Assembly (NCBI GenBank): GCA_965216875.1
Contig: OZ244207.1
Span: 640,001 to 704,000 of the forward strand
Length of the DNA stretch: 64,000 nt
Direction: 5' to 3'
DNA from: Rubripirellula sp.
GTDB taxonomy: Bacteria > Planctomycetota > Planctomycetia > Pirellulales > Pirellulaceae
In this document: in pieces, positions 1 to 64,000 of the stretch
Layout: each line of letters starts with the position of its first letter
How positions within the stretch are numbered: the first letter of the stretch is position 1
Position numbers and translations under genes: made by a program
The notes under the pieces: generated by a model
What the model saw: the letters and a program-made list of their open reading frames with translations, nothing else
The model's database searches: none
What the model was told of the DNA's origin: nothing

Positions 1-839
1 ATGACCCGCAAGACCCTGTTCATCCGGTTGGATTTCGAGGACGTGAAAAGTGCCAGGCTGACTCGCTTGCGATTGTCTGTAACAGCAATGAGTTGCGATT
101 GCTCACGAACGTAGCGGATATCACCGAGGCGGCTCTTGCACTTCTGTCGATGGAATCCGCGGAGGTGGTTGTTGTTAAGTGTGGCGCTCGCGGCGCGTTG
201 GTATGTACAAGCAATGGTATTGAGAAGGTGCCTGCGTTTCGGACTTCGAGTGTCTGGCCGCTGGGCTCCGGGGATGTATTTGCGGCAAACTTTGCACATC
301 AGTGGACTTGTCTCGAGAACGAAGCGGTTGAAAGCGCTCTTGCGGCATCAAAAGCAACCGCCTTCTATTGCCAAGAACGTACGCTTCCAATTCCTTTGAA
401 AGTGGAAGACACGCTAGGAAAAAGCCTGAGTCCGATCGTTCTGAATGATGAAGCAAAGAGGAAGAAAATCTATTTGGCGGGACCGTTCTTCAGCGTTATG
501 GAACGATGGATGATTGAGGAAACACGATCGTTGCTATCGCAATCGGGTTTTGATGTTTTCTCGCCGTTACATGACGTTGGAATTGGGTCAGCAAGCGAAG
601 TTGTCCAGCAAGACCTACGTGGACTCGAAACCTGCGACGGCGTCTTTGCAGTATTGGACAATCTAGATTCGGGCACGCTTTTTGAGGTTGGATACGCACG
701 CGCTAGAGACTTGCCTGTTGTTGGTTATGCGGAAAACGTTGCCGAAGAATCACTAAAGATGCTTGAGGGCACTGACTGCCACATTCATCACGATTTTGTA
801 TCTGCAATCTATAGTCTCCAGTGGGTAATGGGTGAGTAG
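1..839 (+). CDS. PfkB-like carbohydrate/nucleoside kinase fused to a C-terminal nucleoside 2-deoxyribosyltransferase (NDT)-like domain; 5'-partial
   Basis: Frame of ORF 93..839 is open back to base 3 (DPQDPVHP...). PfkB features VVVKCGARGALV and PLGSGDVF (GxGD). NDT features IYLAGPFF, VFSP, DLRGLETCDGVFA and DSGTLFEVGYA. Confidence 0.85.
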   Translation, partial: DPQDPVHPVGFRGREKCQADSLAIVCNSNELRLLTNVADITEAALALLSMESAEVVVVKCGARGALVCTSNGIEKVPAFRTSSVWPLGSGDVFAANFAHQWTCLENEAVESALAASKATAFYCQERTLPIPLKVEDTLGKSLSPIVLNDEAKRKKIYLAGPFFSVMERWMIEETRSLLSQSGFDVFSPLHDVGIGSASEVVQQDLRGLETCDGVFAVLDNLDSGTLFEVGYARARDLPVVGYAENVAEESLKMLEGTDCHIHHDFVSAIYSLQWVMGE

Positions 840-1437
840 TGTGGAACTATTGCTTCTTAGCGGTGGGATCGACTCTGCTTGTCTCGCATTTTGGCGTCGG
901 CCGAAGCACGCAATCACCATTGACTACGGACAAGTCTGTGCGAAGGCCGAGCGTGATGCTTCATCACATTTCTGCCAGCTATTTGGCATCAAACATCACA
1001 CGGTTCGTCTTGATACGGGAATGCTTGGATCGGGTGACCTAGCTGGGCAACCACCTCATGAATTGGCGCCGGAAAGTGAATGGTGGCCGTTCCGAAATCA
1101 GTTACTTCTCACTGTCGCCGCAATAACAGCGGTATCCTTGAGAGTTGATAAGCTCCTACTCGGGACAGTTAGTAGCGACTCATTTCACGCGGACGGGCGA
1201 GTCGATTTTGTATCTGCAGTTGATCGGCTCCTGCAGTTGCAGGAAGGCAATCTTCAAATTGAAGCACCGGCAATTGCAATGGATAGCGCAACGTTAGTCA
1301 AGGAATGTAGGATTCCGTTTTCACATCTCGGATGGGCCCACTCGTGCCATACCAATGACTTGGCGTGCGGACATTGCCGTGGCTGCAACAAACATCGCGA
1401 CGTGATGGAACGCTTGGGCGTATTTGAGCATGGTTAA
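832..1437 (+). CDS. QueC-like PP-loop ATPase (7-cyano-7-deazaguanine synthase family)
   Basis: LLLSGGIDS PP-loop, IDYGQ, WPFRNQLLL and C-terminal Zn cluster CHTNDLACGHCRGC; overlaps the upstream stop. Confidence 0.88.
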   Translation: MSSVELLLLSGGIDSACLAFWRRPKHAITIDYGQVCAKAERDASSHFCQLFGIKHHTVRLDTGMLGSGDLAGQPPHELAPESEWWPFRNQLLLTVAAITAVSLRVDKLLLGTVSSDSFHADGRVDFVSAVDRLLQLQEGNLQIEAPAIAMDSATLVKECRIPFSHLGWAHSCHTNDLACGHCRGCNKHRDVMERLGVFEHG

Positions 1438-2101
1438 CCGTGATCCGTCGCCGCGCAAAGTACGACTTGACTATGAGGAGGCAAGTCTATGCGTTGCGGC
1501 AAAGCAGAATCTCCCTGTGCCAAAGGCGAACAGTGATCGAGCGTTTTTCGATGTTGTCCGCAGCCGCCGGTCTTGCAGGAGTTTTGGTGCGTTGACGGAC
1601 GAGCAACTAGGCTCGCTTTTCTGGTACACAGCCAAGACGACGCGGACTTTGGGATCATGGCAGGGCCGGGCGACGCCTTCGGCAGGTGGCATTCATCCAG
1701 TCGATCTTTTAGTTGTCGATCATTGCGATGAAAGTGTTCGATTGAGAATGTATGATTCGATGTCTCACGCTCTGTCAACTATTCGCATCGACAACGAACC
1801 TGCTGCCCTCTCATTGTTCGAGCGTTTAAATGGAGTTGTTGAGATTCAAAATGGCGCGGCAATTGTATTCGCGGCACAGTTTGAGAAAACAAGAGCGGTG
1901 TATGAGAACGCTGACAGTCTTGTGTGGCGAGATGCTGGTGCGCTACTGTACGCGTTCTACACCGTTTGTGAAGGAGTGGGGCTTAACTGTTGCGGGATGG
2001 GCATTACATGTTCATCAGAAGTTGGAGAAGCGTTAGGGTCGCCACTCTACGAAGGAGTCGGTGGCTGTGCCGTTGGCAGCAAGCAAACCGGAGCAACATA
2101 G
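1430..2101 (+). CDS. SagB/ThcOx-type nitroreductase-fold (FMN) dehydrogenase
   Basis: RRSCRSF FMN-binding motif, RATPSAGGIHPV and WRDAG; ATG at 1430 overlaps the QueC-like stop (track start 1424). Confidence 0.8.
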   Translation: MVNRDPSPRKVRLDYEEASLCVAAKQNLPVPKANSDRAFFDVVRSRRSCRSFGALTDEQLGSLFWYTAKTTRTLGSWQGRATPSAGGIHPVDLLVVDHCDESVRLRMYDSMSHALSTIRIDNEPAALSLFERLNGVVEIQNGAAIVFAAQFEKTRAVYENADSLVWRDAGALLYAFYTVCEGVGLNCCGMGITCSSEVGEALGSPLYEGVGGCAVGSKQTGAT

Positions 2102-2283
2102 GTGTGAGTTGGTCGATGAGACGTCTGCCAAGAAGCCCTTTGTAGCCGTATATAAGTGCCTGGAAGTCGATGTATACGTCCAAAGCTGATGATCGCAACA
2201 TGTTGGTTCGATCAGGAACGGATAGTGATTTGATTCGGACGATTTCTGCGGTTTGTTACAGCAACGATTAGTCGGTGAGCATT

Positions 2284-3315
2284 GTGAAAAGTATTGCGTT
2301 TTTCAACAACAAAGGCGGCGTCGGTAAAACGACGTTGTCGTGCAATATCGCTGCCCATTTTGCTAAGGAACTTGGGAAGCGAGTGCTGGTGATTGATTGT
2401 GATCCTCAGTGCAATGCGTCGCAATTGATTCTATCCGAGGAGCGATGCTTTGATGTTTATCAAGCGGAGTCAGGCGACGATGCATCAACGCTCCTGTCAA
2501 TCCTTCATCCAATTAGCGATGGAGACGGTAGTATCGCGACCGATACAACGCCCGAGCTTTCAAGTCAAAATCGCTTCGCGGTTGATTTGATTCCCGGTCA
2601 CCCTGGAATGTCCGTTGTTGAGGACGTACTAAGTACGGCGTGGAATGATCTGCGGGCGTCTAAGGTCGGTGGGTTTCGCATCACGAACTGGTTCCCGCAA
2701 CTGATGCGTCAATTGCACAATCGTTACGACGTTGCATTCGTTGACCTTGGGCCCAGCCTTGGTCCGTTAACGCGAAGCGTGCTGCTGGGTGCGGACTATT
2801 TCGTTACGCCAATGGGTTGCGACATATTCAGCATAGTTGGGATTCAGAACATCGGTGAATGGCTAGAACGTTGGATTGACGAGTACGGTCGATACCTCGA
2901 GTTTTTTAGACGTGACAATAGCGCTGCTATCAAACGTTTTCAAATCAAAGAGCATCTGTCGATCCAGAACGGTTTTTCCGGTTACACGGTTCTCCAATAC
3001 ATAACGAAGTCACGCGGCGGAGAACGGAGGGCGACCGGTGCTTTCGAGGATATTCTTGAGCAGATACCCGAAGTCATCGAGTCGTCCCTTGGTGGTTTCT
3101 TTATTGATGATTTAACTTTGGGCAACGCACATCTAGGCGACATTCCGAACCTCTTTAGCTTAGTCCCACTTGCCCAGTCGTCACATTCACCTGTGGTTGG
3201 GCTTGAGTCGAGAGACGGATTGGCGGGCGGGCAATACAAACAACAAGAGGTCTATGCGGAATTCATTGAGCGTGTTGGGAATCGGCTTGCGATCAACACG
3301 GGATTTGATGGATGA
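2284..3315 (+). CDS. ParA/Soj-family ATPase
   Basis: Deviant Walker A FFNNKGGVGKTT, VLVIDCDPQCNAS and FVDLGPSLG; likely GTG start at 2284 (track start 2275). Confidence 0.88.
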   Translation: MKSIAFFNNKGGVGKTTLSCNIAAHFAKELGKRVLVIDCDPQCNASQLILSEERCFDVYQAESGDDASTLLSILHPISDGDGSIATDTTPELSSQNRFAVDLIPGHPGMSVVEDVLSTAWNDLRASKVGGFRITNWFPQLMRQLHNRYDVAFVDLGPSLGPLTRSVLLGADYFVTPMGCDIFSIVGIQNIGEWLERWIDEYGRYLEFFRRDNSAAIKRFQIKEHLSIQNGFSGYTVLQYITKSRGGERRATGAFEDILEQIPEVIESSLGGFFIDDLTLGNAHLGDIPNLFSLVPLAQSSHSPVVGLESRDGLAGGQYKQQEVYAEFIERVGNRLAINTGFDG

Positions 3316-4169
3316 GCATCAATTGGCCACAGTCGCTGATCCCTGAGGTCGCCGAGCGGCGTTGCATTATCGTACTGGGTTCTGGTGCAAGTGCGGGTTC
3401 GTTGTCGAGCGATGGAAAAACCCGTCCTCCGAATTGGAGCAAACTCTTGATTGACGCGGCGAGCTTGCTCGCCGATGACGACAAGAAGGTCGTGTTGGCA
3501 CTTGTCGCGAACGAGAAGTACTTGGACGCGGCCGAGATCGTCGTAAACCGGTCGAATGAGGCGGACTACGCCGAGTTTGTTCGAGATACTTTTGTTGAAC
3601 CTCGATTTGAACATTCTGAAATCCACGAACAAGTTCTTGCGCTTGATGCAAAGATTGTTGTTACGACGAACTACGATGACATATACGAAACCTACTGCAA
3701 GACAGGCAAGGGATCGCAAGGATACAATGTATGCCGCTACTATGAGTCCCACGCATTAAATGACGTTCGATCAAAAATGCGGATCATTTTGAAGGCGCAT
3801 GGGTGCGTTTCCGATCCGCAACGCACCGTACTTGCTCGCACTCAATATCACCGAGCTCAGCGTGAGAACTCGCAATTCTTCAATCTTCTCGATTCTCTTT
3901 TCTTAGCCAACACGCTTTTGTTTATTGGCTGCGGGCTTGCGGACCCCGATTTCAATTTGTTGCTTGAGAGCACTAATATCAAGTGTCCCAGCGCGCATCC
4001 ACATTACGCGGTCGTCGAGAATGGCGTTCCGCTGCCATTGCGCCAAGCGACCCGTACCGTTTACAACGTCGAATGCCTGGAATACGAGGCAGGGCAGCAT
4101 CAACAGGTTGTTGATTCGCTTAAGGAGCTAAACAATAAAGTCAGTGGTTGGCGCAGCACTCACTCATAG
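3312..4169 (+). CDS. SIR2-like (SIR2_2) protein, putative NADase
   Basis: IVLGSGASAG, VTTNYDD, LKAHG and LFIGCGLADP motifs; ATGA overlap with the ParA-like stop. Confidence 0.85.
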   Translation: MSINWPQSLIPEVAERRCIIVLGSGASAGSLSSDGKTRPPNWSKLLIDAASLLADDDKKVVLALVANEKYLDAAEIVVNRSNEADYAEFVRDTFVEPRFEHSEIHEQVLALDAKIVVTTNYDDIYETYCKTGKGSQGYNVCRYYESHALNDVRSKMRIILKAHGCVSDPQRTVLARTQYHRAQRENSQFFNLLDSLFLANTLLFIGCGLADPDFNLLLESTNIKCPSAHPHYAVVENGVPLPLRQATRTVYNVECLEYEAGQHQQVVDSLKELNNKVSGWRSTHS

Positions 4170-4365
4170 ACCGGTGGCGCTAACACGGTTGTCGAAGGAG
4201 AAAACGTCACCACGCCGCCGGAACTTCGGTAGATGTTCCAATGAGCAGTGGCGGATAAGTCTCCATTCCCGCAAACGCCCGCACCAACGCAAACGGATGT
4301 GTCACGTCGGAGCGACCGCGGGCGGTAACGCCCGAGAGAGCAAGCGACGAAATGCCGTTAGGCAC

Positions 4366-4742
4366 GGCGACTCATGGATGGTCGCCGCGAATGTGCCGTC
4401 GGGGCATGGATGCAGCCGGAACGCAGGCCATGGATGGCCGGAGTGGAGGCCGAGCGTAGCGAGCCGACGGCTCAAGCCGAGGGAAGCCCGTCCGGCAGGG
4501 AAGCGACCGTAACGAAGCATCAACGATTGAATACCAGATGTGTTTCCAATGCAGATTGATCTAACTCAACGAAAAGACGGGAGCGTTGCCGGTTAAGGGC
4601 CGGTGACATTTGCAGCGAATCGCCGGTTTGCCGAAGGTTTCAACCGTTGAACCACCGGATTGACAATCCAACACGAGCGGAGTCACCGCCGAGGCGGCAA
4701 GGCATGGATGCCGCTTTATAACTTCCGTAGCCATGGATGGCG
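4366..4742. repeat. Cluster of five CATGGATG-centred palindromes
   Basis: CATGGATG at 4373, 4405, 4429, 4703 and 4732, each centred in a short stem (e.g. ggccatggatggcc, cggcgac-tcatggatg-gtcgccg). Confidence 0.65.
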
Positions 4743-5326
4743 GAGGTCGATTTAGAGGCGGAATCCGTGTCTGTCCGATCTTCCCGGAACTGCGACCGTA
4801 TTTGGAAGAAGCCTGGGACGCGGCGGAAGATGGAGCAACGCGAGTCATCACGCGATACAAGAATCCGAAACAGAACCTGCGAACGCAGCTCGAGCGGATC
4901 ATCACGCGAGCCGGTCATCAGTCCTGGCCGCGATTGTTTCAGAACCTGAGAGCGACCCGCGAAACGGAGTTGATGGCTCGCTTTCCCGCAAAGGATGTCG
5001 CGACCTGGTTGGGCAACAGCGAGCCTGTCGCGATGATGCACTACGCGATGGCGACGAAGGCAAGTTTCGAGGCTGCGAAAACGACTGTCAGTTCGTTCGG
5101 AAGTGACGCCGATGAAGGCGAAGCAAAAAGCGAAGCACGAAATGACGAATCGGGCGAAAATGCGAAGCAAAAAGCTAAGCAGCACCAAACCGAAAAGAAT
5201 GGAGCCAAGTCGCAAAGGCCCGGAAAAAAGCGGGACAATCGCGACTTGGCTCTAGTGGGCTCCACCGCTGACTACAGCGGTAAGCTCCCCCGACAGGGGA
5301 TCAACTGCCGCTCTATTCACCGGTAA
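4733..5326 (+). pseudogene. C-terminal remnant of a tyrosine integrase (older element)
   Basis: WPRLFQNLRATRETEL...WLGNS...HYAM parallels WPKMFVNCRASCR...MGHS...HY of the intact integrase. No N-terminal or core-binding domain is present. Runs into the att repeat. Confidence 0.8.
5283..5297 (+). repeat. att core direct repeat (distal copy) agctcccccgacagg
   Basis: Identical to 16176-16190, which overlaps the tRNA-Asn 3' end. Confidence 0.9.
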
Positions 5327-5492
5327 ATGAGCGATTCGTCGGTCGTGGTGGTGCAGATGTGGTGCATCCTGACCGGATCGAACTCGCCCGACGGATCCTC
5401 ATCGAACACGGTCTACGAGATGTAGCCGAACTGCTCGCACTTACGGAGCCGAACATTCGTGGTGCCGCCTCTGTTGATTCGGGGGTGGGCCG

Positions 5493-6032
5493 ATGATCGT
5501 CAGACTTCGCGATGTGAAGGGAAACGCCCCGTACATCCCACCCTTCCCGGTAACCATGCCGACCGAGGAGCCAATCGATCGCTCCCTCCCACTGGACGAC
5601 CAGATCATGGCACTCACCTGGATCCCTGCGATCCTCGTGTCTCGGTTCCTTTACCAGTACCCGAACCTCGATTCAGAAGCAGACGAATTGTTCTCGGTCG
5701 GAATCGAGGTAGTTGTCGACATGGTCAACCGAGACGACGTCGACGGTGACGACCTCATCGCGTGGACGGTGGTCAACGCACGGCGAACGATGGAGGTTTA
5801 TGCGAGCGGTCTCGACTCTGTCGTCAAGGTTTGCCAGTCGACTCGCTACAATCGAGCGAAGCAAGGTAGGAAAGTGCCCTCGTCGGGAGAGCTGACCGAG
5901 CACGGCGGAGCGGGAACGGACGACACCGAGCGAATTATCGAGCTAGCGTGTCAGGCTCTCGACCTTGACATCCGGTCCGCGTCTTTTGCCGATCGAAAGC
6001 AGATCGCAGATTATCTCGGACTTACTACGTGA
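5493..6032 (+). CDS. Hypothetical protein, weakly sigma-70 region-2-like
   Basis: 179-aa ORF; EADELFSVGIEVVVDMV...LIAWTVVNARRTM resembles the sigma region 2 pattern by eye. Confidence 0.5.
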   Translation: MIVRLRDVKGNAPYIPPFPVTMPTEEPIDRSLPLDDQIMALTWIPAILVSRFLYQYPNLDSEADELFSVGIEVVVDMVNRDDVDGDDLIAWTVVNARRTMEVYASGLDSVVKVCQSTRYNRAKQGRKVPSSGELTEHGGAGTDDTERIIELACQALDLDIRSASFADRKQIADYLGLTT

Positions 6033-6345
6033 TTTCGCTTTGGCAGTGAGACCGATCTGCGGCAAGCCATGGGCCGATTCCGTGCGGAAGGCGGCGGAGG
6101 CGCGCAAAGCAAACGCACGGGCGAAGCGTAGGCTTGGCTAGAGGCATAGCACTCTACCGACGGTACGACTGGGACGAAATCGAACCGATCTACGGCAAAC
6201 CTTGGGCGGAATCTGTCAAGAAAGCCGCTGCCGCACGCAAGGCGAAGGCAGAGGGACTGAGGAACGACAGCTAGTGTCCGGCTTTTGGTAGTCAATCAGT
6301 TCGCTAGAATTGTCTGCGACAAAATACTCATTGGGGCACGACAGC

Positions 6346-7749
6346 ATGGACCCGACTATCGCAGAGCGGATGACGGAAGAAATCACCGGGAAATCAGTAG
6401 GCGGATGGTCCGTCGGCTCTTTCCTAGGTGCAGGGAAATCAGCATTGGTATTCGAATGTGCCAGGGATGACACAATCGCGGCGTTAAAGGTATTCGACCC
6501 TGACCTTGTAAACAGGTACGGGAAAGATACACAGCTAGAGCGTATTCGCAGAGAATTGTCGCTCGTGGGAAAACGTCATCCAAATCTGGTGCAGATCTAC
6601 GACGGAGGAGAGTGCCCGGATACTGGTTACCTTTTCGTGGTGATGGAGCTGATTCCGGGAAGCAATCTTGAGGACAAGCTAGCCGACGTCCCCCGGGACC
6701 GAATTCCCCCAATAATGTCACAGGTGACATCTGCTGCGATGTACTTGGAACAACTCGACATGGCCCATCGAGATATCAAACCTTCCAACATCGCGATAAC
6801 AGATGACTTTCAGCGGGCGGTACTGATGGATCTCGGAGTACTGCGACCGTTCGGCGAATCAGACTTGACTGACCAAGACGCGAAGGTCTTTGTTGGTACG
6901 CTCCGCTACAGCTCGCCCGAGTTCTTGTATCGAGCCGATGTTGGAACCAAAGAGTGTTGGAAGGCAGTTTCCATCTACCAACTTGGCGGAGTGCTGCACG
7001 ACCTGATCATGCGGAAGCAGCTTTTCCACGACCTCAGCGATCCGTTCAGTTTGCTTGTCGATGCGGTGAAATCACAAAGACCGAACATTTATGCAACAGA
7101 TGTGTCACAAGAGTGGGTCGATCTCGCACGAAATAGCTTGACTAAAGACCCCGAAGCAAGGTTGCGACTTGTTTCCTGGGATGATTTTCTAGTCACGGAT
7201 GAGTCCAATCGGGATAGCTCTGAAGCGATACGAGCCAGAGTGATGAAGAGGCAGCTGGCATCGCGACTACAAGCGACAGGGGAGGGTGATCGGTCCCAAG
7301 AGGCCAACATTCTCACTCACAAGATCAAGCACTTGGCAGAGACGATCGAGAACGCAGTTCACAATCAGTGTGCGGGCGACGACTCTTTCCCTCGCATGTC
7401 CATCACGAGCAACGACAGTCATCCCGTAGTCCTTCGTGTCGAGTTTTGCCCAAGTGACATCCACCTGCTGTCCCATACTATGGTCGCTTACTTCAAGTGT
7501 GAGATCGTCGACGAGGACTCGTTTTCGATCTGTGTGGACGCCTCATCCTTCCTGATTCCCACATCGACCGGCGTTGAACACCCGGCGTATGAACACGATG
7601 TGTTCCGTGGGAGAATAAGTTCTCCGAGCTTGGCCAGAGGGATTTCCGATTACCTTTACCAAGTGATTGATGCCGCCCAAAGCGTGTTTGGGATGGAGAT
7701 TACGGAACCATACGACTTGGGTAGCAGTTCAATGGGGCGCGACGAATGA
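6346..7749 (+). CDS. Hanks-type Ser/Thr protein kinase with uncharacterised C-terminal domain
   Basis: LGAGKSALV, AALKVF, HRDIKPSNI, DLG and GTLRYSSPE; ATG at 6346 (track start 6310). Confidence 0.9.
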   Translation: MDPTIAERMTEEITGKSVGGWSVGSFLGAGKSALVFECARDDTIAALKVFDPDLVNRYGKDTQLERIRRELSLVGKRHPNLVQIYDGGECPDTGYLFVVMELIPGSNLEDKLADVPRDRIPPIMSQVTSAAMYLEQLDMAHRDIKPSNIAITDDFQRAVLMDLGVLRPFGESDLTDQDAKVFVGTLRYSSPEFLYRADVGTKECWKAVSIYQLGGVLHDLIMRKQLFHDLSDPFSLLVDAVKSQRPNIYATDVSQEWVDLARNSLTKDPEARLRLVSWDDFLVTDESNRDSSEAIRARVMKRQLASRLQATGEGDRSQEANILTHKIKHLAETIENAVHNQCAGDDSFPRMSITSNDSHPVVLRVEFCPSDIHLLSHTMVAYFKCEIVDEDSFSICVDASSFLIPTSTGVEHPAYEHDVFRGRISSPSLARGISDYLYQVIDAAQSVFGMEITEPYDLGSSSMGRDE

Positions 7750-8903
7750 GTGGAACGTGGTGGGTCGGACAAAGCGACTTAGACGAAGATCAACTTAAGA
7801 TTATTTCTTTGCCGGAAACCGAGAGCTTCTTGGTCACGGGGCCGCCCGGGTCTGGAAAAACAAACCTTCTGCTGCTTCGAGCGAACTACCTCCATCTGAT
7901 GGGCTATTCCAACATCGCAGTGGTTACGTTTACGCGTTCACTCCGGGAGTTCATCGCAACTGGTGCGACTGCGTATGAGTTTCCAGACTCTCGCATCATG
8001 ACGTGCAACGAGTTTCTTTCCGACTTTCTCAAGCAGTTTGGTCGCAGAGTTTCACGCGATGGTACGTTTGAAGAGGTTCGGCGTCGAATCGCCGCAGAGG
8101 CCCGCGAGGTAGTCGATGAGATGGGCTTGGAAGACGTCTATGAGGCGATCCTGCTGGATGAAGCTCAGGACTACTTGCCCGAAGAAATCGACCTGTTTCG
8201 CCGTCTTGCCGAGCGACTTTGCTGCGTCGCGGATGGCCGACAGCAAATCTATGGGGGAGAGGATCCTCATGCAACGATTAGGGCGTGCGTCGACTCGTCC
8301 CATGAACTCAAGTTCCACTACCGGATCGGACGCTCGATATGCCGAGTTGCCGACGAAATAGCCAAGAGATGGAACGGGTTCGAGCCCATGATACAATCAT
8401 CCATGTACGTCGAGACCGACAACCCGTCGACCGTCGACACGACTCAGTGTGAGACGCTCGATGACCAAGCAGAATTGATTTTGAAGCGGCTGAAGACCCA
8501 GCTGACTGCGTTCCCGGGAGAGTATCTGGGCGTGCTCTGCCCCAAAAATGAGGAAACTGATCAGATTTGGAATTTCATCGCAAGTTCGGATCTTGCCGAG
8601 CATGCTGCCTTGCTGAAGAGTGGTGAAGACTTGATCCAATTGGAAGGCAAGCAAATCGTCGTCTCCACCTTCCACGGAGCAAAAGGTCTTGAGTTCAGGG
8701 CTACACATCTCGCAGCATCCGAGTCATTGCACAGCTTCCCAAATAATCGAAAGATGGCCTTTACCGTCGTCACTAGAACGAAAACCTCATTGTCCGTTTA
8801 TCACTCGAAGGATTTGCACGCCTACTTTGAGTCGGCTTTGAACTCACCAGACCCCGACCACACCCCTCCATCAATAGATGACTTGTTCGGAGGTGGCGTA
8901 TGA
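7746..8903 (+). CDS. Compact UvrD/Rep-like superfamily 1 helicase
   Basis: GPPGSGKT, LLDEAQD, ADGRQQIY, HYR, STFHGAKGLEF and VVTRTK motifs; ATGA overlap with the kinase stop. Confidence 0.88.
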   Translation: MSGTWWVGQSDLDEDQLKIISLPETESFLVTGPPGSGKTNLLLLRANYLHLMGYSNIAVVTFTRSLREFIATGATAYEFPDSRIMTCNEFLSDFLKQFGRRVSRDGTFEEVRRRIAAEAREVVDEMGLEDVYEAILLDEAQDYLPEEIDLFRRLAERLCCVADGRQQIYGGEDPHATIRACVDSSHELKFHYRIGRSICRVADEIAKRWNGFEPMIQSSMYVETDNPSTVDTTQCETLDDQAELILKRLKTQLTAFPGEYLGVLCPKNEETDQIWNFIASSDLAEHAALLKSGEDLIQLEGKQIVVSTFHGAKGLEFRATHLAASESLHSFPNNRKMAFTVVTRTKTSLSVYHSKDLHAYFESALNSPDPDHTPPSIDDLFGGGV

Positions 8904-10297
8904 TTCACTATTTGCAATGTGATCGCAGAGACTTTGCTCAACTGGTTTCCGCCAGAGCCCCCGTTGATGCAAAAGAAGTTGAGACGGCTGTTTTCTTGCG
9001 TGAGATAGAGCGTCGGAAACGCTCTCAAGATACTCTGACATTGGCTTGGCGAAACTCACCATCGACACGCTTTTCCTTACCAAGTTTCGTGGTCGTCGAT
9101 GAGGAGTCCCAGAGAGACTTTCACGCTTGGATTGCCACATACTTTCGCGATATCCAGCCGTTTTCTGCACAGTGTCGGGTACTTACACCAAGTTCTGCCA
9201 GATCGGTGATGGCAGCGTTGCCCATCGACGTGCATGCTCGCCTAGGAGCGGTTGATCTAGCTTTGGTCGTTGCCGAAGTTGCAACATATTCGGCGGGTAA
9301 ATTCGATTTGTCGAAGCTCTCTTTTCCCGCATATGAAAGATCGCTGTCGTTTGCGTTCTCACGAGCGTTGGAGCAATTTGGAGACTTCGATACGCCTAAT
9401 TCGCCCAGCCTGGGCGAGTTGGAGGCCTCTTGGATTAAGGCACGAGAATTGGCACGTGAGCCAGAGTTGTCACTTGAATCGAAAGCCATCACAGAGATTT
9501 GGCAGATCGTACTGAATGGCTTGCTCGTGTCACGCGTTCGCGGCCCGAGCGGAGGTCTGGAGTTTGTAAAAGCACTTCGGATGTTTCGCAAGAGTGGGCG
9601 ATTGCCACGGGGCTTGGTGAACAAATTGCCTTTGGATCTTTTTCCCGGCACACAGTCAACTCTTTTCGAGTTGAACGAACAGTCTAGGGAAAGTCGCGTA
9701 GTCGCATTCGAAGAGGCCGCGATTCACTTGTCTCGTACCACAATGTCGAAACGCACAAAGTCGTTTTTGCTGGGCTTTGTCGCTAGTCGAATCTCACCGG
9801 GAACCCTTAATCACATTTCCGTTCTTTACCCACACGTTGAGCGTTTTCGCGAGTGCCTATTCTGGTTCGGTGTATTTGCTGGACTCGAAAGCGACGCTGG
9901 CATCGCCGATTTTTCGAACGGACTAGGCTGGCTACTTCGAAGAGAGATAGGCCGCAGATCTTCTGTGTTTGACCGCCCGACATGCGATATCAGCATTGAG
10001 GATTTCGAAGTATCAATGATGGGAACAAGAACTAAGAGTCGCAACCTTCACGTGACATCAAACGGGATACTTAAGATTGAGATCTATCCGCTCGTGACAA
10101 CTAACGTAAGGTGGCCGCAAAGTCAGCAAGATATATCTGGCAGTCGAAACGCAACGCGGCACGGACAACTTTCGTCGATGGACGAGGAACGAGACGTCGT
10201 ACTGATGGAACTGCTGTCCAAGCTTGACGACAGCACCAGGCACATCGGCCATATCAGGAAGGATCTGGAGAAACTGATGCGGCGGAGAAAATCGTAG
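8900..10297 (+). CDS. Hypothetical protein (465 aa), probable C-terminal coiled coil
   Basis: Long ORF with ATGA overlap with the helicase stop; no recognisable motif. Confidence 0.75.
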   Translation: MIHYLQCDRRDFAQLVSARAPVDAKEVETAVFLREIERRKRSQDTLTLAWRNSPSTRFSLPSFVVVDEESQRDFHAWIATYFRDIQPFSAQCRVLTPSSARSVMAALPIDVHARLGAVDLALVVAEVATYSAGKFDLSKLSFPAYERSLSFAFSRALEQFGDFDTPNSPSLGELEASWIKARELAREPELSLESKAITEIWQIVLNGLLVSRVRGPSGGLEFVKALRMFRKSGRLPRGLVNKLPLDLFPGTQSTLFELNEQSRESRVVAFEEAAIHLSRTTMSKRTKSFLLGFVASRISPGTLNHISVLYPHVERFRECLFWFGVFAGLESDAGIADFSNGLGWLLRREIGRRSSVFDRPTCDISIEDFEVSMMGTRTKSRNLHVTSNGILKIEIYPLVTTNVRWPQSQQDISGSRNATRHGQLSSMDEERDVVLMELLSKLDDSTRHIGHIRKDLEKLMRRRKS

Positions 10298-10370
10298 GCT
10301 GTATTATCCACGGTTCGTATTTGCTTTTCTCTAGCCCGTCTGTTCAGTGGAACGGCGGTTCCCGGATTCC

Positions 10371-10690
10371 TTAGCCAAACGCTGAGAACTGATCCCCGAG
10401 GGGAAACTCTGGCGTTTCTGATGACCAGTACAGCATTGGTTCCGGCTCACGCGAAATCAGAACGTGGTAGTGTCGTATCGTTCCGTCCGAGGCGGATGTT
10501 GTCTTTGTCGATTGCAGATAGGTAAGCACGGTGTCGATGGGGACTCTGACAAAGCCAGCTGTACCGAGAATAAAGACAACGTCCGTGACTCCGGCCTCAT
10601 TCATCTGATCAACAATGCTTGGCTTTATGCCGAACCAGTAGTAGTTCTGCCTTTCATGCAGCTTCGAGTACTTGATGTGGACGAGAAGTC
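10371..10690 (-). pseudogene. 3' remnant of an unknown gene
   Basis: C-terminal ~105 aa of ORF 10371..11090 (HIKYSKLHERQNYYWFGI...) looks protein-like; the rest of that ORF is the antisense of the recombinase fragment. Confidence 0.45.
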
Positions 10691-11069
10691 CGAGTTGTTT
10701 AGCGTCAACGATTCGATTGACACACGCACGGCGGGCGGGCGTCTTGTGCTCAACGTGTTGTTCTCGGTCGCACAGTGGGAACGCGAAGCCATCGGAGAAC
10801 GCACACGCGACGCCCTGCGGCACAAGATCGACAACAGAGAGCGCGTCGGGAAAGTTCGATTCGGCTTCGATCTTGCGGACGATGGGCGAACGCTCGTCGA
10901 CAACCAAGCGGAGCAAGACGCGATAGCCTGGATGAAGACGCTGAGGGCGGACGGCTTCACGCTTCGACAGATTGCGGCAGCGTTGACCGATCGGGGCGTC
11001 GCAACGAAAGAGGGACGCAACGAGTGGACCCACACGGCGGTGAGCGGGATTCTGAAACGGGCAGCGTGA
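10691..11069 (+). pseudogene. 5'-truncated serine recombinase (resolvase family)
   Basis: SIDTRTAGGRLVLNVLFSVAQWEREAIGERTRDAL plus a C-terminal HTH; the catalytic YxRVS N-terminus is absent. Confidence 0.8.
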
Positions 11070-11344
11070 ATGCCCACACACCCGAACCAATCAAATCAGC
11101 CGACGTTGTGCAACGCCGTCCACGTGGTGACCAGGACTCGGGGGTGTGGGCGTTCCCGCGTCGCAGCGGGAATTATTCGAGCCCGATCACAAGTACCGAA
11201 TGAGACGGCACCCGGCACAAAATCGGGCTCCGGTGCGACCCGCTCGTCTCAAAAGTAGTCGCACCTGATTGCAATGAATGGGGCGGCAGGAAGGAGGGGC
11301 CTGCCGCCCCTGAGGACTTCCACAAAGTGAAGCCTCGCACGCTT

Positions 11345-11731
11345 CTACCATTGCTCCTCGTGTTGGATGCCCGATCGACTGCATACGCTAGACGGCGGCT
11401 CAGGGCCAAAGACCGCCTCAACCGTCGTGTATCCCTCCGCGAGTCGCTTGCCGATCGTTGCTGATTTCTGAGCAGTGAGCTTTGCCCAGCGATGGATGGG
11501 CATCGCGTGTTCGCCAATCCGTAGGTTGATCCCGGACGTTGGTCGAACCCCGGGTCGCTCCTTTCCGAAGACTACGTCGGCCCCGGTATAGCCTGCTCTG
11601 AGTCGTTCGCGGATTGCAGGCGTGCGAAGGCGGAAGATACGGGCCCATTTGGACAGGGACAGGGCTAGCGATCCGATTCGGACGATGGGGTCTGCTGCGT
11701 TTGGGGCTCGTGCGGTGTCGCTGTCGTTCAT
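11345..11731 (-). CDS. Small protein with two phage HNH-associated HTH-like repeats
   Basis: LSLSKWARIFRLRTPAIRERLRAGY and MPIHRWAKLTAQKSATIGKRLAEGY. Confidence 0.7.
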   Translation of the reverse strand: MNDSDTARAPNAADPIVRIGSLALSLSKWARIFRLRTPAIRERLRAGYTGADVVFGKERPGVRPTSGINLRIGEHAMPIHRWAKLTAQKSATIGKRLAEGYTTVEAVFGPEPPSSVCSRSGIQHEEQW

Positions 11732-12030
11732 AACTCCATCCGCCTCTTCCCTAGCACAACTTCGTCGTCTGCCCAGCCTCGTGCGTGTCGCTTTCGCAAG
11801 GTCGAATCACTCTGACCCGTCAAGCGAGCCCAATCACTAATGGTTCGGGTTTGACCTTCGACCGTGAGCGTGATTCCGGTGACCCGTGACCCGGCAACAA
11901 TCTCGTCACCAGTCCAACCGCACTCATGTCTTGCCCGAATCGTTTTCTCAGCGGTGCCGGTCGCTTCGTGGATTTGCCGAACGGTGTAGGCTCGCCCCTT
12001 GAAGAAGATACATGCGTTGGCTTGCTTCAT
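11728..12030 (-). CDS. Small protein with two HTH-like repeats
   Basis: FKGRAYTVRQIHEATG...RHECGW and VEGQTRTISDWARLTG...RHARGW; overlaps both neighbours. Confidence 0.72.
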   Translation of the reverse strand: MKQANACIFFKGRAYTVRQIHEATGTAEKTIRARHECGWTGDEIVAGSRVTGITLTVEGQTRTISDWARLTGQSDSTLRKRHARGWADDEVVLGKRRMEL

Positions 12031-12227
12031 CAGTTGCTCCGGTTGCTTGGCGTATTGCGTACAGTTCGTTTGAAATTGGGGTCGATGATGTTCTCGTCAG
12101 GCCATCCGTTACTGAGGCGTTCGTGGAGTGTCGCGTGCGGGACTCCCAATTCGCTTGCCCACTCGGCAAGTGTTTGTGTCTTGCCCTTCGCTGTAATCAG
12201 GTAAGGCTTCTTGCGATACGGCAGCAT
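12030..12227 (-). CDS. Small protein with one HTH-like repeat
   Basis: ITAKGKTQTLAEWASELGVPHATLHERLSNGW. Confidence 0.7.
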   Translation of the reverse strand: MLPYRKKPYLITAKGKTQTLAEWASELGVPHATLHERLSNGWPDENIIDPNFKRTVRNTPSNRSN

Positions 12228-12230
12228 GGA

Positions 12231-12737
12231 TTACAGTCCCCAACTCTCACGACGAATGCCGCGAATCTTGCCAGCTTTGCGAGCTTCGAAATATTCGGTG
12301 TCAGACATATTGAGCGTCTCTTCCGGGGCGATCGTACGCTCCCTCTGGATCAACTGCTCACGCAGCTGTCGCACTTCGGCGGCAACGTCGTGGTCGGTCT
12401 TTCCGGTCAGCATGTCGGTGACGTCTGCCGTGTCGTTACCGAAAGCGGTGTCACGGGCTGCCTTCTCGGCGGCTTCCCTCGCCTCCAACTCAGAGGCACC
12501 TCCAGCGAGGGAAGTTGCACGGGCATCCTCGTAGGCTTTCGCGGTCTTGGAGTCGGCGAAGAAAGCGTGCTTGTCTTCCTCCCGCGTCACAGACTCCGCG
12601 TGCTCCGCAACCTTCTCGTCTTCGACTTGTGCGGCAGCCTTCGCCTTTTGCTCGGCTTGGTAATGGGCATAACGCTCGCGACGTGCGGCGTCTTGCGGGT
12701 TTACGTTATTGTTCGGAAAGCTCACTGCTGTCTCCAA
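12231..12737 (-). CDS. Hypothetical alpha-helical protein
   Basis: 168-aa Ala/Glu-rich ORF heading the tightly packed minus-strand operon. Confidence 0.6.
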   Translation of the reverse strand: METAVSFPNNNVNPQDAARRERYAHYQAEQKAKAAAQVEDEKVAEHAESVTREEDKHAFFADSKTAKAYEDARATSLAGGASELEAREAAEKAARDTAFGNDTADVTDMLTGKTDHDVAAEVRQLREQLIQRERTIAPEETLNMSDTEYFEARKAGKIRGIRRESWGL

Positions 12738-13050
12738 GGTTTGTTATCTGGCACAGCGTTCGCCACTCAAGCATGGTGCGTGCCTCTCAAACCAATACTG
12801 TCCAGCAAGGGCCGGCAGATCCCGAAATTCTTGGCATTTCGCCGGAATAGTCACAACCGAATGCGTGGTACGAATTGGACTCCGTGTGCTATTCGGTATC
12901 TCGCGGCTCGGGGAGAACTGAAGCCCGACGCGGGAGCATGCGACAAGCCATGCGCCTGCGGAGAGGGTGAACGCAAATCGGCCATTCGGAGGTAGGCTGG
13001 GCAGAAGCCAGCCAATAGTCAGGTAGGGGGCCGGTCTTCGGCCAGATCCA

Positions 13051-13151
13051 ACTTAATTGCGTAGAGTATTTCTCTAATCTATATAGGAAAGAAATTCAGT
13101 AAGTAAATGAATAGATAGAGGCTGGTTGCGAAATGCTCGACGCAATTAAGT
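13051..13151. promoter_or_regulatory. 22-bp imperfect inverted repeats flanking an AT-rich core (putative ori or regulatory site)
   Basis: acttaattgcgtagagtatttc (13051-13072) versus the reverse complement of 13130-13151 (acttaattgcgtcgagcatttc): 20/22 identical. Confidence 0.6.
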
Positions 13152-13760
13152 CAGGAGATGTTCTTCGCCCTGTCGGCGGCTAACAGTCCCGCACCCCGCC
13201 TGCAAGTTGCGATTGTCGCGCCCCATTCGTTTGACCTTGATCGCAGGGAATCAACCTCTGATCTTGCCTAGTCGGACCAGTCCTCTTCTGGCCGCCTGTG
13301 CCGCTCGCTAGCGGTGCTTCGGGGCTTTGGCTAACTTTCACAGTGCACGCGACAGGGTCGATCAGCGAGTCGCAAAGGGCCTCAGATGAAGCGGGTTTAT
13401 TTGGACAAAATTCCGAGATTTCCAGCCATTTGCTACCGCAAACCTTACAAGTTAATAGTAGCCAGGAGTCGCTCACCCTATCGAAGCCCACCCGTCAAGG
13501 TTGGCCCACGATAGATCTTGAGTCTTCAGGCATACTTGAATCGGGCATGAAGGATTGCCCTTGCTAATAAGCCACCGACAGGTGGCGAATGAGAGTTCTA
13601 AGCCAACTGGTACGCCAAGCCACGCGGTTGAAGCTCGGCCCGCCACGGTCGGTGGGTAGCAATGAAGGCACTGCATTCTTGCGGTGGAGCGTCGTGCTCC
13701 GACCCGAGCGAAAGCTCGGTTACGTCCTTCCCATTTCTCCAAACCGATATGGAGGAAACA

Positions 13761-14213
13761 ATGTCCAATTCACACACCATCAAGAGCACTCGGACCCCCG
13801 GTGATCTTGGCGATGCTGTCTCTGACGGCGTACCGGGGGTCTGTCTTTCTTTCGAGGGCAAGCGGCAACTCAAGTCCGACTTGGCAGCACTCGATGCCAA
13901 GTACCGTAAGATTGGTTTCAAGCACTGCAAGAGCTGCGGTAATTCGTTCCCGGCTTCTGAGTTCTTTAACTCCGACCGAAGCAGGTCAGACGGATTCAAT
14001 CGCGAGTGCAAGAGCTGCATCCGCAAACGCCGCCTACTCAAGAAGGAGCAGGGAACATCTCGCAAGGATGCCGGTGTGACGTACATCCCCGGAAAGAAAT
14101 GGTGCCGAGGTTGCGAGAAACAGCTACCGCTACGGGAGTTCGAGAAGAGCAATGGCTCGCGGGATGGGTTAAAGGTCCGCTGTATCGCCTGTAATCAGGA
14201 GCGGTACCGATGA
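13761..14213 (+). CDS. Protein with two CxxC...CxxC zinc-binding repeats (phage HNH/EndoVII N-terminal-like)
   Basis: HCKSC..EF..DGFNRECKSC and WCRGC..EF..DGLKVRCIAC; GGAGGA RBS before ATG 13761. Confidence 0.7.
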   Translation: MSNSHTIKSTRTPGDLGDAVSDGVPGVCLSFEGKRQLKSDLAALDAKYRKIGFKHCKSCGNSFPASEFFNSDRSRSDGFNRECKSCIRKRRLLKKEQGTSRKDAGVTYIPGKKWCRGCEKQLPLREFEKSNGSRDGLKVRCIACNQERYR

Positions 14214-14668
14214 TTGAACTGAAGGTTCAGATGATGCTCCAATTCTCGTACCGCTCATTCTTTGAAGAGAAGGTCTACCCGTCGTTCGGTAGCTTGCCGA
14301 GTAGGCATCAGCTTCGCAAGCACTTCGACAGTGATGAAGACTACGAGGCGTTCGCCTTGGAGTTCATTCGTGGCTATGAGCGGTGGCGAGTTCGACATAA
14401 GCCAGAGCGAGACGGCGACAAGAATTTCTTGGCGAGCCTGATTCTCAAAGCATTGGACTGTCAGGCTACCTCGGATCAAATCCGAGCAAGGGCGAAGCCG
14501 AAGTTCGCGAAACGCAGTCGCGAGCTGGTCGAGCACGATGGTCGAAAGCAGACCGTAACGCAATGGGCAAGCGAGTTTGGAGTGGCACCGTCCACCATTT
14601 CCAGACGGTACAGAAAGACCGGGCGGATTACCTCGAATAAGCAACAAGAGGAGGGGCAACAACAATGA
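14210..14668 (+). CDS. Hypothetical protein with a C-terminal HTH-like repeat
   Basis: VEHDGRKQTVTQWASEFGVAPSTISRRY; ATGA overlap with the upstream gene. Confidence 0.65.
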   Translation: MIELKVQMMLQFSYRSFFEEKVYPSFGSLPSRHQLRKHFDSDEDYEAFALEFIRGYERWRVRHKPERDGDKNFLASLILKALDCQATSDQIRARAKPKFAKRSRELVEHDGRKQTVTQWASEFGVAPSTISRRYRKTGRITSNKQQEEGQQQ

Positions 14669-14810
14669 AGACGATGCTGCAGGAGATCCATGTCAAGCTA
14701 TTTGCCTCCATTCCAAAGACGCTTGGGTCAGACAGCCGCTGCCTCAGCCTGTGTCTGGGTGAGCGGCTGTGTCGTTCGTCGTACGGCCGAAACGGATATG
14801 GGGTGCCTCA

Positions 14811-15050
14811 ATGATCTCACTCGATACTGATGGACTTGCCGACCTAATCGCTGATCGTGTAGCGGAACGACTCGCACCGGAACCCGTGTTCCTGAGTGCG
14901 GACCAACTAGCGACACGAGTCGGTCTCGGTGTGGCAACTGTGCGGAAGTTGTCACGTCGAGGTGACATTCCGACAATCATGATTGGACGTAGAAGACTCT
15001 TTGATTTGCAACGTGTAAGGGAGGCATTGGCTGATGGGCTTACGACTTGA
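14811..15050 (+). CDS. Excisionase-like HTH protein
   Basis: FLSADQLATRVGLGVATVRKLSRRGDIPTIMIGRRRLFD, immediately upstream of and overlapping int. Confidence 0.8.
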   Translation: MISLDTDGLADLIADRVAERLAPEPVFLSADQLATRVGLGVATVRKLSRRGDIPTIMIGRRRLFDLQRVREALADGLTT

Positions 15051-16239
15051 GAAATACAAGGGACGATCTGGTTACCGATACCAATTCACGGTCGGCGGTG
15101 TGCGGCGCTCGCTTTGGTTGGGCAAGGTGCCACGTCGAACAGCCGAAGAGATTGCCCGCAACGTCGACCGCCTCGCACTTGCTTGCGAGACGCAGACACA
15201 ACCACCTGTAGACGTTCAGCAGTGGGCGGTGAAAGTGTCCGGTAGACTTCGAGAAACGCTAGAGAAGTGGCAACTGATCGAGCCGTCGGTCGTATCGGCT
15301 CGTACACTAGCCGACTTCGCGTCAGCGTATATTGCCACGAAAACGGACGTGAAGGAGGCAACTCGCGAGAAGTACGGTCATACCAAGCGGATGTTGGTTA
15401 ACCACTTCGGACCGGATCGCACCATCGCGTCGATCACCAAGGCAGATTGTCAGCTGTGGTACCGATCGATGCTCCAGACGCACGCGGAGACCACGGCGGG
15501 CAAGCACGTGACCAGGGCACGCACCATCTTCCGATTTGCGGTCGATGGCAACATGATCTCCAGCAATCCATTGGATGGAATCAAGGTCAGCGACCAGATT
15601 GACCGCGACCGCGAGCACTACGTCACCCGAGACGATGCCGCCCGTATCCTCGAACACTGTGATCCCGAGCAAGGCGTCGCCTTTGCACTCGCTCGATTCG
15701 CCGGTCTCAGACCGTGTGAGTTGCTTAGGCTCACCTGGAGCGATATTCGCGAGGATCGGATTCGCGTTGATTCAGTCAAGACAGGTCTGCGTTGGATGAG
15801 ACTGGAACCGGACGTACGGAAGCAACTCGATCGGCTTCCTCTGCGTGAGGGTCGAATCCTCCGGCGTTGGTCGCCCGATGCGAATCTTGCAACCAATCTC
15901 AAGCGAGTCATCGAGCGAGCAAATGTGAAGCCATGGCCGAAGATGTTCGTCAACTGCCGAGCGTCGTGCAGGGGTGACTTGGAAGACCGGTTCCCTTCAT
16001 GGGTCTGCGACCTGCTGATGGGTCATTCGCAAGAGGTTGCGGACAAGCACTATCGCCGACTGCACGATGAGTATTTCGTGGTGCAACAGCCGGTGCGTCG
16101 TGCACCACTACCTAGTGATACTGAGGGATCGTGGTGCGAAGACCAGCCCGCAAATAGCGGTGCGGGCCTTGTTTCAGCTCCCCCGACAGGACTCGAACCT
16201 GTGACAAGGCGGTTAACAGCCGCCTGCTCTACCAACTGA
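15034..16239 (+). CDS. Tyrosine recombinase / phage integrase
   Basis: AGLRPCELLRL (R), KTG (K), NCRASCR, MGHS and HY motifs; the 3' end runs antisense through the tRNA. Confidence 0.92.
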   Translation: MGLRLEKYKGRSGYRYQFTVGGVRRSLWLGKVPRRTAEEIARNVDRLALACETQTQPPVDVQQWAVKVSGRLRETLEKWQLIEPSVVSARTLADFASAYIATKTDVKEATREKYGHTKRMLVNHFGPDRTIASITKADCQLWYRSMLQTHAETTAGKHVTRARTIFRFAVDGNMISSNPLDGIKVSDQIDRDREHYVTRDDAARILEHCDPEQGVAFALARFAGLRPCELLRLTWSDIREDRIRVDSVKTGLRWMRLEPDVRKQLDRLPLREGRILRRWSPDANLATNLKRVIERANVKPWPKMFVNCRASCRGDLEDRFPSWVCDLLMGHSQEVADKHYRRLHDEYFVVQQPVRRAPLPSDTEGSWCEDQPANSGAGLVSAPPTGLEPVTRRLTAACSTN

Positions 16240-16250
16240 GCTACAGGGGA
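16178..16250 (-). tRNA. tRNA-Asn (GTT)
   Basis: Reverse complement is TCCCCTGTAGCTCAGTTGGTAGAGCAGGCGGCTGTTAACCGCCTTGTCACAGGTTCGAGTCCTGTCGGGGGAG: cloverleaf, GTT anticodon, TTCGA T-loop; CCA not encoded. Confidence 0.97.
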
Positions 16251-16410
16251 TTGGGTTCCCCGCGATTTCATCGCTGAAGAAGGGGGGAATGTACTTGAGC
16301 TTGCCGTCCGTCGCAAGGTGCGTTTTCAACGCTCAACCGCTCAAGTTTTTCCAGTCTAGCTTACGCTTTTCAAAGACAGCCCAATTTCAGCTGAGGTTCG
16401 CGGTGACCTC

Positions 16411-16791
16411 CTAGCTGACCGCAGCGTCCTCCGGCATCTCTACCGGCGACAGCAGCTCGAACATTCGCTCCAACCGCGTCAGCTTGAACACGTCTCGAAC
16501 ACTCGATTGGACGTTCGACAGTACCAGCCGGACGCCTTGATTGCGGGCCTTGCGGTTGATCCCAATCAACTCGTTCAATCCCACACTGCCGAGCCAGGCG
16601 ATTTCGCGGAAATCAAGATTCAGCGTTTCGAAGTCGACGATTCCGCCCCCATGATCACTCCCCTCGATCAAATCCCCCAGGTGTCGGCCAACTTCTTGGC
16701 ACGATGACATGTCGACAAAATCGTCCGGCGAAAACGTCACCGTCTTCTCCGCACCATCGACACGCACCCGGAATATCTCGGCGTGACTCAT
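16411..16791 (-). CDS. STAS-domain anti-sigma factor antagonist
   Basis: LDFREIAWLGSVGLNELI...VRDVFKLTRLERMF. Confidence 0.85.
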   Translation of the reverse strand: MSHAEIFRVRVDGAEKTVTFSPDDFVDMSSCQEVGRHLGDLIEGSDHGGGIVDFETLNLDFREIAWLGSVGLNELIGINRKARNQGVRLVLSNVQSSVRDVFKLTRLERMFELLSPVEMPEDAAVS

Positions 16792-16979
16792 GAATCTTCA
16801 GCTACCTAGCTATCGCTCTGGAAGTACATCCGTGTTGCTATCACTACTTCTCGCAGCCTACAGGCCGATTTCGCCGATCGCAACGTTTCACCCCCGCCAG
16901 AACACCCTTTTTCGGGGACTGTTTTCGCTAAGGGCGGAATAGTTTCCGGAATCGGCAAGGTTACGCGCGGGGAAGGGGG

Positions 16980-17300
16980 GAACCACGAATCACTCGAATT
17001 ACGCGAATGGTTCGGGAACGTGGTGGAGGGACAACCACGGATTGCTCGGATCGATCGGATGAGAGATGGAGTGGGAGGAATGAGGGGAACCACGAATCAC
17101 TCGAATTGCACGAATGGGACTCGAGGGCGTGGTGATGGAGGAGGAGATGTGGAGGTGGGATGCCGCGGAGCGGCAGGGAGGTGTTCCCACGGGGGACCGT
17201 GGGAACGAGGTGGGGTGAGATGTGGAGGAGAGATGTGGAGGAGAGATGGCCGCGGAGCGGCAGGGAGGTGTTCCCATGGGGACCGTGGGAACGAGGTGGG
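16980..17300. repeat. REP-like intergenic repeats
   Basis: aaccacgaatcactcgaatt x2 and gccgcggagcggcagggaggtgttccca..gggaccgtgggaacgag x2. Confidence 0.75.
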
Positions 17301-17310
17301 TGGCGGTTGG

Positions 17311-17934
17311 TTAGTTGCTGTTGGATCGTTGGGCAGTCTTGATCACGAACAGGTTCTGGTCGAAGAATTCCGTGACGACTCCTGAGACGGTCCATTTGTC
17401 GTCCGATGGGTCATCACGAATCGCCTCAACGACTCTCTGAAGCATCAGGTTTTCACAAACGAGCAACTGCGATGTGAGTCGATTGCCGAGCACCAAGTCG
17501 GCTTGCGGGTCGATCGGTCGCGCCGCGGCGCTCGATCCAGTGAAGAGATTGTTCGTTTGGTTCGCCGTTTCCGGTGGCGCCGCTTTTGCCGATTCAACGG
17601 AAGCTGGCAGGAAGGCCCAGCGACGTCCGATCATGACGACGCGACCTGCTGTCGGTGGCACAAGCGTTCCTTCACGAAGCTGCTTGACCTTCTTCTCTTC
17701 GTCGTCGTCATCTTTGTTCAACCGAGCCGGCTCCTCCTCTTCGACATCAAACGAAGAGGATCCGAACCCGTTGCCGCCGCGATCGAACGGATCTGACGCG
17801 ACCAATGGATCGGTCAGCAACAATGGCGACAGAAAGGTCAAGGTCGCGCAAGCTGCGATCAGCATGCGAAGGTTGGTCGTTGAATAACGCATCGGTGCTT
17901 TTGCCCAAACGATCAAGAGCGGCAGTAACAACAT
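17311..17934 (-). CDS. Hypothetical exported protein
   Basis: Signal-peptide-like N-terminus, host-like coding pattern. Confidence 0.65.
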   Translation of the reverse strand: MLLLPLLIVWAKAPMRYSTTNLRMLIAACATLTFLSPLLLTDPLVASDPFDRGGNGFGSSSFDVEEEEPARLNKDDDDEEKKVKQLREGTLVPPTAGRVVMIGRRWAFLPASVESAKAAPPETANQTNNLFTGSSAAARPIDPQADLVLGNRLTSQLLVCENLMLQRVVEAIRDDPSDDKWTVSGVVTEFFDQNLFVIKTAQRSNSN

Positions 17935-18159
17935 GCAAAACGGCTTTGTTGTAGGGAAACGTGTGACACACGGGTCAGGTAAAAACGTTTCCAGCTTCCT
18001 TGCCGGTCATGGCACTCTTCGTGAGGCCTTGTTGGTTGGATTCCGCCAAATCCGATTGGTTGCGATCGGTCGCCTTTGCGTGGGAGGGTGACGACAAAGG
18101 CGACCGATCGCCAGCGTCCGCGGGAAGTTTTCGTGGCTGCGGACGCCGCGAGTGAACGA

Positions 18160-18456
18160 TCATTCGCCTCGGTATTTCGGGATCGAAAAGGCGTGCAGCG
18201 TGATCACCGCTCCAACGGCAAGCATCGCCAACCCAAGCCAACGCGGTGGGCGTACACGCTTCTTGGGGTTGGGGTACACAAACGAGATCATCGATCCAAC
18301 TCCGGAGTTGTCCGCCACCGGACCACTCTTGGTGACGCGGGCAAGCGTCTCGGTCGCACGTTCGTTGAGCACAAACGATTCAACCATTCGGAATTGGAGC
18401 CCCAGCAGGATCAACAAAATCCCGACGAGGAAATAGCGATTGCGATACATGGACAT
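18160..18456 (-). CDS. Small two-TM membrane protein
   Basis: Two hydrophobic segments in a 98-aa ORF. Confidence 0.65.
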   Translation of the reverse strand: MSMYRNRYFLVGILLILLGLQFRMVESFVLNERATETLARVTKSGPVADNSGVGSMISFVYPNPKKRVRPPRWLGLAMLAVGAVITLHAFSIPKYRGE

Positions 18457-18685
18457 GGGATCGACCCTCTGACTCTGCTACGAGCAACCTGTCGGATGCT
18501 TCGATTACCGGTGTAACAGTAGGCATCGACCCGATCACCGCACCATCTGGAAGACATCCGAGAGGTGATGGGTGAATCCAAACACGCCGGTCGTTTCTCA
18601 GCGAACGGTTTTGAGGGCAGTGCCGGATGTTCGAAGTGACAGTGGTTTGGTTTGGAGGGTGAAACCACGAATCGAACGGATGACA

Positions 18686-18945
18686 CGAATGAAGAGGTGT
18701 GGTTGGTGCCGCGGAGCGGCGAGGAGGGTGTTACCACGGGGACCGTGGGAACAAGGTTCGGGATCGAAGGGATCGCGCGAATGAAGAGGATTGGTTCGTG
18801 CCGCGGAGCGGCGAATAGGGTGTTGCCACGGGGACCGTGGGAACAAGGTTGGGGTTGGGAGGGATCGCGCGAATGAAGAGGTTTGGTTGTGCCGCGGAGC
18901 GGCGAGAAGTGTGTTGCCACGGGGACCGTGGGAACAAGGTTTGGG
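18686..18945. repeat. Three ~92-bp tandem REP-like units
   Basis: cgaatgaagagg...gtgccgcggagcggcga...ccacggggaccgtgggaacaaggtt repeated at ~18686, 18778 and 18870. Confidence 0.8.
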
Positions 18946-18972
18946 ATGGGAGGGAGCGTGGGAGGATGCGTG

Positions 18973-19260
18973 TTATTGAAAGAGGTCGTCGACGAGGCCT
19001 CGCATTGAATCGCGGAAGCTTGCCAGTGACGCGTCTTCGAGGATTTCAGATTGATCGCTCTTCATGATCGCGGCCGCAAGCGGCTTGTGCTGCTGCCAGT
19101 CACTGAGATTGTATTGGCGAACGTCGACGTACACGTCTTTCAAGTTGTTGGAAACCTTAGGCACAAGCGATGTGCCGTTGTTGGTGCGCACGATGTGGTA
19201 ATGCATCGCGATGTACAACATGAACGCGCCGCAAAGCATCCCTGCAATAAACTGTTTCAT
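18973..19260 (-). CDS. Hypothetical protein with N-terminal TM segment
   Basis: 95-aa ORF MKQFIAGMLCGAFMLYIAMHYHIV. Confidence 0.7.
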   Translation of the reverse strand: MKQFIAGMLCGAFMLYIAMHYHIVRTNNGTSLVPKVSNNLKDVYVDVRQYNLSDWQQHKPLAAAIMKSDQSEILEDASLASFRDSMRGLVDDLFQ

Positions 19261-19420
19261 AACGTCGTTTCACATTCGTGAGCGTTGAAAAACCTGTCAG
19301 TCCGTTTGTAGTGGGCAACGACCGCCTGAGACAAGAGAAGGATCGCCGCTGCAGAGGAGTTCGCGTGAGCCGACGTCAAATGCCGCATCGGTGAATTGCG
19401 CGTGGTGCTGAAGAGCGCGT

Positions 19421-19745
19421 GGTTGAGAAAGGGTTGAGAAAGGGTTGAGAAGGGAGGAAGTGGGTGGGGCGGAAGGGGAAGGGGTGGATGGCCACGAAAA
19501 ACGCGAAGAGCCACGAAATGGAAAGAAGGTGGTTGGGTGGAATCGGGGACTCGTGGCCTCGTCCACTACTGAAGAGGTGGGGTGAAAGGGGGAAGGGGGA
19601 TGGCCATGAAAAGCACGAAGAGTCACGAAAAGAAAGGAGGGTGGTTGGGTGAAATCGGGGACTCGTGGCCTCGTCCACTACTGAAGAGGGTGGGCGGTTG
19701 GGAGGTGGTTGAGCGCGTGGGGACTCGTGGCCTCGTCCACTACGG
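19421..19745. repeat. Intergenic repeats: ggttgagaaag x3 and GTAG-type REP ggactcgtggcctcgtccactac x3
   Basis: Direct reading; same REP family as 56872-56924. Confidence 0.8.
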
Positions 19746-19762
19746 GGGTGTTGGACGACGTG

Positions 19763-20257
19763 TTATTGGGTTCGCAGTTGGCGTTGGTGTTCGTAGAGGA
19801 GGATGCCGGCGGTGGTGGCGAGGTTGAGACTTCGGACTTCGGGTTGCATCGGCAACCGGAGCGCTCGCGGGTCGCTGGGGTCGAGGATTGATTCGGGCAA
19901 GCCGGATGTTTCGCGGCCAAAGACGAATACATCACCCTGTTGAAAGTCGGCGTCCCAGACTTCGCGTTTGGCGAACTTGGAAAGAAAGTAAAACCGTTTG
20001 CCGGAGAGTTTTTCAGTCAGCTCTTCCCAATTCTTGGTGTCTTCGAACTGCAGATGTTGCCAGTAATCGAGGCCGGCGCGACGCAGTTTGGCGTCGTCAA
20101 GCTGGAAGGAGGCTGGTCGCACGATCCAAAGTTTGGCCCCCACCGCGACACAGGTGCGTCCGATGTTGCCCGTGTTTTGGGGGATCTCGGGCTGATACAG
20201 CACAACGTGTGCTGTTGGTTCGGTTTGGTCCGGCTGGGGGTGATTTGTCTGCGACAT
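19763..20257 (-). CDS. trmL: tRNA (cytidine/uridine-34 2'-O)-methyltransferase, SPOUT family
   Basis: VVLYQPEIPQNTGNIGRTC, RRAGLDYW, FGRETSGLP and RSLNLA. Confidence 0.92.
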   Translation of the reverse strand: MSQTNHPQPDQTEPTAHVVLYQPEIPQNTGNIGRTCVAVGAKLWIVRPASFQLDDAKLRRAGLDYWQHLQFEDTKNWEELTEKLSGKRFYFLSKFAKREVWDADFQQGDVFVFGRETSGLPESILDPSDPRALRLPMQPEVRSLNLATTAGILLYEHQRQLRTQ

Positions 20258-20456
20258 GGCTGCGATTTTAGGAATTACAATCGTGACCACCACCCGCAGT
20301 GGGTTGCGAGGGCGATGTGTGGCGTGACAAACTGTCGCCCAACTCCAGGCCCCTATTCATCAATGCGGACGATTCTTCAGTCGGTGACTGTAGCCTGCTG
20401 ACGAACAACAGGCCCTATTCGATCGTCCTCGGACAGTTCAGCGAAGATTCTATTTC

Positions 20457-21152
20457 ATGCCGATTCAAGTCACCTGTGCGAATTGTCTGAAGCGGTTTCA
20501 AGTCAGCGATAAATTTGCCGGCAAGACGGGGGCATGCCCGAACTGCAAAAAGGAAATCAAGGTTCCTGATGCGTCGGAACAGGTTGTCATCCACGCGCCC
20601 GACGACGGCGCTCCGAAAGATCGCGACGGCCGCAGTGTCCTCAAGCCGCTCGAGCGCAAGGAAACCGATGTCACTCGAAAGGGCCTGCTGCTGACCGGCG
20701 GTGCGATCCTTGCTGCGTTCGGGATTGCCGCTGGGTTTCGATTCGCGGGCGATGGCACCGGAGCCCCACTTTGGTCTCAAATCATTGGCTTGATCCTGAT
20801 GGCGCCGCCATTGGTGTGGGCCGGTTACACCTTCGCGCGTGAACAAGAACTCGAAGCCTTTACCGGCAGCGAACTGAGAATGCGCGTGTTGATCGTGTCG
20901 GCAATCTTCGCGGCACTCTGGTTGATCTACGCTTTCGTGCCAGCCTACGTCTTCGAACTCAACGCCGCCAATGAGATGTCGTTCATGGTCTTTGGCGTCA
21001 CGGTTGCGATCATGATCGGGATCGGCGCGTTTGCTTCTGCTGGTACGTTTGAGCTTGAGTTCACCGGCGGACTGGTCCTCTCAGGACTCTACTACATTGC
21101 GACGATCGTCCTTGCGGTAACCGCTGGCGTGAGTCTTGCCGTGCTGGAGTAG
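20457..21152 (+). CDS. Zinc-ribbon membrane protein
   Basis: N-terminal CxxC...CPxC followed by ~5 TM segments. Confidence 0.8.
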   Translation: MPIQVTCANCLKRFQVSDKFAGKTGACPNCKKEIKVPDASEQVVIHAPDDGAPKDRDGRSVLKPLERKETDVTRKGLLLTGGAILAAFGIAAGFRFAGDGTGAPLWSQIIGLILMAPPLVWAGYTFAREQELEAFTGSELRMRVLIVSAIFAALWLIYAFVPAYVFELNAANEMSFMVFGVTVAIMIGIGAFASAGTFELEFTGGLVLSGLYYIATIVLAVTAGVSLAVLE

Positions 21153-21330
21153 CGGCGGCGATTCGAATAGGCTTGTCGGCAAAGAAATGGACTGAGTTTG
21201 TGATTTGCTTGGCTGGTGATTGTCCGTCGCAATCGAGTTTGCGAGTAGACGGGGTGATCGAGTGGGCAGGGTCATCGTTGGGCGGGTTGATCGAGCTTGG
21301 TGTTTGAGTAGGGAAAGTCGAACCGGAATC

Positions 21331-22707
21331 ATGCTACCTGAAGTTGCCGCACTGTTTTCGTTGGGATCTTTGGACAAGTCGGAAGGTCCCGCGTCGCTGG
21401 TGCGAATCCCACCTGAAAATGACGTGCCGATGACTCCGCGGATTCGGCGTTTGATCGACACTCCACCGATGAGACGCTTGGCATCGATCAGCCAGCTTGG
21501 GATGGTCGCGCTTGTTTATCCCGGAGCGACCCATTCACGGCTCGAGCATACTTTGGGCGTTTACCACAACGCGCTGCGTCTGTTGGCACGGTTGTCCAAA
21601 GATGATGCGTTCACTGCGGTGGTTGACCGTCGCGCCGCAGAAGCCTTTGTCTTGGCCGCGCTGCTACACGATGTCGGACACTGGCCGTTTTGCCACCCGA
21701 TCGAAGACATGTGCCTCGATCAACTGGGCGAACACGAAGCGCGCGTCGCCGGATGGCTGGAACAGAGCGAGCTTGCTGAGTGCATCGAAGAGGATTGGGA
21801 GTGCGACCAAACGGATGTGTTGACGCTGCTGGGAGTCGGCCCGGAGAGTGATTTCAATACGGACCAAGCTTCCGCGCTACTGGCGAGTTGTTTGAGTGGT
21901 CCGATCGATGTCGACAAGATCGACTACTTGCAACGCGACAGCCTGCATGCCGGCGTTCCCTACGGACGAAACTTTGACGTCGGCCGGTTGATCAATTCGA
22001 TGTGCGTGCACCCGAACAAACCTCAGTTGGCGGTCGGCGAAAAGGGCCGCACTGCCGCGGAGATGATGGTCTTTTCACGCTACATCATGTTCAGCGAAGT
22101 TTATTGGCATCACAGCGTGCGGGCAGCAACCGCAATGCTGCAGCGGGCTGTGTTTCTTTTGCAACATCGCATCGATATCGAAGCATCCTTGCGACTCGAT
22201 GACGCGGCATGGATTTCCATGATCCGCAGGATGGCCGAAGGAAGTGTCGCCGAACCGTTGGTCGAAGGCATTTTTGGGCCCAAGCGTCAGCTCTACAAAC
22301 GGGTCGCCGAATACAACGTGATCGACGGCGGCGAAATCCACGCCAAGCTCGCTCGACGTCCCTATTGGTGGTTGGTCGCTTGCGCCGAAAAACTCGCTGG
22401 CCAACTTTCTCGAGCCAGCGGCGTGATGGTCAGTCCGGCCGACGTTTTGATCGATGCCCCCCCGGTCAAGCTGGAAGTCGACATTAACATCGACGTGGTC
22501 GGTCGAAAGAGTGATGTCGCAACGGTACACTCGCTGGAAGCGGTCTCGCCGGTCGCCTCGGCGTTGGCGAAGACCCAATTTGATGACCAAGTGAAACGTG
22601 TTCGCGTTTTTGTTCGCCAAGAACTGCGAAGCGAACTCGATGGCCGCGTCGATTGGCATGCCGTTGTCAACGATTCGGTGGCCGAAGCGGAAAGTGACAT
22701 CGCATGA
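21331..22707 (+). CDS. HD-domain phosphohydrolase (dNTP triphosphohydrolase-like)
   Basis: HSRLEHTLG, LLHDVGHWPFCH and DVDKIDYLQRD. Confidence 0.88.
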   Translation: MLPEVAALFSLGSLDKSEGPASLVRIPPENDVPMTPRIRRLIDTPPMRRLASISQLGMVALVYPGATHSRLEHTLGVYHNALRLLARLSKDDAFTAVVDRRAAEAFVLAALLHDVGHWPFCHPIEDMCLDQLGEHEARVAGWLEQSELAECIEEDWECDQTDVLTLLGVGPESDFNTDQASALLASCLSGPIDVDKIDYLQRDSLHAGVPYGRNFDVGRLINSMCVHPNKPQLAVGEKGRTAAEMMVFSRYIMFSEVYWHHSVRAATAMLQRAVFLLQHRIDIEASLRLDDAAWISMIRRMAEGSVAEPLVEGIFGPKRQLYKRVAEYNVIDGGEIHAKLARRPYWWLVACAEKLAGQLSRASGVMVSPADVLIDAPPVKLEVDINIDVVGRKSDVATVHSLEAVSPVASALAKTQFDDQVKRVRVFVRQELRSELDGRVDWHAVVNDSVAEAESDIA

Positions 22708-23474
22708 CGACGGAACCGACGCAAATGCAGAAATGCCAACCTACGATTGTGGTTTGCGAAACCGCGGCCGAGGCTTCCGGCAAAGTCGCCGGAATGATCG
22801 CCGACGTGATTCGCAGTAAACCGCACCCGGTGCTTGGTCTGGCCACTGGCGGCACCCCCGTCCAGACCTACGCCGAGTTGGTACGGATGCACCGTGAGGA
22901 AGGGCTCGACTTTTCGGAGACCTCGACCTTTAACCTCGACGAGTACATTGGCCTGGCGCCCGAGCATCACCAAAGCTATCGCCAATTCATGCAGGGGCAG
23001 CTGTTTGACCACGTCAACATCGACGTCAGTCGAACGCATGTGCCCAATGGACTCGCGAGTGACCCGTTGGCGCACGCGGTTGAATACGAGGGTTTAATTT
23101 CCGCAGCGGGCGGCATTGATTTGCAACTGTTGGGGATTGGCCACAACGGTCACATCGCCTTCAACGAACCGGGATCGCCGATCGATTGTCGCACGCGTGT
23201 TGTCGACCTTGCTCAGCAAACGATCGACAAGAATGCGCGTTTCTTCGAATCGGCCGACGATGTGCCGAGGTCGGCGATCACGATGGGCATTGGCACGATC
23301 CTCGAAGCCAAACGTATCGTCTTGTTAGCGTGTGGCGAGGGGAAAGCGGAAGCGATCTATCGCACGATCGAACAACCGCCGACGGAAGATCACCCGGCAT
23401 CTCTTCTTCAGCACCATGGTGCTGTCACGATCGTTGTCGACGCACCAGCGGCAGCCAAACTTGCCTTGCAATAA
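22704..23474 (+). CDS. nagB: Glucosamine-6-phosphate deaminase
   Basis: LGLATGGTP, FNLDEY and LGIGHNGHIAFNEPG. Confidence 0.95.
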   Translation: MTTEPTQMQKCQPTIVVCETAAEASGKVAGMIADVIRSKPHPVLGLATGGTPVQTYAELVRMHREEGLDFSETSTFNLDEYIGLAPEHHQSYRQFMQGQLFDHVNIDVSRTHVPNGLASDPLAHAVEYEGLISAAGGIDLQLLGIGHNGHIAFNEPGSPIDCRTRVVDLAQQTIDKNARFFESADDVPRSAITMGIGTILEAKRIVLLACGEGKAEAIYRTIEQPPTEDHPASLLQHHGAVTIVVDAPAAAKLALQ

Positions 23475-24551
23475 TAATGCCGTTGTAAGTGCGGGTCACT
23501 TTGACGGCCTACGCTTAAACAGAGAGACAATCTGACGGCGCGGTCCGTCGATCAAGGGAGAAGCCGCTTGCGCGGTGATCACTCATCGCGTCAGATTGCA
23601 AGAATCTACTCGCGTGCTGAAGACGCGTTACATCGAGAAGGGTGCACAGGGCGGTTGTTCGCAATTAACGGCTGCGAAGATGATTCATCCTGTGTTTCCC
23701 TCTCGGGGTAACGTGTTTGCAATGCGTGAGCCGCCGGCCGCGAAGGCCTCGGGCCTTTGCCGATGCGCAGTGAGTTCAATGCCCGGCCGCTTACGCGATC
23801 ACGGCTCAAATGAGTCGATGGGGCGTTGCGGTGAAGTAGAAACCGGTGGCTAGCGCCATACGGCTCATTGTTCGGGACGCTAGCGCGAGAGAGTTCCTGC
23901 GAGCGTTCGCGACCGGGCACGATCATGTACCCGGTCCGTGAGGTTTGTTGACAACTTTGAAACTCCTGTTTCGCCGCTGTCGACGGTTGTCAGCCCGTGG
24001 CCGCAAGCTGACTCCGCTAACCCCACGCAAGGCGAACTCGCGGAAGACGTGACCGCTGCCGAAACCGCCAGAAAGCGGTTATCCTTGGCAACGTAAGTTG
24101 ATTGCTGTCATAGACTTGCAATCAAATGGTCGCTGTTTTGTGAGGAGTCGAAAAAGGGCACGACCCCTTCAGAGCCGTGCCCGATCCATCGACAGCGTTA
24201 GGGTACGTTCTGGGCAGCAAGGGTCAACCGCAGATTTGTGAATTGACTGGCCGCCCGAGGGCCGTGTTGCGGTAAAACGTTGACCGGGAGCGGTTTAAAA
24301 AATTTGCCCTTTTTGGAGCCAAATCTCCTCCCCCCTCGCTGCCGCACCTCGCCCCCTACCGAAACACCCACGCAGAGGGGGTGCGACACGGTTGCCCAAC
24401 CCCCAATTTTTGCTCCGCGCGAGGGTACTCGCCGTCGACTGGCCGCGATACTCTAGGCCCTTTGCTAGCTTCGCAGAGCCCGCCAGGCCGCCTTCTGGCG
24501 AGGTCGCCGCAAGCCTCGGAAAATCAACGGAAGAACAAAAGGAATGTCCGG

Positions 24552-26033
24552 ATGGCCGACCCCGTGCATCTAGCGGTCGATTTGGGAGCGTCGAGCGGTC
24601 GCGTGATTGCGGGATCGGTTCAAGAGGGACGACTCGTTCTCGAAGAGGTGCATCGGTTTGCCAATGATCCGGTCCGCGTCCAAGACACAATGCAGTGGGA
24701 CCTGCTTTCGTTGTGGCGTGAGATCATCGAAGGCCTGCGAAAAGCAGCCAGCAAGTACGACGTGGTCGAGTCGGTCGGCGTGGATACTTGGGGTGTCGAT
24801 TATGTCTTGTTAGACAACCAAGACATTCAAGCCGGTCCCGCACGACATTACCGCGACGCACGGAATCGTGGCATGGTTGAAAAGGCTTTCGAGACCGTGC
24901 CGCGCAGCGAGATCTTCGACGCGACTGGTTTGCAGTTTATGGAGATCAACTCGCTGTACCAGTTGGTCGCCGCAGTGCAGCTGAAAGAAACCTCTTTGCA
25001 AACTGCCGATGCGTTTCTGATGATCGGCGACTTCTTTCATTGGTTGTTAACGGGGCGTCGCAGCATCGAAGCGACCAACGCTTCGACCACACAGTTGCTT
25101 GACCCACGCACGAAGCAGTGGTGTGACGATCTGTTCGAACGCTTTGGCATCCCGCGGAAGATTTTTTCGGACGTTGTGGAGCCGGGGACAACGCTCGGTC
25201 CTGTCCAACCTTCGGTTGCCTCGCAAACCGGTCTCGACAACGTCCCCGTGGTGATCCCGGCGACGCATGACACGGCATCCGCAGTGCTTGCTGTTCCCGC
25301 AGATGAGTTTGCGCCTCAGACACCATCGTGGTGTTACATCAGTTCGGGAACCTGGTCGTTGATGGGTTGTGAACTTGACCAACCGATGATCAACGACACC
25401 TGTTCCGAGCTGAACTTCACCAACGAAGGTGGTGTGTTTGGCAGCACACGGCTGCTCAAGAACATTGGCGGCCTGTGGGTCTTTCAACAGATCCGCAAAT
25501 CGATGCAGCGTCGTGGCAACGATGTTTCGTGGGACGAAATGGTCACCCAGGCGAAAGCGGCAACAGCGTTCGAGGTGTTGGTCAATCCTGACGATCCGCT
25601 TCTGGTTGCTCCCGATGACATGGTGGACGCCATCGACGAACTCGCCCAAAAGACGGGCCAGGCGAAACCGAGCGCCGAGGGAGTTTACTACCGCGCGGCG
25701 TTGGAAGGATTGGCTCTTCGCTACCGAGTGTGCTTGGGGATGCTCGAGTCCCTTGTCGGCGACCGGATCGAGACGATTCACATTGTTGGCGGCGGGTCAC
25801 TGAATCGCTTGCTTTGTCAAATGACCGCCGACGCGTGCAACCGAACGGTCGTTGCGGGTCCGGTGGAGGCGACGGCGATTGGCAACCTTGCGATGCAGTT
25901 GATTGGAGTCGGGAAACTCGACTCGGTGAACGAAGCGCGGAAATTGATCCGCGAATCGTTTGACGTCGAAACCTACACGCCTCGGGAAGCCGCAAGCTGG
26001 GACGAGCCCGCCGCGCGGTTTGCGGAGTTGTAG
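24552..26033 (+). CDS. rhaB: Rhamnulokinase (FGGY family)
   Basis: LAVDLGASSGRV, GVDTWGVDY, ATHDTASAV and ISSGTWSLMG. Confidence 0.88.
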   Translation: MADPVHLAVDLGASSGRVIAGSVQEGRLVLEEVHRFANDPVRVQDTMQWDLLSLWREIIEGLRKAASKYDVVESVGVDTWGVDYVLLDNQDIQAGPARHYRDARNRGMVEKAFETVPRSEIFDATGLQFMEINSLYQLVAAVQLKETSLQTADAFLMIGDFFHWLLTGRRSIEATNASTTQLLDPRTKQWCDDLFERFGIPRKIFSDVVEPGTTLGPVQPSVASQTGLDNVPVVIPATHDTASAVLAVPADEFAPQTPSWCYISSGTWSLMGCELDQPMINDTCSELNFTNEGGVFGSTRLLKNIGGLWVFQQIRKSMQRRGNDVSWDEMVTQAKAATAFEVLVNPDDPLLVAPDDMVDAIDELAQKTGQAKPSAEGVYYRAALEGLALRYRVCLGMLESLVGDRIETIHIVGGGSLNRLLCQMTADACNRTVVAGPVEATAIGNLAMQLIGVGKLDSVNEARKLIRESFDVETYTPREAASWDEPAARFAEL

Positions 26034-26172
26034 TGTTTTCGCCGCGATACATGGGGCTTTGGACGTTTGCCGCCGATTGACTCGGTCGGTTGCGTCGACT
26101 TTAACGCACCCTCCGCGCAGAGCCGGTTGCGTAGTAGATTTGCAGTTTCAATTCACGGGAGAAAAAGCCGCC

Positions 26173-26784
26173 ATGACCAGCACTGAAGTGCTTGCGCAAC
26201 GCAAGACAGAGATCCGCAAACAGGCTCACGCGGCACGCCGCGACCAGGCCGACAAAGACACCGTAAGCCAACAGATCACCGATCGTGTGATGGGGCTGGC
26301 CGAATACGAGTCGGCCGGCTGCGTGATGTGGTACGTCGATGTTCGCGACGAAGCACGAACGCGTCATGCCCTTCCGGCGACTTTGGAAAGTGGCAAGAAG
26401 ATCGTCATCCCGTACTGTGTCGATGGTGAACTTGAGCTCTTTCACCTCGAGTCGATGGAAGAACTCGAGACCGGTATGTACAAAATCCTCGAACCGCGTG
26501 CCGACTTGCGAGACGTCGAAAGCAAGCGAGTCGACGTCAAGGAACTCGACTTGATCCTTGTTCCCGGTGTGGCCTTCGACGATCGCGGTGGTCGCACGGG
26601 ACATGGCAAGGGTTACTACGACAAGTTGCTTGAAAACGCAAAAGCCGAAACGCCGCTTGTCTCGCTCGCGTTTGAATGCCAAATGTTTGATGAGATCCCG
26701 ATGCAGGATCACGACATCTTTATGGACAAAGTGGTGACCGAAGCTCGCGTGTACGACGGAATCGGTCGTAGCGAGTCGTTGTAA
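26173..26784 (+). CDS. 5-formyltetrahydrofolate cyclo-ligase family protein
   Basis: DLILVPGVAFDDRGGRTGHGKGYYDK. Confidence 0.9.
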   Translation: MTSTEVLAQRKTEIRKQAHAARRDQADKDTVSQQITDRVMGLAEYESAGCVMWYVDVRDEARTRHALPATLESGKKIVIPYCVDGELELFHLESMEELETGMYKILEPRADLRDVESKRVDVKELDLILVPGVAFDDRGGRTGHGKGYYDKLLENAKAETPLVSLAFECQMFDEIPMQDHDIFMDKVVTEARVYDGIGRSESL

Positions 26785-26803
26785 CCAACCAAGGGAGCCA
26801 TCG

Positions 26804-27742
26804 ATGGCGACGGGATCAATGGAAACTGAGTTGGGCGTGCTTGTCGATGACACCTACGCCGAGGGCTTTCGCAGCATCTATGGCGAGGTGTTGATCACGG
26901 CGCGCGATGAGCGATGGTTGATGCACTGTGTCAACGCAGTGACAGGACACGCGTCGAGCACCATTCTTTGTGACTGCGAAGCGGGTGTGGCTCAGTGGAT
27001 TAGCGCCGAGGCAGCCGCTGCCGGCGCGACACCAGATGGTCGCATCGGTGCGATCGTGCAATTCCACGTGCCAAGGTTTCTCAAGAACCGCCGCGAGCAT
27101 TTGGAAAAGGTCATGCTGGCTCGCCTTAGCCAAAACGTTTTGACTTGCCCGACCGCACGTTGTTTCAACCAAATCGACTCCGAAGACTACTTTAAACTTG
27201 GTCGCAAGATCGCGTTGTTTGGTGACCGACATCAGTTTCGTGATGTTCGTCACGGCGAACGTGGCTGGGTGGTACCGACGTTGGGCGGCGAGTTCTTTCT
27301 CTCGCGACGATTCGGTTTTCGCGATGGCGTGATGGGCGGGAACCTGTGGTTCTTTGGTCCTGACGAAGACACGGCACTTGATGCTGCCGAGCGAGCCGCC
27401 TTTGCAGCTGAAGGCACACCTGACGTGATCACCACCTTTCCGGGCGGCGTAGCCGCGAGCGGATCGAAAGCGGGCAGCAGCTACGACTTTTTGATCGCAG
27501 CGACCTATGCCGAGTTTTGTCCGACGCTCCGCGAGAAGCTGGGCGAGAAGTCAAAGTTGCCCGAAGGCGTTAACAGCGTGATGGAAATCATCATGAACGG
27601 GCGCGACCTCGATGCACTGAAAGAGGCGACTCGTCGCGCCATCCATGCCGCTGCCGAAACTCCAGGCTTGATCAAGATTAGCGCCGGCAATTACGGCGGA
27701 CGCCTCGGCAAGTCGTTGATTCACTTGCACGAGTTGATTTAG
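26804..27742 (+). CDS. fhcD: Formylmethanofuran--tetrahydromethanopterin formyltransferase (Ftr/FhcD)
   Basis: VDDTYAEGF, CDCEAG, TPDGR, LTCPT, GGNL, FPGG..SGSK and SAGNYGGRLG. Confidence 0.9.
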   Translation: MATGSMETELGVLVDDTYAEGFRSIYGEVLITARDERWLMHCVNAVTGHASSTILCDCEAGVAQWISAEAAAAGATPDGRIGAIVQFHVPRFLKNRREHLEKVMLARLSQNVLTCPTARCFNQIDSEDYFKLGRKIALFGDRHQFRDVRHGERGWVVPTLGGEFFLSRRFGFRDGVMGGNLWFFGPDEDTALDAAERAAFAAEGTPDVITTFPGGVAASGSKAGSSYDFLIAATYAEFCPTLREKLGEKSKLPEGVNSVMEIIMNGRDLDALKEATRRAIHAAAETPGLIKISAGNYGGRLGKSLIHLHELI

Positions 27743-27754
27743 TAGTCGCCAGAG

Positions 27755-27997
27755 TTCGTAGTACCGAGCTTTAGCTGGAATCTTCATGCATTCCGCCTGA
27801 CGGCGGGACTACGAACGGGATTCGCCCGAGCGTTGGATGATGGGCGTTGGATGATGGGCGTTGGATGATGGGCGTTGGATGATGGGACGGCAAACGAACA
27901 CGTTCCACCTTCTGGCGAATGTAGCTACGTTCGGCAGTGTTCGTAGTGCAGAGCTTTTGCCGGATCTGCGTCGCTGTCGCTCCTTGATCCGGCCTAC
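27755..27997. repeat. Mixed REP cluster including a 14-bp tandem repeat (gcgttggatgatgg x4, 27830-27885)
   Basis: GTAG REP pair at 27758-27812, GTAGCTAC-type copy at 27905-27929 and GTAGGCCGGATC-type copy at 27958-27997. Confidence 0.8.
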
Positions 27998-27999
27998 TT

Positions 28000-29010
28000 C
28001 TACTTTTGCATCGCTTGCAGTTTTTCTTTTGCCGCTCCGCCGTCGATTGCGGAGGTGGCTTGTTTGGCAGCCGATTGCAATGAGTCGGTTTTGCCAACGA
28101 GCAGGAGGGCTGCAGCCGTTCCGGCGATGACCGTGTCGCGACATGGCCCAGGTTCGCCGTCAAAGATCCGACGAATGATCGCGGCGCTTTCCGCGGGGTC
28201 GGCTGCGGCCAGAGCCTCTTGTCCGACGGGCAGGAGACCAAAATCGCTCGCCGTCCACGTGTGTTGGGTTTGCTGATCGCCGACGACTTCGATCACCGAA
28301 GTTTCGCCATCGAGTGAAACCTCATCTTGCCCATCACCGGCGTGAATGACAAAGGAACGCGCAGTGCCAAGTTGCGCCAGCGCGGCGGCAACCTTTTGGT
28401 GTGCGTCAACGCTTGATGTTCCAAGCAATTGATGCGTCGCGCCGGCTGGATTGCAAAGCGGGCCCAACAGATTGAACAGCGTCTTGACGCCAAGTTTTCG
28501 ACGGACGCCCACGACGTGTCGCATCGCTGGATGGAGCTTGGCGGCGAAACAGAAACAGATGCCGATCGAATCGAGTTTGGCCGCCACGGCGTCGGCGTCC
28601 GATTCGATGCCCACGCCAAGTTCTTCAAGGACGTCGGCCGAGCCGGTCAAACTGGTCGCCTTGCGGTTGCCGTGCTTGGCAACGGCAACGCCGCAGGCAG
28701 CTGCGGTGATCGCGACGGCGGTCGAGATATTGAACGTGCCGCTTCCGCTTCCGCCCGTTCCACAGGTGTCGAGGAGGACGCTGTGGCTGTGTGGGATTCG
28801 CGTCATGTGCGACCGCATCGCACGAGCCGCACCGACCATTTCGCTGACCGCTTCCCCTTTGGCCCGGAGCGCAAGCAGCAGCGCGCCCACCTCATCTTCG
28901 GAGGCGTCGCCCCGAAGCATCGCGTCGATCAACTCGGCGGTCTGATCAATCGAGAGGTCGGTTCCGGCGGAGGCTTGCGCGATTGCGGTCGGGAATGCAG
29001 AACTGGACAT
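28000..29010 (-). CDS. trpD: Anthranilate phosphoribosyltransferase
   Basis: DTCGTGGSG, FNISTA, KHGNR and GSADVLE. Confidence 0.95.
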   Translation of the reverse strand: MSSSAFPTAIAQASAGTDLSIDQTAELIDAMLRGDASEDEVGALLLALRAKGEAVSEMVGAARAMRSHMTRIPHSHSVLLDTCGTGGSGSGTFNISTAVAITAAACGVAVAKHGNRKATSLTGSADVLEELGVGIESDADAVAAKLDSIGICFCFAAKLHPAMRHVVGVRRKLGVKTLFNLLGPLCNPAGATHQLLGTSSVDAHQKVAAALAQLGTARSFVIHAGDGQDEVSLDGETSVIEVVGDQQTQHTWTASDFGLLPVGQEALAAADPAESAAIIRRIFDGEPGPCRDTVIAGTAAALLLVGKTDSLQSAAKQATSAIDGGAAKEKLQAMQK

Positions 29011-29182
29011 GAATGCGTTTCGATGCGAATGGTTGGAAGCGAAGATGGCTGGGAATCGAAGATCATACGCCGCGGCGGCTTCGCTGACAGCATGGACAAA
29101 GGTTCGAGAAGCGATTCGTTGGCGCCAAGCCTCGTCGGAAATCGGGGTCGTGCTGCGCGGCGTGAATTCCTAAACTGGTTGC

Positions 29183-30124
29183 ATGGCCCGCAAGATAATC
29201 ATCGATTGTGACCCTGGGATTGACGACGCCGTTGCATTGGCGATTGCGCTTTTTGACCCCAGGCTCGAGGTTTTGGCAATCACCGCGACGAGCGGGACTG
29301 TCGAAGCTGATCAGGCGACCGAAAACGTTTCGGCGATCCTCAGCCAGCTCGATCCGCCCAAATACCCGCGAATTGGCAAGGCAACCGCCGCAGCCGGTGC
29401 GTCGGTTGTGGACGACCGTCACCTCAACGGCAGTGACGGACTGGGCGACAGTGGGTTCCAATCATCGGGACGCCAGCACCAGATTTCGAGCGAAAAGGTG
29501 ATGGGCGAACTCGTTCGCAAACATTCGGGCGAAGTCACCTTGGTTTGTCTTGGACCGCTCACCAATTTGGCTCGGCTTTGCCAACGTGATCCAGGTGCCA
29601 TCTCGATGATCGACAAAGTGATCATCAGTGGCGGTACGGTCGAACGCCCCGGCAATGCGACGCCGGTGGCCGAGTTAAACATGTACTTCGACGCCGAAAG
29701 CGCGAACGACGTATTTCATTCGGGAACGACCAAGAGTTTGTTGCCGCTTGATGTGACCGAATCGATTCAGTTCGGTGTTCAATTGTTGGAACAACTGCCC
29801 AACAAATACACGCGTGCCGGATCGATGCTGCACAAGCTGTTGACCTTTGCCTTTCGTGCGGCTCACCAGCGTCTCGGCCGCGAGATGATCTCGCTTTACG
29901 ATGCCACGACGATCCTTGCCGTACTCGAACCTGACTTGTTCACATGGACCAACATGGCGGGCAAAGTCGAAACGCGCGGTGAACTCACCCGAGGCATGAC
30001 GATCTTTGATCGTCGCTTGCGGCCCGAGTGGCCGATGAACATGGAAGTCGCAACGGGCGTGGATGAAACCGAAGCCCAAGAAATGGTCGTTCGCAGTCTG
30101 CGATACGCTGGCCAGCAGAGCTAG
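29183..30124 (+). CDS. Nucleoside hydrolase (IUNH family)
   Basis: IIDCDPGIDDA, LGPLTNLA and AELNMYFD. Confidence 0.9.
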   Translation: MARKIIIDCDPGIDDAVALAIALFDPRLEVLAITATSGTVEADQATENVSAILSQLDPPKYPRIGKATAAAGASVVDDRHLNGSDGLGDSGFQSSGRQHQISSEKVMGELVRKHSGEVTLVCLGPLTNLARLCQRDPGAISMIDKVIISGGTVERPGNATPVAELNMYFDAESANDVFHSGTTKSLLPLDVTESIQFGVQLLEQLPNKYTRAGSMLHKLLTFAFRAAHQRLGREMISLYDATTILAVLEPDLFTWTNMAGKVETRGELTRGMTIFDRRLRPEWPMNMEVATGVDETEAQEMVVRSLRYAGQQS

Positions 30125-30162
30125 ATCATTGTTCCGCACCTACCTTCGCCAGAAGGTGGAAG

Positions 30163-32022
30163 TCACATCGGGTGATATTCGATGACGTCGCCCTGTTGGT
30201 AGTCCTGCAACGTGAGCGGTAGTTGTGGGTGTTCGAGTTCGCCCGCCGCGTGTGGCGGCAATGCTTCTTCGAGCTGATAGAGTTCATGTCGACGTGGATG
30301 ACATGCTTCATCCATGACGTGCGTTACCAACGCGACGATCAGTTCGTTGCGTCGCACTTCGTCGGAACGTTTTCGAAACAGACGTCCGAGCACCGGAATC
30401 TTGCCGAAGCCGGGGACAATCGATCGAAGATGCACGTCTTCTTCGCGAATCAATCCGCCAATAATGACCCCGCCGCCATCGGGCAACAGGATTGTCGTTT
30501 GCACTTCGGTGGTGTCTTCCTCGGGAAAACCGTTCTCGGTGATCTTGCCTCCCGAGACCTTTGGCAACACCGTCATCAAGACGTTGCCGTCATCGGTGAT
30601 CACCGGTTGGACGGTCAGTACGATGCCGACCTCGAGAAACTCGACGCTTTGAACCGTTGTCGTTTGTGTCGTCGTTGCGACAGAGTACGGCAGACGCTGA
30701 CCAATTTGAATCTTCGCTTCCTGGCGATTGACGACCGAGAGCTTTGGAGACGCCAGCGTGCGTGAATTGGTTTCGGAACGAATCAAATCAATCAACGTTC
30801 CCATGTCGGTCGAATCGACTCGCAGCGCAACCGCGGGTGTGCTCGGCTCTTCCTCGGCAAAGTTCTTGCCCTCGATCGAAATCTTGGCTGTCTTCAATCG
30901 AGCCAAACCGCGAAGGTTGATTCCGTGGCGTTCATCTTCGCCTAGCGCGATTTGCAGCACGTGAGCTTCGACCAGGACTTGGCGTGGCGGAACGTCGATT
31001 TGCGCAACGTACTGTGCGATCCGTTCGTGAGCCGAAGCGACATCCTCGACCACCAACAACTCACGTGTCTTGAGTTGGTCTTTCGAATCCGATTCGCTGA
31101 CAAAGACGCGTCCCGCTTCGGAAAGCAGGCCGTTGGCGACCGATTCGACTTCTTTCGCGGACACGTAGTCGAGCGGATAGACCTGCAAACGGCGACCTTG
31201 CACTCGGCGGTCAAGTCCAGGTGCTTTGGCGCTGGTGACGTAAAGCAGATTGTCGACGCGATGCCAGCTGAAGCCAGCCACTCCTGTGATCGCGTCGAGC
31301 ACTTCTTCGAGTTTCGCGCCGCGGATACTGACCGTAACGCTGCCTTGCACAAGTGGTCCGAGGACGAGGTTGAGCTTGTGGTGGTCGGCGATCATTCGCA
31401 AGACAGCCGTCAGGTCAGCGCCGGTGGCAACCAGCGTCACCAAATCACTTTCGCCATGCAGTTGAACCGATTGATCCGCTGCTTCCGACTCCACTGGTAC
31501 CAAAAGCGTCTCTTCCGAAACTTGTCGAATCGAAGCGGAAGGTTGTTGATTGCGAATCAGTTCGTGGAACGCTCGCGCAGGTTGCTCGGCAGGAATCGTC
31601 TGCGCCCCCGCGTTTCCGCCCGCCTGAGCAATCGGTTGGGCCGCGTGAGTGGTCGTACTGGCCGCGCGAGTTGGACTGGCGGGCTTGAGTTCACGCGGTT
31701 GCCACTTGCGATAGATGAAGTTGTTCGACGGCTGGCGGGGCGCAGTCGGCGCGACGGGGCGCGTGACCAGCTTTGGCAGCCTGGTCGCTTGCGCTGGTGG
31801 CGCGGGCGGCGCGTTGAGTGTTTGCGATTGAGAAGCTGTCGGCTGTGATTGGGTTGGCGCTTCACGAAGTTGGCGTGAAACATCGCGAGCCATTCGCAGC
31901 TTGGCTTCTGCAAATGTTCGTGGAGGCTCGAGCGGTTGGCTCGGCGGGTCGGCAGCGAGTTCGGCGCAGCAGGCAACGCAGAGCATCAGCACTCCGCATT
32001 GAATCAGCCGAATTCTAGGCAT
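30163..32022 (-). CDS. Secretin (GspD/PilQ family)
   Basis: QVLVEAHVLQ, ASPKL, GIVLTVQP, IIGGLI and IPVLGRLF; signal peptide. Confidence 0.9.
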   Translation of the reverse strand: MPRIRLIQCGVLMLCVACCAELAADPPSQPLEPPRTFAEAKLRMARDVSRQLREAPTQSQPTASQSQTLNAPPAPPAQATRLPKLVTRPVAPTAPRQPSNNFIYRKWQPRELKPASPTRAASTTTHAAQPIAQAGGNAGAQTIPAEQPARAFHELIRNQQPSASIRQVSEETLLVPVESEAADQSVQLHGESDLVTLVATGADLTAVLRMIADHHKLNLVLGPLVQGSVTVSIRGAKLEEVLDAITGVAGFSWHRVDNLLYVTSAKAPGLDRRVQGRRLQVYPLDYVSAKEVESVANGLLSEAGRVFVSESDSKDQLKTRELLVVEDVASAHERIAQYVAQIDVPPRQVLVEAHVLQIALGEDERHGINLRGLARLKTAKISIEGKNFAEEEPSTPAVALRVDSTDMGTLIDLIRSETNSRTLASPKLSVVNRQEAKIQIGQRLPYSVATTTQTTTVQSVEFLEVGIVLTVQPVITDDGNVLMTVLPKVSGGKITENGFPEEDTTEVQTTILLPDGGGVIIGGLIREEDVHLRSIVPGFGKIPVLGRLFRKRSDEVRRNELIVALVTHVMDEACHPRRHELYQLEEALPPHAAGELEHPQLPLTLQDYQQGDVIEYHPM

Positions 32023-32204
32023 GTTGTTCGCCGTAACCGCTGTGTGGGGACACCGTAAAACCGTTGCAACCGTTAAAGTCGGTATGATCGGTATCGGCGA
32101 TCACCCCACCGGCGGCGAATCGAATCGCTGCAAAATGTGCGAATTCCGCGAACTTGGTCACCGAAGGCGTAGAGAATGCCCCCCGATGAGACGGCACATT
32201 GCTA

Positions 32205-32687
32205 TCAACGTGAGATCTCGATTCCTTCGTCGCTCACGTCGATCACTTTGCGACCATCTGGCAGCGGTTGCCCCTGGCGAATGATCGATCCGCTGACGAT
32301 TGCGGACTGAGATTGCCCCGAGCCGTAGACGGCTTGCACACGAAGCGGGCCGCGTTGGGCGGCTTGTCGCGAGGGAAGCTTGTCGGCATGAAAGAGTGCC
32401 GTGTCGGCGACTTGTTCAACGTTGACGCGCGACAGTTGACGCGTTGCCAAGAACTCTTGTGGAACATCGTTGCTTGCAGTGGCTTCGGCCGTTGGCTGAG
32501 CGATGATCGCAAGTTCGGGCTGCGACTGGGCGCTGGCCACTTCTTCGGTCTCAGGCTCAGGTTGAAAGATCACGACTCCCAACAGCACCGCCAACAACAC
32601 GGCGGCCACGATCTTCTTTTTGGCATCCTTGTCACCCGACGTTTGGCTTGAATCGTCAGCTTGGTTTACAACCGAATCAACTTGCAT
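32205..32687 (-). CDS. Hypothetical pilus/T2SS accessory protein (PilP/GspB-like position)
   Basis: One TM segment plus a C-terminal beta domain (SAIVSGSIIRQGQ); operon position. Confidence 0.55.
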   Translation of the reverse strand: MQVDSVVNQADDSSQTSGDKDAKKKIVAAVLLAVLLGVVIFQPEPETEEVASAQSQPELAIIAQPTAEATASNDVPQEFLATRQLSRVNVEQVADTALFHADKLPSRQAAQRGPLRVQAVYGSGQSQSAIVSGSIIRQGQPLPDGRKVIDVSDEGIEISR

Positions 32688-33411
32688 CGCTCGACTCCTT
32701 TGGCAAGAGGCGTCCCGCGACGCTGCCGTCGGCTGCGTAGGGCAGGCGTAGCGAAAGGGTAAGGCTGCAGGTCGTTTGCGGTTTGCGACTGCGTCGGTTG
32801 GCCAGGAATTGTCCGTCTGGCTTTTGGCGTTCGTTGGACTTTCGTCTCTCGTTGAGCCCGACTTGCTCTTCGGGGCTCAGACGCTCGAGCGACATTTCGC
32901 TGCACGCGACGGCTAAATCGGAATCGCCAAGGGCGACGACCAATCGGCAAAGGTCTCCGTAGCTGCCTTCCAATTGACAGGTGGTCGCAGCAACTCCGAC
33001 CCGCGTGCCCACGTGCTCGACCGGATCGCCGATCGCCACAACGTCGACATGGTGACTCAGTGCGATCTTTCGAATCGCATCGGTCGTGTCTTCCCAATCG
33101 AGCGATTTTGGCAACCAGCGATCGATCGCTTCGACACGTTGTTCGAGCTGCGACGCTTCATCGAAGGCCTGAGCATAGGTTTGGCGCCACTGGGGTGCGT
33201 TGGCAAGCATTGCCGCCGCCTCGTGGTAATTGATCGATTGTCCGTCGCTATTGATTTCCACCACAACGTTATTTCGGTTCACCCAAACCCAACCGGTGGC
33301 TGCGAGCAACAGACCGGTCAAGGTAGCGCCCACAACGTGGCAAGTGATCACCGATTGAAAGGGGTGCTGGCGCACGTCAAAGACCGACAGCCGGCCGCTC
33401 ATCTTGCTCAT
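32677..33411 (-). CDS. PilO-like protein
   Basis: TM segment, coiled coil and LEGSYGDLCRLV ferredoxin-like motif; operon position. Confidence 0.6.
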   Translation of the reverse strand: MSKMSGRLSVFDVRQHPFQSVITCHVVGATLTGLLLAATGWVWVNRNNVVVEINSDGQSINYHEAAAMLANAPQWRQTYAQAFDEASQLEQRVEAIDRWLPKSLDWEDTTDAIRKIALSHHVDVVAIGDPVEHVGTRVGVAATTCQLEGSYGDLCRLVVALGDSDLAVACSEMSLERLSPEEQVGLNERRKSNERQKPDGQFLANRRSRKPQTTCSLTLSLRLPYAADGSVAGRLLPKESSDAS

Positions 33412-34034
33412 GGCAACACCTGTGTAGCGACGGGGGTGGCGTTGATGATGACCTGTGCGTTTTCGCGATCGAGCGCGGGTGCATCCATTTCAGCGGAATC
33501 GATTCGGTCCGAAGCGTTCATGGCCTCGACCCACTCTTTGGCCGCGATGGTTGAACCGGTTCGAGCGGTCACCGAAAGCGAGGGCAGGGCCCATGCCGGA
33601 ATGGTTTCAGAATCGTGCGGGTATTCAAGAGGCAGCTTGACTTGCAGTTTGTCGATTTTGATTTGCTCTGATTCCGACGCCTGCACGACACTTGTTGACG
33701 CGTCGACGACCGCTGCCATCGTTTGGAACAGATCGTCACTGGGCTTTGTGGTTTCAACCCAAGCACACCAGTTTCGGCGTTTGGCGTTGTCTTGGTTCAT
33801 GACAGCGATTTCACGGCGCAGCTGAAACAATGGCAAACTTGCGGTGACCACTTGTTGCCGTTCCTGCTGTTCCTGGTGCGACCGCAGCGTTGCCGCGACT
33901 GCGATGCCACCAAACACCGTCGCGGAGGTGATCGTCGTGGCCAGCCATCCGTAAAGGACGTGCCGTAGCCGACGCTGATTGACAAATCGCGGCGGCAACA
34001 TTTCATACTGTTGGCTTTCTTGCTCAGTTCCCAT
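33408..34034 (-). CDS. PilN-like protein
   Basis: EMLPP followed by TM segment and coiled coil; ATG at 34034 overlaps the upstream stop. Confidence 0.55.
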   Translation of the reverse strand: MGTEQESQQYEMLPPRFVNQRRLRHVLYGWLATTITSATVFGGIAVAATLRSHQEQQERQQVVTASLPLFQLRREIAVMNQDNAKRRNWCAWVETTKPSDDLFQTMAAVVDASTSVVQASESEQIKIDKLQVKLPLEYPHDSETIPAWALPSLSVTARTGSTIAAKEWVEAMNASDRIDSAEMDAPALDRENAQVIINATPVATQVLP

Positions 34035-35089
34035 CACGACCTCCCACTCGTTTCCAAAAAGGCGGCGCGGTGTGCCAAGGAAACGGCAATCGCGCGCGAT
34101 GGGTCGTGATAAGAAGGCATCTCCTGAGGGTCGAGCGCGCCGATCGGCCGCTTCCGACTCGCATAGCGCCAAACAGCAACAGGACGGCCAAGTTGAGTCG
34201 CGAGCACGGCATCAACGCCCTCGGTCTCGGCGACCGTTCCACATATCAAAACAGGTTTGGCCTGCACCGAAGTGTTTGAAGCTCGGCCTGAGTAGCGTAG
34301 CGTGGCGTTGATTTCGTCGGCGATGGTTTCGAGCCAAGGTTCGAATTGGTCGATGCCAGCCAATCCATCACTCGGCAAAGTGAATGCGGGCAAAGGTCGA
34401 CAGAGCCCGCAGTGGTCCTCCGGAACGTCCTCGCTCCCATCGCGCTGCGTCGCCGCGGCGACGACTCCACCATAGGTTTCCAGCACTGCAACGGCCGACG
34501 GCGAGATACCGGTGAGTGCCTTGGCTGAACAAATGAGAGCGGCGCCGTGGGGCAAGATGTGTTTGATTCTGTAACCGCTTCTGCAAAGTATTTCGGCGAT
34601 TTGACAGGCGGCATTCTCGCTGGTTGCCGCGATCACTTGTTGCGGCTTTTGAGGCCAGACTGGCCAGCTGCAAACGTGGGCATCACTTTGAAAGACCGAA
34701 GCCCGAAACATGGCGTCGCAATTGGCTTGGCTTGTCTGTCGGTCACCGTCGCCACTGATTTCGTAGTGGATCCACGACAGGGGAAGACTGAGCGCCGTCG
34801 CATTCACCTCGCCGTCGACGCAACGAGGCAACTTGTCGACCAACGTTTGGCAGATCGTATCGACCAGGTTGGGTGTGGGTGGACGAGTCGGATCGACGGG
34901 CAACGCAAATTCGCATCGCGAATCCCATTGGAAACGGCTCGGGTCCTGGGCGTCCTGTGCCGTCATGCAGGCGATGTGGACTCGATCGACGCCAATATCA
35001 ATCCCGATGAACCGCTCGGCGCAGCGGCGAGCCCAGGGGGCAAAGCGGCGCGAAGTGCTGGCGGTCGGTTGTGAAACAGCGTCGAACAT
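34034..35089 (-). CDS. PilM-like protein (divergent actin-like fold)
   Basis: FIGIDIG N-terminal motif, VLICG and AIAVSLA; operon position. Confidence 0.6.
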   Translation of the reverse strand: MFDAVSQPTASTSRRFAPWARRCAERFIGIDIGVDRVHIACMTAQDAQDPSRFQWDSRCEFALPVDPTRPPTPNLVDTICQTLVDKLPRCVDGEVNATALSLPLSWIHYEISGDGDRQTSQANCDAMFRASVFQSDAHVCSWPVWPQKPQQVIAATSENAACQIAEILCRSGYRIKHILPHGAALICSAKALTGISPSAVAVLETYGGVVAAATQRDGSEDVPEDHCGLCRPLPAFTLPSDGLAGIDQFEPWLETIADEINATLRYSGRASNTSVQAKPVLICGTVAETEGVDAVLATQLGRPVAVWRYASRKRPIGALDPQEMPSYHDPSRAIAVSLAHRAAFLETSGRS

Positions 35090-35262
35090 GCGGGAAGGCG
35101 AAATCGCTGGAAGGTTGTTGCGTGGCGGGATTTCGATAATGAACCGTATGCATCTACGTCACACCAAGGCGGTTGTCAAAACCGTCCGCATGAAAAACAG
35201 GCACAATCCCGACTGCCGTCACAACCGCCGTCGCGACGCGCGTCAGAGCGTGGTGCCAGTTA

Positions 35263-35597
35263 GTAGTACCGAGCTTTAGCCGGATCTTTTGTAGGCCGAA
35301 TCAAGGAGCGACTGCGACACAGATTCGGCAAGGAAAGGCCGTAGGGTGTGTGCTTGCACGCACCAAGCCTTCCCAGAAAAGAGAATGGCCACAAAAAGCA
35401 CAAGAAGTCACGAAGAAAGAATGTCGCAGCTTTACGCGACGTCTCGTGTTTTGGTGATAATCGTCCGTAATTGCCACCCAGTTTGTAGTACCGAGCTTTA
35501 GCTGGAATCTTCGGTCTCTTCCGCCTAAAGACGCCTAAAGGCGGTACTACGAACCCGTGAACGTGACGCTGCTTTCGCGGAGCGAAAGGCGACGTTC
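35263..35597. repeat. Mixed REP cluster inside the pilus locus
   Basis: gtagtaccgagctttagc x2, gtaggccgaatcaaggagcgac, gtagggtgtgtgcttgcacgcacc and ctttcgcggagcgaaag. Confidence 0.8.
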
Positions 35598-35601
35598 AGG
35601 C

Positions 35602-36807
35602 TTACCGCACTGAGGAAACATCCAATAGCGGCAGCAGCAGTGACATCACGACACCGGCAACCACCACTCCCATGACCAAAATGATGGCCGGCTCGAGTGC
35701 GACGACGAGCCGTTTGATACTCCGCCCAGCTTCTTCTTCGTAGTATTGGCCGATGTTCTCAAGGACTTCTGCGACGCGTCCTGTGCGTTCCGCCGTCGCC
35801 ATCATTTGGGCTGATTCACTCGGCAGGAAATCGACGTTGAACATCGCCTCGCTCGCTCTTGAGCCGTCGATCAGTTTGTCTTCGATTCGATCAAGCAACG
35901 ATCGCCAATAGAGATCGCGAGTCGTGTTCCTTGCCAAGCGAACCGATTGCAACAAAGGGACGCCGCCTTGGACCATGGTGGCCAACAAGCGAAACATGCG
36001 GCCGGCCTGGAGCGGTCGATAGGCGTTGCGTATTGGCCAGGCGTACATCAACGCTCGGTTGATCGGACGCTGGACCAATGGATTGCGTCGCAGCGACAGA
36101 AGGCCTGCGATCGCAGCGATGGTCAGCGGCAGAATCTTCATCCAGTGCGCTCGGGAAAATTCGCCGAGGTCCAACAGCATCTGTGTCGACCAAGGAACGG
36201 GCTGTCCCAGAGAAACGAAGACTTTGCTGAATTGTGGTAACACACCAAGCACCAAGGCGGCCATGACGATGGTCGAGGCCGCGATCAAGATCGCTGGATA
36301 AATCATTGCGCCCAGGACAGTGCCGCGCATCGTCAGTTCTGCGCGCATCCGCGAGCAGACATTACCGAGCGTCTCGGGAACGTTGCCCGTCGCTTCGGCG
36401 GCGGCGAGCATAGGCGCGAGTGTGCTGGGGAAGTGGTCACCGTAATTGGCAACGGCTGCCGAAAAGGGTTGGCCGCCATTGACGCACTGATGAATTTGTT
36501 CGAGCGATTGGGCGAGCCGTTTGTTTCGGCAACCGAGGGCGACCGATTCAATCGCCTCGGCGATGTCGATTCCATTCTGGCTCATCACGGCGAGCTGATT
36601 GAGTGTCAACAGCACGGTGCCTCTTGAGACGCCGAACGAAGAGCGTTTCTTCACGGGGCTGAGCGGAAACGCGGCCCCTTTGGCCTGGTCACCACGTCCA
36701 ACCGGTGACGTGTTTGGCGAAACAGGTGCTGCGTCATTGCCCGCAGGCATATGCACGACGGCATCCTGGTTTTGTTGTGGATCAAAAGGAGCGTAAGTGG
36801 GAAGCAT
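35602..36807 (-). CDS. Type II secretion F / PilC inner-membrane platform protein
   Basis: Two T2SSF repeats: AAEATGNV..YPAIL and AERTGRV..LEP. Confidence 0.9.
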   Translation of the reverse strand: MLPTYAPFDPQQNQDAVVHMPAGNDAAPVSPNTSPVGRGDQAKGAAFPLSPVKKRSSFGVSRGTVLLTLNQLAVMSQNGIDIAEAIESVALGCRNKRLAQSLEQIHQCVNGGQPFSAAVANYGDHFPSTLAPMLAAAEATGNVPETLGNVCSRMRAELTMRGTVLGAMIYPAILIAASTIVMAALVLGVLPQFSKVFVSLGQPVPWSTQMLLDLGEFSRAHWMKILPLTIAAIAGLLSLRRNPLVQRPINRALMYAWPIRNAYRPLQAGRMFRLLATMVQGGVPLLQSVRLARNTTRDLYWRSLLDRIEDKLIDGSRASEAMFNVDFLPSESAQMMATAERTGRVAEVLENIGQYYEEEAGRSIKRLVVALEPAIILVMGVVVAGVVMSLLLPLLDVSSVR

Positions 36808-36829
36808 GGTGATGAATCATGCGCCGCAA

Positions 36830-38659
36830 CTAGTCGACCGTTGCAACGCGAGCGACCTCCTCCAGGCTAGTGACTCCGGCTGCCGCCAAACGCATTCCTT
36901 CGCTAAAGAGTGTTGTCCCGTCGTGTGCCGCGCGCAGCTCGTCGAGCGTGGCTTCGCGGTTGATCAAGTTGCGCAGGATCGAGTCGCTTTCGACGATTTC
37001 GTAGATGCCCGTTCGGCCGCGATACCCTGATTCAAAGCATTGCGAACATCCACGGCTGCGTGAGAATCGATGGCGCATATCGCCTTTGAATTGAAACTCT
37101 TCAAGCAACGCCGTTGACGGATAGTACGACTCGCGGCAGTTTTCGCAGAGGTTGCGTACCAAGCGTTGTGCGATCACGCCAACGAGTGCCGCTGCGATCT
37201 TGAAACGCTCGACACCCATATCGACCAAACGCGTGATTGCCGAAAGGCTGTCATTGGTGTGGAGCGTGCTGAGGACCAAGTGACCGGTCAAGGCAGCTTG
37301 GATGGCGGTCTCGGCCGTTTCGCGGTCTCGGATTTCGCCGACCATGATCACGTCCGGGTCCTGACGCAAGATGCTGCGCAGCGCATGGGCAAAGGTCACA
37401 CCGCTGTCAGATTGAATCTGAACCTGGTTGATCAATTCCAGTTGGTATTCAACGGGATCTTCAACCGTGATGACGTTTTTCTCGACCCCCTTGATCAATT
37501 CGATTGCCGAATAGAGTGTGGTCGTTTTACCGCTACCGGTCGGACCGGTCACCAGCACCAAACCGTGCGGGCGACCGAGGATGCGTCGAACGGTCGAAAG
37601 CGAATCATTGGGAAAGCCAAGCTTGTTCAAATCGAACGTCAAGCTTTGCCGGTCCAAGACACGAAGCACAACCTTTTCGCCCAGAACCGTTGGCAGTGTG
37701 CTGACACGAAGGTCGATATCGCGACGTGAGATTCGAACGTGCAAGCGACCGTCTTGCGGTTGACGATGCTCGGCAATGTCAAGTTTTGCCATCACCTTCA
37801 CACGTGAAACGATCGCCGCATGCAGGTCTTTTCGCGGCCGCATCACTTCGCGCAGCGAACCGTCGATACGGAATCGGATCGAAGTGCTCTTGGGACCTGG
37901 TTCGATGTGAATGTCGCTGGCACCCTGGCGAACCGCTTGAACGATCGCGTAGTTGACCAAGTTGATGACGGGGCTGCCTTCGGCAAGCTGCTGAGCACCG
38001 GCAAGGTCAAGGTCGATGGTGTCGGATTCAAAGTCGAGTTGTTCCACGTCAAGATCGGCGGTCACCGAGTCGACGCTAAAATCGTCTTCATAACAACGCG
38101 GCAGCAAACGTTCGATACCGGCGGCGAGCGTGAAGACCGGACGAATGCGACAGCCACTGACGCGTGCGAGTGTATCGATCGCCGAAAGATCGTGCGGGTC
38201 GGCCATGGCGACGGTCAATTCGTCGCGCACGTGCATCAGCGGAATCGCTTGAAATTGTTCCGCGTGATGTCGTGGCACGAGCCGAACGGCCAGCGGGTCG
38301 ATCAACCCTTCTCGCAATCGAACCCCTTCCACGCCAAGTTGCTCGCCGAGCAGCGGAAGCAGGTTGCCTTCATCGACCAAGCCGAGTTCGGCGACAATTT
38401 CACCGAGCCGCTTGTTACGCCGGGGCATCGGTTGTTCTTCGCCAGCCGTGTCGCCGGAAGATGGCTTTTGCGATTCCGATGCTTGGTGCGAAAGCGCGGA
38501 ATCAAGTTGGTCTTCGTGAATCAAGCCGGCTTCGATCAGCCGCTGTCCCAGAGGAACTTGCGAGCCAACTCGCTTGCGCGGCCGCGCCGGGTTGACCACA
38601 TGCGGAACGATCTCGGCGCCCTCAGTACTGGCCGGATCCAGATTAAGAATGTCATCCAT
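36830..38659 (-). CDS. GspE/PilB assembly ATPase
   Basis: ASDIHIEP, GPTGSGKTTTLY, LRQDPDVIMVGEIRD and a Zn tetracysteine. Confidence 0.95.
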   Translation of the reverse strand: MDDILNLDPASTEGAEIVPHVVNPARPRKRVGSQVPLGQRLIEAGLIHEDQLDSALSHQASESQKPSSGDTAGEEQPMPRRNKRLGEIVAELGLVDEGNLLPLLGEQLGVEGVRLREGLIDPLAVRLVPRHHAEQFQAIPLMHVRDELTVAMADPHDLSAIDTLARVSGCRIRPVFTLAAGIERLLPRCYEDDFSVDSVTADLDVEQLDFESDTIDLDLAGAQQLAEGSPVINLVNYAIVQAVRQGASDIHIEPGPKSTSIRFRIDGSLREVMRPRKDLHAAIVSRVKVMAKLDIAEHRQPQDGRLHVRISRRDIDLRVSTLPTVLGEKVVLRVLDRQSLTFDLNKLGFPNDSLSTVRRILGRPHGLVLVTGPTGSGKTTTLYSAIELIKGVEKNVITVEDPVEYQLELINQVQIQSDSGVTFAHALRSILRQDPDVIMVGEIRDRETAETAIQAALTGHLVLSTLHTNDSLSAITRLVDMGVERFKIAAALVGVIAQRLVRNLCENCRESYYPSTALLEEFQFKGDMRHRFSRSRGCSQCFESGYRGRTGIYEIVESDSILRNLINREATLDELRAAHDGTTLFSEGMRLAAAGVTSLEEVARVATVD

Positions 38660-38682
38660 CGGTTCGATTGCCTCCTTGGGGC

Positions 38683-39015
38683 CTAGGCGAAGCTGCCCAG
38701 CGCGCTGGTCAAGTCATCGAACTGTTGAACGGATGCGCCGACCGCCGTGATCCTCAAGATGTCTTGGCACAATTCGCCAACACTGCAAAGACGCAGACAA
38801 CCGCCGCGACGGCAACACGTTTCGTCCCAATCGAGAATCCATTCCAAACCAGCACTATCGATCAGCGGGGTTTCGGAAAGGTCCATCACCAGATAGGGGA
38901 CACCGGCCGCCAAATGTGGCTTGAGTTCTTGGTCAATCGCTTCGGTCGCATCGACACGCAGCGGACCGTCTGGCCGCAGCACGGTGACGGCACCATGTTG
39001 GTTGATCGATTGCAT
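38683..39015 (-). CDS. STAS-domain protein
   Basis: VMDLSETPLIDSAGLEWI...ILRIT. Confidence 0.85.
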   Translation of the reverse strand: MQSINQHGAVTVLRPDGPLRVDATEAIDQELKPHLAAGVPYLVMDLSETPLIDSAGLEWILDWDETCCRRGGCLRLCSVGELCQDILRITAVGASVQQFDDLTSALGSFA

Positions 39016-39029
39016 GAGTGTCTCCGCCG

Positions 39030-40580
39030 TCAGATGCCTGAACGCGACTGACCGCCAACCGGCAATCGCAACGTGAAGCTCGATCCTTGGCCAACGGTGC
39101 TGTCGACATCAATGTCACCACCATGCAGTCGTGCGATCTCGCGTGAGAAAGCCAAACCGAGGCCATTGCCACGTTGCTCGGAATCGCGAGTGGCGTCGCC
39201 TCGATAGAACTTTTCGAAGACCTTTTCATGTTCTTCTTCGGGGATCCCCGGTCCATTGTCCTGGACTTCGATCCGAATCCAACGGTCCTCAGCGGTGCAA
39301 CTGACGAGCACCTCTCCACCTTCGGGCGTGTATTTGACGGCGTTGCCGATCAGGTTCACTAAGGCGGCTTGAAGTTTGTCGCGGTCACCAAAGACGGTCG
39401 GCAGCTTGGCGCTAAGTTTCGAAGTCAGCTTCATGCGTTTCTGTTCGGCTTGGCTGCGCATCTGGTCGGTCGCATATTCGACCATCGGCAACATCTCAAG
39501 TTCATGACGGTTGGCCGTCATCGAACCTGCTTCCATCTGGCTGACCGTCAACAGCTGATCGACCAAGCGTCCCAGTCGGTTTGCTTCGCTGGTGATGATG
39601 TTGCAGAACTCTTTCTGCTGCTCGAAATCGATGCCATCCTGTTCCTGAAGCGCTTCGGCGTAGGCTTGCAGGTTGGTCAGCGGCGTGCGCAGTTCGTGGG
39701 TCGCCGTCATCACAAATTGATCACGCGCTTCGGTCGTTAGACGCTGCTGTGTTTCGTCAGTCAGGACCCAGGCCATTCCTTCGCCATCGCCGCTGCGTCC
39801 AGCGAGACGAGAACGGGTGATTCGCAAGAACAGCTGACGAGAACCAACCTGCAGGGCGCGGCGCTGAGTCACCATGCGGATGCTGCCAAGCAACTGGTCC
39901 AATGCTTCGCCAGCCGATTCATCGTGCGGGTCGCGTAGTCCCAACAAATCGGTCAGGTCCGCGCCGATGTGCCCCCCCGATTCATCAATGCCGAGGATGC
40001 CACAGGCTGCGGGGCCAACAAAACGAATCAATCCGTCGGTGTCGGTGATCACCCAGGCGACCGGCATGCCTCGCATCGCGCGGGCGAGTGTGATCACCTC
40101 TTGATCAAGCGTCGCGGGAGCGCGGTGGGCTTGCGTATGTCCTTGTTGTGTACAGGTCGCATCCTCGATCAGTTCGTTCCAACCGTCGGTGATGGGGTCC
40201 GAACCGAGAATCGGCCGAGCCGTTTGCCAATGACGCATTCCCGGGCGGCGTCGACGCAATTCCATTTCGATCGTGCGCAACGTGCGAACACTGCGCATCG
40301 AAACCATGCCCGCGAACGAGCTGACCGCAACCGCCGCGATCCACATGAGCGAATTCAAATGCGGTTGATCGGGTAGTGCGTGCGCGGCGAAGGCGCATAG
40401 CAATATGCAGGCACCGACGACAAGGAAAACGAATCCGATTCGCGTGGTGACCAGCGGGATTCGTCTGGACGTGGTGTCGCCACGTGACTCGGCTTCTGTA
40501 TTTGAATCGGCCGGCGTCGCGGAGGAGATTGAATCCTCCATCAAGTTCGCTTGCAGAGGATGGCTGTTCTCGAGATCCAT
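39030..40580 (-). CDS. Membrane sensor histidine kinase with PAS-like domain
   Basis: THELRTPLT, NLIGNAVKY, DNGPGI and GNGLGL. Confidence 0.92.
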   Translation of the reverse strand: MDLENSHPLQANLMEDSISSATPADSNTEAESRGDTTSRRIPLVTTRIGFVFLVVGACILLCAFAAHALPDQPHLNSLMWIAAVAVSSFAGMVSMRSVRTLRTIEMELRRRRPGMRHWQTARPILGSDPITDGWNELIEDATCTQQGHTQAHRAPATLDQEVITLARAMRGMPVAWVITDTDGLIRFVGPAACGILGIDESGGHIGADLTDLLGLRDPHDESAGEALDQLLGSIRMVTQRRALQVGSRQLFLRITRSRLAGRSGDGEGMAWVLTDETQQRLTTEARDQFVMTATHELRTPLTNLQAYAEALQEQDGIDFEQQKEFCNIITSEANRLGRLVDQLLTVSQMEAGSMTANRHELEMLPMVEYATDQMRSQAEQKRMKLTSKLSAKLPTVFGDRDKLQAALVNLIGNAVKYTPEGGEVLVSCTAEDRWIRIEVQDNGPGIPEEEHEKVFEKFYRGDATRDSEQRGNGLGLAFSREIARLHGGDIDVDSTVGQGSSFTLRLPVGGQSRSGI

Positions 40581-40592
40581 CGTCGTCCCCGG

Positions 40593-41015
40593 TTATGACT
40601 GGCCGGTTTGGACAGCAGGCGTTGCTTCGTCTTCGGAAGCGACGTGCACATATTGCTGGATCACTTCGCTCAGCTTGCGTGGGCTGAACGGCTTGTGCAT
40701 CACAGCGGCGAGCTGAAAGCGTGCTTGCAAGCCTTGGCTATCAAGTTCAAGGCCCTTGGCGGTGCACAGGATGGTTGGTGGTGGATCGATGCTGGCATCA
40801 CCCTCGAGCATCTCGAGCAATTCGAGGCCCGTGCAAACAGGCATTTGGTGGTCGGTGACCAAGAATGCGATGCCACCCTGACAAAGCCGTTTGTAGCCTT
40901 GCATGCCATCGCTTGCCGTTTCGACGACGTACCCACTTCGTTCGATTGTGAATTTCATCACGCGACGAAAAACGGGATCGTCTTCGACAATCAATACGGT
41001 GGGTGTTTTTGGCAT
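40593..41015 (-). CDS. Single-domain response regulator (CheY-like)
   Basis: VLIVEDD, TDHQMP and KPFSP. Confidence 0.88.
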   Translation of the reverse strand: MPKTPTVLIVEDDPVFRRVMKFTIERSGYVVETASDGMQGYKRLCQGGIAFLVTDHQMPVCTGLELLEMLEGDASIDPPPTILCTAKGLELDSQGLQARFQLAAVMHKPFSPRKLSEVIQQYVHVASEDEATPAVQTGQS

Positions 41016-41249
41016 GGATCCGCCTAGCCTTTTGCCGTCCCGAGCGTTGAATGCTCGGTTAGGTATGGAGGTGGGATTTGATTGGTAGGGAACCATCCGT
41101 GGCGTGTGTCACAAACCGGACAAAAGCCAAAGCTCCTTACGAAGCCTGGCTTTGAAGGTCTGGATGTCCGTTGGACGAAGGACGGCCGGGCTAGAGTCGT
41201 GCCTTCGTCGAGGTCTCGCAATGTTGCCCCAACGTGTGACGTTGGTGGT

Positions 41250-41675
41250 TTACCAATCGGCACCCGTTTCGCCACCGCCGACATTCAAGCCAAGGCTTCC
41301 GTTTGCGGGCTTGTAGGCCCAACCGCCGGCTTGGCCTTCGTTTGCAGCAACGGCTGTTGCGGTATTCGCGTCCAAGTCGTAGTAGACTGCCGCGTCATTT
41401 CGCACGGTGCCAATCGACGGAGCTGGGAAAGGCCCGTTCAGCATGGTGGCCATTGCGTTGGGCAATTCACCTGCTGCTGGATAGGCTCCTTCACGAGCGC
41501 GATACATCTCAATTGCGTTGCGCAGAACAGCCAGTTGTTGGCGCGTCGTGTTTTCTTCGGCTGTCGTGGCAGTGTCAAACATTCTCGGCGCTGCAACGGC
41601 AGCGATGATCCCGAGAATGAGGATCACGATTACCATCTCGATCAACGAGAAGCCTTTTCGTGGTTGGCGAAACAT
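41250..41675 (-). CDS. Type IV pilin / GspG-like pseudopilin
   Basis: Prepilin motif KGFSLIEMVIVILILGIIAA. Confidence 0.92.
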   Translation of the reverse strand: MFRQPRKGFSLIEMVIVILILGIIAAVAAPRMFDTATTAEENTTRQQLAVLRNAIEMYRAREGAYPAAGELPNAMATMLNGPFPAPSIGTVRNDAAVYYDLDANTATAVAANEGQAGGWAYKPANGSLGLNVGGGETGADW

Positions 41676-42100
41676 CTATGTGAGCCCTTGTTATCGATAC
41701 ACGTTGATTGTCATCACGCTCGAGTTTTTCGACGCGATGAATGTTCTTGTGTCGAATTCGCTGGTGCGACCCGTGCTTTTTGGGTTCGCTTCCTTACGGA
41801 TTCGCACTGAACACTAGGACGCAACAATGACGGTTTGCGACGTCAACGCTTTTTTCAATTAAGTTTTCGCCACGCTGCCGGGGGTGTTACTAACTTGTGA
41901 TCATTACAACCACTACCACCTGATAGGCTTTCGCAGATCGCAGGGTCGTGTTGCGTCAAGACAACGTTGGTTTCGCCGAGACGACGGCCGCAGGTTGGGT
42001 TTGCGAAACATCTTTTGGGGCAAAGGGTGGTGATGTGTGGAAATCGCGTCACCTGACATCACCTTGATGGACTGACCGCCCCGTTGGTCTGGGCTTTGCA

Positions 42101-42952
42101 TTGCAAGACGAGCATCTCGTCGACTTCTCACGCAAGCCCCAGGTTGCTCCTTTGCCTTTCTCTTCGATCAGCCAGCTCGTCGCAGCACGTCGTACCGATT
42201 CGTTTTCAGACAACGGTGGTAACGATTGTGACGACACCTCTAACGACAACGCCAAATCGATCCGCAAGCGGCCGCTGCTGATTCTCTTGTTCGCGTTGAT
42301 CTTGGCTTCGATGGCAAAATCATTGCCGGCCCAGGAAGCGGCGACCATTCAATACGACGGCGCAACCAACATCCGTCTGGATCCCCACCATGTTTCTGGC
42401 GGCGCGGCAATCGCGGCCCCCAACCAACGTCGCCCCGCCTACGTCGAGATGTCCGCGGCGCTTGCCAACTTCGATGCTGACGCCGATCCCGACGGTTGGC
42501 GCGCGGCGGTCGTTGTTCGCGATCGCAACGACCAACCGGTCACCATGCGAGCGACCGCAACGTTTGAATTGAAACCTCGTTTGTGGAGCATCACCGAAGA
42601 CAAACGCATTGGCCATCAAGCGGAGTCGATCAAATGGACACAGCAACTCGTCTTTAATGATGAGGGAATCGCCGAAGTGAAGCTGCCGCTGCGAAAATCA
42701 CTGCGATCGCTCTTGGGATGGCAGGAAGATTCGCGAGCGATGCGTACGACCCTTTTCGGAAGCTCCAACTTTCAATCCACGCGAAAGCGTCGGTCGTTCG
42801 CAACCGCCGATGTTCGGCAAGTGATTGGGACGCCGCGTTACGGACAATTGTCGGTGCGGGTCGCGATTCCGACCGAAGGGGTGTTCGAATCGGTGTCGAC
42901 CGTCGAAATCCGGCCATCAGTCTTGGTTGACACCCAGTGGCCATCTCGATAA
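42101..42952 (+). CDS. Hypothetical exported protein
   Basis: 283-aa ORF with a hydrophobic signal-like stretch; start uncertain. Confidence 0.6.
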   Translation: MQDEHLVDFSRKPQVAPLPFSSISQLVAARRTDSFSDNGGNDCDDTSNDNAKSIRKRPLLILLFALILASMAKSLPAQEAATIQYDGATNIRLDPHHVSGGAAIAAPNQRRPAYVEMSAALANFDADADPDGWRAAVVVRDRNDQPVTMRATATFELKPRLWSITEDKRIGHQAESIKWTQQLVFNDEGIAEVKLPLRKSLRSLLGWQEDSRAMRTTLFGSSNFQSTRKRRSFATADVRQVIGTPRYGQLSVRVAIPTEGVFESVSTVEIRPSVLVDTQWPSR

Positions 42953-42978
42953 GTTCACAGTTCAATCGAGCAATCTTT

Positions 42979-43012
42979 TGCCCGGGCCTGCCAAGGTTCG
43001 GGCAGTTTTTTT
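42979..43012 (+). terminator. Intrinsic terminator upstream of nusA
   Basis: tgcccgggcct-gcca-aggttcgggca stem followed by gttttttt. Confidence 0.7.
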
Positions 43013-43067
43013 ATTTGCTCGCCACAGCACGACCCTTGTCATCGCCCGCTTGCGGGAGGCGGCCGAC

Positions 43068-44558
43068 ATGAATCCACAAGACATCCTTCGCTACGTTGAT
43101 TCGCTCCACCGTGAGAAGAATATCGATAAAGAGCTGGTCTTTATCGCGATTGAATCAGCACTTTTGACCGCCGCCAAACGGCAATATGGCGAAGAAGCGG
43201 ATATCGTCGTCCAGCTTGACCGCGACAGCGGCCGAATCTCGGCTGCCCTCAATGGCGAGCCGCTCGGTGAAGACCAGATTGGTCGAATTGGTGCCCAAAC
43301 CGCCAAACAAGTCATCATTCAAAAGGTCAAAGAGGCTGAACGCGATTCGTTGATGAACGAATACCGTGATCAGATCGGCCAGATCGTCAGCGGCATCATC
43401 GGGCGAGTCGATGGCGGCGTCGCCACCGTCAACCTCGGTAACGTCGAAGCGATCTTGCCTCGCAGCGAGCAGATCCCAGGGGAAACCCTTCATGCCAGCG
43501 AGCGAGTGCGTGCGGTTGTCTTTGAAGTTCGAGCGACCGGCAACCGCGTTCGAGTCGTCCTCAGTCGAACACGCCGCCAATTGGTCCAACGTCTCTTCGA
43601 GCAAGAGATCCCCGAGCTGAGCGACGAGATCATTTCGATCAATTCGATCAGTCGAGAGCCCGGTTACCGCAGCAAGGTTGCCGTCAGCAGCGTCGACACC
43701 CAAGTCGACCCGATCGCCGTTTGCGTCGGCTACCGCGGCAGCCGTATCAAAGCGGTTCGCGAAGAACTTGCAGGCGAGCACATCGATGTGGTCCGCTTCA
43801 GCGATGACCCCGAAGTCCTGATTCCAAACGCGCTGCAACCAGCCGAAGTAGAGCAGGTCTTGCTCTGTGACATGATTGGCCGAGCCATCGTTCTGGTCCA
43901 GGAAGATCAGCTTTCACTCGCTATCGGCCGTCGCGGCCAAAATGTCCGCCTCGCCAGCAAACTGTGCAGCTGGGACATCGAAATCATGACCAACAGCGAG
44001 CTCGAAGAACAAATCGAGCGAGCGGTGACCGGATTCAGCCAAATTGATGGTGTGACCGAGGAAATCGCCCAAGCGTTGGTCGAGCAAGGATACCTTTCCT
44101 ACGACGACCTTTCGGTGATTGAACCCGACGCATTCATGGAGCTGAGCGGGCTGTCGGCCGAAGCAGTGGATCAAATCGTCGAAGTCGCTGAAACCAAAGC
44201 GGAAGAGGCCGAAGAGGCTGCAGCCGAAGAGCGTCGCCAACGCCGCGAACGCGAAAAAGAGCAGGCAGAATCTGGCCAACCGGCCGAACCCGCAGCTGCC
44301 CAGCAGGGTCCCTCAGAGCAGCCTGAAGCGGCGGCCGCGGGCGCAGAGCCAGCTGCCGAGGCTTCCGGAGAACCAGCTGAGCCAACCGCTGAGGCAGCCC
44401 CCGAAGCTGAGACTGAAGCTGCGGCTGAGACTGAAACGCCGGCCGAAGCCGAAGCTCCCGCGGAAACTGGGGCTGAAGCCGCCCAAGAGAGCGCTGGCGA
44501 AGAAAGTAGTGAGACGGTTGATTCGGAGTCCGAGTCGGCCGCTTCAGAGAAGAGTTAA
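43068..44558 (+). CDS. nusA: Transcription termination factor NusA with acidic tail
   Basis: GRIGAQTAKQVI, S1/KH domains, REPGYRSKVAV and LSLAIGRRGQNVRLA. Confidence 0.97.
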   Translation: MNPQDILRYVDSLHREKNIDKELVFIAIESALLTAAKRQYGEEADIVVQLDRDSGRISAALNGEPLGEDQIGRIGAQTAKQVIIQKVKEAERDSLMNEYRDQIGQIVSGIIGRVDGGVATVNLGNVEAILPRSEQIPGETLHASERVRAVVFEVRATGNRVRVVLSRTRRQLVQRLFEQEIPELSDEIISINSISREPGYRSKVAVSSVDTQVDPIAVCVGYRGSRIKAVREELAGEHIDVVRFSDDPEVLIPNALQPAEVEQVLLCDMIGRAIVLVQEDQLSLAIGRRGQNVRLASKLCSWDIEIMTNSELEEQIERAVTGFSQIDGVTEEIAQALVEQGYLSYDDLSVIEPDAFMELSGLSAEAVDQIVEVAETKAEEAEEAAAEERRQRREREKEQAESGQPAEPAAAQQGPSEQPEAAAAGAEPAAEASGEPAEPTAEAAPEAETEAAAETETPAEAEAPAETGAEAAQESAGEESSETVDSESESAASEKS

Positions 44559-45045
44559 TTCCCTAAATGCCTGACGCTGTAGCTTTTTGGGGGCCGATTC
44601 CGGCTGAAGCTGCCAGCAAAGGTGCTTTGATTGAACCGTAAGGGAGCACCTGCCTCGATCAGGCACGATCTCGAGCTCAAGTGAAAGCATGAAAGAGGCT
44701 TCACCGATCGAGCTGCGAGGGGGTGGAACTGGCGAAACTTTTCGCCACGCCCCACTGACTCCACCAGGATTTTCGTTATCGTAGTGGAAAGTAATGGGTT
44801 ATTTGGAAGGTTGGGCCATCAAGATCCAGCCACCGATGACCGTTTAGATACCATCCCCGACGTGGTCGGCACCGAAGCCAGCCGCGGCGATGGAGGAATA
44901 GTTTATGTGATTTGAACCGAAGAAGAGAATTCTGGAGTGACGTTTCCCAAAACCCATTCTTTCAATCCAGATCAGCGAGCCGCCTCGGCAGCTTGATCAC
45001 GCTTGCTCGCAGAATTCCAAACAAGTTTGACAGGACCTTCACCCC

Positions 45046-47922
45046 GTGCCCGCACGCATTTACGCGCTCGCAAAAGAACTCAACGTCGACAGTAAAGATC
45101 TCGTCGACATCGTCAAGAAAGTCGGAATCACCGGCAAAGGCTCGGCGCTGGCAAGTCTCACCGACGACGAAGCTCAGCGCGTTCGTGATCACTTAGGCTC
45201 TGCGTCTGAGTCTTCTCCCAAGCCTTCTGATGACAAGCCGATCGGTGCTGTGCGCGACGCCATGCCGCGACAGCGCAAACAAATCTCCATTGGTCGTTCC
45301 TCTGGGCGTTCCAAACAGGTTGCCGAAGCTGCTCCAGCTCCAACCGAAACCCCCGTCGAGGAATCACCCGTGCAGGAAACGGCTCCGGAACACAGTCGGC
45401 CGGCCCCCGAAGAACCAGCCGCAACACCAGCGCCGGCCGCTGAAGCTCCCGCTTCGCCGCCGAAACGAAAACCGGGCGGACTCGGTGGACGTATCGCGGG
45501 ACGCATGGGACGCAAGTCCGGGGAATCATCGGCACCGATTCGATCCGACAACTTGGTCGGTGGTGGCGGAGGCGGAAAGGTCCGCTCGCTTGATCGTCCA
45601 GCCGCAGGCGGCAATGGTGGCGAACGCAAGCCAGCAGAAAACAAAGGCAAACGACGCGAGCCGCGAATCAACGTCAAGATGGCCTCGCTTCCCGAGACGG
45701 CTCAGCCAAAGCCAACCAAATCGAAGTCGGGCGAACCGAAGGCACAAAAGCCAGACATCAAGCTTTCCAAAGATGTCATTCAAGGGCACAAGCAGGGCAT
45801 GAAGGCTCCGCTTGAACAACTCGCCCAAGAAGAGACCGAAAAGAAACGTGGCGGCGGAAAACGCGCCGGTAACGCCGCGGCTGGTGGTGGCGGTGGTGCT
45901 GCGGGCGGCCTAAGCGGTTTCACCGGTGACAAGGCCAAACGCGGCAAAGGCGGCGAAGAGGAAGAAAAGCCACGTCGCAAAGGGATCGCTGGAATGGCGA
46001 GTGCTCGTGCCGAGCGTTCGCGCGGAAAACAGCGTCGCATCAGCCTGGATCAACAGTCTTACGGCTCACGCCAATCGACGCGTCATCGACATCAACAACG
46101 GCGCAAAGGCGTCAACACGGCAGCCCCTCGAAAGGACACCGTCTCACTCGAGTTGCCATGTACCATTCGTAGCTTCTCGGAAGCCGCGGGTGTTCCTGCA
46201 GCCCAGGTCCTTCGCGTCCTGCTTGGCATGCAGATGATGTGCAACATCAACTCCGAGCTTGAATTAGAAACGGCTGAAATGATTGCCGCCGAGCTCGACT
46301 TGACGATCGAGCTGAAGGCATCGGAAACACTCGAAGACTCGCTCATCACTGGCCTGGAAGAGCAAGAAGACGATCCCGATTCGCTGCTTCCACGTGCACC
46401 GATCGTGACCTTCCTTGGTCACGTCGACCACGGGAAAACGAGTTTGCTTGACTACCTGATTGGCATTGATGTTGTCAGTGGTGAAGCGGGCGGGATTACC
46501 CAACACATTCGTGCCTACGAAGTCGAAAAGGATGGCCGCAAAGTCACCTTTGTCGACACGCCTGGTCACGAAGCCTTTACCGAAATGCGTGCTCGCGGTG
46601 CCAACGTCACCGACATCGCCGTCCTTGTCGTCGCCGCCGACGACGGAATCATGCCGCAAACCGAAGAAGCGATCAGCCACGCCAAAGCGGCAGAAGTGCC
46701 GATCGTGGTTGCGATGAACAAGATCGACCTCGAAGGGGTCGATACCAATCGCGTTTTGACGCAGCTTACCGAGTATCAATTGACCCCTAGCCAATGGGGT
46801 GGTGATGTCGAAGTCGTCGGCACCAGTGCGATCAAAGGCACCGGGATGGACGAACTGCTCGAAACGTTGCTGACCGTTGCAGAGCTTCATGAATACAAGG
46901 CCAACCCTGACCGTGAAGCGATTGGGGTTTGCTTGGAAGCCGAACAGCAAGGCGACCGAGGTGTGGTTGCCAAACTCATCGTCCAAAACGGAACGATGAA
47001 GGTTGGCGACATCCTCGTTTGTGGTGCCGCCCATGGTCGCGTCCGAGCAATGACCGACACACTGACTGGCAAACCAATCAAGGAAGCGGGACCAAGCACG
47101 CCTGTCAACTTGATGGGTCTGGATATCGCACCGGGTGCTGGCGACCGATTCCATGTCCTTAGCGACATCGGTCAAGCACGCGAAATCGCCGAAAGCCGCG
47201 CACACGCTTCGAGCCAGGAAAGCTTGGCGGGCAACACGACTCAGGTTTCCTTCGTCGACTTCCAAACCATGTTGCAGGAAGGCCGCCTTGGTCAGCAAGA
47301 AGAGAAGGTCAAGCTGAACCTGATCGTTCGTGCCGATGTGAAGGGTTCACTCGAAGCGATCGAAAAAGAGCTGAGCAAGTTCGAGCATCCAGAGGTCGAA
47401 CTGAAAGTGCTGCAACGCAGCGTCGGTGGTGTCACGCTTGCTGATGTCACGCTCGCTTCGGCGTCCGATGCGGTCGTCGTTGCCTTTAACGTGATCCCGG
47501 ATGAACAAGCTCGGTCACTTGCCGAAGAACGCAGTGTTGAAGTCCGGCGTTACGAGGTGATCTATAAGCTGACCGACGACATCAAAGCGATGATCGAAGG
47601 CCGGCTCAAACCTGAAGAGCGAGTCGTCGAGCTTGGCCGCGCCCTGGTCAAGCAAGTCTTCAGCATCAGCCGCGTCGGAACCATCGCTGGTTGCTACGTT
47701 TCGAACGGATCGATCCAACGTGGTTGTCGAATTCGTGTCCACCGCGATGGTCGCACGATTGGCGACTACCCTCTCGATTCACTCAAGCGAATCAAAGAGG
47801 ACGTCAAAGAAGTGCCGCGCGGGATGGAATGCGGTATTCGACTGCAAGGCTTCAACGACATCAAACAGGACGACCTGTTGGAAGCGTACCGCATCGAAGA
47901 AGTCGCCAGGACGCTCGACTAA
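45046..47922 (+). CDS. infB: Translation initiation factor IF-2
   Basis: [16 protein letters not shown] and DTPGHEAF. Confidence 0.98.
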
Positions 47923-48044
47923 CCGGATGCCCACGAACAAGGCGACCTGTCGTCGCCGTGTTCCACTGCCCTACGCCACTTTATTTCTGATGGAGTGGCC
48001 CGGCACCATCGAATCCCCTACCCTCGCCACTACATCCCAATACC

Positions 48045-48512
48045 GTGTCTAGTCGTCGATTGCTGAAAGCTGCTGAAGCGATTCGCGAAGTCGTTGCGTC
48101 CTCGATTTTGACCGAGCTGCGCGACCCTCGCGTGCGTGACGTGACTGTCGTGGGAGTGAAGGTTAGCCCGGATATGCGCGAAGCTAAGGTTTCGGTCAGC
48201 ATCATGGGCGATGAAAACCAGCAGCAGTTATCGCTTCGGGGACTGCAAAACGCGGCTGGATTCTTGCAAAGCAAGATCGCCAGCCGCATCGATAGCCGCT
48301 ACACGCCGCGGCTTCTCTTTGTGATCGACAAAGGTGTCCAACACTCGCTTTTGGTGGGCGAGATCTTGGAGAAAATCCGGCGTGAAAAAGAACCACCCGC
48401 TGATGGCGATGACGAGACCGAATCCGACAACGATTCGGTCGCTTCGAAAGTCGCCTCGGCAGAGCACGGGGAAGCATTGGACGATCCTGATTCCACGGAT
48501 GCGAGCTTCTAA
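48045..48512 (+). CDS. rbfA: Ribosome-binding factor A
   Basis: RDPR..VSPDMREAKV..RYTPRLLF; follows infB. Confidence 0.95.
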   Translation: MSSRRLLKAAEAIREVVASSILTELRDPRVRDVTVVGVKVSPDMREAKVSVSIMGDENQQQLSLRGLQNAAGFLQSKIASRIDSRYTPRLLFVIDKGVQHSLLVGEILEKIRREKEPPADGDDETESDNDSVASKVASAEHGEALDDPDSTDASF

Positions 48513-48559
48513 CACGCTAAATACAACACGCATTCACCCTTATACCCGTCTGCAACAAG

Positions 48560-49732
48560 ATGTCTGCATCGAACCGCGCCACGCTGATTGGCAAACTGCA
48601 CACCGCACTCAAAAAACACTACAAAGTCGCCCCCGCTCAACCCACTCGCCCGCTCCTTGAACACGTCCTGTACGCCTCGTTGCTACAGGATGCACCAGCC
48701 GAACTGGCTGACGAAGGGATGGCGAAATGTGAGCAAGACTTTTTCGACTGGAACGAAGTTCGCGTCACCACCGTGACCGAATTGTCGCAAGTCCTCTCTC
48801 GCTTGCCCGAACCCGTCAAAGCCGCTCAACGTCTCAAGAGTAACCTGCAGGCGATCTTTGAAGAGTTCTACACCTTCGATCTTGATCACCTGAAGAAAGA
48901 GAACCTCGGCAAAGCGATTGCCAAGTTCGAAAAGATGCCTGGCATGACCCCGTTCGTGCTGAACTACACCGTTCAACATGGCCTCGGCGGACACGCGATC
49001 CCTGTCGATTACTCGGCAATGGTGGTGATGCTCTCGACCGGCATCGCAACACAAGCCGAAGCGATGGCCGGTAAGGTTCCCGGTCTCGAGCGAGCAATCC
49101 CCAAAAGCAAAGGGATTGAGTTCGCCGGACTGCTGCATCAATGCGGCATCGCACTGAACAAGAGCCCCAAAGACAAAAAGGGACGAGCCGTTCTCGATGG
49201 CGTTGCCAAAGGCTCTAGCAAACAACTCGACGATTGGTTGGCCAGCAAGAAAGCGGCAAAGAAGCGGGCTGTAAAACGCAAAGCCGAAGAGAAGAAAGCG
49301 GCCGAAGTCGCCAAGGCCGAAGCCGAAGCACTCGCGCGTGAAAAAGAAGCTGCTGCGGCTGCCAAGAAAGCGAAGAAAGCCGCGAAGGCAGCTCCGGTAA
49401 AGAAGACGCCAGAGAAGAAAGCACCCGAGAAAAAGGTCGAAGAAAAACCTGTAGCCAAGAAGGCTGCGGCAAAGAAAGAGGCACCCGCCAAAAAGGCCGC
49501 CGCCAAGAAAACACCTTCGAAAAAGTCGGCACCCGCAAAGAAAGCTCCGGTAAAGCCAGCCAAGAAAAAGGCGACCAAGGCTGCGAAGAAAACAACCAAG
49601 AAGAAGACGGCAAGCAAAAAGTCGGCTCCAGCCGCAAAGCCTGCCAAGAAGAAAGCGGCGAAAGCCAAACCAGCCAAGAAGGCGACCAAAAAGACATCCA
49701 GTCGAAAGTTGACCAAACGCAAGCCTCGCTAG
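48560..49732 (+). CDS. Protein with HhH-GPD/EndoIII-like N-terminus and histone H1-like Lys/Ala/Pro tail
   Basis: FFDWNEVRVTT and GGHAIPVD; the last ~160 aa are AKK/PAKK repeats. Confidence 0.75.
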   Translation: MSASNRATLIGKLHTALKKHYKVAPAQPTRPLLEHVLYASLLQDAPAELADEGMAKCEQDFFDWNEVRVTTVTELSQVLSRLPEPVKAAQRLKSNLQAIFEEFYTFDLDHLKKENLGKAIAKFEKMPGMTPFVLNYTVQHGLGGHAIPVDYSAMVVMLSTGIATQAEAMAGKVPGLERAIPKSKGIEFAGLLHQCGIALNKSPKDKKGRAVLDGVAKGSSKQLDDWLASKKAAKKRAVKRKAEEKKAAEVAKAEAEALAREKEAAAAAKKAKKAAKAAPVKKTPEKKAPEKKVEEKPVAKKAAAKKEAPAKKAAAKKTPSKKSAPAKKAPVKPAKKKATKAAKKTTKKKTASKKSAPAAKPAKKKAAKAKPAKKATKKTSSRKLTKRKPR

Positions 49733-49793
49733 GGCACGACTTCGTCAACACCCTTCGTACTCCTTTCATTCCTCCTTTCGTTTTCGATCGATC

Positions 49794-50534
49794 ATGGCAG
49801 GCCATTCAAAATGGGCAAACATCCAGCACCGCAAAGGGCGCGTGGATGCACAGCGTGGAAAGCTGTGGAGCAAGCTGAGTAAAGCGATCATTGTCGCCGC
49901 CAAATCGGGCGGTGGCGATCCCGATGCAAACGTCAAGTTGCGCAAAGCCATTGACGATGCCAAAGCCGTCAGCATGCCCAAGGACAACATCCAACGTGCG
50001 ATCAAGCGCGGAACGGGTGAGCTCGATGGGGGCAACGTCGAGGAAGTGATCTACGAAGGCTACGGCCCCGGTGGCGTCGCTGTCATGTGCGAAGCGTTGA
50101 CCGATAACCGAAACCGTACCGGCCCGGAACTGCGTTCGATCTTTTCCAAACTCGGTGGCGAAGTTGGTAAAACCGGCTGCGTGTCCTACTTGTTCGATCG
50201 CAAAGGCATGTTCCTCTTTCCAGGCGACTGTGACGAGGAGAAGGTGACCGAGATCGCACTCGAAGGGGGCGCCGAAGATGTTGATTCAGTGGATGACAAA
50301 CTGCAAGTCACCTGTTCGCCCGATGCCTTTCACGAAGTCGCTGAAGCCTTCAAACAGGCCGAGCTCGATGCGGAAGTGAGCGAAGTCACCCGGATCGCAC
50401 AAACCACCGTCGACCTTGATGCCGATACCGCAAAGAAGGTCATCAAGCTGCTTCAACACCTGGATGACCACGAAGACATCCAAACGGTCAGCAGCAATCT
50501 GAACATCACCGACGAGATGATCGAAGACGCGTAG
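49794..50534 (+). CDS. yebC: YebC/PmpR family protein
   Basis: MAGHSKWANIQHRK, YEGYGPGG and TDNRNRT. Confidence 0.95.
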   Translation: MAGHSKWANIQHRKGRVDAQRGKLWSKLSKAIIVAAKSGGGDPDANVKLRKAIDDAKAVSMPKDNIQRAIKRGTGELDGGNVEEVIYEGYGPGGVAVMCEALTDNRNRTGPELRSIFSKLGGEVGKTGCVSYLFDRKGMFLFPGDCDEEKVTEIALEGGAEDVDSVDDKLQVTCSPDAFHEVAEAFKQAELDAEVSEVTRIAQTTVDLDADTAKKVIKLLQHLDDHEDIQTVSSNLNITDEMIEDA

Positions 50535-50631
50535 GGGAAGCCGTTTCTCGGCTTTCCTCGTGACCCCGCTCTGCGTGGTCACGCGTTCTTCGGACGCTCC
50601 GCGTCCTCCCCGCCTACGCGATCGCGGCTCA

Positions 50632-51525
50632 GGTGGATAAGGCCCGACGCTATCGCGTTCGGCTCACAGGAGTGCGCATCCGTAGCTACCTTCGCCAGAG
50701 GGTGGAATGTGCTGAGTAAGGTGATCAACCACACCACGCTCTGGCGAGCGTAGCTACGGTGGATATGGCCCGACGCTATCGCGTTCGGCTCACTGGAGTG
50801 CGCGTCCGTAGCTACCTTCGCCAGAAGGTGGGATGTGCTGTGTAAGGTGATCAACCACACCACGCTCTGGCGAGCGTAGCTACGGTGGGTAAAGCCCGAC
50901 GCTAGCGCGTTCGGCTCACTGGAGTGCGCGTCCGTAGCTACCTTCGCCAGAAGGTGGAATGTGCTGAGAAGGGTGATCAACCACACCACGCTCTGGCGAG
51001 CGTAGCTACGCTGGATAAGGCCCGACGCTAGCGCGTTCGGCTCACTGGAGTGCGCGTTCGTAGCTACCTTCGCCAGAAGGTGGAATGTGCTGAGAAGGGT
51101 GATCAACCACACCACGCTCTGGCGAGCGTAGCTACGGTGGGTAAGGCCCGACGCTAGCGCGTTCGGCTCACAGGAGTGCGCATCCGTAGCTACCTTCGCC
51201 AGAAGGTGGGATGTGCTGTGTAAGGTGATCAACCACACCACGCTCTGGCGAGCGTAGCTACGGTGGATAAGGCCCAACGCTAGCTAGCGCGTTCGGCTCA
51301 CAGGAGTGCGCATCCGTAGCTACCTTCGCCAGAAGGTGGAATGTGCTGAGAAGGGTGATCAACCACACCACGCTCTGGCGAGCGTAGCTACGCTGGATAA
51401 GGCCCGACGCTAGCGCGTTCGGCTCACTGGAGTGCGCGTCCGTAGCTACCTTCGCCAGAAGGTGGAATGTGCTGTGTAAGGTGATCGACCATCACCACGT
51501 TCTGGCGAGCGTTGTTACGGTGGAT
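50632..51525. repeat. Tandem array of seven 126-bp REP/BIME-like units
   Basis: Units start at ~50632, 50758, 50884, 51010, 51136, 51262 and 51392 (one has a 4-bp insertion). Each holds inverted GTAGCTAC REPs plus a gcccgacgctagcgcgttcggc hairpin. Confidence 0.92.
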
Positions 51526-51552
51526 TGGGCAGATTGTCATGCGGAGCATGAC

Positions 51553-52419
51553 CTACAGTTGGTCGATGGCGTTGGGGATTTGATCGAGCGTGACCAGGAC
51601 CGCCACTTGGTGAGGCGTTGAGTCCGCACTGACTCCGCCGAGCATGTTCTTAGCCAATCCTTCCAAGGGGGACCCGCCGGCAATCAAGAAGGCATCTCCT
51701 TCGCTGCCGATGATCTCGAGATCAAGCTGCTCGAGCGGCCACGTTTCGCGCCGCGAATCGATACGTACTGCCGACTCGCTGCTGACCCAATTGCGTCGTG
51801 CATGACCATGCTGAATCTCGGGCCGAAAGCGAATACGGACGCTCCCGGATTGCTTGCCCGGTTCGGCCGTGAGTGCGAAAAGGTATTGTGGGTTGCTTAG
51901 TGTGCGGCCAATCGTTTCGCCGTTGAGGCGAATCAATGGAACTTCATCACCTTCGACCGGCTTCTTCAACGGCAACTCATAGCGCCGACCAAACCGGATC
52001 GGAATTCGCATATCACCTTGAGCCGCATCACTTGCGATCGAAGCCTGCTCGAGAAAATCGTCGACAACATCTTGTGTGACTCGCAGCGATTCCAGCCGCG
52101 ATTGCAAACGCGGCAAGCTCACCGCTTTGCCAACACGAAGACCATTGTCGGCCAAACTCTGCCGAGCTCGCGTGTCGATCGAGGTCTCATCCACCCACTG
52201 CCAAATCGATGCAGCCTTGTCGGCATCGCCATCGGACATCTCAATCGGAATGAACTGGACGCTCAGAATCACCGACTTGGGGTTTTCGCGAACGGCCGGC
52301 AAGCTCGTTTCACTCAACTCACCCCGTTGTCTCCACTGCGCGCACCCGAGCACCCATGGCGCTACCAAAAGTGGCACCACTAGCATTGCCGTGCGGAATG
52401 AACGGGGAATTCGCAACAA
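51553..52419 (-). CDS. Hypothetical lipoprotein
   Basis: Lipobox-like VLGC after a hydrophobic stretch; 288 aa. Confidence 0.7.
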   Translation of the reverse strand: MLRIPRSFRTAMLVVPLLVAPWVLGCAQWRQRGELSETSLPAVRENPKSVILSVQFIPIEMSDGDADKAASIWQWVDETSIDTRARQSLADNGLRVGKAVSLPRLQSRLESLRVTQDVVDDFLEQASIASDAAQGDMRIPIRFGRRYELPLKKPVEGDEVPLIRLNGETIGRTLSNPQYLFALTAEPGKQSGSVRIRFRPEIQHGHARRNWVSSESAVRIDSRRETWPLEQLDLEIIGSEGDAFLIAGGSPLEGLAKNMLGGVSADSTPHQVAVLVTLDQIPNAIDQL

Positions 52420-52790
52420 ATCGTTTCCTATTTCGCGTTGGCCGAACGCTACGAATTCACTGCATCACACGTCAAGAACGGTTTAAAACGCGCTTCACGT
52501 CCGCATCGAACCTCGCCGGTTTGCTAGCAACCGCGGAAATTCGCTCTTTTGCGAAAATGCAGACTTCGACTAAAGTTCTCGCCATATCCCGTGAAACAGG
52601 TTGGTGACTCGCTGGTGCAAAACCCAGTGGCATGACAGCCCGGTTTCGGTAACGCGATCGTAAGGAAGCGGTTGGTCTTTATGGACCAATCATCGATCGG
52701 CATGACCGCAAGCCAAGGCACTGACAGCGAGCACCGCAAAAGGAATTGTCAGACGACGACTTGTCTGATTGGCCAAGGAGGAGCCAGACC

Positions 52791-55700
52791 ATGTTGTTGG
52801 ATCGCATCGATATCGACGCCCATGGACCCTTACAACGAGTTGAATTGGGCCCGTTCTCGGAACACTTGAATGTGGTTTGTGGGCCGGAGGGTGCGGGTAA
52901 GACCGCGATCGCTCGGTTTGTCCGCGATACCCTCGTGAGTCGCCAATACCCACTTGGCATGATGAGCTCGTCCAGCGGACGCGTCGTTTGGATGGACGGC
53001 AATGGTTTGGTGCAGTGTCTTCGCGAACAAGATGGTACGCGAACCGGCCGAACGACCATTGACTTCCAACCGCGAGGCGACTTCTCCGACACTTACCGAT
53101 CACTGACCGGATCATGGTTGTCGAAATCTGACGCCGCTAATCAAACCGACCAGGCTCGCGCGCTCGCCGCACTTCAGTGGCCCGAAGCACTTGTCGACAG
53201 CGTGATCACGGACACCGCTGTAACGAATCTTGGCCGAGTCGTTTCGGCATGCTTGTCGAGCGGACTCGATGCTCCCGAGACCTACAAAGCGTTGCCACTC
53301 GATCATGAGCTTTACCGTTATAGCGACGCGCTGGAATTGCATGAAGAAACTCCGGGGCGCGATCGTCGTCGCCTGCGAGACGAACTCGCGGATGTGGAAG
53401 CCGAAATTGGACGAATTGAAGCATCCGATGTCGACTACCAGCGATTGGTCCGTCGTCGCGATGAATTGACCAGCCGCCTGTCATCATCATCGGCACGATA
53501 CGAAAACCTACGGGGGGCGGAATCGTTGCGTGCTCGCCTGACCCACCTTTGCGAACTTGCTCGCGATCTCAGGGCGCGTCAAAGCGATTTGCGTCAGCGT
53601 CATGACAGCTATTACGTCGGTGCCGCGAACCAAGGTCGACTCGACGATGCCGACGCACAACTGAGCGGTTGGCGTCGAACGCTTTCCGAGATTCGTGCGC
53701 TCCGTGAAGCCTTGTTGACTGGCTCAGATCCAATCGGCTGGTACCGAACTCACGAGGAAGACGCAATCTTGCGCCGGCAACGGCTCGACGGTCTGTTGCA
53801 TTGGACCGATCGATACGAACGGGGCGGTGCTTGGAACGAAGGCGACGCCGGTCGCTACAATGAAGTGCGCCGCAGAATTGACTCGGCAACTGATCACATC
53901 GACTGGTTGCTAAAGCGATACGCATCAGCCGATTCGGTGAGTCGAAATTGGTACGACAACCTTCCAGCCTCGGCCAGTTATCGTTCGACGACGACCTTGG
54001 GTGACACGCTTCGCGCGATCCGCACCGACCTCACACAGGTTCGCCAAGCCGCCGGGCGCCCTGCGATTGACCAAGCCCGCGCCACGCAGCTCGACGACCT
54101 TCGAAGGTGCGAGTATTGGTTGACCGCAGCCATTGAACAGCTTGGACACTACCGCGATTCCCTGCGTCGGGATCTTCCCGGTCGCTATCGATCGTCGTTG
54201 ACCGATGTCCCACGTGACCGCGAACTGCGTCAAGTTACAGCCGACTTGGACACGTGCCTCGCCGAAGCGGCTGACATCCGTCGCCGCCTTCGCATGCACG
54301 ACGACGCCACTGTTTCAACGTCGTCGACTTGGGTCGATCGTGATGCCGTCGATGCCGAGATTCGATCGATCGATCGTAGGCTCGCTTCGCTATCGCGGCT
54401 GCAGTGGCTCAAGACACGTCGAAGTAAATTGCTTTCTGAAATTGGCGTAGGACGCAAAGTGCGCTGGGCCAGCCCGCTCGCAGAAGCGGCGAGCCGTTGG
54501 CTCACACGTTTGTCTGCGGGCCGATTGCGTCGTGTCGAGTGGAGCAAAGACGCCGGCGGAAACCTAAGCCAACACGATCGTCGTCACAGCGTTTCGATTG
54601 ACGGACGTCAGGAACACGAATGTGTCGCGACCGACCGCGCCTTGGCCGTGCTGGCCGTCCGCATGGCCGCTGGCGATCTGCTTGCCGCGACGGGCCGCCC
54701 GGCACCGCTGCTGCTGGAAACTCACCGCGAATTGTTGACGGCATCGGCTTCGGACGCGCATGTCGACCCGGTGACACAAGAGTACTATCAAGCCGGCTCG
54801 CTCGGACGACTCAACCACCCGATCGCCGCTGCATTGCACGATTACACGCGTGGCGGTCGTCAAGTCATTGTGCTGACCAGTAGCGAGGCGTTGACCGAGC
54901 AGCTCGCAAGAGCCCACAGTCGCGTCTTCCGCATTCACGCTCAACCCATCGTCCATGCTCATCGGCCCGTATGGCAGCCACAGTATGAGAACGAGCATTA
55001 CGTGGGCCCTCATCCACATACCTATGGCGAATACACCGTGGCCGATTTGGGATCGCGTCCCGTGTCGGACATCAATCGTGACTTTGATGTTGCTTGGCGT
55101 GAAGCCAACGGCTTCAACGACTCGCCCGTTGCAGTCGGCAATCGAGACCATGTGCGAACCGACCTGCCACCGGCCGGCACTCAGTACCGTGATGGTTACT
55201 ACTACGCCAATACCTACAGTACGGTCACGAGCGAGGGGCAAGACGGTTCGGCGTTCGGAAGTGCTTCCCCAGCCAACAGCGTGCAGGCATCGTCATCGAC
55301 AGCGCCAACACATGCGTCGCTTCGCAACACAGTGGTCGAGTCGCCGTTCTACCTGACCGTTGACAGTCCCATTGATCAGGCTCCCTCGGTCGATGCCGTT
55401 GCAGCGGCTCGCTTGCGAGGATTGAAAGTCACTCACATCAATCACTTGATGCAACAAGACTCCAATCGCCTCGCGGACGCGTTGGGATTGCACAGTGTTG
55501 ACGCGGCGACCGTGCGTCGTTGGCAAGCCGAGTGTCGTTTGGCATGCCGCGTGCCCAACCTGCGTGGTTTTGACGCCCGTGTATTGGTCGGTTGTGGTGT
55601 TACCGACCCAGCCCAATTGGCCGCGATTCATCCAGTTGACTTGCTGCAAGAAGTGGAAGCGTTTCTCGCGACTTCGCGGGGTCAACAAATCCTGCAGAGT

Positions 55701-56624
55701 GGCACCAGTCAAGAGCTCTCGCGAATCACCAGTTGGATCGCTGCGGCGAATAGTTCACCGGCGGAACGTGAAGCGATTGAAAAGCGTAACCGCCGAGCGA
55801 ATTTCCTGGGAAGTCGTTCGGGAGCGTTCGCTGGATTTGATAGTGACCGCTACGAATACTCTGGCGATTCGGACGACAACGACCGCGAAAGCCAAAGTGG
55901 CCAACGCCGTCGCCGCCGCACATCGTCGGCAAACGGTCGCTCCGAGCGTTCAAGTGAGAAACGCCAGCGTGGCTCGCGCCGGTCGGGGCGGTCGACCTCG
56001 CAACGATCCCACTCGCGTTCGGGAAGCTCGCTTCGATCGAGTCGTCGCAACAACGATCGTCACTCGCAAAGCGAACGTGCCGAGCGTGAACGTCGCGAGC
56101 ACGTTCGTTATGAACAGGACGACGACCAACAAGAATCAACCTCGCACGCTAGCCAGCAGGAAAACTCGGCAGACCAGCCTCGAGAATTGCGATTCTATTT
56201 GCAACGTGATCGTGATGTTGTCGACGCACCTTCGATTGGTGCTCGCATGGCCGAACGACTGCAAGCCGTTGGAATCGAAACCGTCAACGATCTGCTAACG
56301 GCCGATGCCGAATCGATCGCCGAGCAACTTGATCACCGCCGAGTGGACGCCGACACCGTCACGGCATGGCAGCAACAAGCGGAACTCGTCTGTCGTGTTC
56401 CGATGCTGCGTGGTCATGACGCTCAACTGTTGGTGCTGGGCGAAGTCACCTCGCCCGAAGAGTTGGCGCAGTGGAGTCCCGATGAACTCTTTGGCATGAT
56501 CGATGGGATCAGCCAGAGCAAGGAAGGACGGCGCATCATTCGCGGCGGCAACGATCCCGATCTCGAGGAAGTGACCAGCTGGATTCAAAACGCGCACCAC
56601 ACGCGCGAACTGCGAGCCGCCTAG
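52791..56624 (+). CDS. AAA_27/YhaN-like coiled-coil ATPase fused to two DUF4332-like HhH domains
   Basis: LNVVCGPEGAGKT, long coiled coil, and two APSV/IG..A.RL...WQ..A.L.CRVP.LRG.DA repeats. Confidence 0.8.
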   Translation: MLLDRIDIDAHGPLQRVELGPFSEHLNVVCGPEGAGKTAIARFVRDTLVSRQYPLGMMSSSSGRVVWMDGNGLVQCLREQDGTRTGRTTIDFQPRGDFSDTYRSLTGSWLSKSDAANQTDQARALAALQWPEALVDSVITDTAVTNLGRVVSACLSSGLDAPETYKALPLDHELYRYSDALELHEETPGRDRRRLRDELADVEAEIGRIEASDVDYQRLVRRRDELTSRLSSSSARYENLRGAESLRARLTHLCELARDLRARQSDLRQRHDSYYVGAANQGRLDDADAQLSGWRRTLSEIRALREALLTGSDPIGWYRTHEEDAILRRQRLDGLLHWTDRYERGGAWNEGDAGRYNEVRRRIDSATDHIDWLLKRYASADSVSRNWYDNLPASASYRSTTTLGDTLRAIRTDLTQVRQAAGRPAIDQARATQLDDLRRCEYWLTAAIEQLGHYRDSLRRDLPGRYRSSLTDVPRDRELRQVTADLDTCLAEAADIRRRLRMHDDATVSTSSTWVDRDAVDAEIRSIDRRLASLSRLQWLKTRRSKLLSEIGVGRKVRWASPLAEAASRWLTRLSAGRLRRVEWSKDAGGNLSQHDRRHSVSIDGRQEHECVATDRALAVLAVRMAAGDLLAATGRPAPLLLETHRELLTASASDAHVDPVTQEYYQAGSLGRLNHPIAAALHDYTRGGRQVIVLTSSEALTEQLARAHSRVFRIHAQPIVHAHRPVWQPQYENEHYVGPHPHTYGEYTVADLGSRPVSDINRDFDVAWREANGFNDSPVAVGNRDHVRTDLPPAGTQYRDGYYYANTYSTVTSEGQDGSAFGSASPANSVQASSSTAPTHASLRNTVVESPFYLTVDSPIDQAPSVDAVAAARLRGLKVTHINHLMQQDSNRLADALGLHSVDAATVRRWQAECRLACRVPNLRGFDARVLVGCGVTDPAQLAAIHPVDLLQEVEAFLATSRGQQILQSGTSQELSRITSWIAAANSSPAEREAIEKRNRRANFLGSRSGAFAGFDSDRYEYSGDSDDNDRESQSGQRRRRRTSSANGRSERSSEKRQRGSRRSGRSTSQRSHSRSGSSLRSSRRNNDRHSQSERAERERREHVRYEQDDDQQESTSHASQQENSADQPRELRFYLQRDRDVVDAPSIGARMAERLQAVGIETVNDLLTADAESIAEQLDHRRVDADTVTAWQQQAELVCRVPMLRGHDAQLLVLGEVTSPEELAQWSPDELFGMIDGISQSKEGRRIIRGGNDPDLEEVTSWIQNAHHTRELRAA

Positions 56625-56871
56625 TCGGGCGCGAAGAAGTGTTCACACCTGTCTCCTAACATTTTACCAGTTGCGATTCTTGTTTCGCAAAAGAGAACAA
56701 GAATTGCGCTGCCTATGCGGCGCATGCGTTCAGCTACCATTTGGTGGTTGGCATGGCGTAGAATGACGGGTGTAAGGCAATGCAACGCGTGAACCTGGTT
56801 CTTGCAACGTCCTGGAATGCAATGGATGACGCAAAGAACGCTGAGACTTCCCAGGCGATGCGTCCCCAAAC

Positions 56872-56924
56872 GTAGTGGACGAGGCAACGAGTCCCGAAGA
56901 CGTAGTGGACGAGGCAACGAGTCC
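56872..56924. repeat. GTAG-type REP gtagtggacgaggcaacgagtcc x2
   Basis: Two copies 30 bp apart. Confidence 0.8.
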
Positions 56925-56977
56925 TGAGAACGTGGTCCTGAACCTCAGCAAAACCGGCCGCGCGTGAATGACGCTGG

Positions 56978-58834
56978 TTGGGGCGTTTGTTGGACGAACG
57001 AAGGCTCCGGCAGATGCGTGGGAACGAGGAAAAGGGACCGCGATCACAGGCAGCTGTGATTCGCACCACAGCTGCGATTGCGCTGTGCATTTGCGGTTTC
57101 GCTACCGATCTCCTTCTCGAACAGCCCATCCTGGCGCTGACGCCTGTTCTTTGTGGTGTGGCGATTGCCGTACCGTTGCCGCGTGCAAGTTTCGCCGTTG
57201 TGGTTGTCATTGCTGCATTGGCCATCGTGATCCCAGGATTCTGGGACACCGAAGGCGGACAATGGCTTCCTAGGATGGTTGCCGGAGTCGGCCTTGGATT
57301 CACAGCGATCGCGACGATCCTAGCGCCCGACGTTCACCCGGTCGAGACGTTCAGCCTGGATGATGAAACCGACGGACTGGATGAGTATGAAGAGCCGTCG
57401 ACGCTGATTCGTGCTGATGGTCACGGCGAAAATCTGGCTCAAACATCAAACGACTTTGATTATGACTTTCTTGTTGAACAACAGGACGTTGGTCTCGGCG
57501 ATGCCGAAGTCATGCTGCGGCGGCTTCGCAACTCGGGGCGTTTCGATGACGATCAATTGCAGCTGATCGAAACCGAGTTGCGAGCGGTTGCGACCAAGCC
57601 ACACTCGCTTGAATCTGGTGACCAAGTTGGGGAATTCGTCGTCGAGGGGCCGCTCGGACGTGGCGGAGTGGGGGACGTGTATCGCGGACGCGATCGCCAA
57701 AGTGGCCAGCCGGCCGCGATCAAAATCCTGCACAACGTTCGCGTGGGTGATCGCTTCCGTCGCGAAATGGAAATGGTGCAACAACTTGCTCACCCCAACA
57801 TCGTGACTGCCTATGACGTCGGCGAACATGATGGCGTGCAGTACATCGCCATGGAACTGCTCAACGGTCCGGATCTGAATGTATGGGTCAACGATCACGG
57901 GCCGCTCGATTGCATGACCTCGGCGCGCTACATCCTTCAGATTGCTCGCGCGCTGGGACATGCCCATCGACGCGACTTAGTGCATCGTGACATCAAACCG
58001 GGCAACATCATCCTCAATGGCGATGACATGGTGAAGCTGGTCGACCTTGGACTTGCAGTCATGCCAGTCAAAGGGGCGCTTGGCGATGTTAATCAGGAAA
58101 CGAAAGAGGGGCACCTTGCTGGAACGCTCGCCTACATGGCCCCCGAACAAGCTCGCTCGCTTTCGTCGGCCAACGCAACCTCCGATATCTACGGTCTCGG
58201 TGCGACGTGGTACTTCTTGCTGACGGGCCGACCACGCCTACGCGGCCAGAGCTTCAACCAACAATTCGAAAACCTGCTGATCAAACGACGTTTCAATGCG
58301 TTGCCCGAGGATTGCCTGCCTGAGAGTTTGGAAAGGGTTTACCGTAGGATGGTTGCTTACAATCCTGGGCGGCGCTACCAACACTGCGGCGAATTGACCG
58401 CAGAACTCGAAGAAGCACTGGTGATCGAGGGCGAATCGGTTTCGCCGAATGAGATCCGTGTGTTGGTTGTTGAAGACAGCAAGACCGACATGCTGTTGAC
58501 CATCGAGACGCTGCGCCGCGCCAACGGCAGTCTCGAAATTCACCAAGCGAAAACACTGCAAGAGGGAATCGACGTGATGGGTTCGCGTCCGATCGACCTG
58601 GTGCTGCTCGATTTGACGCTGCCCGACAGTATCGGCGTCGAGACGGTGACGACGTTTCGCGAGGCGGCCCCCAAAGTCCCTCTCGTCGTCCTCACGGGAC
58701 TGTCCGAAGTCGAAATGGCGACCGCCTGCCTCGAAGCGGGGGCCAGCGGATTTGTTTCCAAAGCGGGGCTGAATGTGCACAAAATGGAACGCGCCATTTT
58801 TGTCACACTGTCGCGATGCGGCGTTGCCGGATAG
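56978..58834 (+). CDS. Membrane Ser/Thr kinase with C-terminal receiver domain
   Basis: N-terminal TM segments; GRGGVG, HRDIKPGN, DLG and YMAPE; VLVVEDS..LLDLTLPD..VSK receiver. Confidence 0.88.
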   Translation: MGRLLDERRLRQMRGNEEKGPRSQAAVIRTTAAIALCICGFATDLLLEQPILALTPVLCGVAIAVPLPRASFAVVVVIAALAIVIPGFWDTEGGQWLPRMVAGVGLGFTAIATILAPDVHPVETFSLDDETDGLDEYEEPSTLIRADGHGENLAQTSNDFDYDFLVEQQDVGLGDAEVMLRRLRNSGRFDDDQLQLIETELRAVATKPHSLESGDQVGEFVVEGPLGRGGVGDVYRGRDRQSGQPAAIKILHNVRVGDRFRREMEMVQQLAHPNIVTAYDVGEHDGVQYIAMELLNGPDLNVWVNDHGPLDCMTSARYILQIARALGHAHRRDLVHRDIKPGNIILNGDDMVKLVDLGLAVMPVKGALGDVNQETKEGHLAGTLAYMAPEQARSLSSANATSDIYGLGATWYFLLTGRPRLRGQSFNQQFENLLIKRRFNALPEDCLPESLERVYRRMVAYNPGRRYQHCGELTAELEEALVIEGESVSPNEIRVLVVEDSKTDMLLTIETLRRANGSLEIHQAKTLQEGIDVMGSRPIDLVLLDLTLPDSIGVETVTTFREAAPKVPLVVLTGLSEVEMATACLEAGASGFVSKAGLNVHKMERAIFVTLSRCGVAG

Positions 58835-59000
58835 TCGCCCTACGCTCTCTTGCTGCCGCTCCAAACGGCCCGCGGAATTAGCTACACTGTCGCCCTGTTG
58901 CGATGCGAGGGATGTCATTTTCCCCTAGTGTGTCTTCGAGCACCTTCGCAGCTCCATCCAAAACCTCTCCCCTGTTACGCGACAATCGGGTTTTCCGAAC

Positions 59001-60956
59001 ATGACCGACGCTTCTTCTGGCCAAATCGACCACGTCCTGATCGAAGATCGAAAATTCCCGCCACCGCCGGAATTCACCGCCAAGGCGGTCTTTTCGACGA
59101 TGCAACAGTACGAGGAGATGTACCAGCGGGCCGTCAATGATCGAGACGGTTTCTGGAAGGAACAGGCACTCGAGCACCTTCATTGGTTCGAACCGTTTGG
59201 GGAAGTTTGCAAGTGGAATGCCCCCAACGCCGAGTGGTTCGTCGGTGGCAAGACCAACGCCAGCTACAACTGCCTCGATCGACACATTGACCAAGGCAAC
59301 GGCGACAAGGTCGCGATCATCTGGGAAGGTGAACCTGGAGACACACGCACGTTGACCTATGCCGAACTTCAAAAGGAAGTTTGCAAGTGCGCCGAGGGGC
59401 TCAAGCAATTGGGCATCGGTTTGGGTGACGTTGTCAGTATCTACATGCCGATGACGCCGGAACTGGCCATCGCGATGCTGGCCTGTGCACGCATCGGTGC
59501 GATTCACTCGGTGATCTTCGCTGGCTTCAGCGCCGAATCGATCGCCGATCGATGCAACGACGCGGAGGCGAAGCTGATCATCACCTCGGATGGCCTGCAC
59601 CGCCGCGGCAAAGTTCTGCCGCTCAAAGAAACCGTCGATGAAGCACTTGCCAAATCGCCAACTGTTCAGCATTGCTTGGTTCTTAAACGCGTTGGTAACG
59701 ACGCGCCGATGACCGATGGCCGTGACGTCTGGTGGCACGACGTCGTCGACGGACAACCGGGCGAGTTGCCTGCCGAACCGCTCGACAGCGAAACGACTTT
59801 GTTCATCCTGTACACCTCCGGGAGCACTGGAAAACCAAAAGGGATTCGCCACACCACCGCGGGCTACAACCTGTGGGCAAAACGAACCTTCCAGTGGGTC
59901 TTTGACCATCGCGATGACGATGTCTACTGGTGCACAGCCGACTGCGGTTGGATCACCGGTCACAGCTACATTGTCTACGGGCCACTCGCAGCCGGCGCGA
60001 CTTGCTTGATGTACGAAGGTGCTCCGAACCATCCCGCCGAAGACCGTTTTTGGGACCTCGTCGAAAAGTACAAAGTCACCATCCTGTACACCGCTCCGAC
60101 GGCCATTCGTGCATTCATCAAATGGGGCGACGAACATGTCGACAAGCACGACCTGTCGAGTTTGCGATTGCTCGGTAGCGTCGGCGAAGGCATCAACCCC
60201 GAAGCATGGATGTGGTACCACGAAAAGATTGGCGGCGAAAAATGCCCGATCGTTGACACGTGGTGGCAGACCGAAACCGGTGGAATCATGATGAGCCCCC
60301 TGCCGGGGATCACCGAGACCAAGCCTGGTTCCTGCACGCGTCCCCTTCCGGGCGTCGTACCAAAGATCCTGGACGAGTCGGGAACAGCGGTTGAGCAAAA
60401 CAACGGTGGAATGCTTTGCATCAGCGAACCCTGGCCAGGAATGTTACGCGGCATTTGGGGTGATGACCAACGATTCGTCGACCAATACTGGTCGACCATC
60501 GAAGGGATGTATTTGACCGGCGACAATGCTCGTCAGGACGAAGACGGATACTACTGGATCATGGGGCGAATCGATGACGTGATCAACGTATCGGGGCACC
60601 GCCTGAGTACCATTGAAGTCGAGAGTGCCCTCTGCAGTCACGATGCTGTCTGTGAAGCAGCCGTTGTCGGACGTCCTCACGATCTGAAAGGCCAAGCGAT
60701 CGCAGCGTTTGTCACCATTCGCGATCGAGAACCTGACGAAGAGTTCCGCAAGGAACTGAAACAACACGTTCGCAAACAAATCGGCGCGCTGGCACAACCA
60801 GATGACTTGAGATTCACTGCCGCATTGCCCAAAACACGAAGCGGTAAAATCATGCGGCGTCTGTTGCGCGACATCGCATCGGGACGCGAAGTTGGCGGCG
60901 ACACGTCAACGCTCGAAGACTACTCCGTCCTGGCCAAGTTAAGCGACGAAGATTAG
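59001..60956 (+). CDS. acs: Acetyl-CoA synthetase
   Basis: [21 protein letters not shown] and [12 protein letters not shown]. Confidence 0.97.
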
Positions 60957-60976
60957 TCGCCAAGGCACAACCCTCT

Positions 60977-61161
60977 CCTCGTTCCCACGCTCCGCGTGGG
61001 AACGCCCCACGGACGCTCCGCGTCCCAGTTCCAACCTGGCTGGGGGTGAGGGAGCTGCACGCGCATCTCCACACACGCACTACGCGGCCTCGACTTTTCG
61101 CGGTTCTTAAGGAATCCTCTGTGCCGGATCTGCGTCGCTGTCGCTCCTTGATCCGGCCTAC
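60977..61161. repeat. REP copies between convergent genes
   Basis: ctcgttcccacgctccgcgtgggaacg, and tgccggatctgcgtcgctgtcgctccttgatccggcctac (identical to 27958-27997). Confidence 0.8.
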
Positions 61162-61178
61162 ACGAAGAGTGAATCCTG

Positions 61179-61889
61179 TTAGAAGAAGAAGTTGATTCCG
61201 AGGATGTGGTTCATTTCGTCGGTTCCGCCTCGGCGGGCCGAGTATTGGTTGAGGTAGCCGACCTCGGTGCGGACCGGTGCGTTGGGGGTTCTTTTGTAGC
61301 CGAAGCCGATGAAGGCTCGGTTTTGGTCGAAGCCTGTGTTCGCGCCCCAGTCGGTGTCGTTGAGGTGGATGAAGACTTCGTCCCACACCACAAACGACCA
61401 CTGAGGACAGCGACTGAGGATGCGCTGGCCTCGCGCAAACTGACGCCAACGCAGACCAACGTCGTCGCCCGTCTCGACCCAACGCTGCTCAAACCGACTG
61501 CGGTGTTGAAAACGCCAGTCGCCGATCGAACGTGTCATTGTCCATTGTTGCCAAAAACGATGCTCGTCAAAGTCGGCGCCCACAACTGGTGACGTCCGAA
61601 TCCAACCGTACCCGGCCCACAACGTATGTTCCTTGGACAACGCATAACCCAAACCTGGCCGGACAATGCTCTGGTTGAATCCGTTGCTGTCGTCACGCAT
61701 TCGATAATGCCCGTCGAACCACCATCGCAGGGGCGAGCCGTCGTGAAGTGAGTTGAATTTTCCGTTGCCCAATGCAGCCAGCCAAAGGCCGGTGTCGTCA
61801 ACCGTTTCCGCTGCGGCCGGACGCGCGGTGCCGATGCCCAACGCGATGAGTAGCAGTGCCAACGAGATTGCTCGAACCATCCTGCTCAT
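61179..61889 (-). CDS. DUF2490-like outer-membrane beta-barrel protein
   Basis: Signal peptide, EHRFWQQ, RFEQRW, FDQNRAFIG and terminal Phe. Confidence 0.82.
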   Translation of the reverse strand: MSRMVRAISLALLLIALGIGTARPAAAETVDDTGLWLAALGNGKFNSLHDGSPLRWWFDGHYRMRDDSNGFNQSIVRPGLGYALSKEHTLWAGYGWIRTSPVVGADFDEHRFWQQWTMTRSIGDWRFQHRSRFEQRWVETGDDVGLRWRQFARGQRILSRCPQWSFVVWDEVFIHLNDTDWGANTGFDQNRAFIGFGYKRTPNAPVRTEVGYLNQYSARRGGTDEMNHILGINFFF

Positions 61890-62068
61890 CCTTGGGAATT
61901 CGTAGCGATGTGGGTGTTTGCTTTATGAGTCCGTCTTCGGTCGTGAATCGACCATTGCACGACGCGGTATGAACGGAGGGGAGTTTAGAGACCTCGAAAG
62001 CACCGCGAGTTGGAGCAGGTGTAGTGACAATGACGGTTGTGCCGCGATTGAGAGAGGCCGATCTCTCA

Positions 62069-62121
62069 GTAGGTCATGCTCCGCATGACAGTCCGAATGT
62101 GTCATGCACAGCATGACCTAC
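62069..62121. repeat. Inverted REP doublet GTAGGTCATGC...GCATGACCTAC
   Basis: Direct reading; also at 63433-63486, with a half copy at 51536-51556. Confidence 0.8.
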
Positions 62122-62138
62122 TTGTGAAGCCAGTGGCG

Positions 62139-63371
62139 CTAGTGCCAGTTTGCTCCGCAGTGGATGCATTGCTTGGCCAGCGCGGTTGCGAGTTGTTCGC
62201 CGCATTCTGGGCAGGGTGGGCCTTCGGCGATGCGGGCTCGTCGTCGCTTGCGTTCGATGGGAACCTTCCAAGAAACTTCGATCGCCGACACACGCAGACC
62301 ATCAGCCGTTTTCGAAAAAGCGGTGTGCAGTGAAACCGAGTATCGCTTGCCACGTGTTGGTTCGGCTACAAGCTCACACAGACAACTTCCTTTGAAAGGG
62401 TGTTTTTTCAAACAGGCAATATCGACCAAACTGGCCGGCCAATCGCCCTTCGCGATCCAACGATCGAAGTCGCGGTCTGATTCGAGGCGGTGTCGGTGCG
62501 TCGGGACGGTCATCTTTTCAGTGACTTGGCGGTGCATGTGGGCCAGAAACGATGACACGTTCGGTTGCAGATCGATTGAAAAGTAGGGCACTACAGAATC
62601 GAACGTTCCCCTTGAGAACGCAGTGGCGATCTTGGAAGTGACCGCATAAGTCGAAGCCACTTGGCCTGTCCCCAAGTTGGGCAACAAATTCGGGAATCCT
62701 TTCGGTACCCGTTTTTCCCATTTCAGTTTGCCGGTCTTTGAAACGTCCGTCGGCGACTCAGTAACGCCGTCCTTTTCAAACTGGAACAGCACATCGACGA
62801 AGCGGTCTTCGGCTTCATGGTCGATTTGATCCTCCGCGATTGTCTCGCACTCTTCTTCGTCCGTTTCGTTGTCGCGGCATTCCGCTTCGTCGATCAACCA
62901 CTGGGGAAACGCTTGGTTCGGATAACGTTTCCCAAAGAGTTCGAAGTAGGAAAACTTGTGTCGTTTGAAGAGATCGGTGGCGATGCCTGACGTCATGTAA
63001 ACGAGGCAAGTGACCAAGTAGTCGCCAGGCTCGACTTGCATAACAAGATGGTTGTCATGCTGGCCGATTGCCGAAGTGCCTTCACGACCGAAGTAGTCGC
63101 CGGCGTCGATCACAAGTTTGTCCGATTCGACGCGCAGAGGTCTTTGCGCGCGGGCGACCCAATGTTCGGTTTCGTCGGAAGTCAGTTCACCGATGACGAC
63201 ACGGCCACTGATGCCACCGTCTTCGGGAAGTGGCAGGACGAACGATTGATGCTGTAAGCCTGCTGCGATCATCTCTTTCGCGGTGTGCAGTTCGTGCTGC
63301 TTGTTCGCAGCGGCCATCACAATGAAATCGGCATCTTCGCCGATCGCGAAATCAATTCTCGTCGCGTTCAT
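62139..63371 (-). CDS. Hypothetical protein with C-terminal zinc ribbon
   Basis: 410 aa, ends CPECG...CIHCG. Confidence 0.7.
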   Translation of the reverse strand: MNATRIDFAIGEDADFIVMAAANKQHELHTAKEMIAAGLQHQSFVLPLPEDGGISGRVVIGELTSDETEHWVARAQRPLRVESDKLVIDAGDYFGREGTSAIGQHDNHLVMQVEPGDYLVTCLVYMTSGIATDLFKRHKFSYFELFGKRYPNQAFPQWLIDEAECRDNETDEEECETIAEDQIDHEAEDRFVDVLFQFEKDGVTESPTDVSKTGKLKWEKRVPKGFPNLLPNLGTGQVASTYAVTSKIATAFSRGTFDSVVPYFSIDLQPNVSSFLAHMHRQVTEKMTVPTHRHRLESDRDFDRWIAKGDWPASLVDIACLKKHPFKGSCLCELVAEPTRGKRYSVSLHTAFSKTADGLRVSAIEVSWKVPIERKRRRARIAEGPPCPECGEQLATALAKQCIHCGANWH

Positions 63372-63432
63372 CAGGTACCTACAGCATCCGGAGCAGTTTC
63401 GATCGCGGGTACATAGTGTAGGTTGTGGCGCG

Positions 63433-63486
63433 GTAGGTCATGCTGTGCATGCCAATATCCAGTGTGTCATGCACAGCATGACCTAC
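63433..63486. repeat. Inverted REP doublet GTAGGTCATGC...GCATGACCTAC
   Basis: Direct reading. Confidence 0.8.
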
Positions 63487-63495
63487 TAGCGCGTG

Positions 63496-64000
63496 CTAGA
63501 GGACGTCGAGGAGTTCGACGACGAAGTGGATGTCGGCGTGCGGTGGGACGGCGCCGGGGGAGCCGGTGGCTCCGTAGCCAAGTTTGGATGGGACCCAGAG
63601 TTCGATCATGCCGCCTTCACCGACAAGCTGCATGCCTTCCGTCCAACCGGCAACAACGCTACCAAGCGGAAAGGTTGTCGGCTCGCCTCGCTTGAAGGAT
63701 TCGTCGAAGACTTTTCCGCTACCGAGCCAGCCGCGATAGTTGACTGTGACGCGACTCTCTTTCGTCGGTATCTTCCCGTCAGAGTGACGAAGGATTCGGT
63801 ATTTCAATCCCGATTCGGTCGTCGAGAACTCGGGCACAGCGCCGGGATCGACTGGACCGAAGCCATCTTGAAGTTGAGGGTCATCGACAGAAGTGACCGG
63901 TTTCCAGGCGTCCGTTGGCACGTCGTAAGCAGAAACACCAGCGGTCGATTTCGCGTTGGATTGGCATCCGGAAACCGACACTGCGAAGCACAATAGACAG
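63496..64000 (-). CDS. FKBP-type peptidyl-prolyl cis-trans isomerase (lipoprotein); 5'-partial
   Basis: TTESGLKY, VNYRGWL..FDES, VVAGWTEG and LGYG..VPP; frame open to the window edge. Confidence 0.93.
   Translation of the reverse strand, partial: CLLCFAVSVSGCQSNAKSTAGVSAYDVPTDAWKPVTSVDDPQLQDGFGPVDPGAVPEFSTTESGLKYRILRHSDGKIPTKESRVTVNYRGWLGSGKVFDESFKRGEPTTFPLGSVVAGWTEGMQLVGEGGMIELWVPSKLGYGATGSPGAVPPHADIHFVVELLDVL

Follow-up and report, generated by a model that had tools for sequence, protein, structure and literature searches.

A widespread, mobile five-gene cassette around a QueC-family enzyme: a candidate base-to-protein tagging system with a probable role in defence

Two described systems, type IV CBASS and qatABCD, join a QueC-family enzyme to a protein with a distinctive N-terminal tip. 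In type IV CBASS, according to the preprint by Wassarman et al. (bioRxiv 10.1101/2025.04.06.647259), the QueC-family enzyme Cap9 holds its base through R86, Y115 and D117 and deazaguanylates the tail of its acceptor; the CD-NTases start with M(G/S)G(G/S)GG, with the base attached at residue 2. The same authors propose that the free N9 of this base could take a ribose or enter nucleic acid, and that Cap11 reverses the step. In qatABCD, QatB bears an essential MGTS tip on an N-terminal tail (PMC13279940 and PMC13376578). For both systems, the target of the base tag and the reason for it are still an open question. A third point of reference is Cluster 4 of QueC (PF06508), described by Libby et al. 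2026 (PMC13329287), which shares its clade, its motifs and its PfkB-NDT neighbour (89% there) with the enzyme analyzed below. In its accessible part, that paper gives a nitroreductase at 22.6% (supplement), suggests purine salvage or regulation, and contains no experiment on the cluster.

We analyzed a window of 64,000 nucleotides from an 8.26 Mb Rubripirellula sp. genome (G000:C1:640001-704000; positions without prefix are counted from its first base). The original prediction had recognized three overlapping genes at its left edge, encoding a PfkB::nucleoside deoxyribosyltransferase fusion, a QueC-like enzyme and a SagB-like dehydrogenase, as an operon within a tRNA-Asn island. The translations (PfkB::NDT, QueC-like, nitroreductase) confirmed all three frames in place and contained every motif read from them, i.e., GSGD, DSGTLFEVG, SGGIDS and a four-Cys zinc site, and the Pfam matches lay above curated cut-offs (PfkB E=1.5e-12, Nuc_deoxyrib_tr E=1.5e-19, QueC E=4.2e-23, Nitroreductase E=1e-11). 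The part said to lie beyond the window was retrieved, which completed the 401-aa PfkB::NDT protein and added two cassette genes. The proposed three-gene operon is therefore right in linking these genes but falls short of the full unit, which has five genes, with a glycosylase and a small protein upstream. The features are as follows:

G000:C1:638436-639269 (= L001:16436-17269), + strand: OGG2-like HhH DNA glycosylase/lyase, 277 aa (Pfam Ogg-HhH, E=4.2e-16)
G000:C1:639296-639637 (= L001:17296-17637), + strand: small protein, 113 aa, HIRAN fold by structure model, Met-Ser-Gly Gly-rich tail, predicted tag acceptor
1..839, + strand: 3' part, within the window, of the PfkB kinase::nucleoside 2'-deoxyribosyltransferase (NDT) fusion, 401 aa (Pfam)
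832..1437, + strand: QueC-family PP-loop enzyme, "Cluster 4", 201 aa (Pfam QueC)
1424..2101, + strand: SagB/ThcOx-type FMN oxidase, nitroreductase fold, 225 aa (Pfam Nitroreductase and fold match)
5284..5297, no strand assigned: att-like repeat of the tRNA-Asn 3' end, marking the right-hand limit of the cassette-bearing element (exact 14-mer)

The glycosylase and small-protein genes lie outside the window, ~0.7-1.6 kb and ~0.4-0.7 kb left of its first base, respectively, and PfkB::NDT runs from G000:C1:639634, 367 bases left of that base, to its stop at 839. At this locus all five genes are co-directional, and PfkB::NDT, QueC and oxidase overlap pairwise. Promoter and terminator scans gave chance-level matches only, and the 113-aa protein matched no family above cut-off. 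The predicted tRNA-Asn island is real: the 14-mer of the tRNA-Asn 3' end has exactly three copies genome-wide (~0.18 expected), at 5284, where an integrase remnant adjoins it (tblastn E=3.6e-8), at 16177, and outside the window at G000:C1:637332-637345, ~2.7 kb to its left. These three sites delimit two tandem elements, with the cassette in the left one, which spans about 7.95 kb and holds the five cassette genes, ParA, SIR2 and the integrase remnant; its right-hand neighbour carries a full-length integrase-like gene together with a kinase and a helicase. An island location is compatible with any mobile cargo. Neither ParA (2275-3315) and SIR2 (3312-4169) nor the kinase, helicase and 465-aa genes were retained as cassette parts, having no tblastn match in the 80 relatives' loci described next.

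To follow the cassette across genomes, we used a QueC-seeded scan of species genomes, which yielded 173 confirmed relatives. In the best 80 of these 173 loci, profiles detected PfkB-NDT in 79, the small protein and the oxidase in 77 each, and the glycosylase in 74, and three of the six incomplete loci end at contig ends. A broader set of 177 loci combined these 80 with 4 viral contigs, 12 of 24 plasmid matches, the best 80 of 563 metagenome matches and the window's own locus. Among the 108 loci of this set with full flanks, all five genes were present in 87, while the oxidase alone was missing in 14, oxidase and glycosylase in 4, and the small protein in 3. Small protein, PfkB-NDT and QueC occurred together in 105/108 and form the core of the cassette. 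The glycosylase was found in 102/108 full-flank loci, in variable position (in the 177-locus set, 73 loci have it upstream in the same orientation, 70 have it downstream and convergent, and 1 has it elsewhere), and was not found near any of the three haloarchaeal loci examined.

The family comprises 1,153 clusters at 50% identity (E<=1e-10). The 80 loci cover 11 named bacterial phyla, and matches were also obtained in 24 plasmid records, cyanobacterial and haloarchaeal plasmids among them, and in 4 viral contigs. A PfkB-NDT profile detected the gene in 0/60 related genomes. There was no match among INPHARED phages, and an insensitive DNA-level search of E. coli genomes, with a single relative's cassette as query, found none either. 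Overall, this is a real, widespread and mobile five-gene cassette, spread over many phyla and haloarchaea. The three genes first recognized co-occur near-invariantly across phyla, their homologues lie outside housekeeping queuosine and RiPP clusters, and their description as island cargo is upheld by a patchy, mobile distribution, with no match in the 60 relatives and copies on plasmids and viral contigs.

The QueC of the cassette retains the ATP loop and the zinc site. Two Cluster 4 motifs, SGGxDS and CH(x)5CxxCxGCxK, are present as invariant columns, and of the third, YGQ(x)6E, Y32-G-Q and E40 are conserved with a spacing of five residues, one fewer than printed. The canonical set (YxQxHxxE, VPxRN, YPDC, C(x)8CxxCxxC) is not matched, with WPFRN and HADG found instead, and the score of 72.4 bits misses the canonical TIGR00364 cut-off of 150.3. 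Judged by these motifs, the enzyme is a member of Cluster 4 and not a canonical preQ0 synthase. All sequences compared (68/68) have R88, H119 and D121. By alignment these residues correspond to the R and the Y-x-D motif of canonical QueC, through which they appear to be the counterparts of Cap9 R86, Y115 and D117; the sequence of Cap9 in the PDB (9nto) matches the cassette QueC at E=1.1e-4. Because the base-stacking Tyr is a His here, the base may differ.

As to the supply of this base, queD and queE had been noted as absent from the window, and the queD-like and queE-like genes of the host lie >1 Mb away. Elsewhere, this genome encodes a canonical queC, two queD-like genes and one queE-like gene below cut-off. 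Canonical queC was present in 38/50 host genomes tested and absent in 12/50. A QueE-like gene, sought with two models, had no match in 8 of these 12 queC-less hosts, several of which are incomplete genomes, and was matched in 5/6 queC-positive control genomes. With 8/50 hosts lacking both queC and a QueE-like match, host-made 7-carboxy-7-deazaguanine (CDG) is thus not guaranteed.

The structure model of the small protein (pLDDT 87, with a low-confidence 20-residue tail) has 3k2y as its best fold match (Z=12.7, rmsd 2.0, 89 aligned) and also matches the HIRAN domain of HLTF (Z=9.1, rmsd 2.5, 87 aligned), so that the predicted model carries a HIRAN fold. HIRAN is likewise the nearest named Atlas cluster (0.84), as a lead only. 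The Pfam HIRAN signature matched 0/68 small proteins, and DNA-end binding by the small protein is therefore without sequence support; nor did the small-protein alignment find a significant sequence match in the PDB. This alignment proved too variable for use in scanning contigs. Within the tail, conservation is confined to the first 2-5 residues. Of 120 listed database relatives, a set biased to tailed proteins since the search profile included the tail, 113 start with M-S-G and one with M-T-G at their gene-caller starts, compared to 3/120 QueC controls. The full M(G/S)G(G/S)GG pattern is matched by 104/120 database relatives, 42/77 locus proteins and the window's own small protein. Among the best 150 of 1,561 representatives (50% identity), the start reads SG in 115, TG in 2, SS in 5, GG in 7 and CG in 1, and 13 of the other 20 contain an internal M-S-G. 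In the 80 proteins for which 10 codons ahead of the chosen start could be read, Gly makes up 10% of the residues on the upstream side of that start and 43% on the downstream side. A TTG lying five codons further upstream, a start that would make Gly the tip residue, was rejected, as relatives begin at the Met before Ser-Gly. By its match to known QueC acceptor tails, the small protein is predicted to be the acceptor of the tag, and this match favours a base-to-protein conjugate over a free modified nucleotide.

Both remaining core and accessory enzymes keep their putative active sites. In the fusion, PfkB D214 and NDT Y280, H313, D327, D345 and E351 are invariant in 56/56. From the NDT and ribokinase families, we take D214, Y280, D327, D345 and E351 to be catalytic, with D345 presumably pointing to a preference for nucleosides over nucleotides, and we assume that the H313 position is the one occupied by His in hydrolase-type NDTs. 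In the glycosylase, K191 and D210 are invariant in 55/55 and align to residues mutated in OGG2 structures (PDB 9o02/9o01). The His located four residues after the catalytic Lys in OGG2 is an invariant Trp here, and the OGG2 equivalog cut-off is missed (NF002305, 70 vs 183 bits).

For the oxidase, ThcOx was the closest relative by fold and profile and the top fold match (E=1e-12, TM 0.77), with BmdC and McbC also matched, and the SagB model TIGR03605 gave E=2.5e-13 at 49.9 bits, below its cut-off of 78.4. Y160, invariant in 56/56, aligns to the Tyr of the ThcOx K-Y pair, the Lys of which is kept in just 8/56. In McbC, Tyr202 is catalytic (literature also consulted: PMC6395948; 10.1101/2025.10.29.685425). 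On these matches, the enzyme is probably of the azoline-oxidase type.

We compared tip residue and oxidase in the 177 loci minus 36 (truncated or missing tail, short QueC match, or <900 bases downstream) and minus 2 without a readable start; the start of L178 was corrected by hand to an upstream Met-Ser, and the rule for choosing starts gave preference to those rich in Gly and Ser, with a higher score for Gly than for Ser. When the oxidase was present, the tip was Ser (114) or Thr (5) in 119/119 loci. In the 20 loci without it, the tip was Gly in 10, Cys in 1, Ala in 1 and Ser in 8. On the QueC tree, oxidase presence changes five times and the tip three times, the latter always inside branches without the oxidase, to which 21% of the tree length belongs. 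Independent pairs linking the oxidase to a Ser/Thr tip number one on well-supported branches and three on all branches. As these are too few for significance, the link is a lead and not a test, if one that follows the pattern expected of an oxidase in need of a beta-hydroxy residue.

We then considered the genomic surroundings. The 345 flanking ORFs were scanned with Pfam (125), with PADLOC (121) or with neither (99). At E<1e-25, PADLOC matched 15/121 flank ORFs, in 11/27 loci, including Gabija, Shango, short Argonaute, dGTPase, PD-Lambda-1, RM and others, against 2/105 ORFs and 2/18 loci in a control (p=0.004 for ORFs, 0.045 for loci) drawn from evenly spaced stretches of this one genome (105 of 118 ORFs) and not matched for mobility. 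An enrichment of defence genes among the neighbours is thus visible against this control. In the 177-locus set, a dGTPase gene lies near 21 loci (one weak match), an HTH gene near 45, and a Dam-like methylase gene near 34, always directly upstream of a glycosylase gene. PADLOC 2023 has no model matching four of the five cassette genes at E<=0.01, and none of the five encodes a recognizable toxic effector. On balance, a role of the cassette in defence, presumably against phages, seems probable. The defence half of the original prediction of a nucleotide-modification or defence system is accordingly supported by context, while its free modified nucleotide gives way to a base-to-protein conjugate.

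Specifically, we propose that QueC attaches a purine-like base with a carboxyl group, CDG being the most likely candidate, to the N-terminal Ser of the small protein, probably as part of an anti-phage response, a reading to which we give even chances as a whole. Its first step has the better prospects: after removal of the Met, QueC would adenylate the base and form an amide with the Ser amine, quite probably in the way Cap9 acts on CdnD. A second ATP turnover, corresponding to the amide-dehydration step normal for QueC, might then close the Ser hydroxyl onto the amide to give an oxazoline, which the SagB-type enzyme would oxidize to an oxazole and so lock the tag; this we put forward tentatively, and such a cyclization and oxidation would be optional since some loci have no oxidase. 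It is somewhat doubtful, though conceivable, that the NDT, in place of the TGT-like Cap10, adds deoxyribose to the free N9 and that PfkB phosphorylates the product, creating a protein-tethered deoxynucleotide that jams or enters replicating phage DNA. Equally speculative is a glycosylase that excises the tagged base, either as a safeguard or in order to cut marked DNA. In its most elaborate form, QueC would be ligase and cyclodehydratase at once, and phage DNA would take up a deazaguanine-oxazole-protein deoxynucleotide, which forms a programmed DNA-protein crosslink that the glycosylase erases; we regard this full scheme as improbable, and if true it would mean that proteins are modified, and phages resisted, in ways not described before.

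The same tagging step could instead operate with the flow reversed, such that glycosylase and NDT free a modified base from phage DNA or nucleotides and QueC attaches it to the small protein as a signal of infection. The 8/50 hosts without either queC or a QueE-like match would fit this reading, as would the invariant H313, at a position occupied by His in hydrolase-type NDTs. Viral DNA can bear dCDG and other deazaguanines (10.1101/2023.04.13.536721), and anti-phage glycosylases act on such DNA. We nevertheless consider such a sensor unlikely: the cassette has no downstream effector to receive the signal, the glycosylase is missing in 4/105 loci with the three core genes and near 3/3 haloarchaeal loci examined, and a fused kinase would seem to suit nucleotide building better than base release.

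Rather unlikely, too, is a small-molecule pathway close to the idea of the original prediction, in which the enzymes make either a modified nucleotide in free form or a short azole nucleoside-peptide, and the small protein is a carrier or a precursor that gives up its tip afterwards. A kinase, an N-glycosidase, an amide ligase and an azoline oxidase are biosynthetic enzymes, and azole-peptide precursors are Gly/Ser-rich, as is the tail here. However, no protease, transporter or YcaO is among the five genes, the tail is conserved in its first 2-5 residues alone, and co-occurrence with a DNA glycosylase in 102/108 loci would not be expected of such a pathway.

SRAP/HMCES proteins capture abasic sites through an N-terminal Cys, which brings to mind a DNA-damage or addiction module where the glycosylase generates abasic sites that the Ser tip captures, or where the tagged protein acts as an antitoxin plugging the glycosylase. 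The HIRAN fold, the intact active residues of the glycosylase, the Ser, Thr and Cys tips and the Dam-like methylase placed directly upstream of a glycosylase gene (34/177 loci) all agree with this. Yet Gly-tipped versions retain the glycosylase (L089 clade), glycosylase-less versions retain the tip, and abasic-site capture leaves QueC without a role, so that we hold this module to be quite unlikely. Very unlikely, finally, is the purine salvage or regulation put forward for Cluster 4 in PMC13329287, which the salvage-like pair of NDT and nucleoside kinase and the HTH gene near 45/177 loci would suit. It leaves unexplained why the Ser-Gly tip is conserved, why glycosylase and oxidase are present, why 60 relatives gave no match and why the neighbours include defence genes.

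Base-to-protein conjugation, the reading we prefer, can be set against the known systems. In openly readable literature we found no published account of the five-gene cassette, which may have an earlier name; among the papers listed, Libby et al. 2026 alone deals with this clade. Within this literature, the original statement of knowing no named system with this combination holds for the whole, but the QueC/PfkB-NDT pair is already in print (PMC13329287), in a text and supplement whose accessible parts mention neither the glycosylase (PF22175: 0 matches, supplement) nor the small tailed protein. The azole RiPP/NRPS oxidases ThcOx, McbC and BmdC share their fold and catalytic Tyr with the cassette oxidase; unlike their systems, the cassette has no YcaO cyclodehydratase and no leader-core precursor, and the catalytic Lys is mostly missing (8/56). 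With qatABCD, as described in PMC13279940 and PMC13376578, it has in common that an enzyme of the QueC family is accompanied by a small protein whose N-terminal tail is disordered yet conserved. However, QatC has ~400 aa and a remodelled site compared to the 201 aa of the cassette QueC, QatB has a helical structure and an MGTS tip, and the KAP ATPase QatA and the TatD protein QatD are absent from the cassette.

The likeness to the Cap9/Cap10/Cap11 module of type IV CBASS extends to three features: the QueC is minimal and has counterparts of the residues that bind the base, its partner carries an M(G/S)G(G/S)GG tail, and the glycosylase is OGG-like. In contrast to type IV CBASS, the cassette is without CD-NTase, TGT-like Cap10 and effector (no CD-NTase or effector among the five cassette genes and five further window ORFs scanned; no cassette gene matching the TGT family), its predicted acceptor is HIRAN-fold with Ser instead of Gly, and a PfkB-NDT and an azoline-type oxidase are added. 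On gene content, it is a member of neither type IV CBASS nor qatABCD. If the small protein is tagged, the QueC cluster already in print would be reassigned from salvage to the modification of proteins, and since the cassette is free of cyclase and nuclease, with a predicted 113-aa acceptor and enzymes whose chemistry implies a specific mass for each step, the fate of the tag becomes directly testable. Taken together, these parallels suggest that the cassette likely works like the tagging step of CBASS and qatABCD, followed by a different downstream chemistry.

The two cysteines C22 and C83 of the small HIRAN-fold protein (mature-protein numbering; encoded at 17299-17634 of the window's own locus, L001) were invariant in 68/68 sequences, and both lie within the HIRAN-fold domain. 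In the versions of the cassette carried by haloarchaeal plasmids, HIRAN-like domains occur in tandem and the tip residue is Gly or Cys:

L094, 4119-4778: tandem HIRAN-like gene
L095, 3691-4779: tandem HIRAN-like gene
L096, 4146-4781: tandem HIRAN-like gene

Neither oxidase nor glycosylase genes were found near these three loci, of which L096 has only 1.9 kb of downstream sequence. A second small protein occurs in some loci lacking the oxidase, i.e., L090 (6615-8155), L174, and L098, and is joined in L090 and L098 by a second PfkB-NDT.

Other genes recur beside the cassette. A short Dam-like (D12) methyltransferase gene stands immediately 5' of the glycosylase gene in all 34 loci having one (e.g., L097, 8032-8700); none was found at the window's own locus. 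dGTPase genes lie close to 21 of the 177 cassette loci (including L097, L099, L101, L103, and L033): deoxyguanosine, the dGTPase product, could serve as a deoxyribose donor for the NDT domain, or these neighbors could reflect plain co-location in islands. Near three loci, L024 (4634-5239), L026, and L047, we detected a gene of the Vut_1 family, a family of queuosine-precursor transporters. The cassette also enters phage settings, being placed between portal and terminase genes at L002 (1539-11721) and present as cargo on viral contigs (L087).

At the window's own locus, the following features surround the cassette or lie in the two tandem elements:

Contig OZ244207.1 (G000:C1), minus strand, just upstream of the island: large tRNA gene arrays at 591000-594748 (14 genes), 606699-608012 (3 genes), and 628016-632638 (31 genes)
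Window 2275-4169, same element as the cassette: overlapping ParA-family ATPase and SIR2_2 genes
Window 6310-10297, right-hand element: overlapping genes (Ser/Thr kinase; short UvrD-like helicase; 465-aa protein)
Window 16970-19754, right of tRNA-Asn: several direct-repeat families (29-112 bp)

The kinase/helicase/465-aa group is a candidate defence operon; family searches with the 465-aa protein gave no match. The ParA/SIR2_2 pair, for which the top PADLOC match was a partial one to ThsA, is probably a separate two-gene defence candidate. At L022, the cassette itself adjoins a qatABC-like operon:

L022, 1262-5168: KAP NTPase gene, 281-aa gene, and 423-aa QueC-like gene

Follow-up and report, generated by a model that had tools for sequence, protein, structure and literature searches.

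The DNA analysed here (the window, 64,000 nt of a planctomycete genome) contains a mobile island of about 11 kb inserted in a tRNA gene and bounded by a 15-bp exact repeat, which has only these two exact copies within the window (Table 1). An Rfam scan returned the target tRNA as its sole match. The integrase gene runs into the tRNA gene on the opposite strand, is overlapped at its start by an excisionase-like gene, and carries four arm-like repeats of a motif chosen by eye. These are matched by tandem repeats on the other arm, at offsets like those of the relatives' repeats (+61 to +123), so that the beginning of the sequence behind the distal core looks native to the element. An earlier reading of this DNA, made from the sequence alone, had described the attachment locus exactly and had missed the second, 5′-truncated integrase gene that crosses the distal core and matches the family integrase profile only at positions 258-361.

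Table 1 Features of the island and its left flank (positions in the window).
Feature	Positions	Strand	Remarks
5′-truncated tyrosine integrase	4733-5326	+	older neighbouring element; crosses the 5283 core in a different frame
Distal att core	5283-5297	+	copy of tRNA-Asn 3′ end; exact 15-bp repeat of 16176-16190
Circle-only integrase tail frame	5298-5496	+	65 codons and TGA
Tandem GTGGTGC repeats, likely integrase arm sites	5348-5365	+	+65 and +76 from core; putative arm function
Likely 3′ remnant of phage gene X	5440-5494	+	23 nt missing; anchored one-deletion test
Predicted hairpin burying the ORF 5493 Shine-Dalgarno	5461-5491	+	opening cost 12-18 kcal/mol
Phage-family protein, 179 aa (ORF 5493)	5493-6032	+	predicted sigma-2 fold, residues 13-112; no sigma-4 match
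Cargo cassette: Ser/Thr kinase, UvrD-like helicase, 465-aa unknown protein	6310-10297	+	Pfam and PADLOC domain hits; defence-like
Excisionase-like HTH_17 gene	14769-15050	+	PF12728, E 3.9e-7; overlaps int start; putative role
Tyrosine integrase (int)	15034-16239	+	401 aa in integrated state; last catalytic motif at about residue 340, ahead of core
Arm-like repeats (four)	16078-16163	+	int linker part; -98, -86, -45 and -19 from core; putative function
Proximal att core	16176-16190	+	inside int, at tRNA 3′ end
tRNA-Asn(GTT), integration target	16177-16250	-	antisense to int end

The surroundings bear traces of other elements. Two further elements with the same geometry occur in the genome, at tRNA-Arg and tRNA-Gln, and a third copy of the core, with one mismatch, lies at genome position 637331, 2.7 kb left of the window. 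Behind this third core (L051:1330-1750, genome 637331-637750) the two-helix motif of the integrase family, described below, is found twice in different frames; the second copy has arm-like repeats of its own ahead of it and could represent either the end of another lost element or a free copy. The neighbouring element encodes a defence-like pair of a ParA-like ATPase and a SIR2-like gene with overlapping ends (window 2275-4169). The place of the missing 5′ part of the second integrase is occupied by about 370 nt (window 4172-4541) with 77% identity to genome positions 1239033-1239377, within the tRNA-Arg element.

In the integrated state the int ORF ends 16 residues past the core. A scripted in-silico join of 16190 to 5298 yields an integrase of 451 aa with 66 residues past the core, confirming the sequence-only reading on the position of the attachment site within the int frame, the two protein lengths (401 aa against about 451 aa) and the 65 additional codons. 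Crossover anywhere within the exact repeat gives the same frame; a frame-shifting exchange was one of the results that this reading had named as speaking against it. The overlap that it reported between the stop of the circle integrase (TGA 5494-5496) and the start of the next gene (ATG 5493) is likewise present, as an ATGA at 5493-5496. When the element is integrated, the tail frame is closed by a TAA (5281-5283) just before the core. A run of 65 open codons would arise by chance alone with a probability of 0.12-0.16, and this one locus therefore shows no design by itself; that the read-through is more than chance follows from a comparison across the integrase family.

Integrase matches were obtained in 207 of 401 family genomes, the source genome included, and 100 of the 150 matches listed were fetched, selected for long upstream sequence. 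A tRNA gene lies just downstream of int in 86 of these 100 loci, always antisense, and the int ORF continues past the tRNA 3′ end in 82 of the 86. A distal core was found for 45 loci, and removal of three whose ORF stops before the core and of one spurious match left 41 joins. Every one of these keeps an open frame of 50-107 codons (median 64), compared with 5 of 82 control frames that stay open for at least 50. A leave-one-out tail profile scored best in the int frame of every join and reached at least 10 bits in 40 of 41 int frames and none of the 82 control frames. The integrated forms of these 41 integrases end 2-31 residues past the core. Re-examination of 20 loci with more DNA gave nine more joins, eight of which match the tail profile and one of which is open for 29 codons only, bringing the total to 49 of 50 circles open for at least 50 codons and 48 carrying a conserved two-helix motif (at least 10 bits). 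The joins are not all independent since 10 integrase pairs share more than 70% identity, the median among the integrases compared being 44%. The check on homologous elements that the earlier reading had proposed thus divides, with the open frame conserved (49 of 50 joins) and the coupling to a sigma-like gene found in none of the other fetched loci.

Because attP lies inside int, the integration state would set the C-terminus of the integrase, and the isoform switch that the sequence-only reading suggested is supported by the comparative data, as a family-wide arrangement of the kind found in Mx8. The comparison shows that this seemingly exceptional design is general among the integrases of a large planctomycete family, in which a small conserved domain is encoded solely on the circle; the family would offer a simple test of how the direction of recombination is set. 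Searches of the literature, with most subscription journals outside their coverage, found no paper on a planctomycete att-spanning integrase family. The family tail profile gave no score for any of 14 integrases from the database, and most of those shown end in sequence antisense to the tRNA. One 533-aa database integrase (P0012, contig of about 11 kb) passes through a tRNA-like core into a non-standard tail and may be a natural circle form; a search for tails of this type, run without a positive control, gave none in 401 genomes. At another locus (L089) a family integrase adjoins a gene that ARAGORN assigns to tRNA-SeC, which would be an unusual target should the assignment hold.

The arrangement can be placed among known systems. 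In Mx8, integration exchanges a long integrase C-terminus of 112 residues for a short one of 13 (PMC4701971), and the short form has been measured as less active (PMC6070905, PMC4701971, PMC4383910). As there, int spans attP, the catalytic part is kept and the C-terminus is swapped, here from 66 to 16 residues; unlike Mx8, the present element is a capsid-less 11-kb island whose circle tail also overlaps a downstream gene. A review describes the placement of attP inside int as present in very few elements (PMC4701971). By analogy with Mx8, the family tail may tune integration against excision, in which case the long form would favour integration and the short form would be less active. Kinship to the phage integrases searched is distant (best E 2e-7 among 194 weak hits, with Mx8 not among the 12 listed). 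SSV-type integrases use a tRNA target. These suicidal integrases also contain the recombination site within their gene, but their integration leaves the catalytic Int(C) apart from Int(N) (PMC8371274), whereas here all catalytic motifs (integrase residues 221-342) precede the core (residues 381-386). The catalytic domain thus stays whole, and the right precedent is Mx8, not the SSV-type split that the earlier reading had invoked. Two other systems show partial likeness. In mycobacteriophage BPs integration also removes a C-terminal piece and changes the state of a protein, but there attP falls within the repressor gene and what is lost is a degradation tag (PMC4557955). In Tn916 it is on the circle alone that genes at one end come under control from the opposite end, and this control is transcriptional and terminator-insulated (PMC11658703), whereas the link proposed here is translational and known in a single copy.

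The gene joined to the circle integrase, ORF 5493, is full length (homologues 173-198 aa) and was called sigma-like by the earlier reading, a call borne out at the level of predicted fold for residues 13-112. The predicted structure matches domain 2 of sigma-70 proteins, phage sigma factors among them (PDB 8vjl, 8b3z, 8hkc and 7d7d), at 8-18% identity, and a sigma factor heads the PDB profile hits (E 0.037). No Pfam sigma hit was found in 20 members of the ORF 5493 family. Residues beyond 112 are barely covered by the fold hits, and the C-terminal 60 residues gave no sigma-4 match. The homologues adjoin polymerase, helicase, ParB and nuclease genes in phage-type operons, and the three homologue loci tested returned no integrase hit. 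In all six phage-type loci the upstream gene overlaps the start of the sigma-like gene, in three by ATGA and in three by 11-29 nt. In the closer loci this upstream gene is gene X, of about 160 aa and with 26 database members, for which no Pfam, PHROG or PDB assignment was obtained; we take it to be possibly a papain-like peptidase, from its Cys and His motifs. An unannotated phage family (L157:9535-12253, L158:9627-12188, L156 and L181-L183) carries a conserved block in which gene X, with its Cys/His motifs, the sigma-2-like gene, a gene Y and an exonuclease-like gene all have overlapping ends. Neither ORF 5493 nor gene X was matched among annotated phages. Viral scans were empty for the integrase, for gene X and for the nearest homologue of the sigma-like protein, and three viral loci carrying the downstream nuclease gave no sigma hit. 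Among the 125 fetched loci the sigma profile matches only in this genome and the gene X profile in none. In a separate scan of 300 family genomes, 19 weak hits to ORF 5493 were rejected as long unrelated ORFs.

The circle tail of this element departs from that of its family. While the integrase family, the antisense tRNA geometry, the repeat offsets on both arms and the tail length agree with the other att-spanning members, the two-helix motif is lacking, and in its place is a likely phage remnant that leads into the overlap with the sigma-like gene. The family tail profile scores 22.9, 17.7 and 12.4 bits for the genome's three other elements and -1.2 bits here, and finds nothing elsewhere in the element. 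In the tail frame, positions 5440-5460 read LTEPNIR and resemble a conserved motif of gene X, and the ten codons before the sigma-like start, read in the frame of gene X, resemble the last stretch of that gene, 23 nt being absent between the two pieces. The score of an anchored one-deletion test, which was designed after the motif had been noticed, was reached by none of 1500 element and none of 1500 genome null windows, also with the Shine-Dalgarno columns masked; taken separately, the two pieces have p values of 0.002 and 0.008. Plain searches are weak: the full gene X profile scores -1.4 bits, a value that 75 of 500 shuffles attain, the C-terminal profile is equalled by 3 of 500, and hhalign gives a probability of 2%. 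A frameshift-aware alignment was reached by none of 120 nulls with lenient gaps and by four of 120 with strict gaps. At 5459, exactly where the deletion is placed, stands an arm-like repeat, as would suit native attP sequence, and positions 5366-5439 are not accounted for by the remnant reading. We consider it fairly likely, from this sequence resemblance, that 5440-5494 is a remnant of the end of gene X. As 5440-5491 match that end but for the 23 absent nt, the ATGA link was likely captured as a junction from a phage. Such an overlap belongs to the source phage operons themselves, and the sigma-like gene was found in no other fetched element; ATGA coupling as a design of the element family is therefore not supported.

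On balance, and with some reserve, we favour the reading that this is an island with attP inside int, in which the tail end is likely a captured phage fragment that would tie a sigma-like gene to integrase translation. Under this reading the circle would make a longer integrase than the inserted copy. A phage piece comprising the end of gene X and the sigma-like gene would have recombined in just past the arm repeats, replacing the usual two-helix end of the tail, and the loss of 23 nt would have shifted the integrase frame onto the TGA inside the ATGA. In the circular form, ribosomes that reach the end of the integrase frame would unfold the hairpin covering the sigma-like gene's ribosome-binding site, and output of the protein is predicted to rise after excision, as a by-product and not an old design. 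The new part of this locus is the sigma link and not the read-through, and the link is probably a one-off accident and no conserved switch, since a single copy makes an evolutionary snapshot likelier than a system. If so, the locus is a natural replacement of the family tail domain that could show whether the domain is needed, and it illustrates that a site-spanning frame can pick up any gene landing behind it.

Whether the captured overlap could work as a translational coupling depends on the start of ORF 5493. Its Shine-Dalgarno sequence is very strong (-13.4 kcal/mol with the 3′ end of the genome's 16S; 2 of 3000 random 17-mers are comparable), and the predicted cost of opening it exceeds that of 32 of 33 comparable starts in the genome and of all six phage homologues. 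Coupling at ATGA overlaps is known to work through ribosomes that arrive from upstream and open a blocked initiation region (PMC6728339); the present locus shares the overlap and may share the block. Coupling of integrase and sigma-like gene is thus plausible, given the predicted hairpin over the ribosome-binding site, and we grade it as possible and as not conserved. The proposal of the sequence-only reading that the integration state controls sigma expression accordingly keeps its plausibility as coupling, while conserved control is unsupported.

These same properties would suit a selected switch, in which a small lineage of islands kept the phage sigma-like gene under the integrase-opened hairpin and excision turns the gene on. 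That the frame stayed open across the inferred 23-nt loss, that the ORF is full length and that the tail frame is closed by a TAA when integrated agree with such selection, as does the finding that four of 41 family tails end in ATGA before an ORF of at least 80 codons (background 3.3%, P 0.044; none of these ORFs is sigma-like). However, only one copy is known: a search of 400 other genomes from the phylum did not recover the sigma-like gene, nor did the other fetched elements contain it, and 300 family genomes gave weak unrelated hits only. The open frame has the appreciable chance given above, and the hairpin does not go beyond its nulls, as 42-70 of 400 null sequences with such Shine-Dalgarno strength are equally blocked and a fold z of -3.1 appears in only the narrowest of three windows. 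We regard selection as rather unlikely. The stronger form of the idea, that a stolen phage operon junction acts as a recombination-gated translational switch making an undescribed phage-type sigma factor on the circle alone, is likewise rather unlikely. Were it true, excision itself would reprogram the host RNA polymerase; and if the coupling works, translation of a sigma factor would be gated by excision, for which no published case was found in the literature searched. At the distal ends of three other loci (L057, L067 and L097) the circle-tail stops overlap the starts of small helix-turn-helix-looking ORFs (106-194 aa), a possible recurrent coupling to regulators.

The state of the element might also be irrelevant to the sigma-like gene, which would be on, or silent, either way through read-through from the neighbouring element and internal starts, in an element that may no longer excise. 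The second GTGGTGC repeat and the codon after it provide GTG starts in the tail frame (5359 and 5362), with an SD-like site of -8.6 kcal/mol and a moderate opening cost (6-7), that could feed this frame in either integration state; the genes upstream of 5283 share its direction, with one terminator-like site (4912-4930) against 2.7 expected by chance in a consensus scan; and the family tail motif is absent. A weak consensus scan found no sigma-70-type promoter on the plus strand at 4500-6500. Yet the GTGs fall in arm-like repeats and may be a by-product of these, and the integrase catalytic motifs, the excisionase-like gene and the arm-like repeats are intact, which makes this explanation improbable. 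Contigs of four sequencing runs (X1-X4, from one study, possibly the source) contain neither an attP nor an attB joint, which says nothing on excision since contigs drop rare forms; two further runs (X5 and X6) gave just short, mostly near-identical pieces at low depth, and X7 and X8 yielded nothing.

That the tail is instead a native, divergent subtype of the family's helical tail, its likeness to gene X being fortuitous, is quite unlikely: a helical-looking stretch does begin immediately behind the arm-like repeats, at the place of the family hairpin, a hairpin-only profile gives 0.6 bits (E 0.04), a few family tails are divergent as well (L134, 4.6 bits; L088, 10.1 bits) and the P0012 tail has a loosely similar stretch (pairwise E 0.2), but a search of 400 family genomes for circle-tail homologues gave just 16 weak hits, all of them away from any tRNA or integrase, the amphipathic moment is not above that of shuffles (39% reach it), and the gene X match of the anchored test keeps register with the sigma-like start. 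An unrooted tree groups the integrase with its closest relative (67% identity) on a long branch among standard-tail integrases, the exact place of the branch being modestly supported, and the contig of that relative lacks both element ends; the tail may for these reasons be lineage-specific.

The kinase-helicase cassette follows a gap of at least 277 nt and has a GC content of 52% against 58%; no fold signal was obtained in 6020-6320 (z 0). Its helicase and third gene were matched on four plasmid records. In the two plasmids examined a kinase precedes them, the order is kept, and the annotation has neither a sigma nor an integrase gene immediately upstream. The cassette, found in this form on proteobacterial plasmids, is likely independent, defence-like cargo, and the suggestion that the integration state might also control it is unsupported. 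PADLOC gave domain-level hits only, with no whole-system match, and the cassette is a candidate for an undescribed defence system. The gene order is common to Cupriavidus and Rhizobium plasmids, in one of which it stands beside a DUF1837-helicase pair. Two further features lie between the cassette and the integrase. A serine resolvase gene at window 10464-11069 is without its N-terminal part and is intact in the closest relative (L056), and a 22-nt inverted repeat, 91% complementary, lies between divergent gene blocks at window 13051-13151 and may be an operator or origin.
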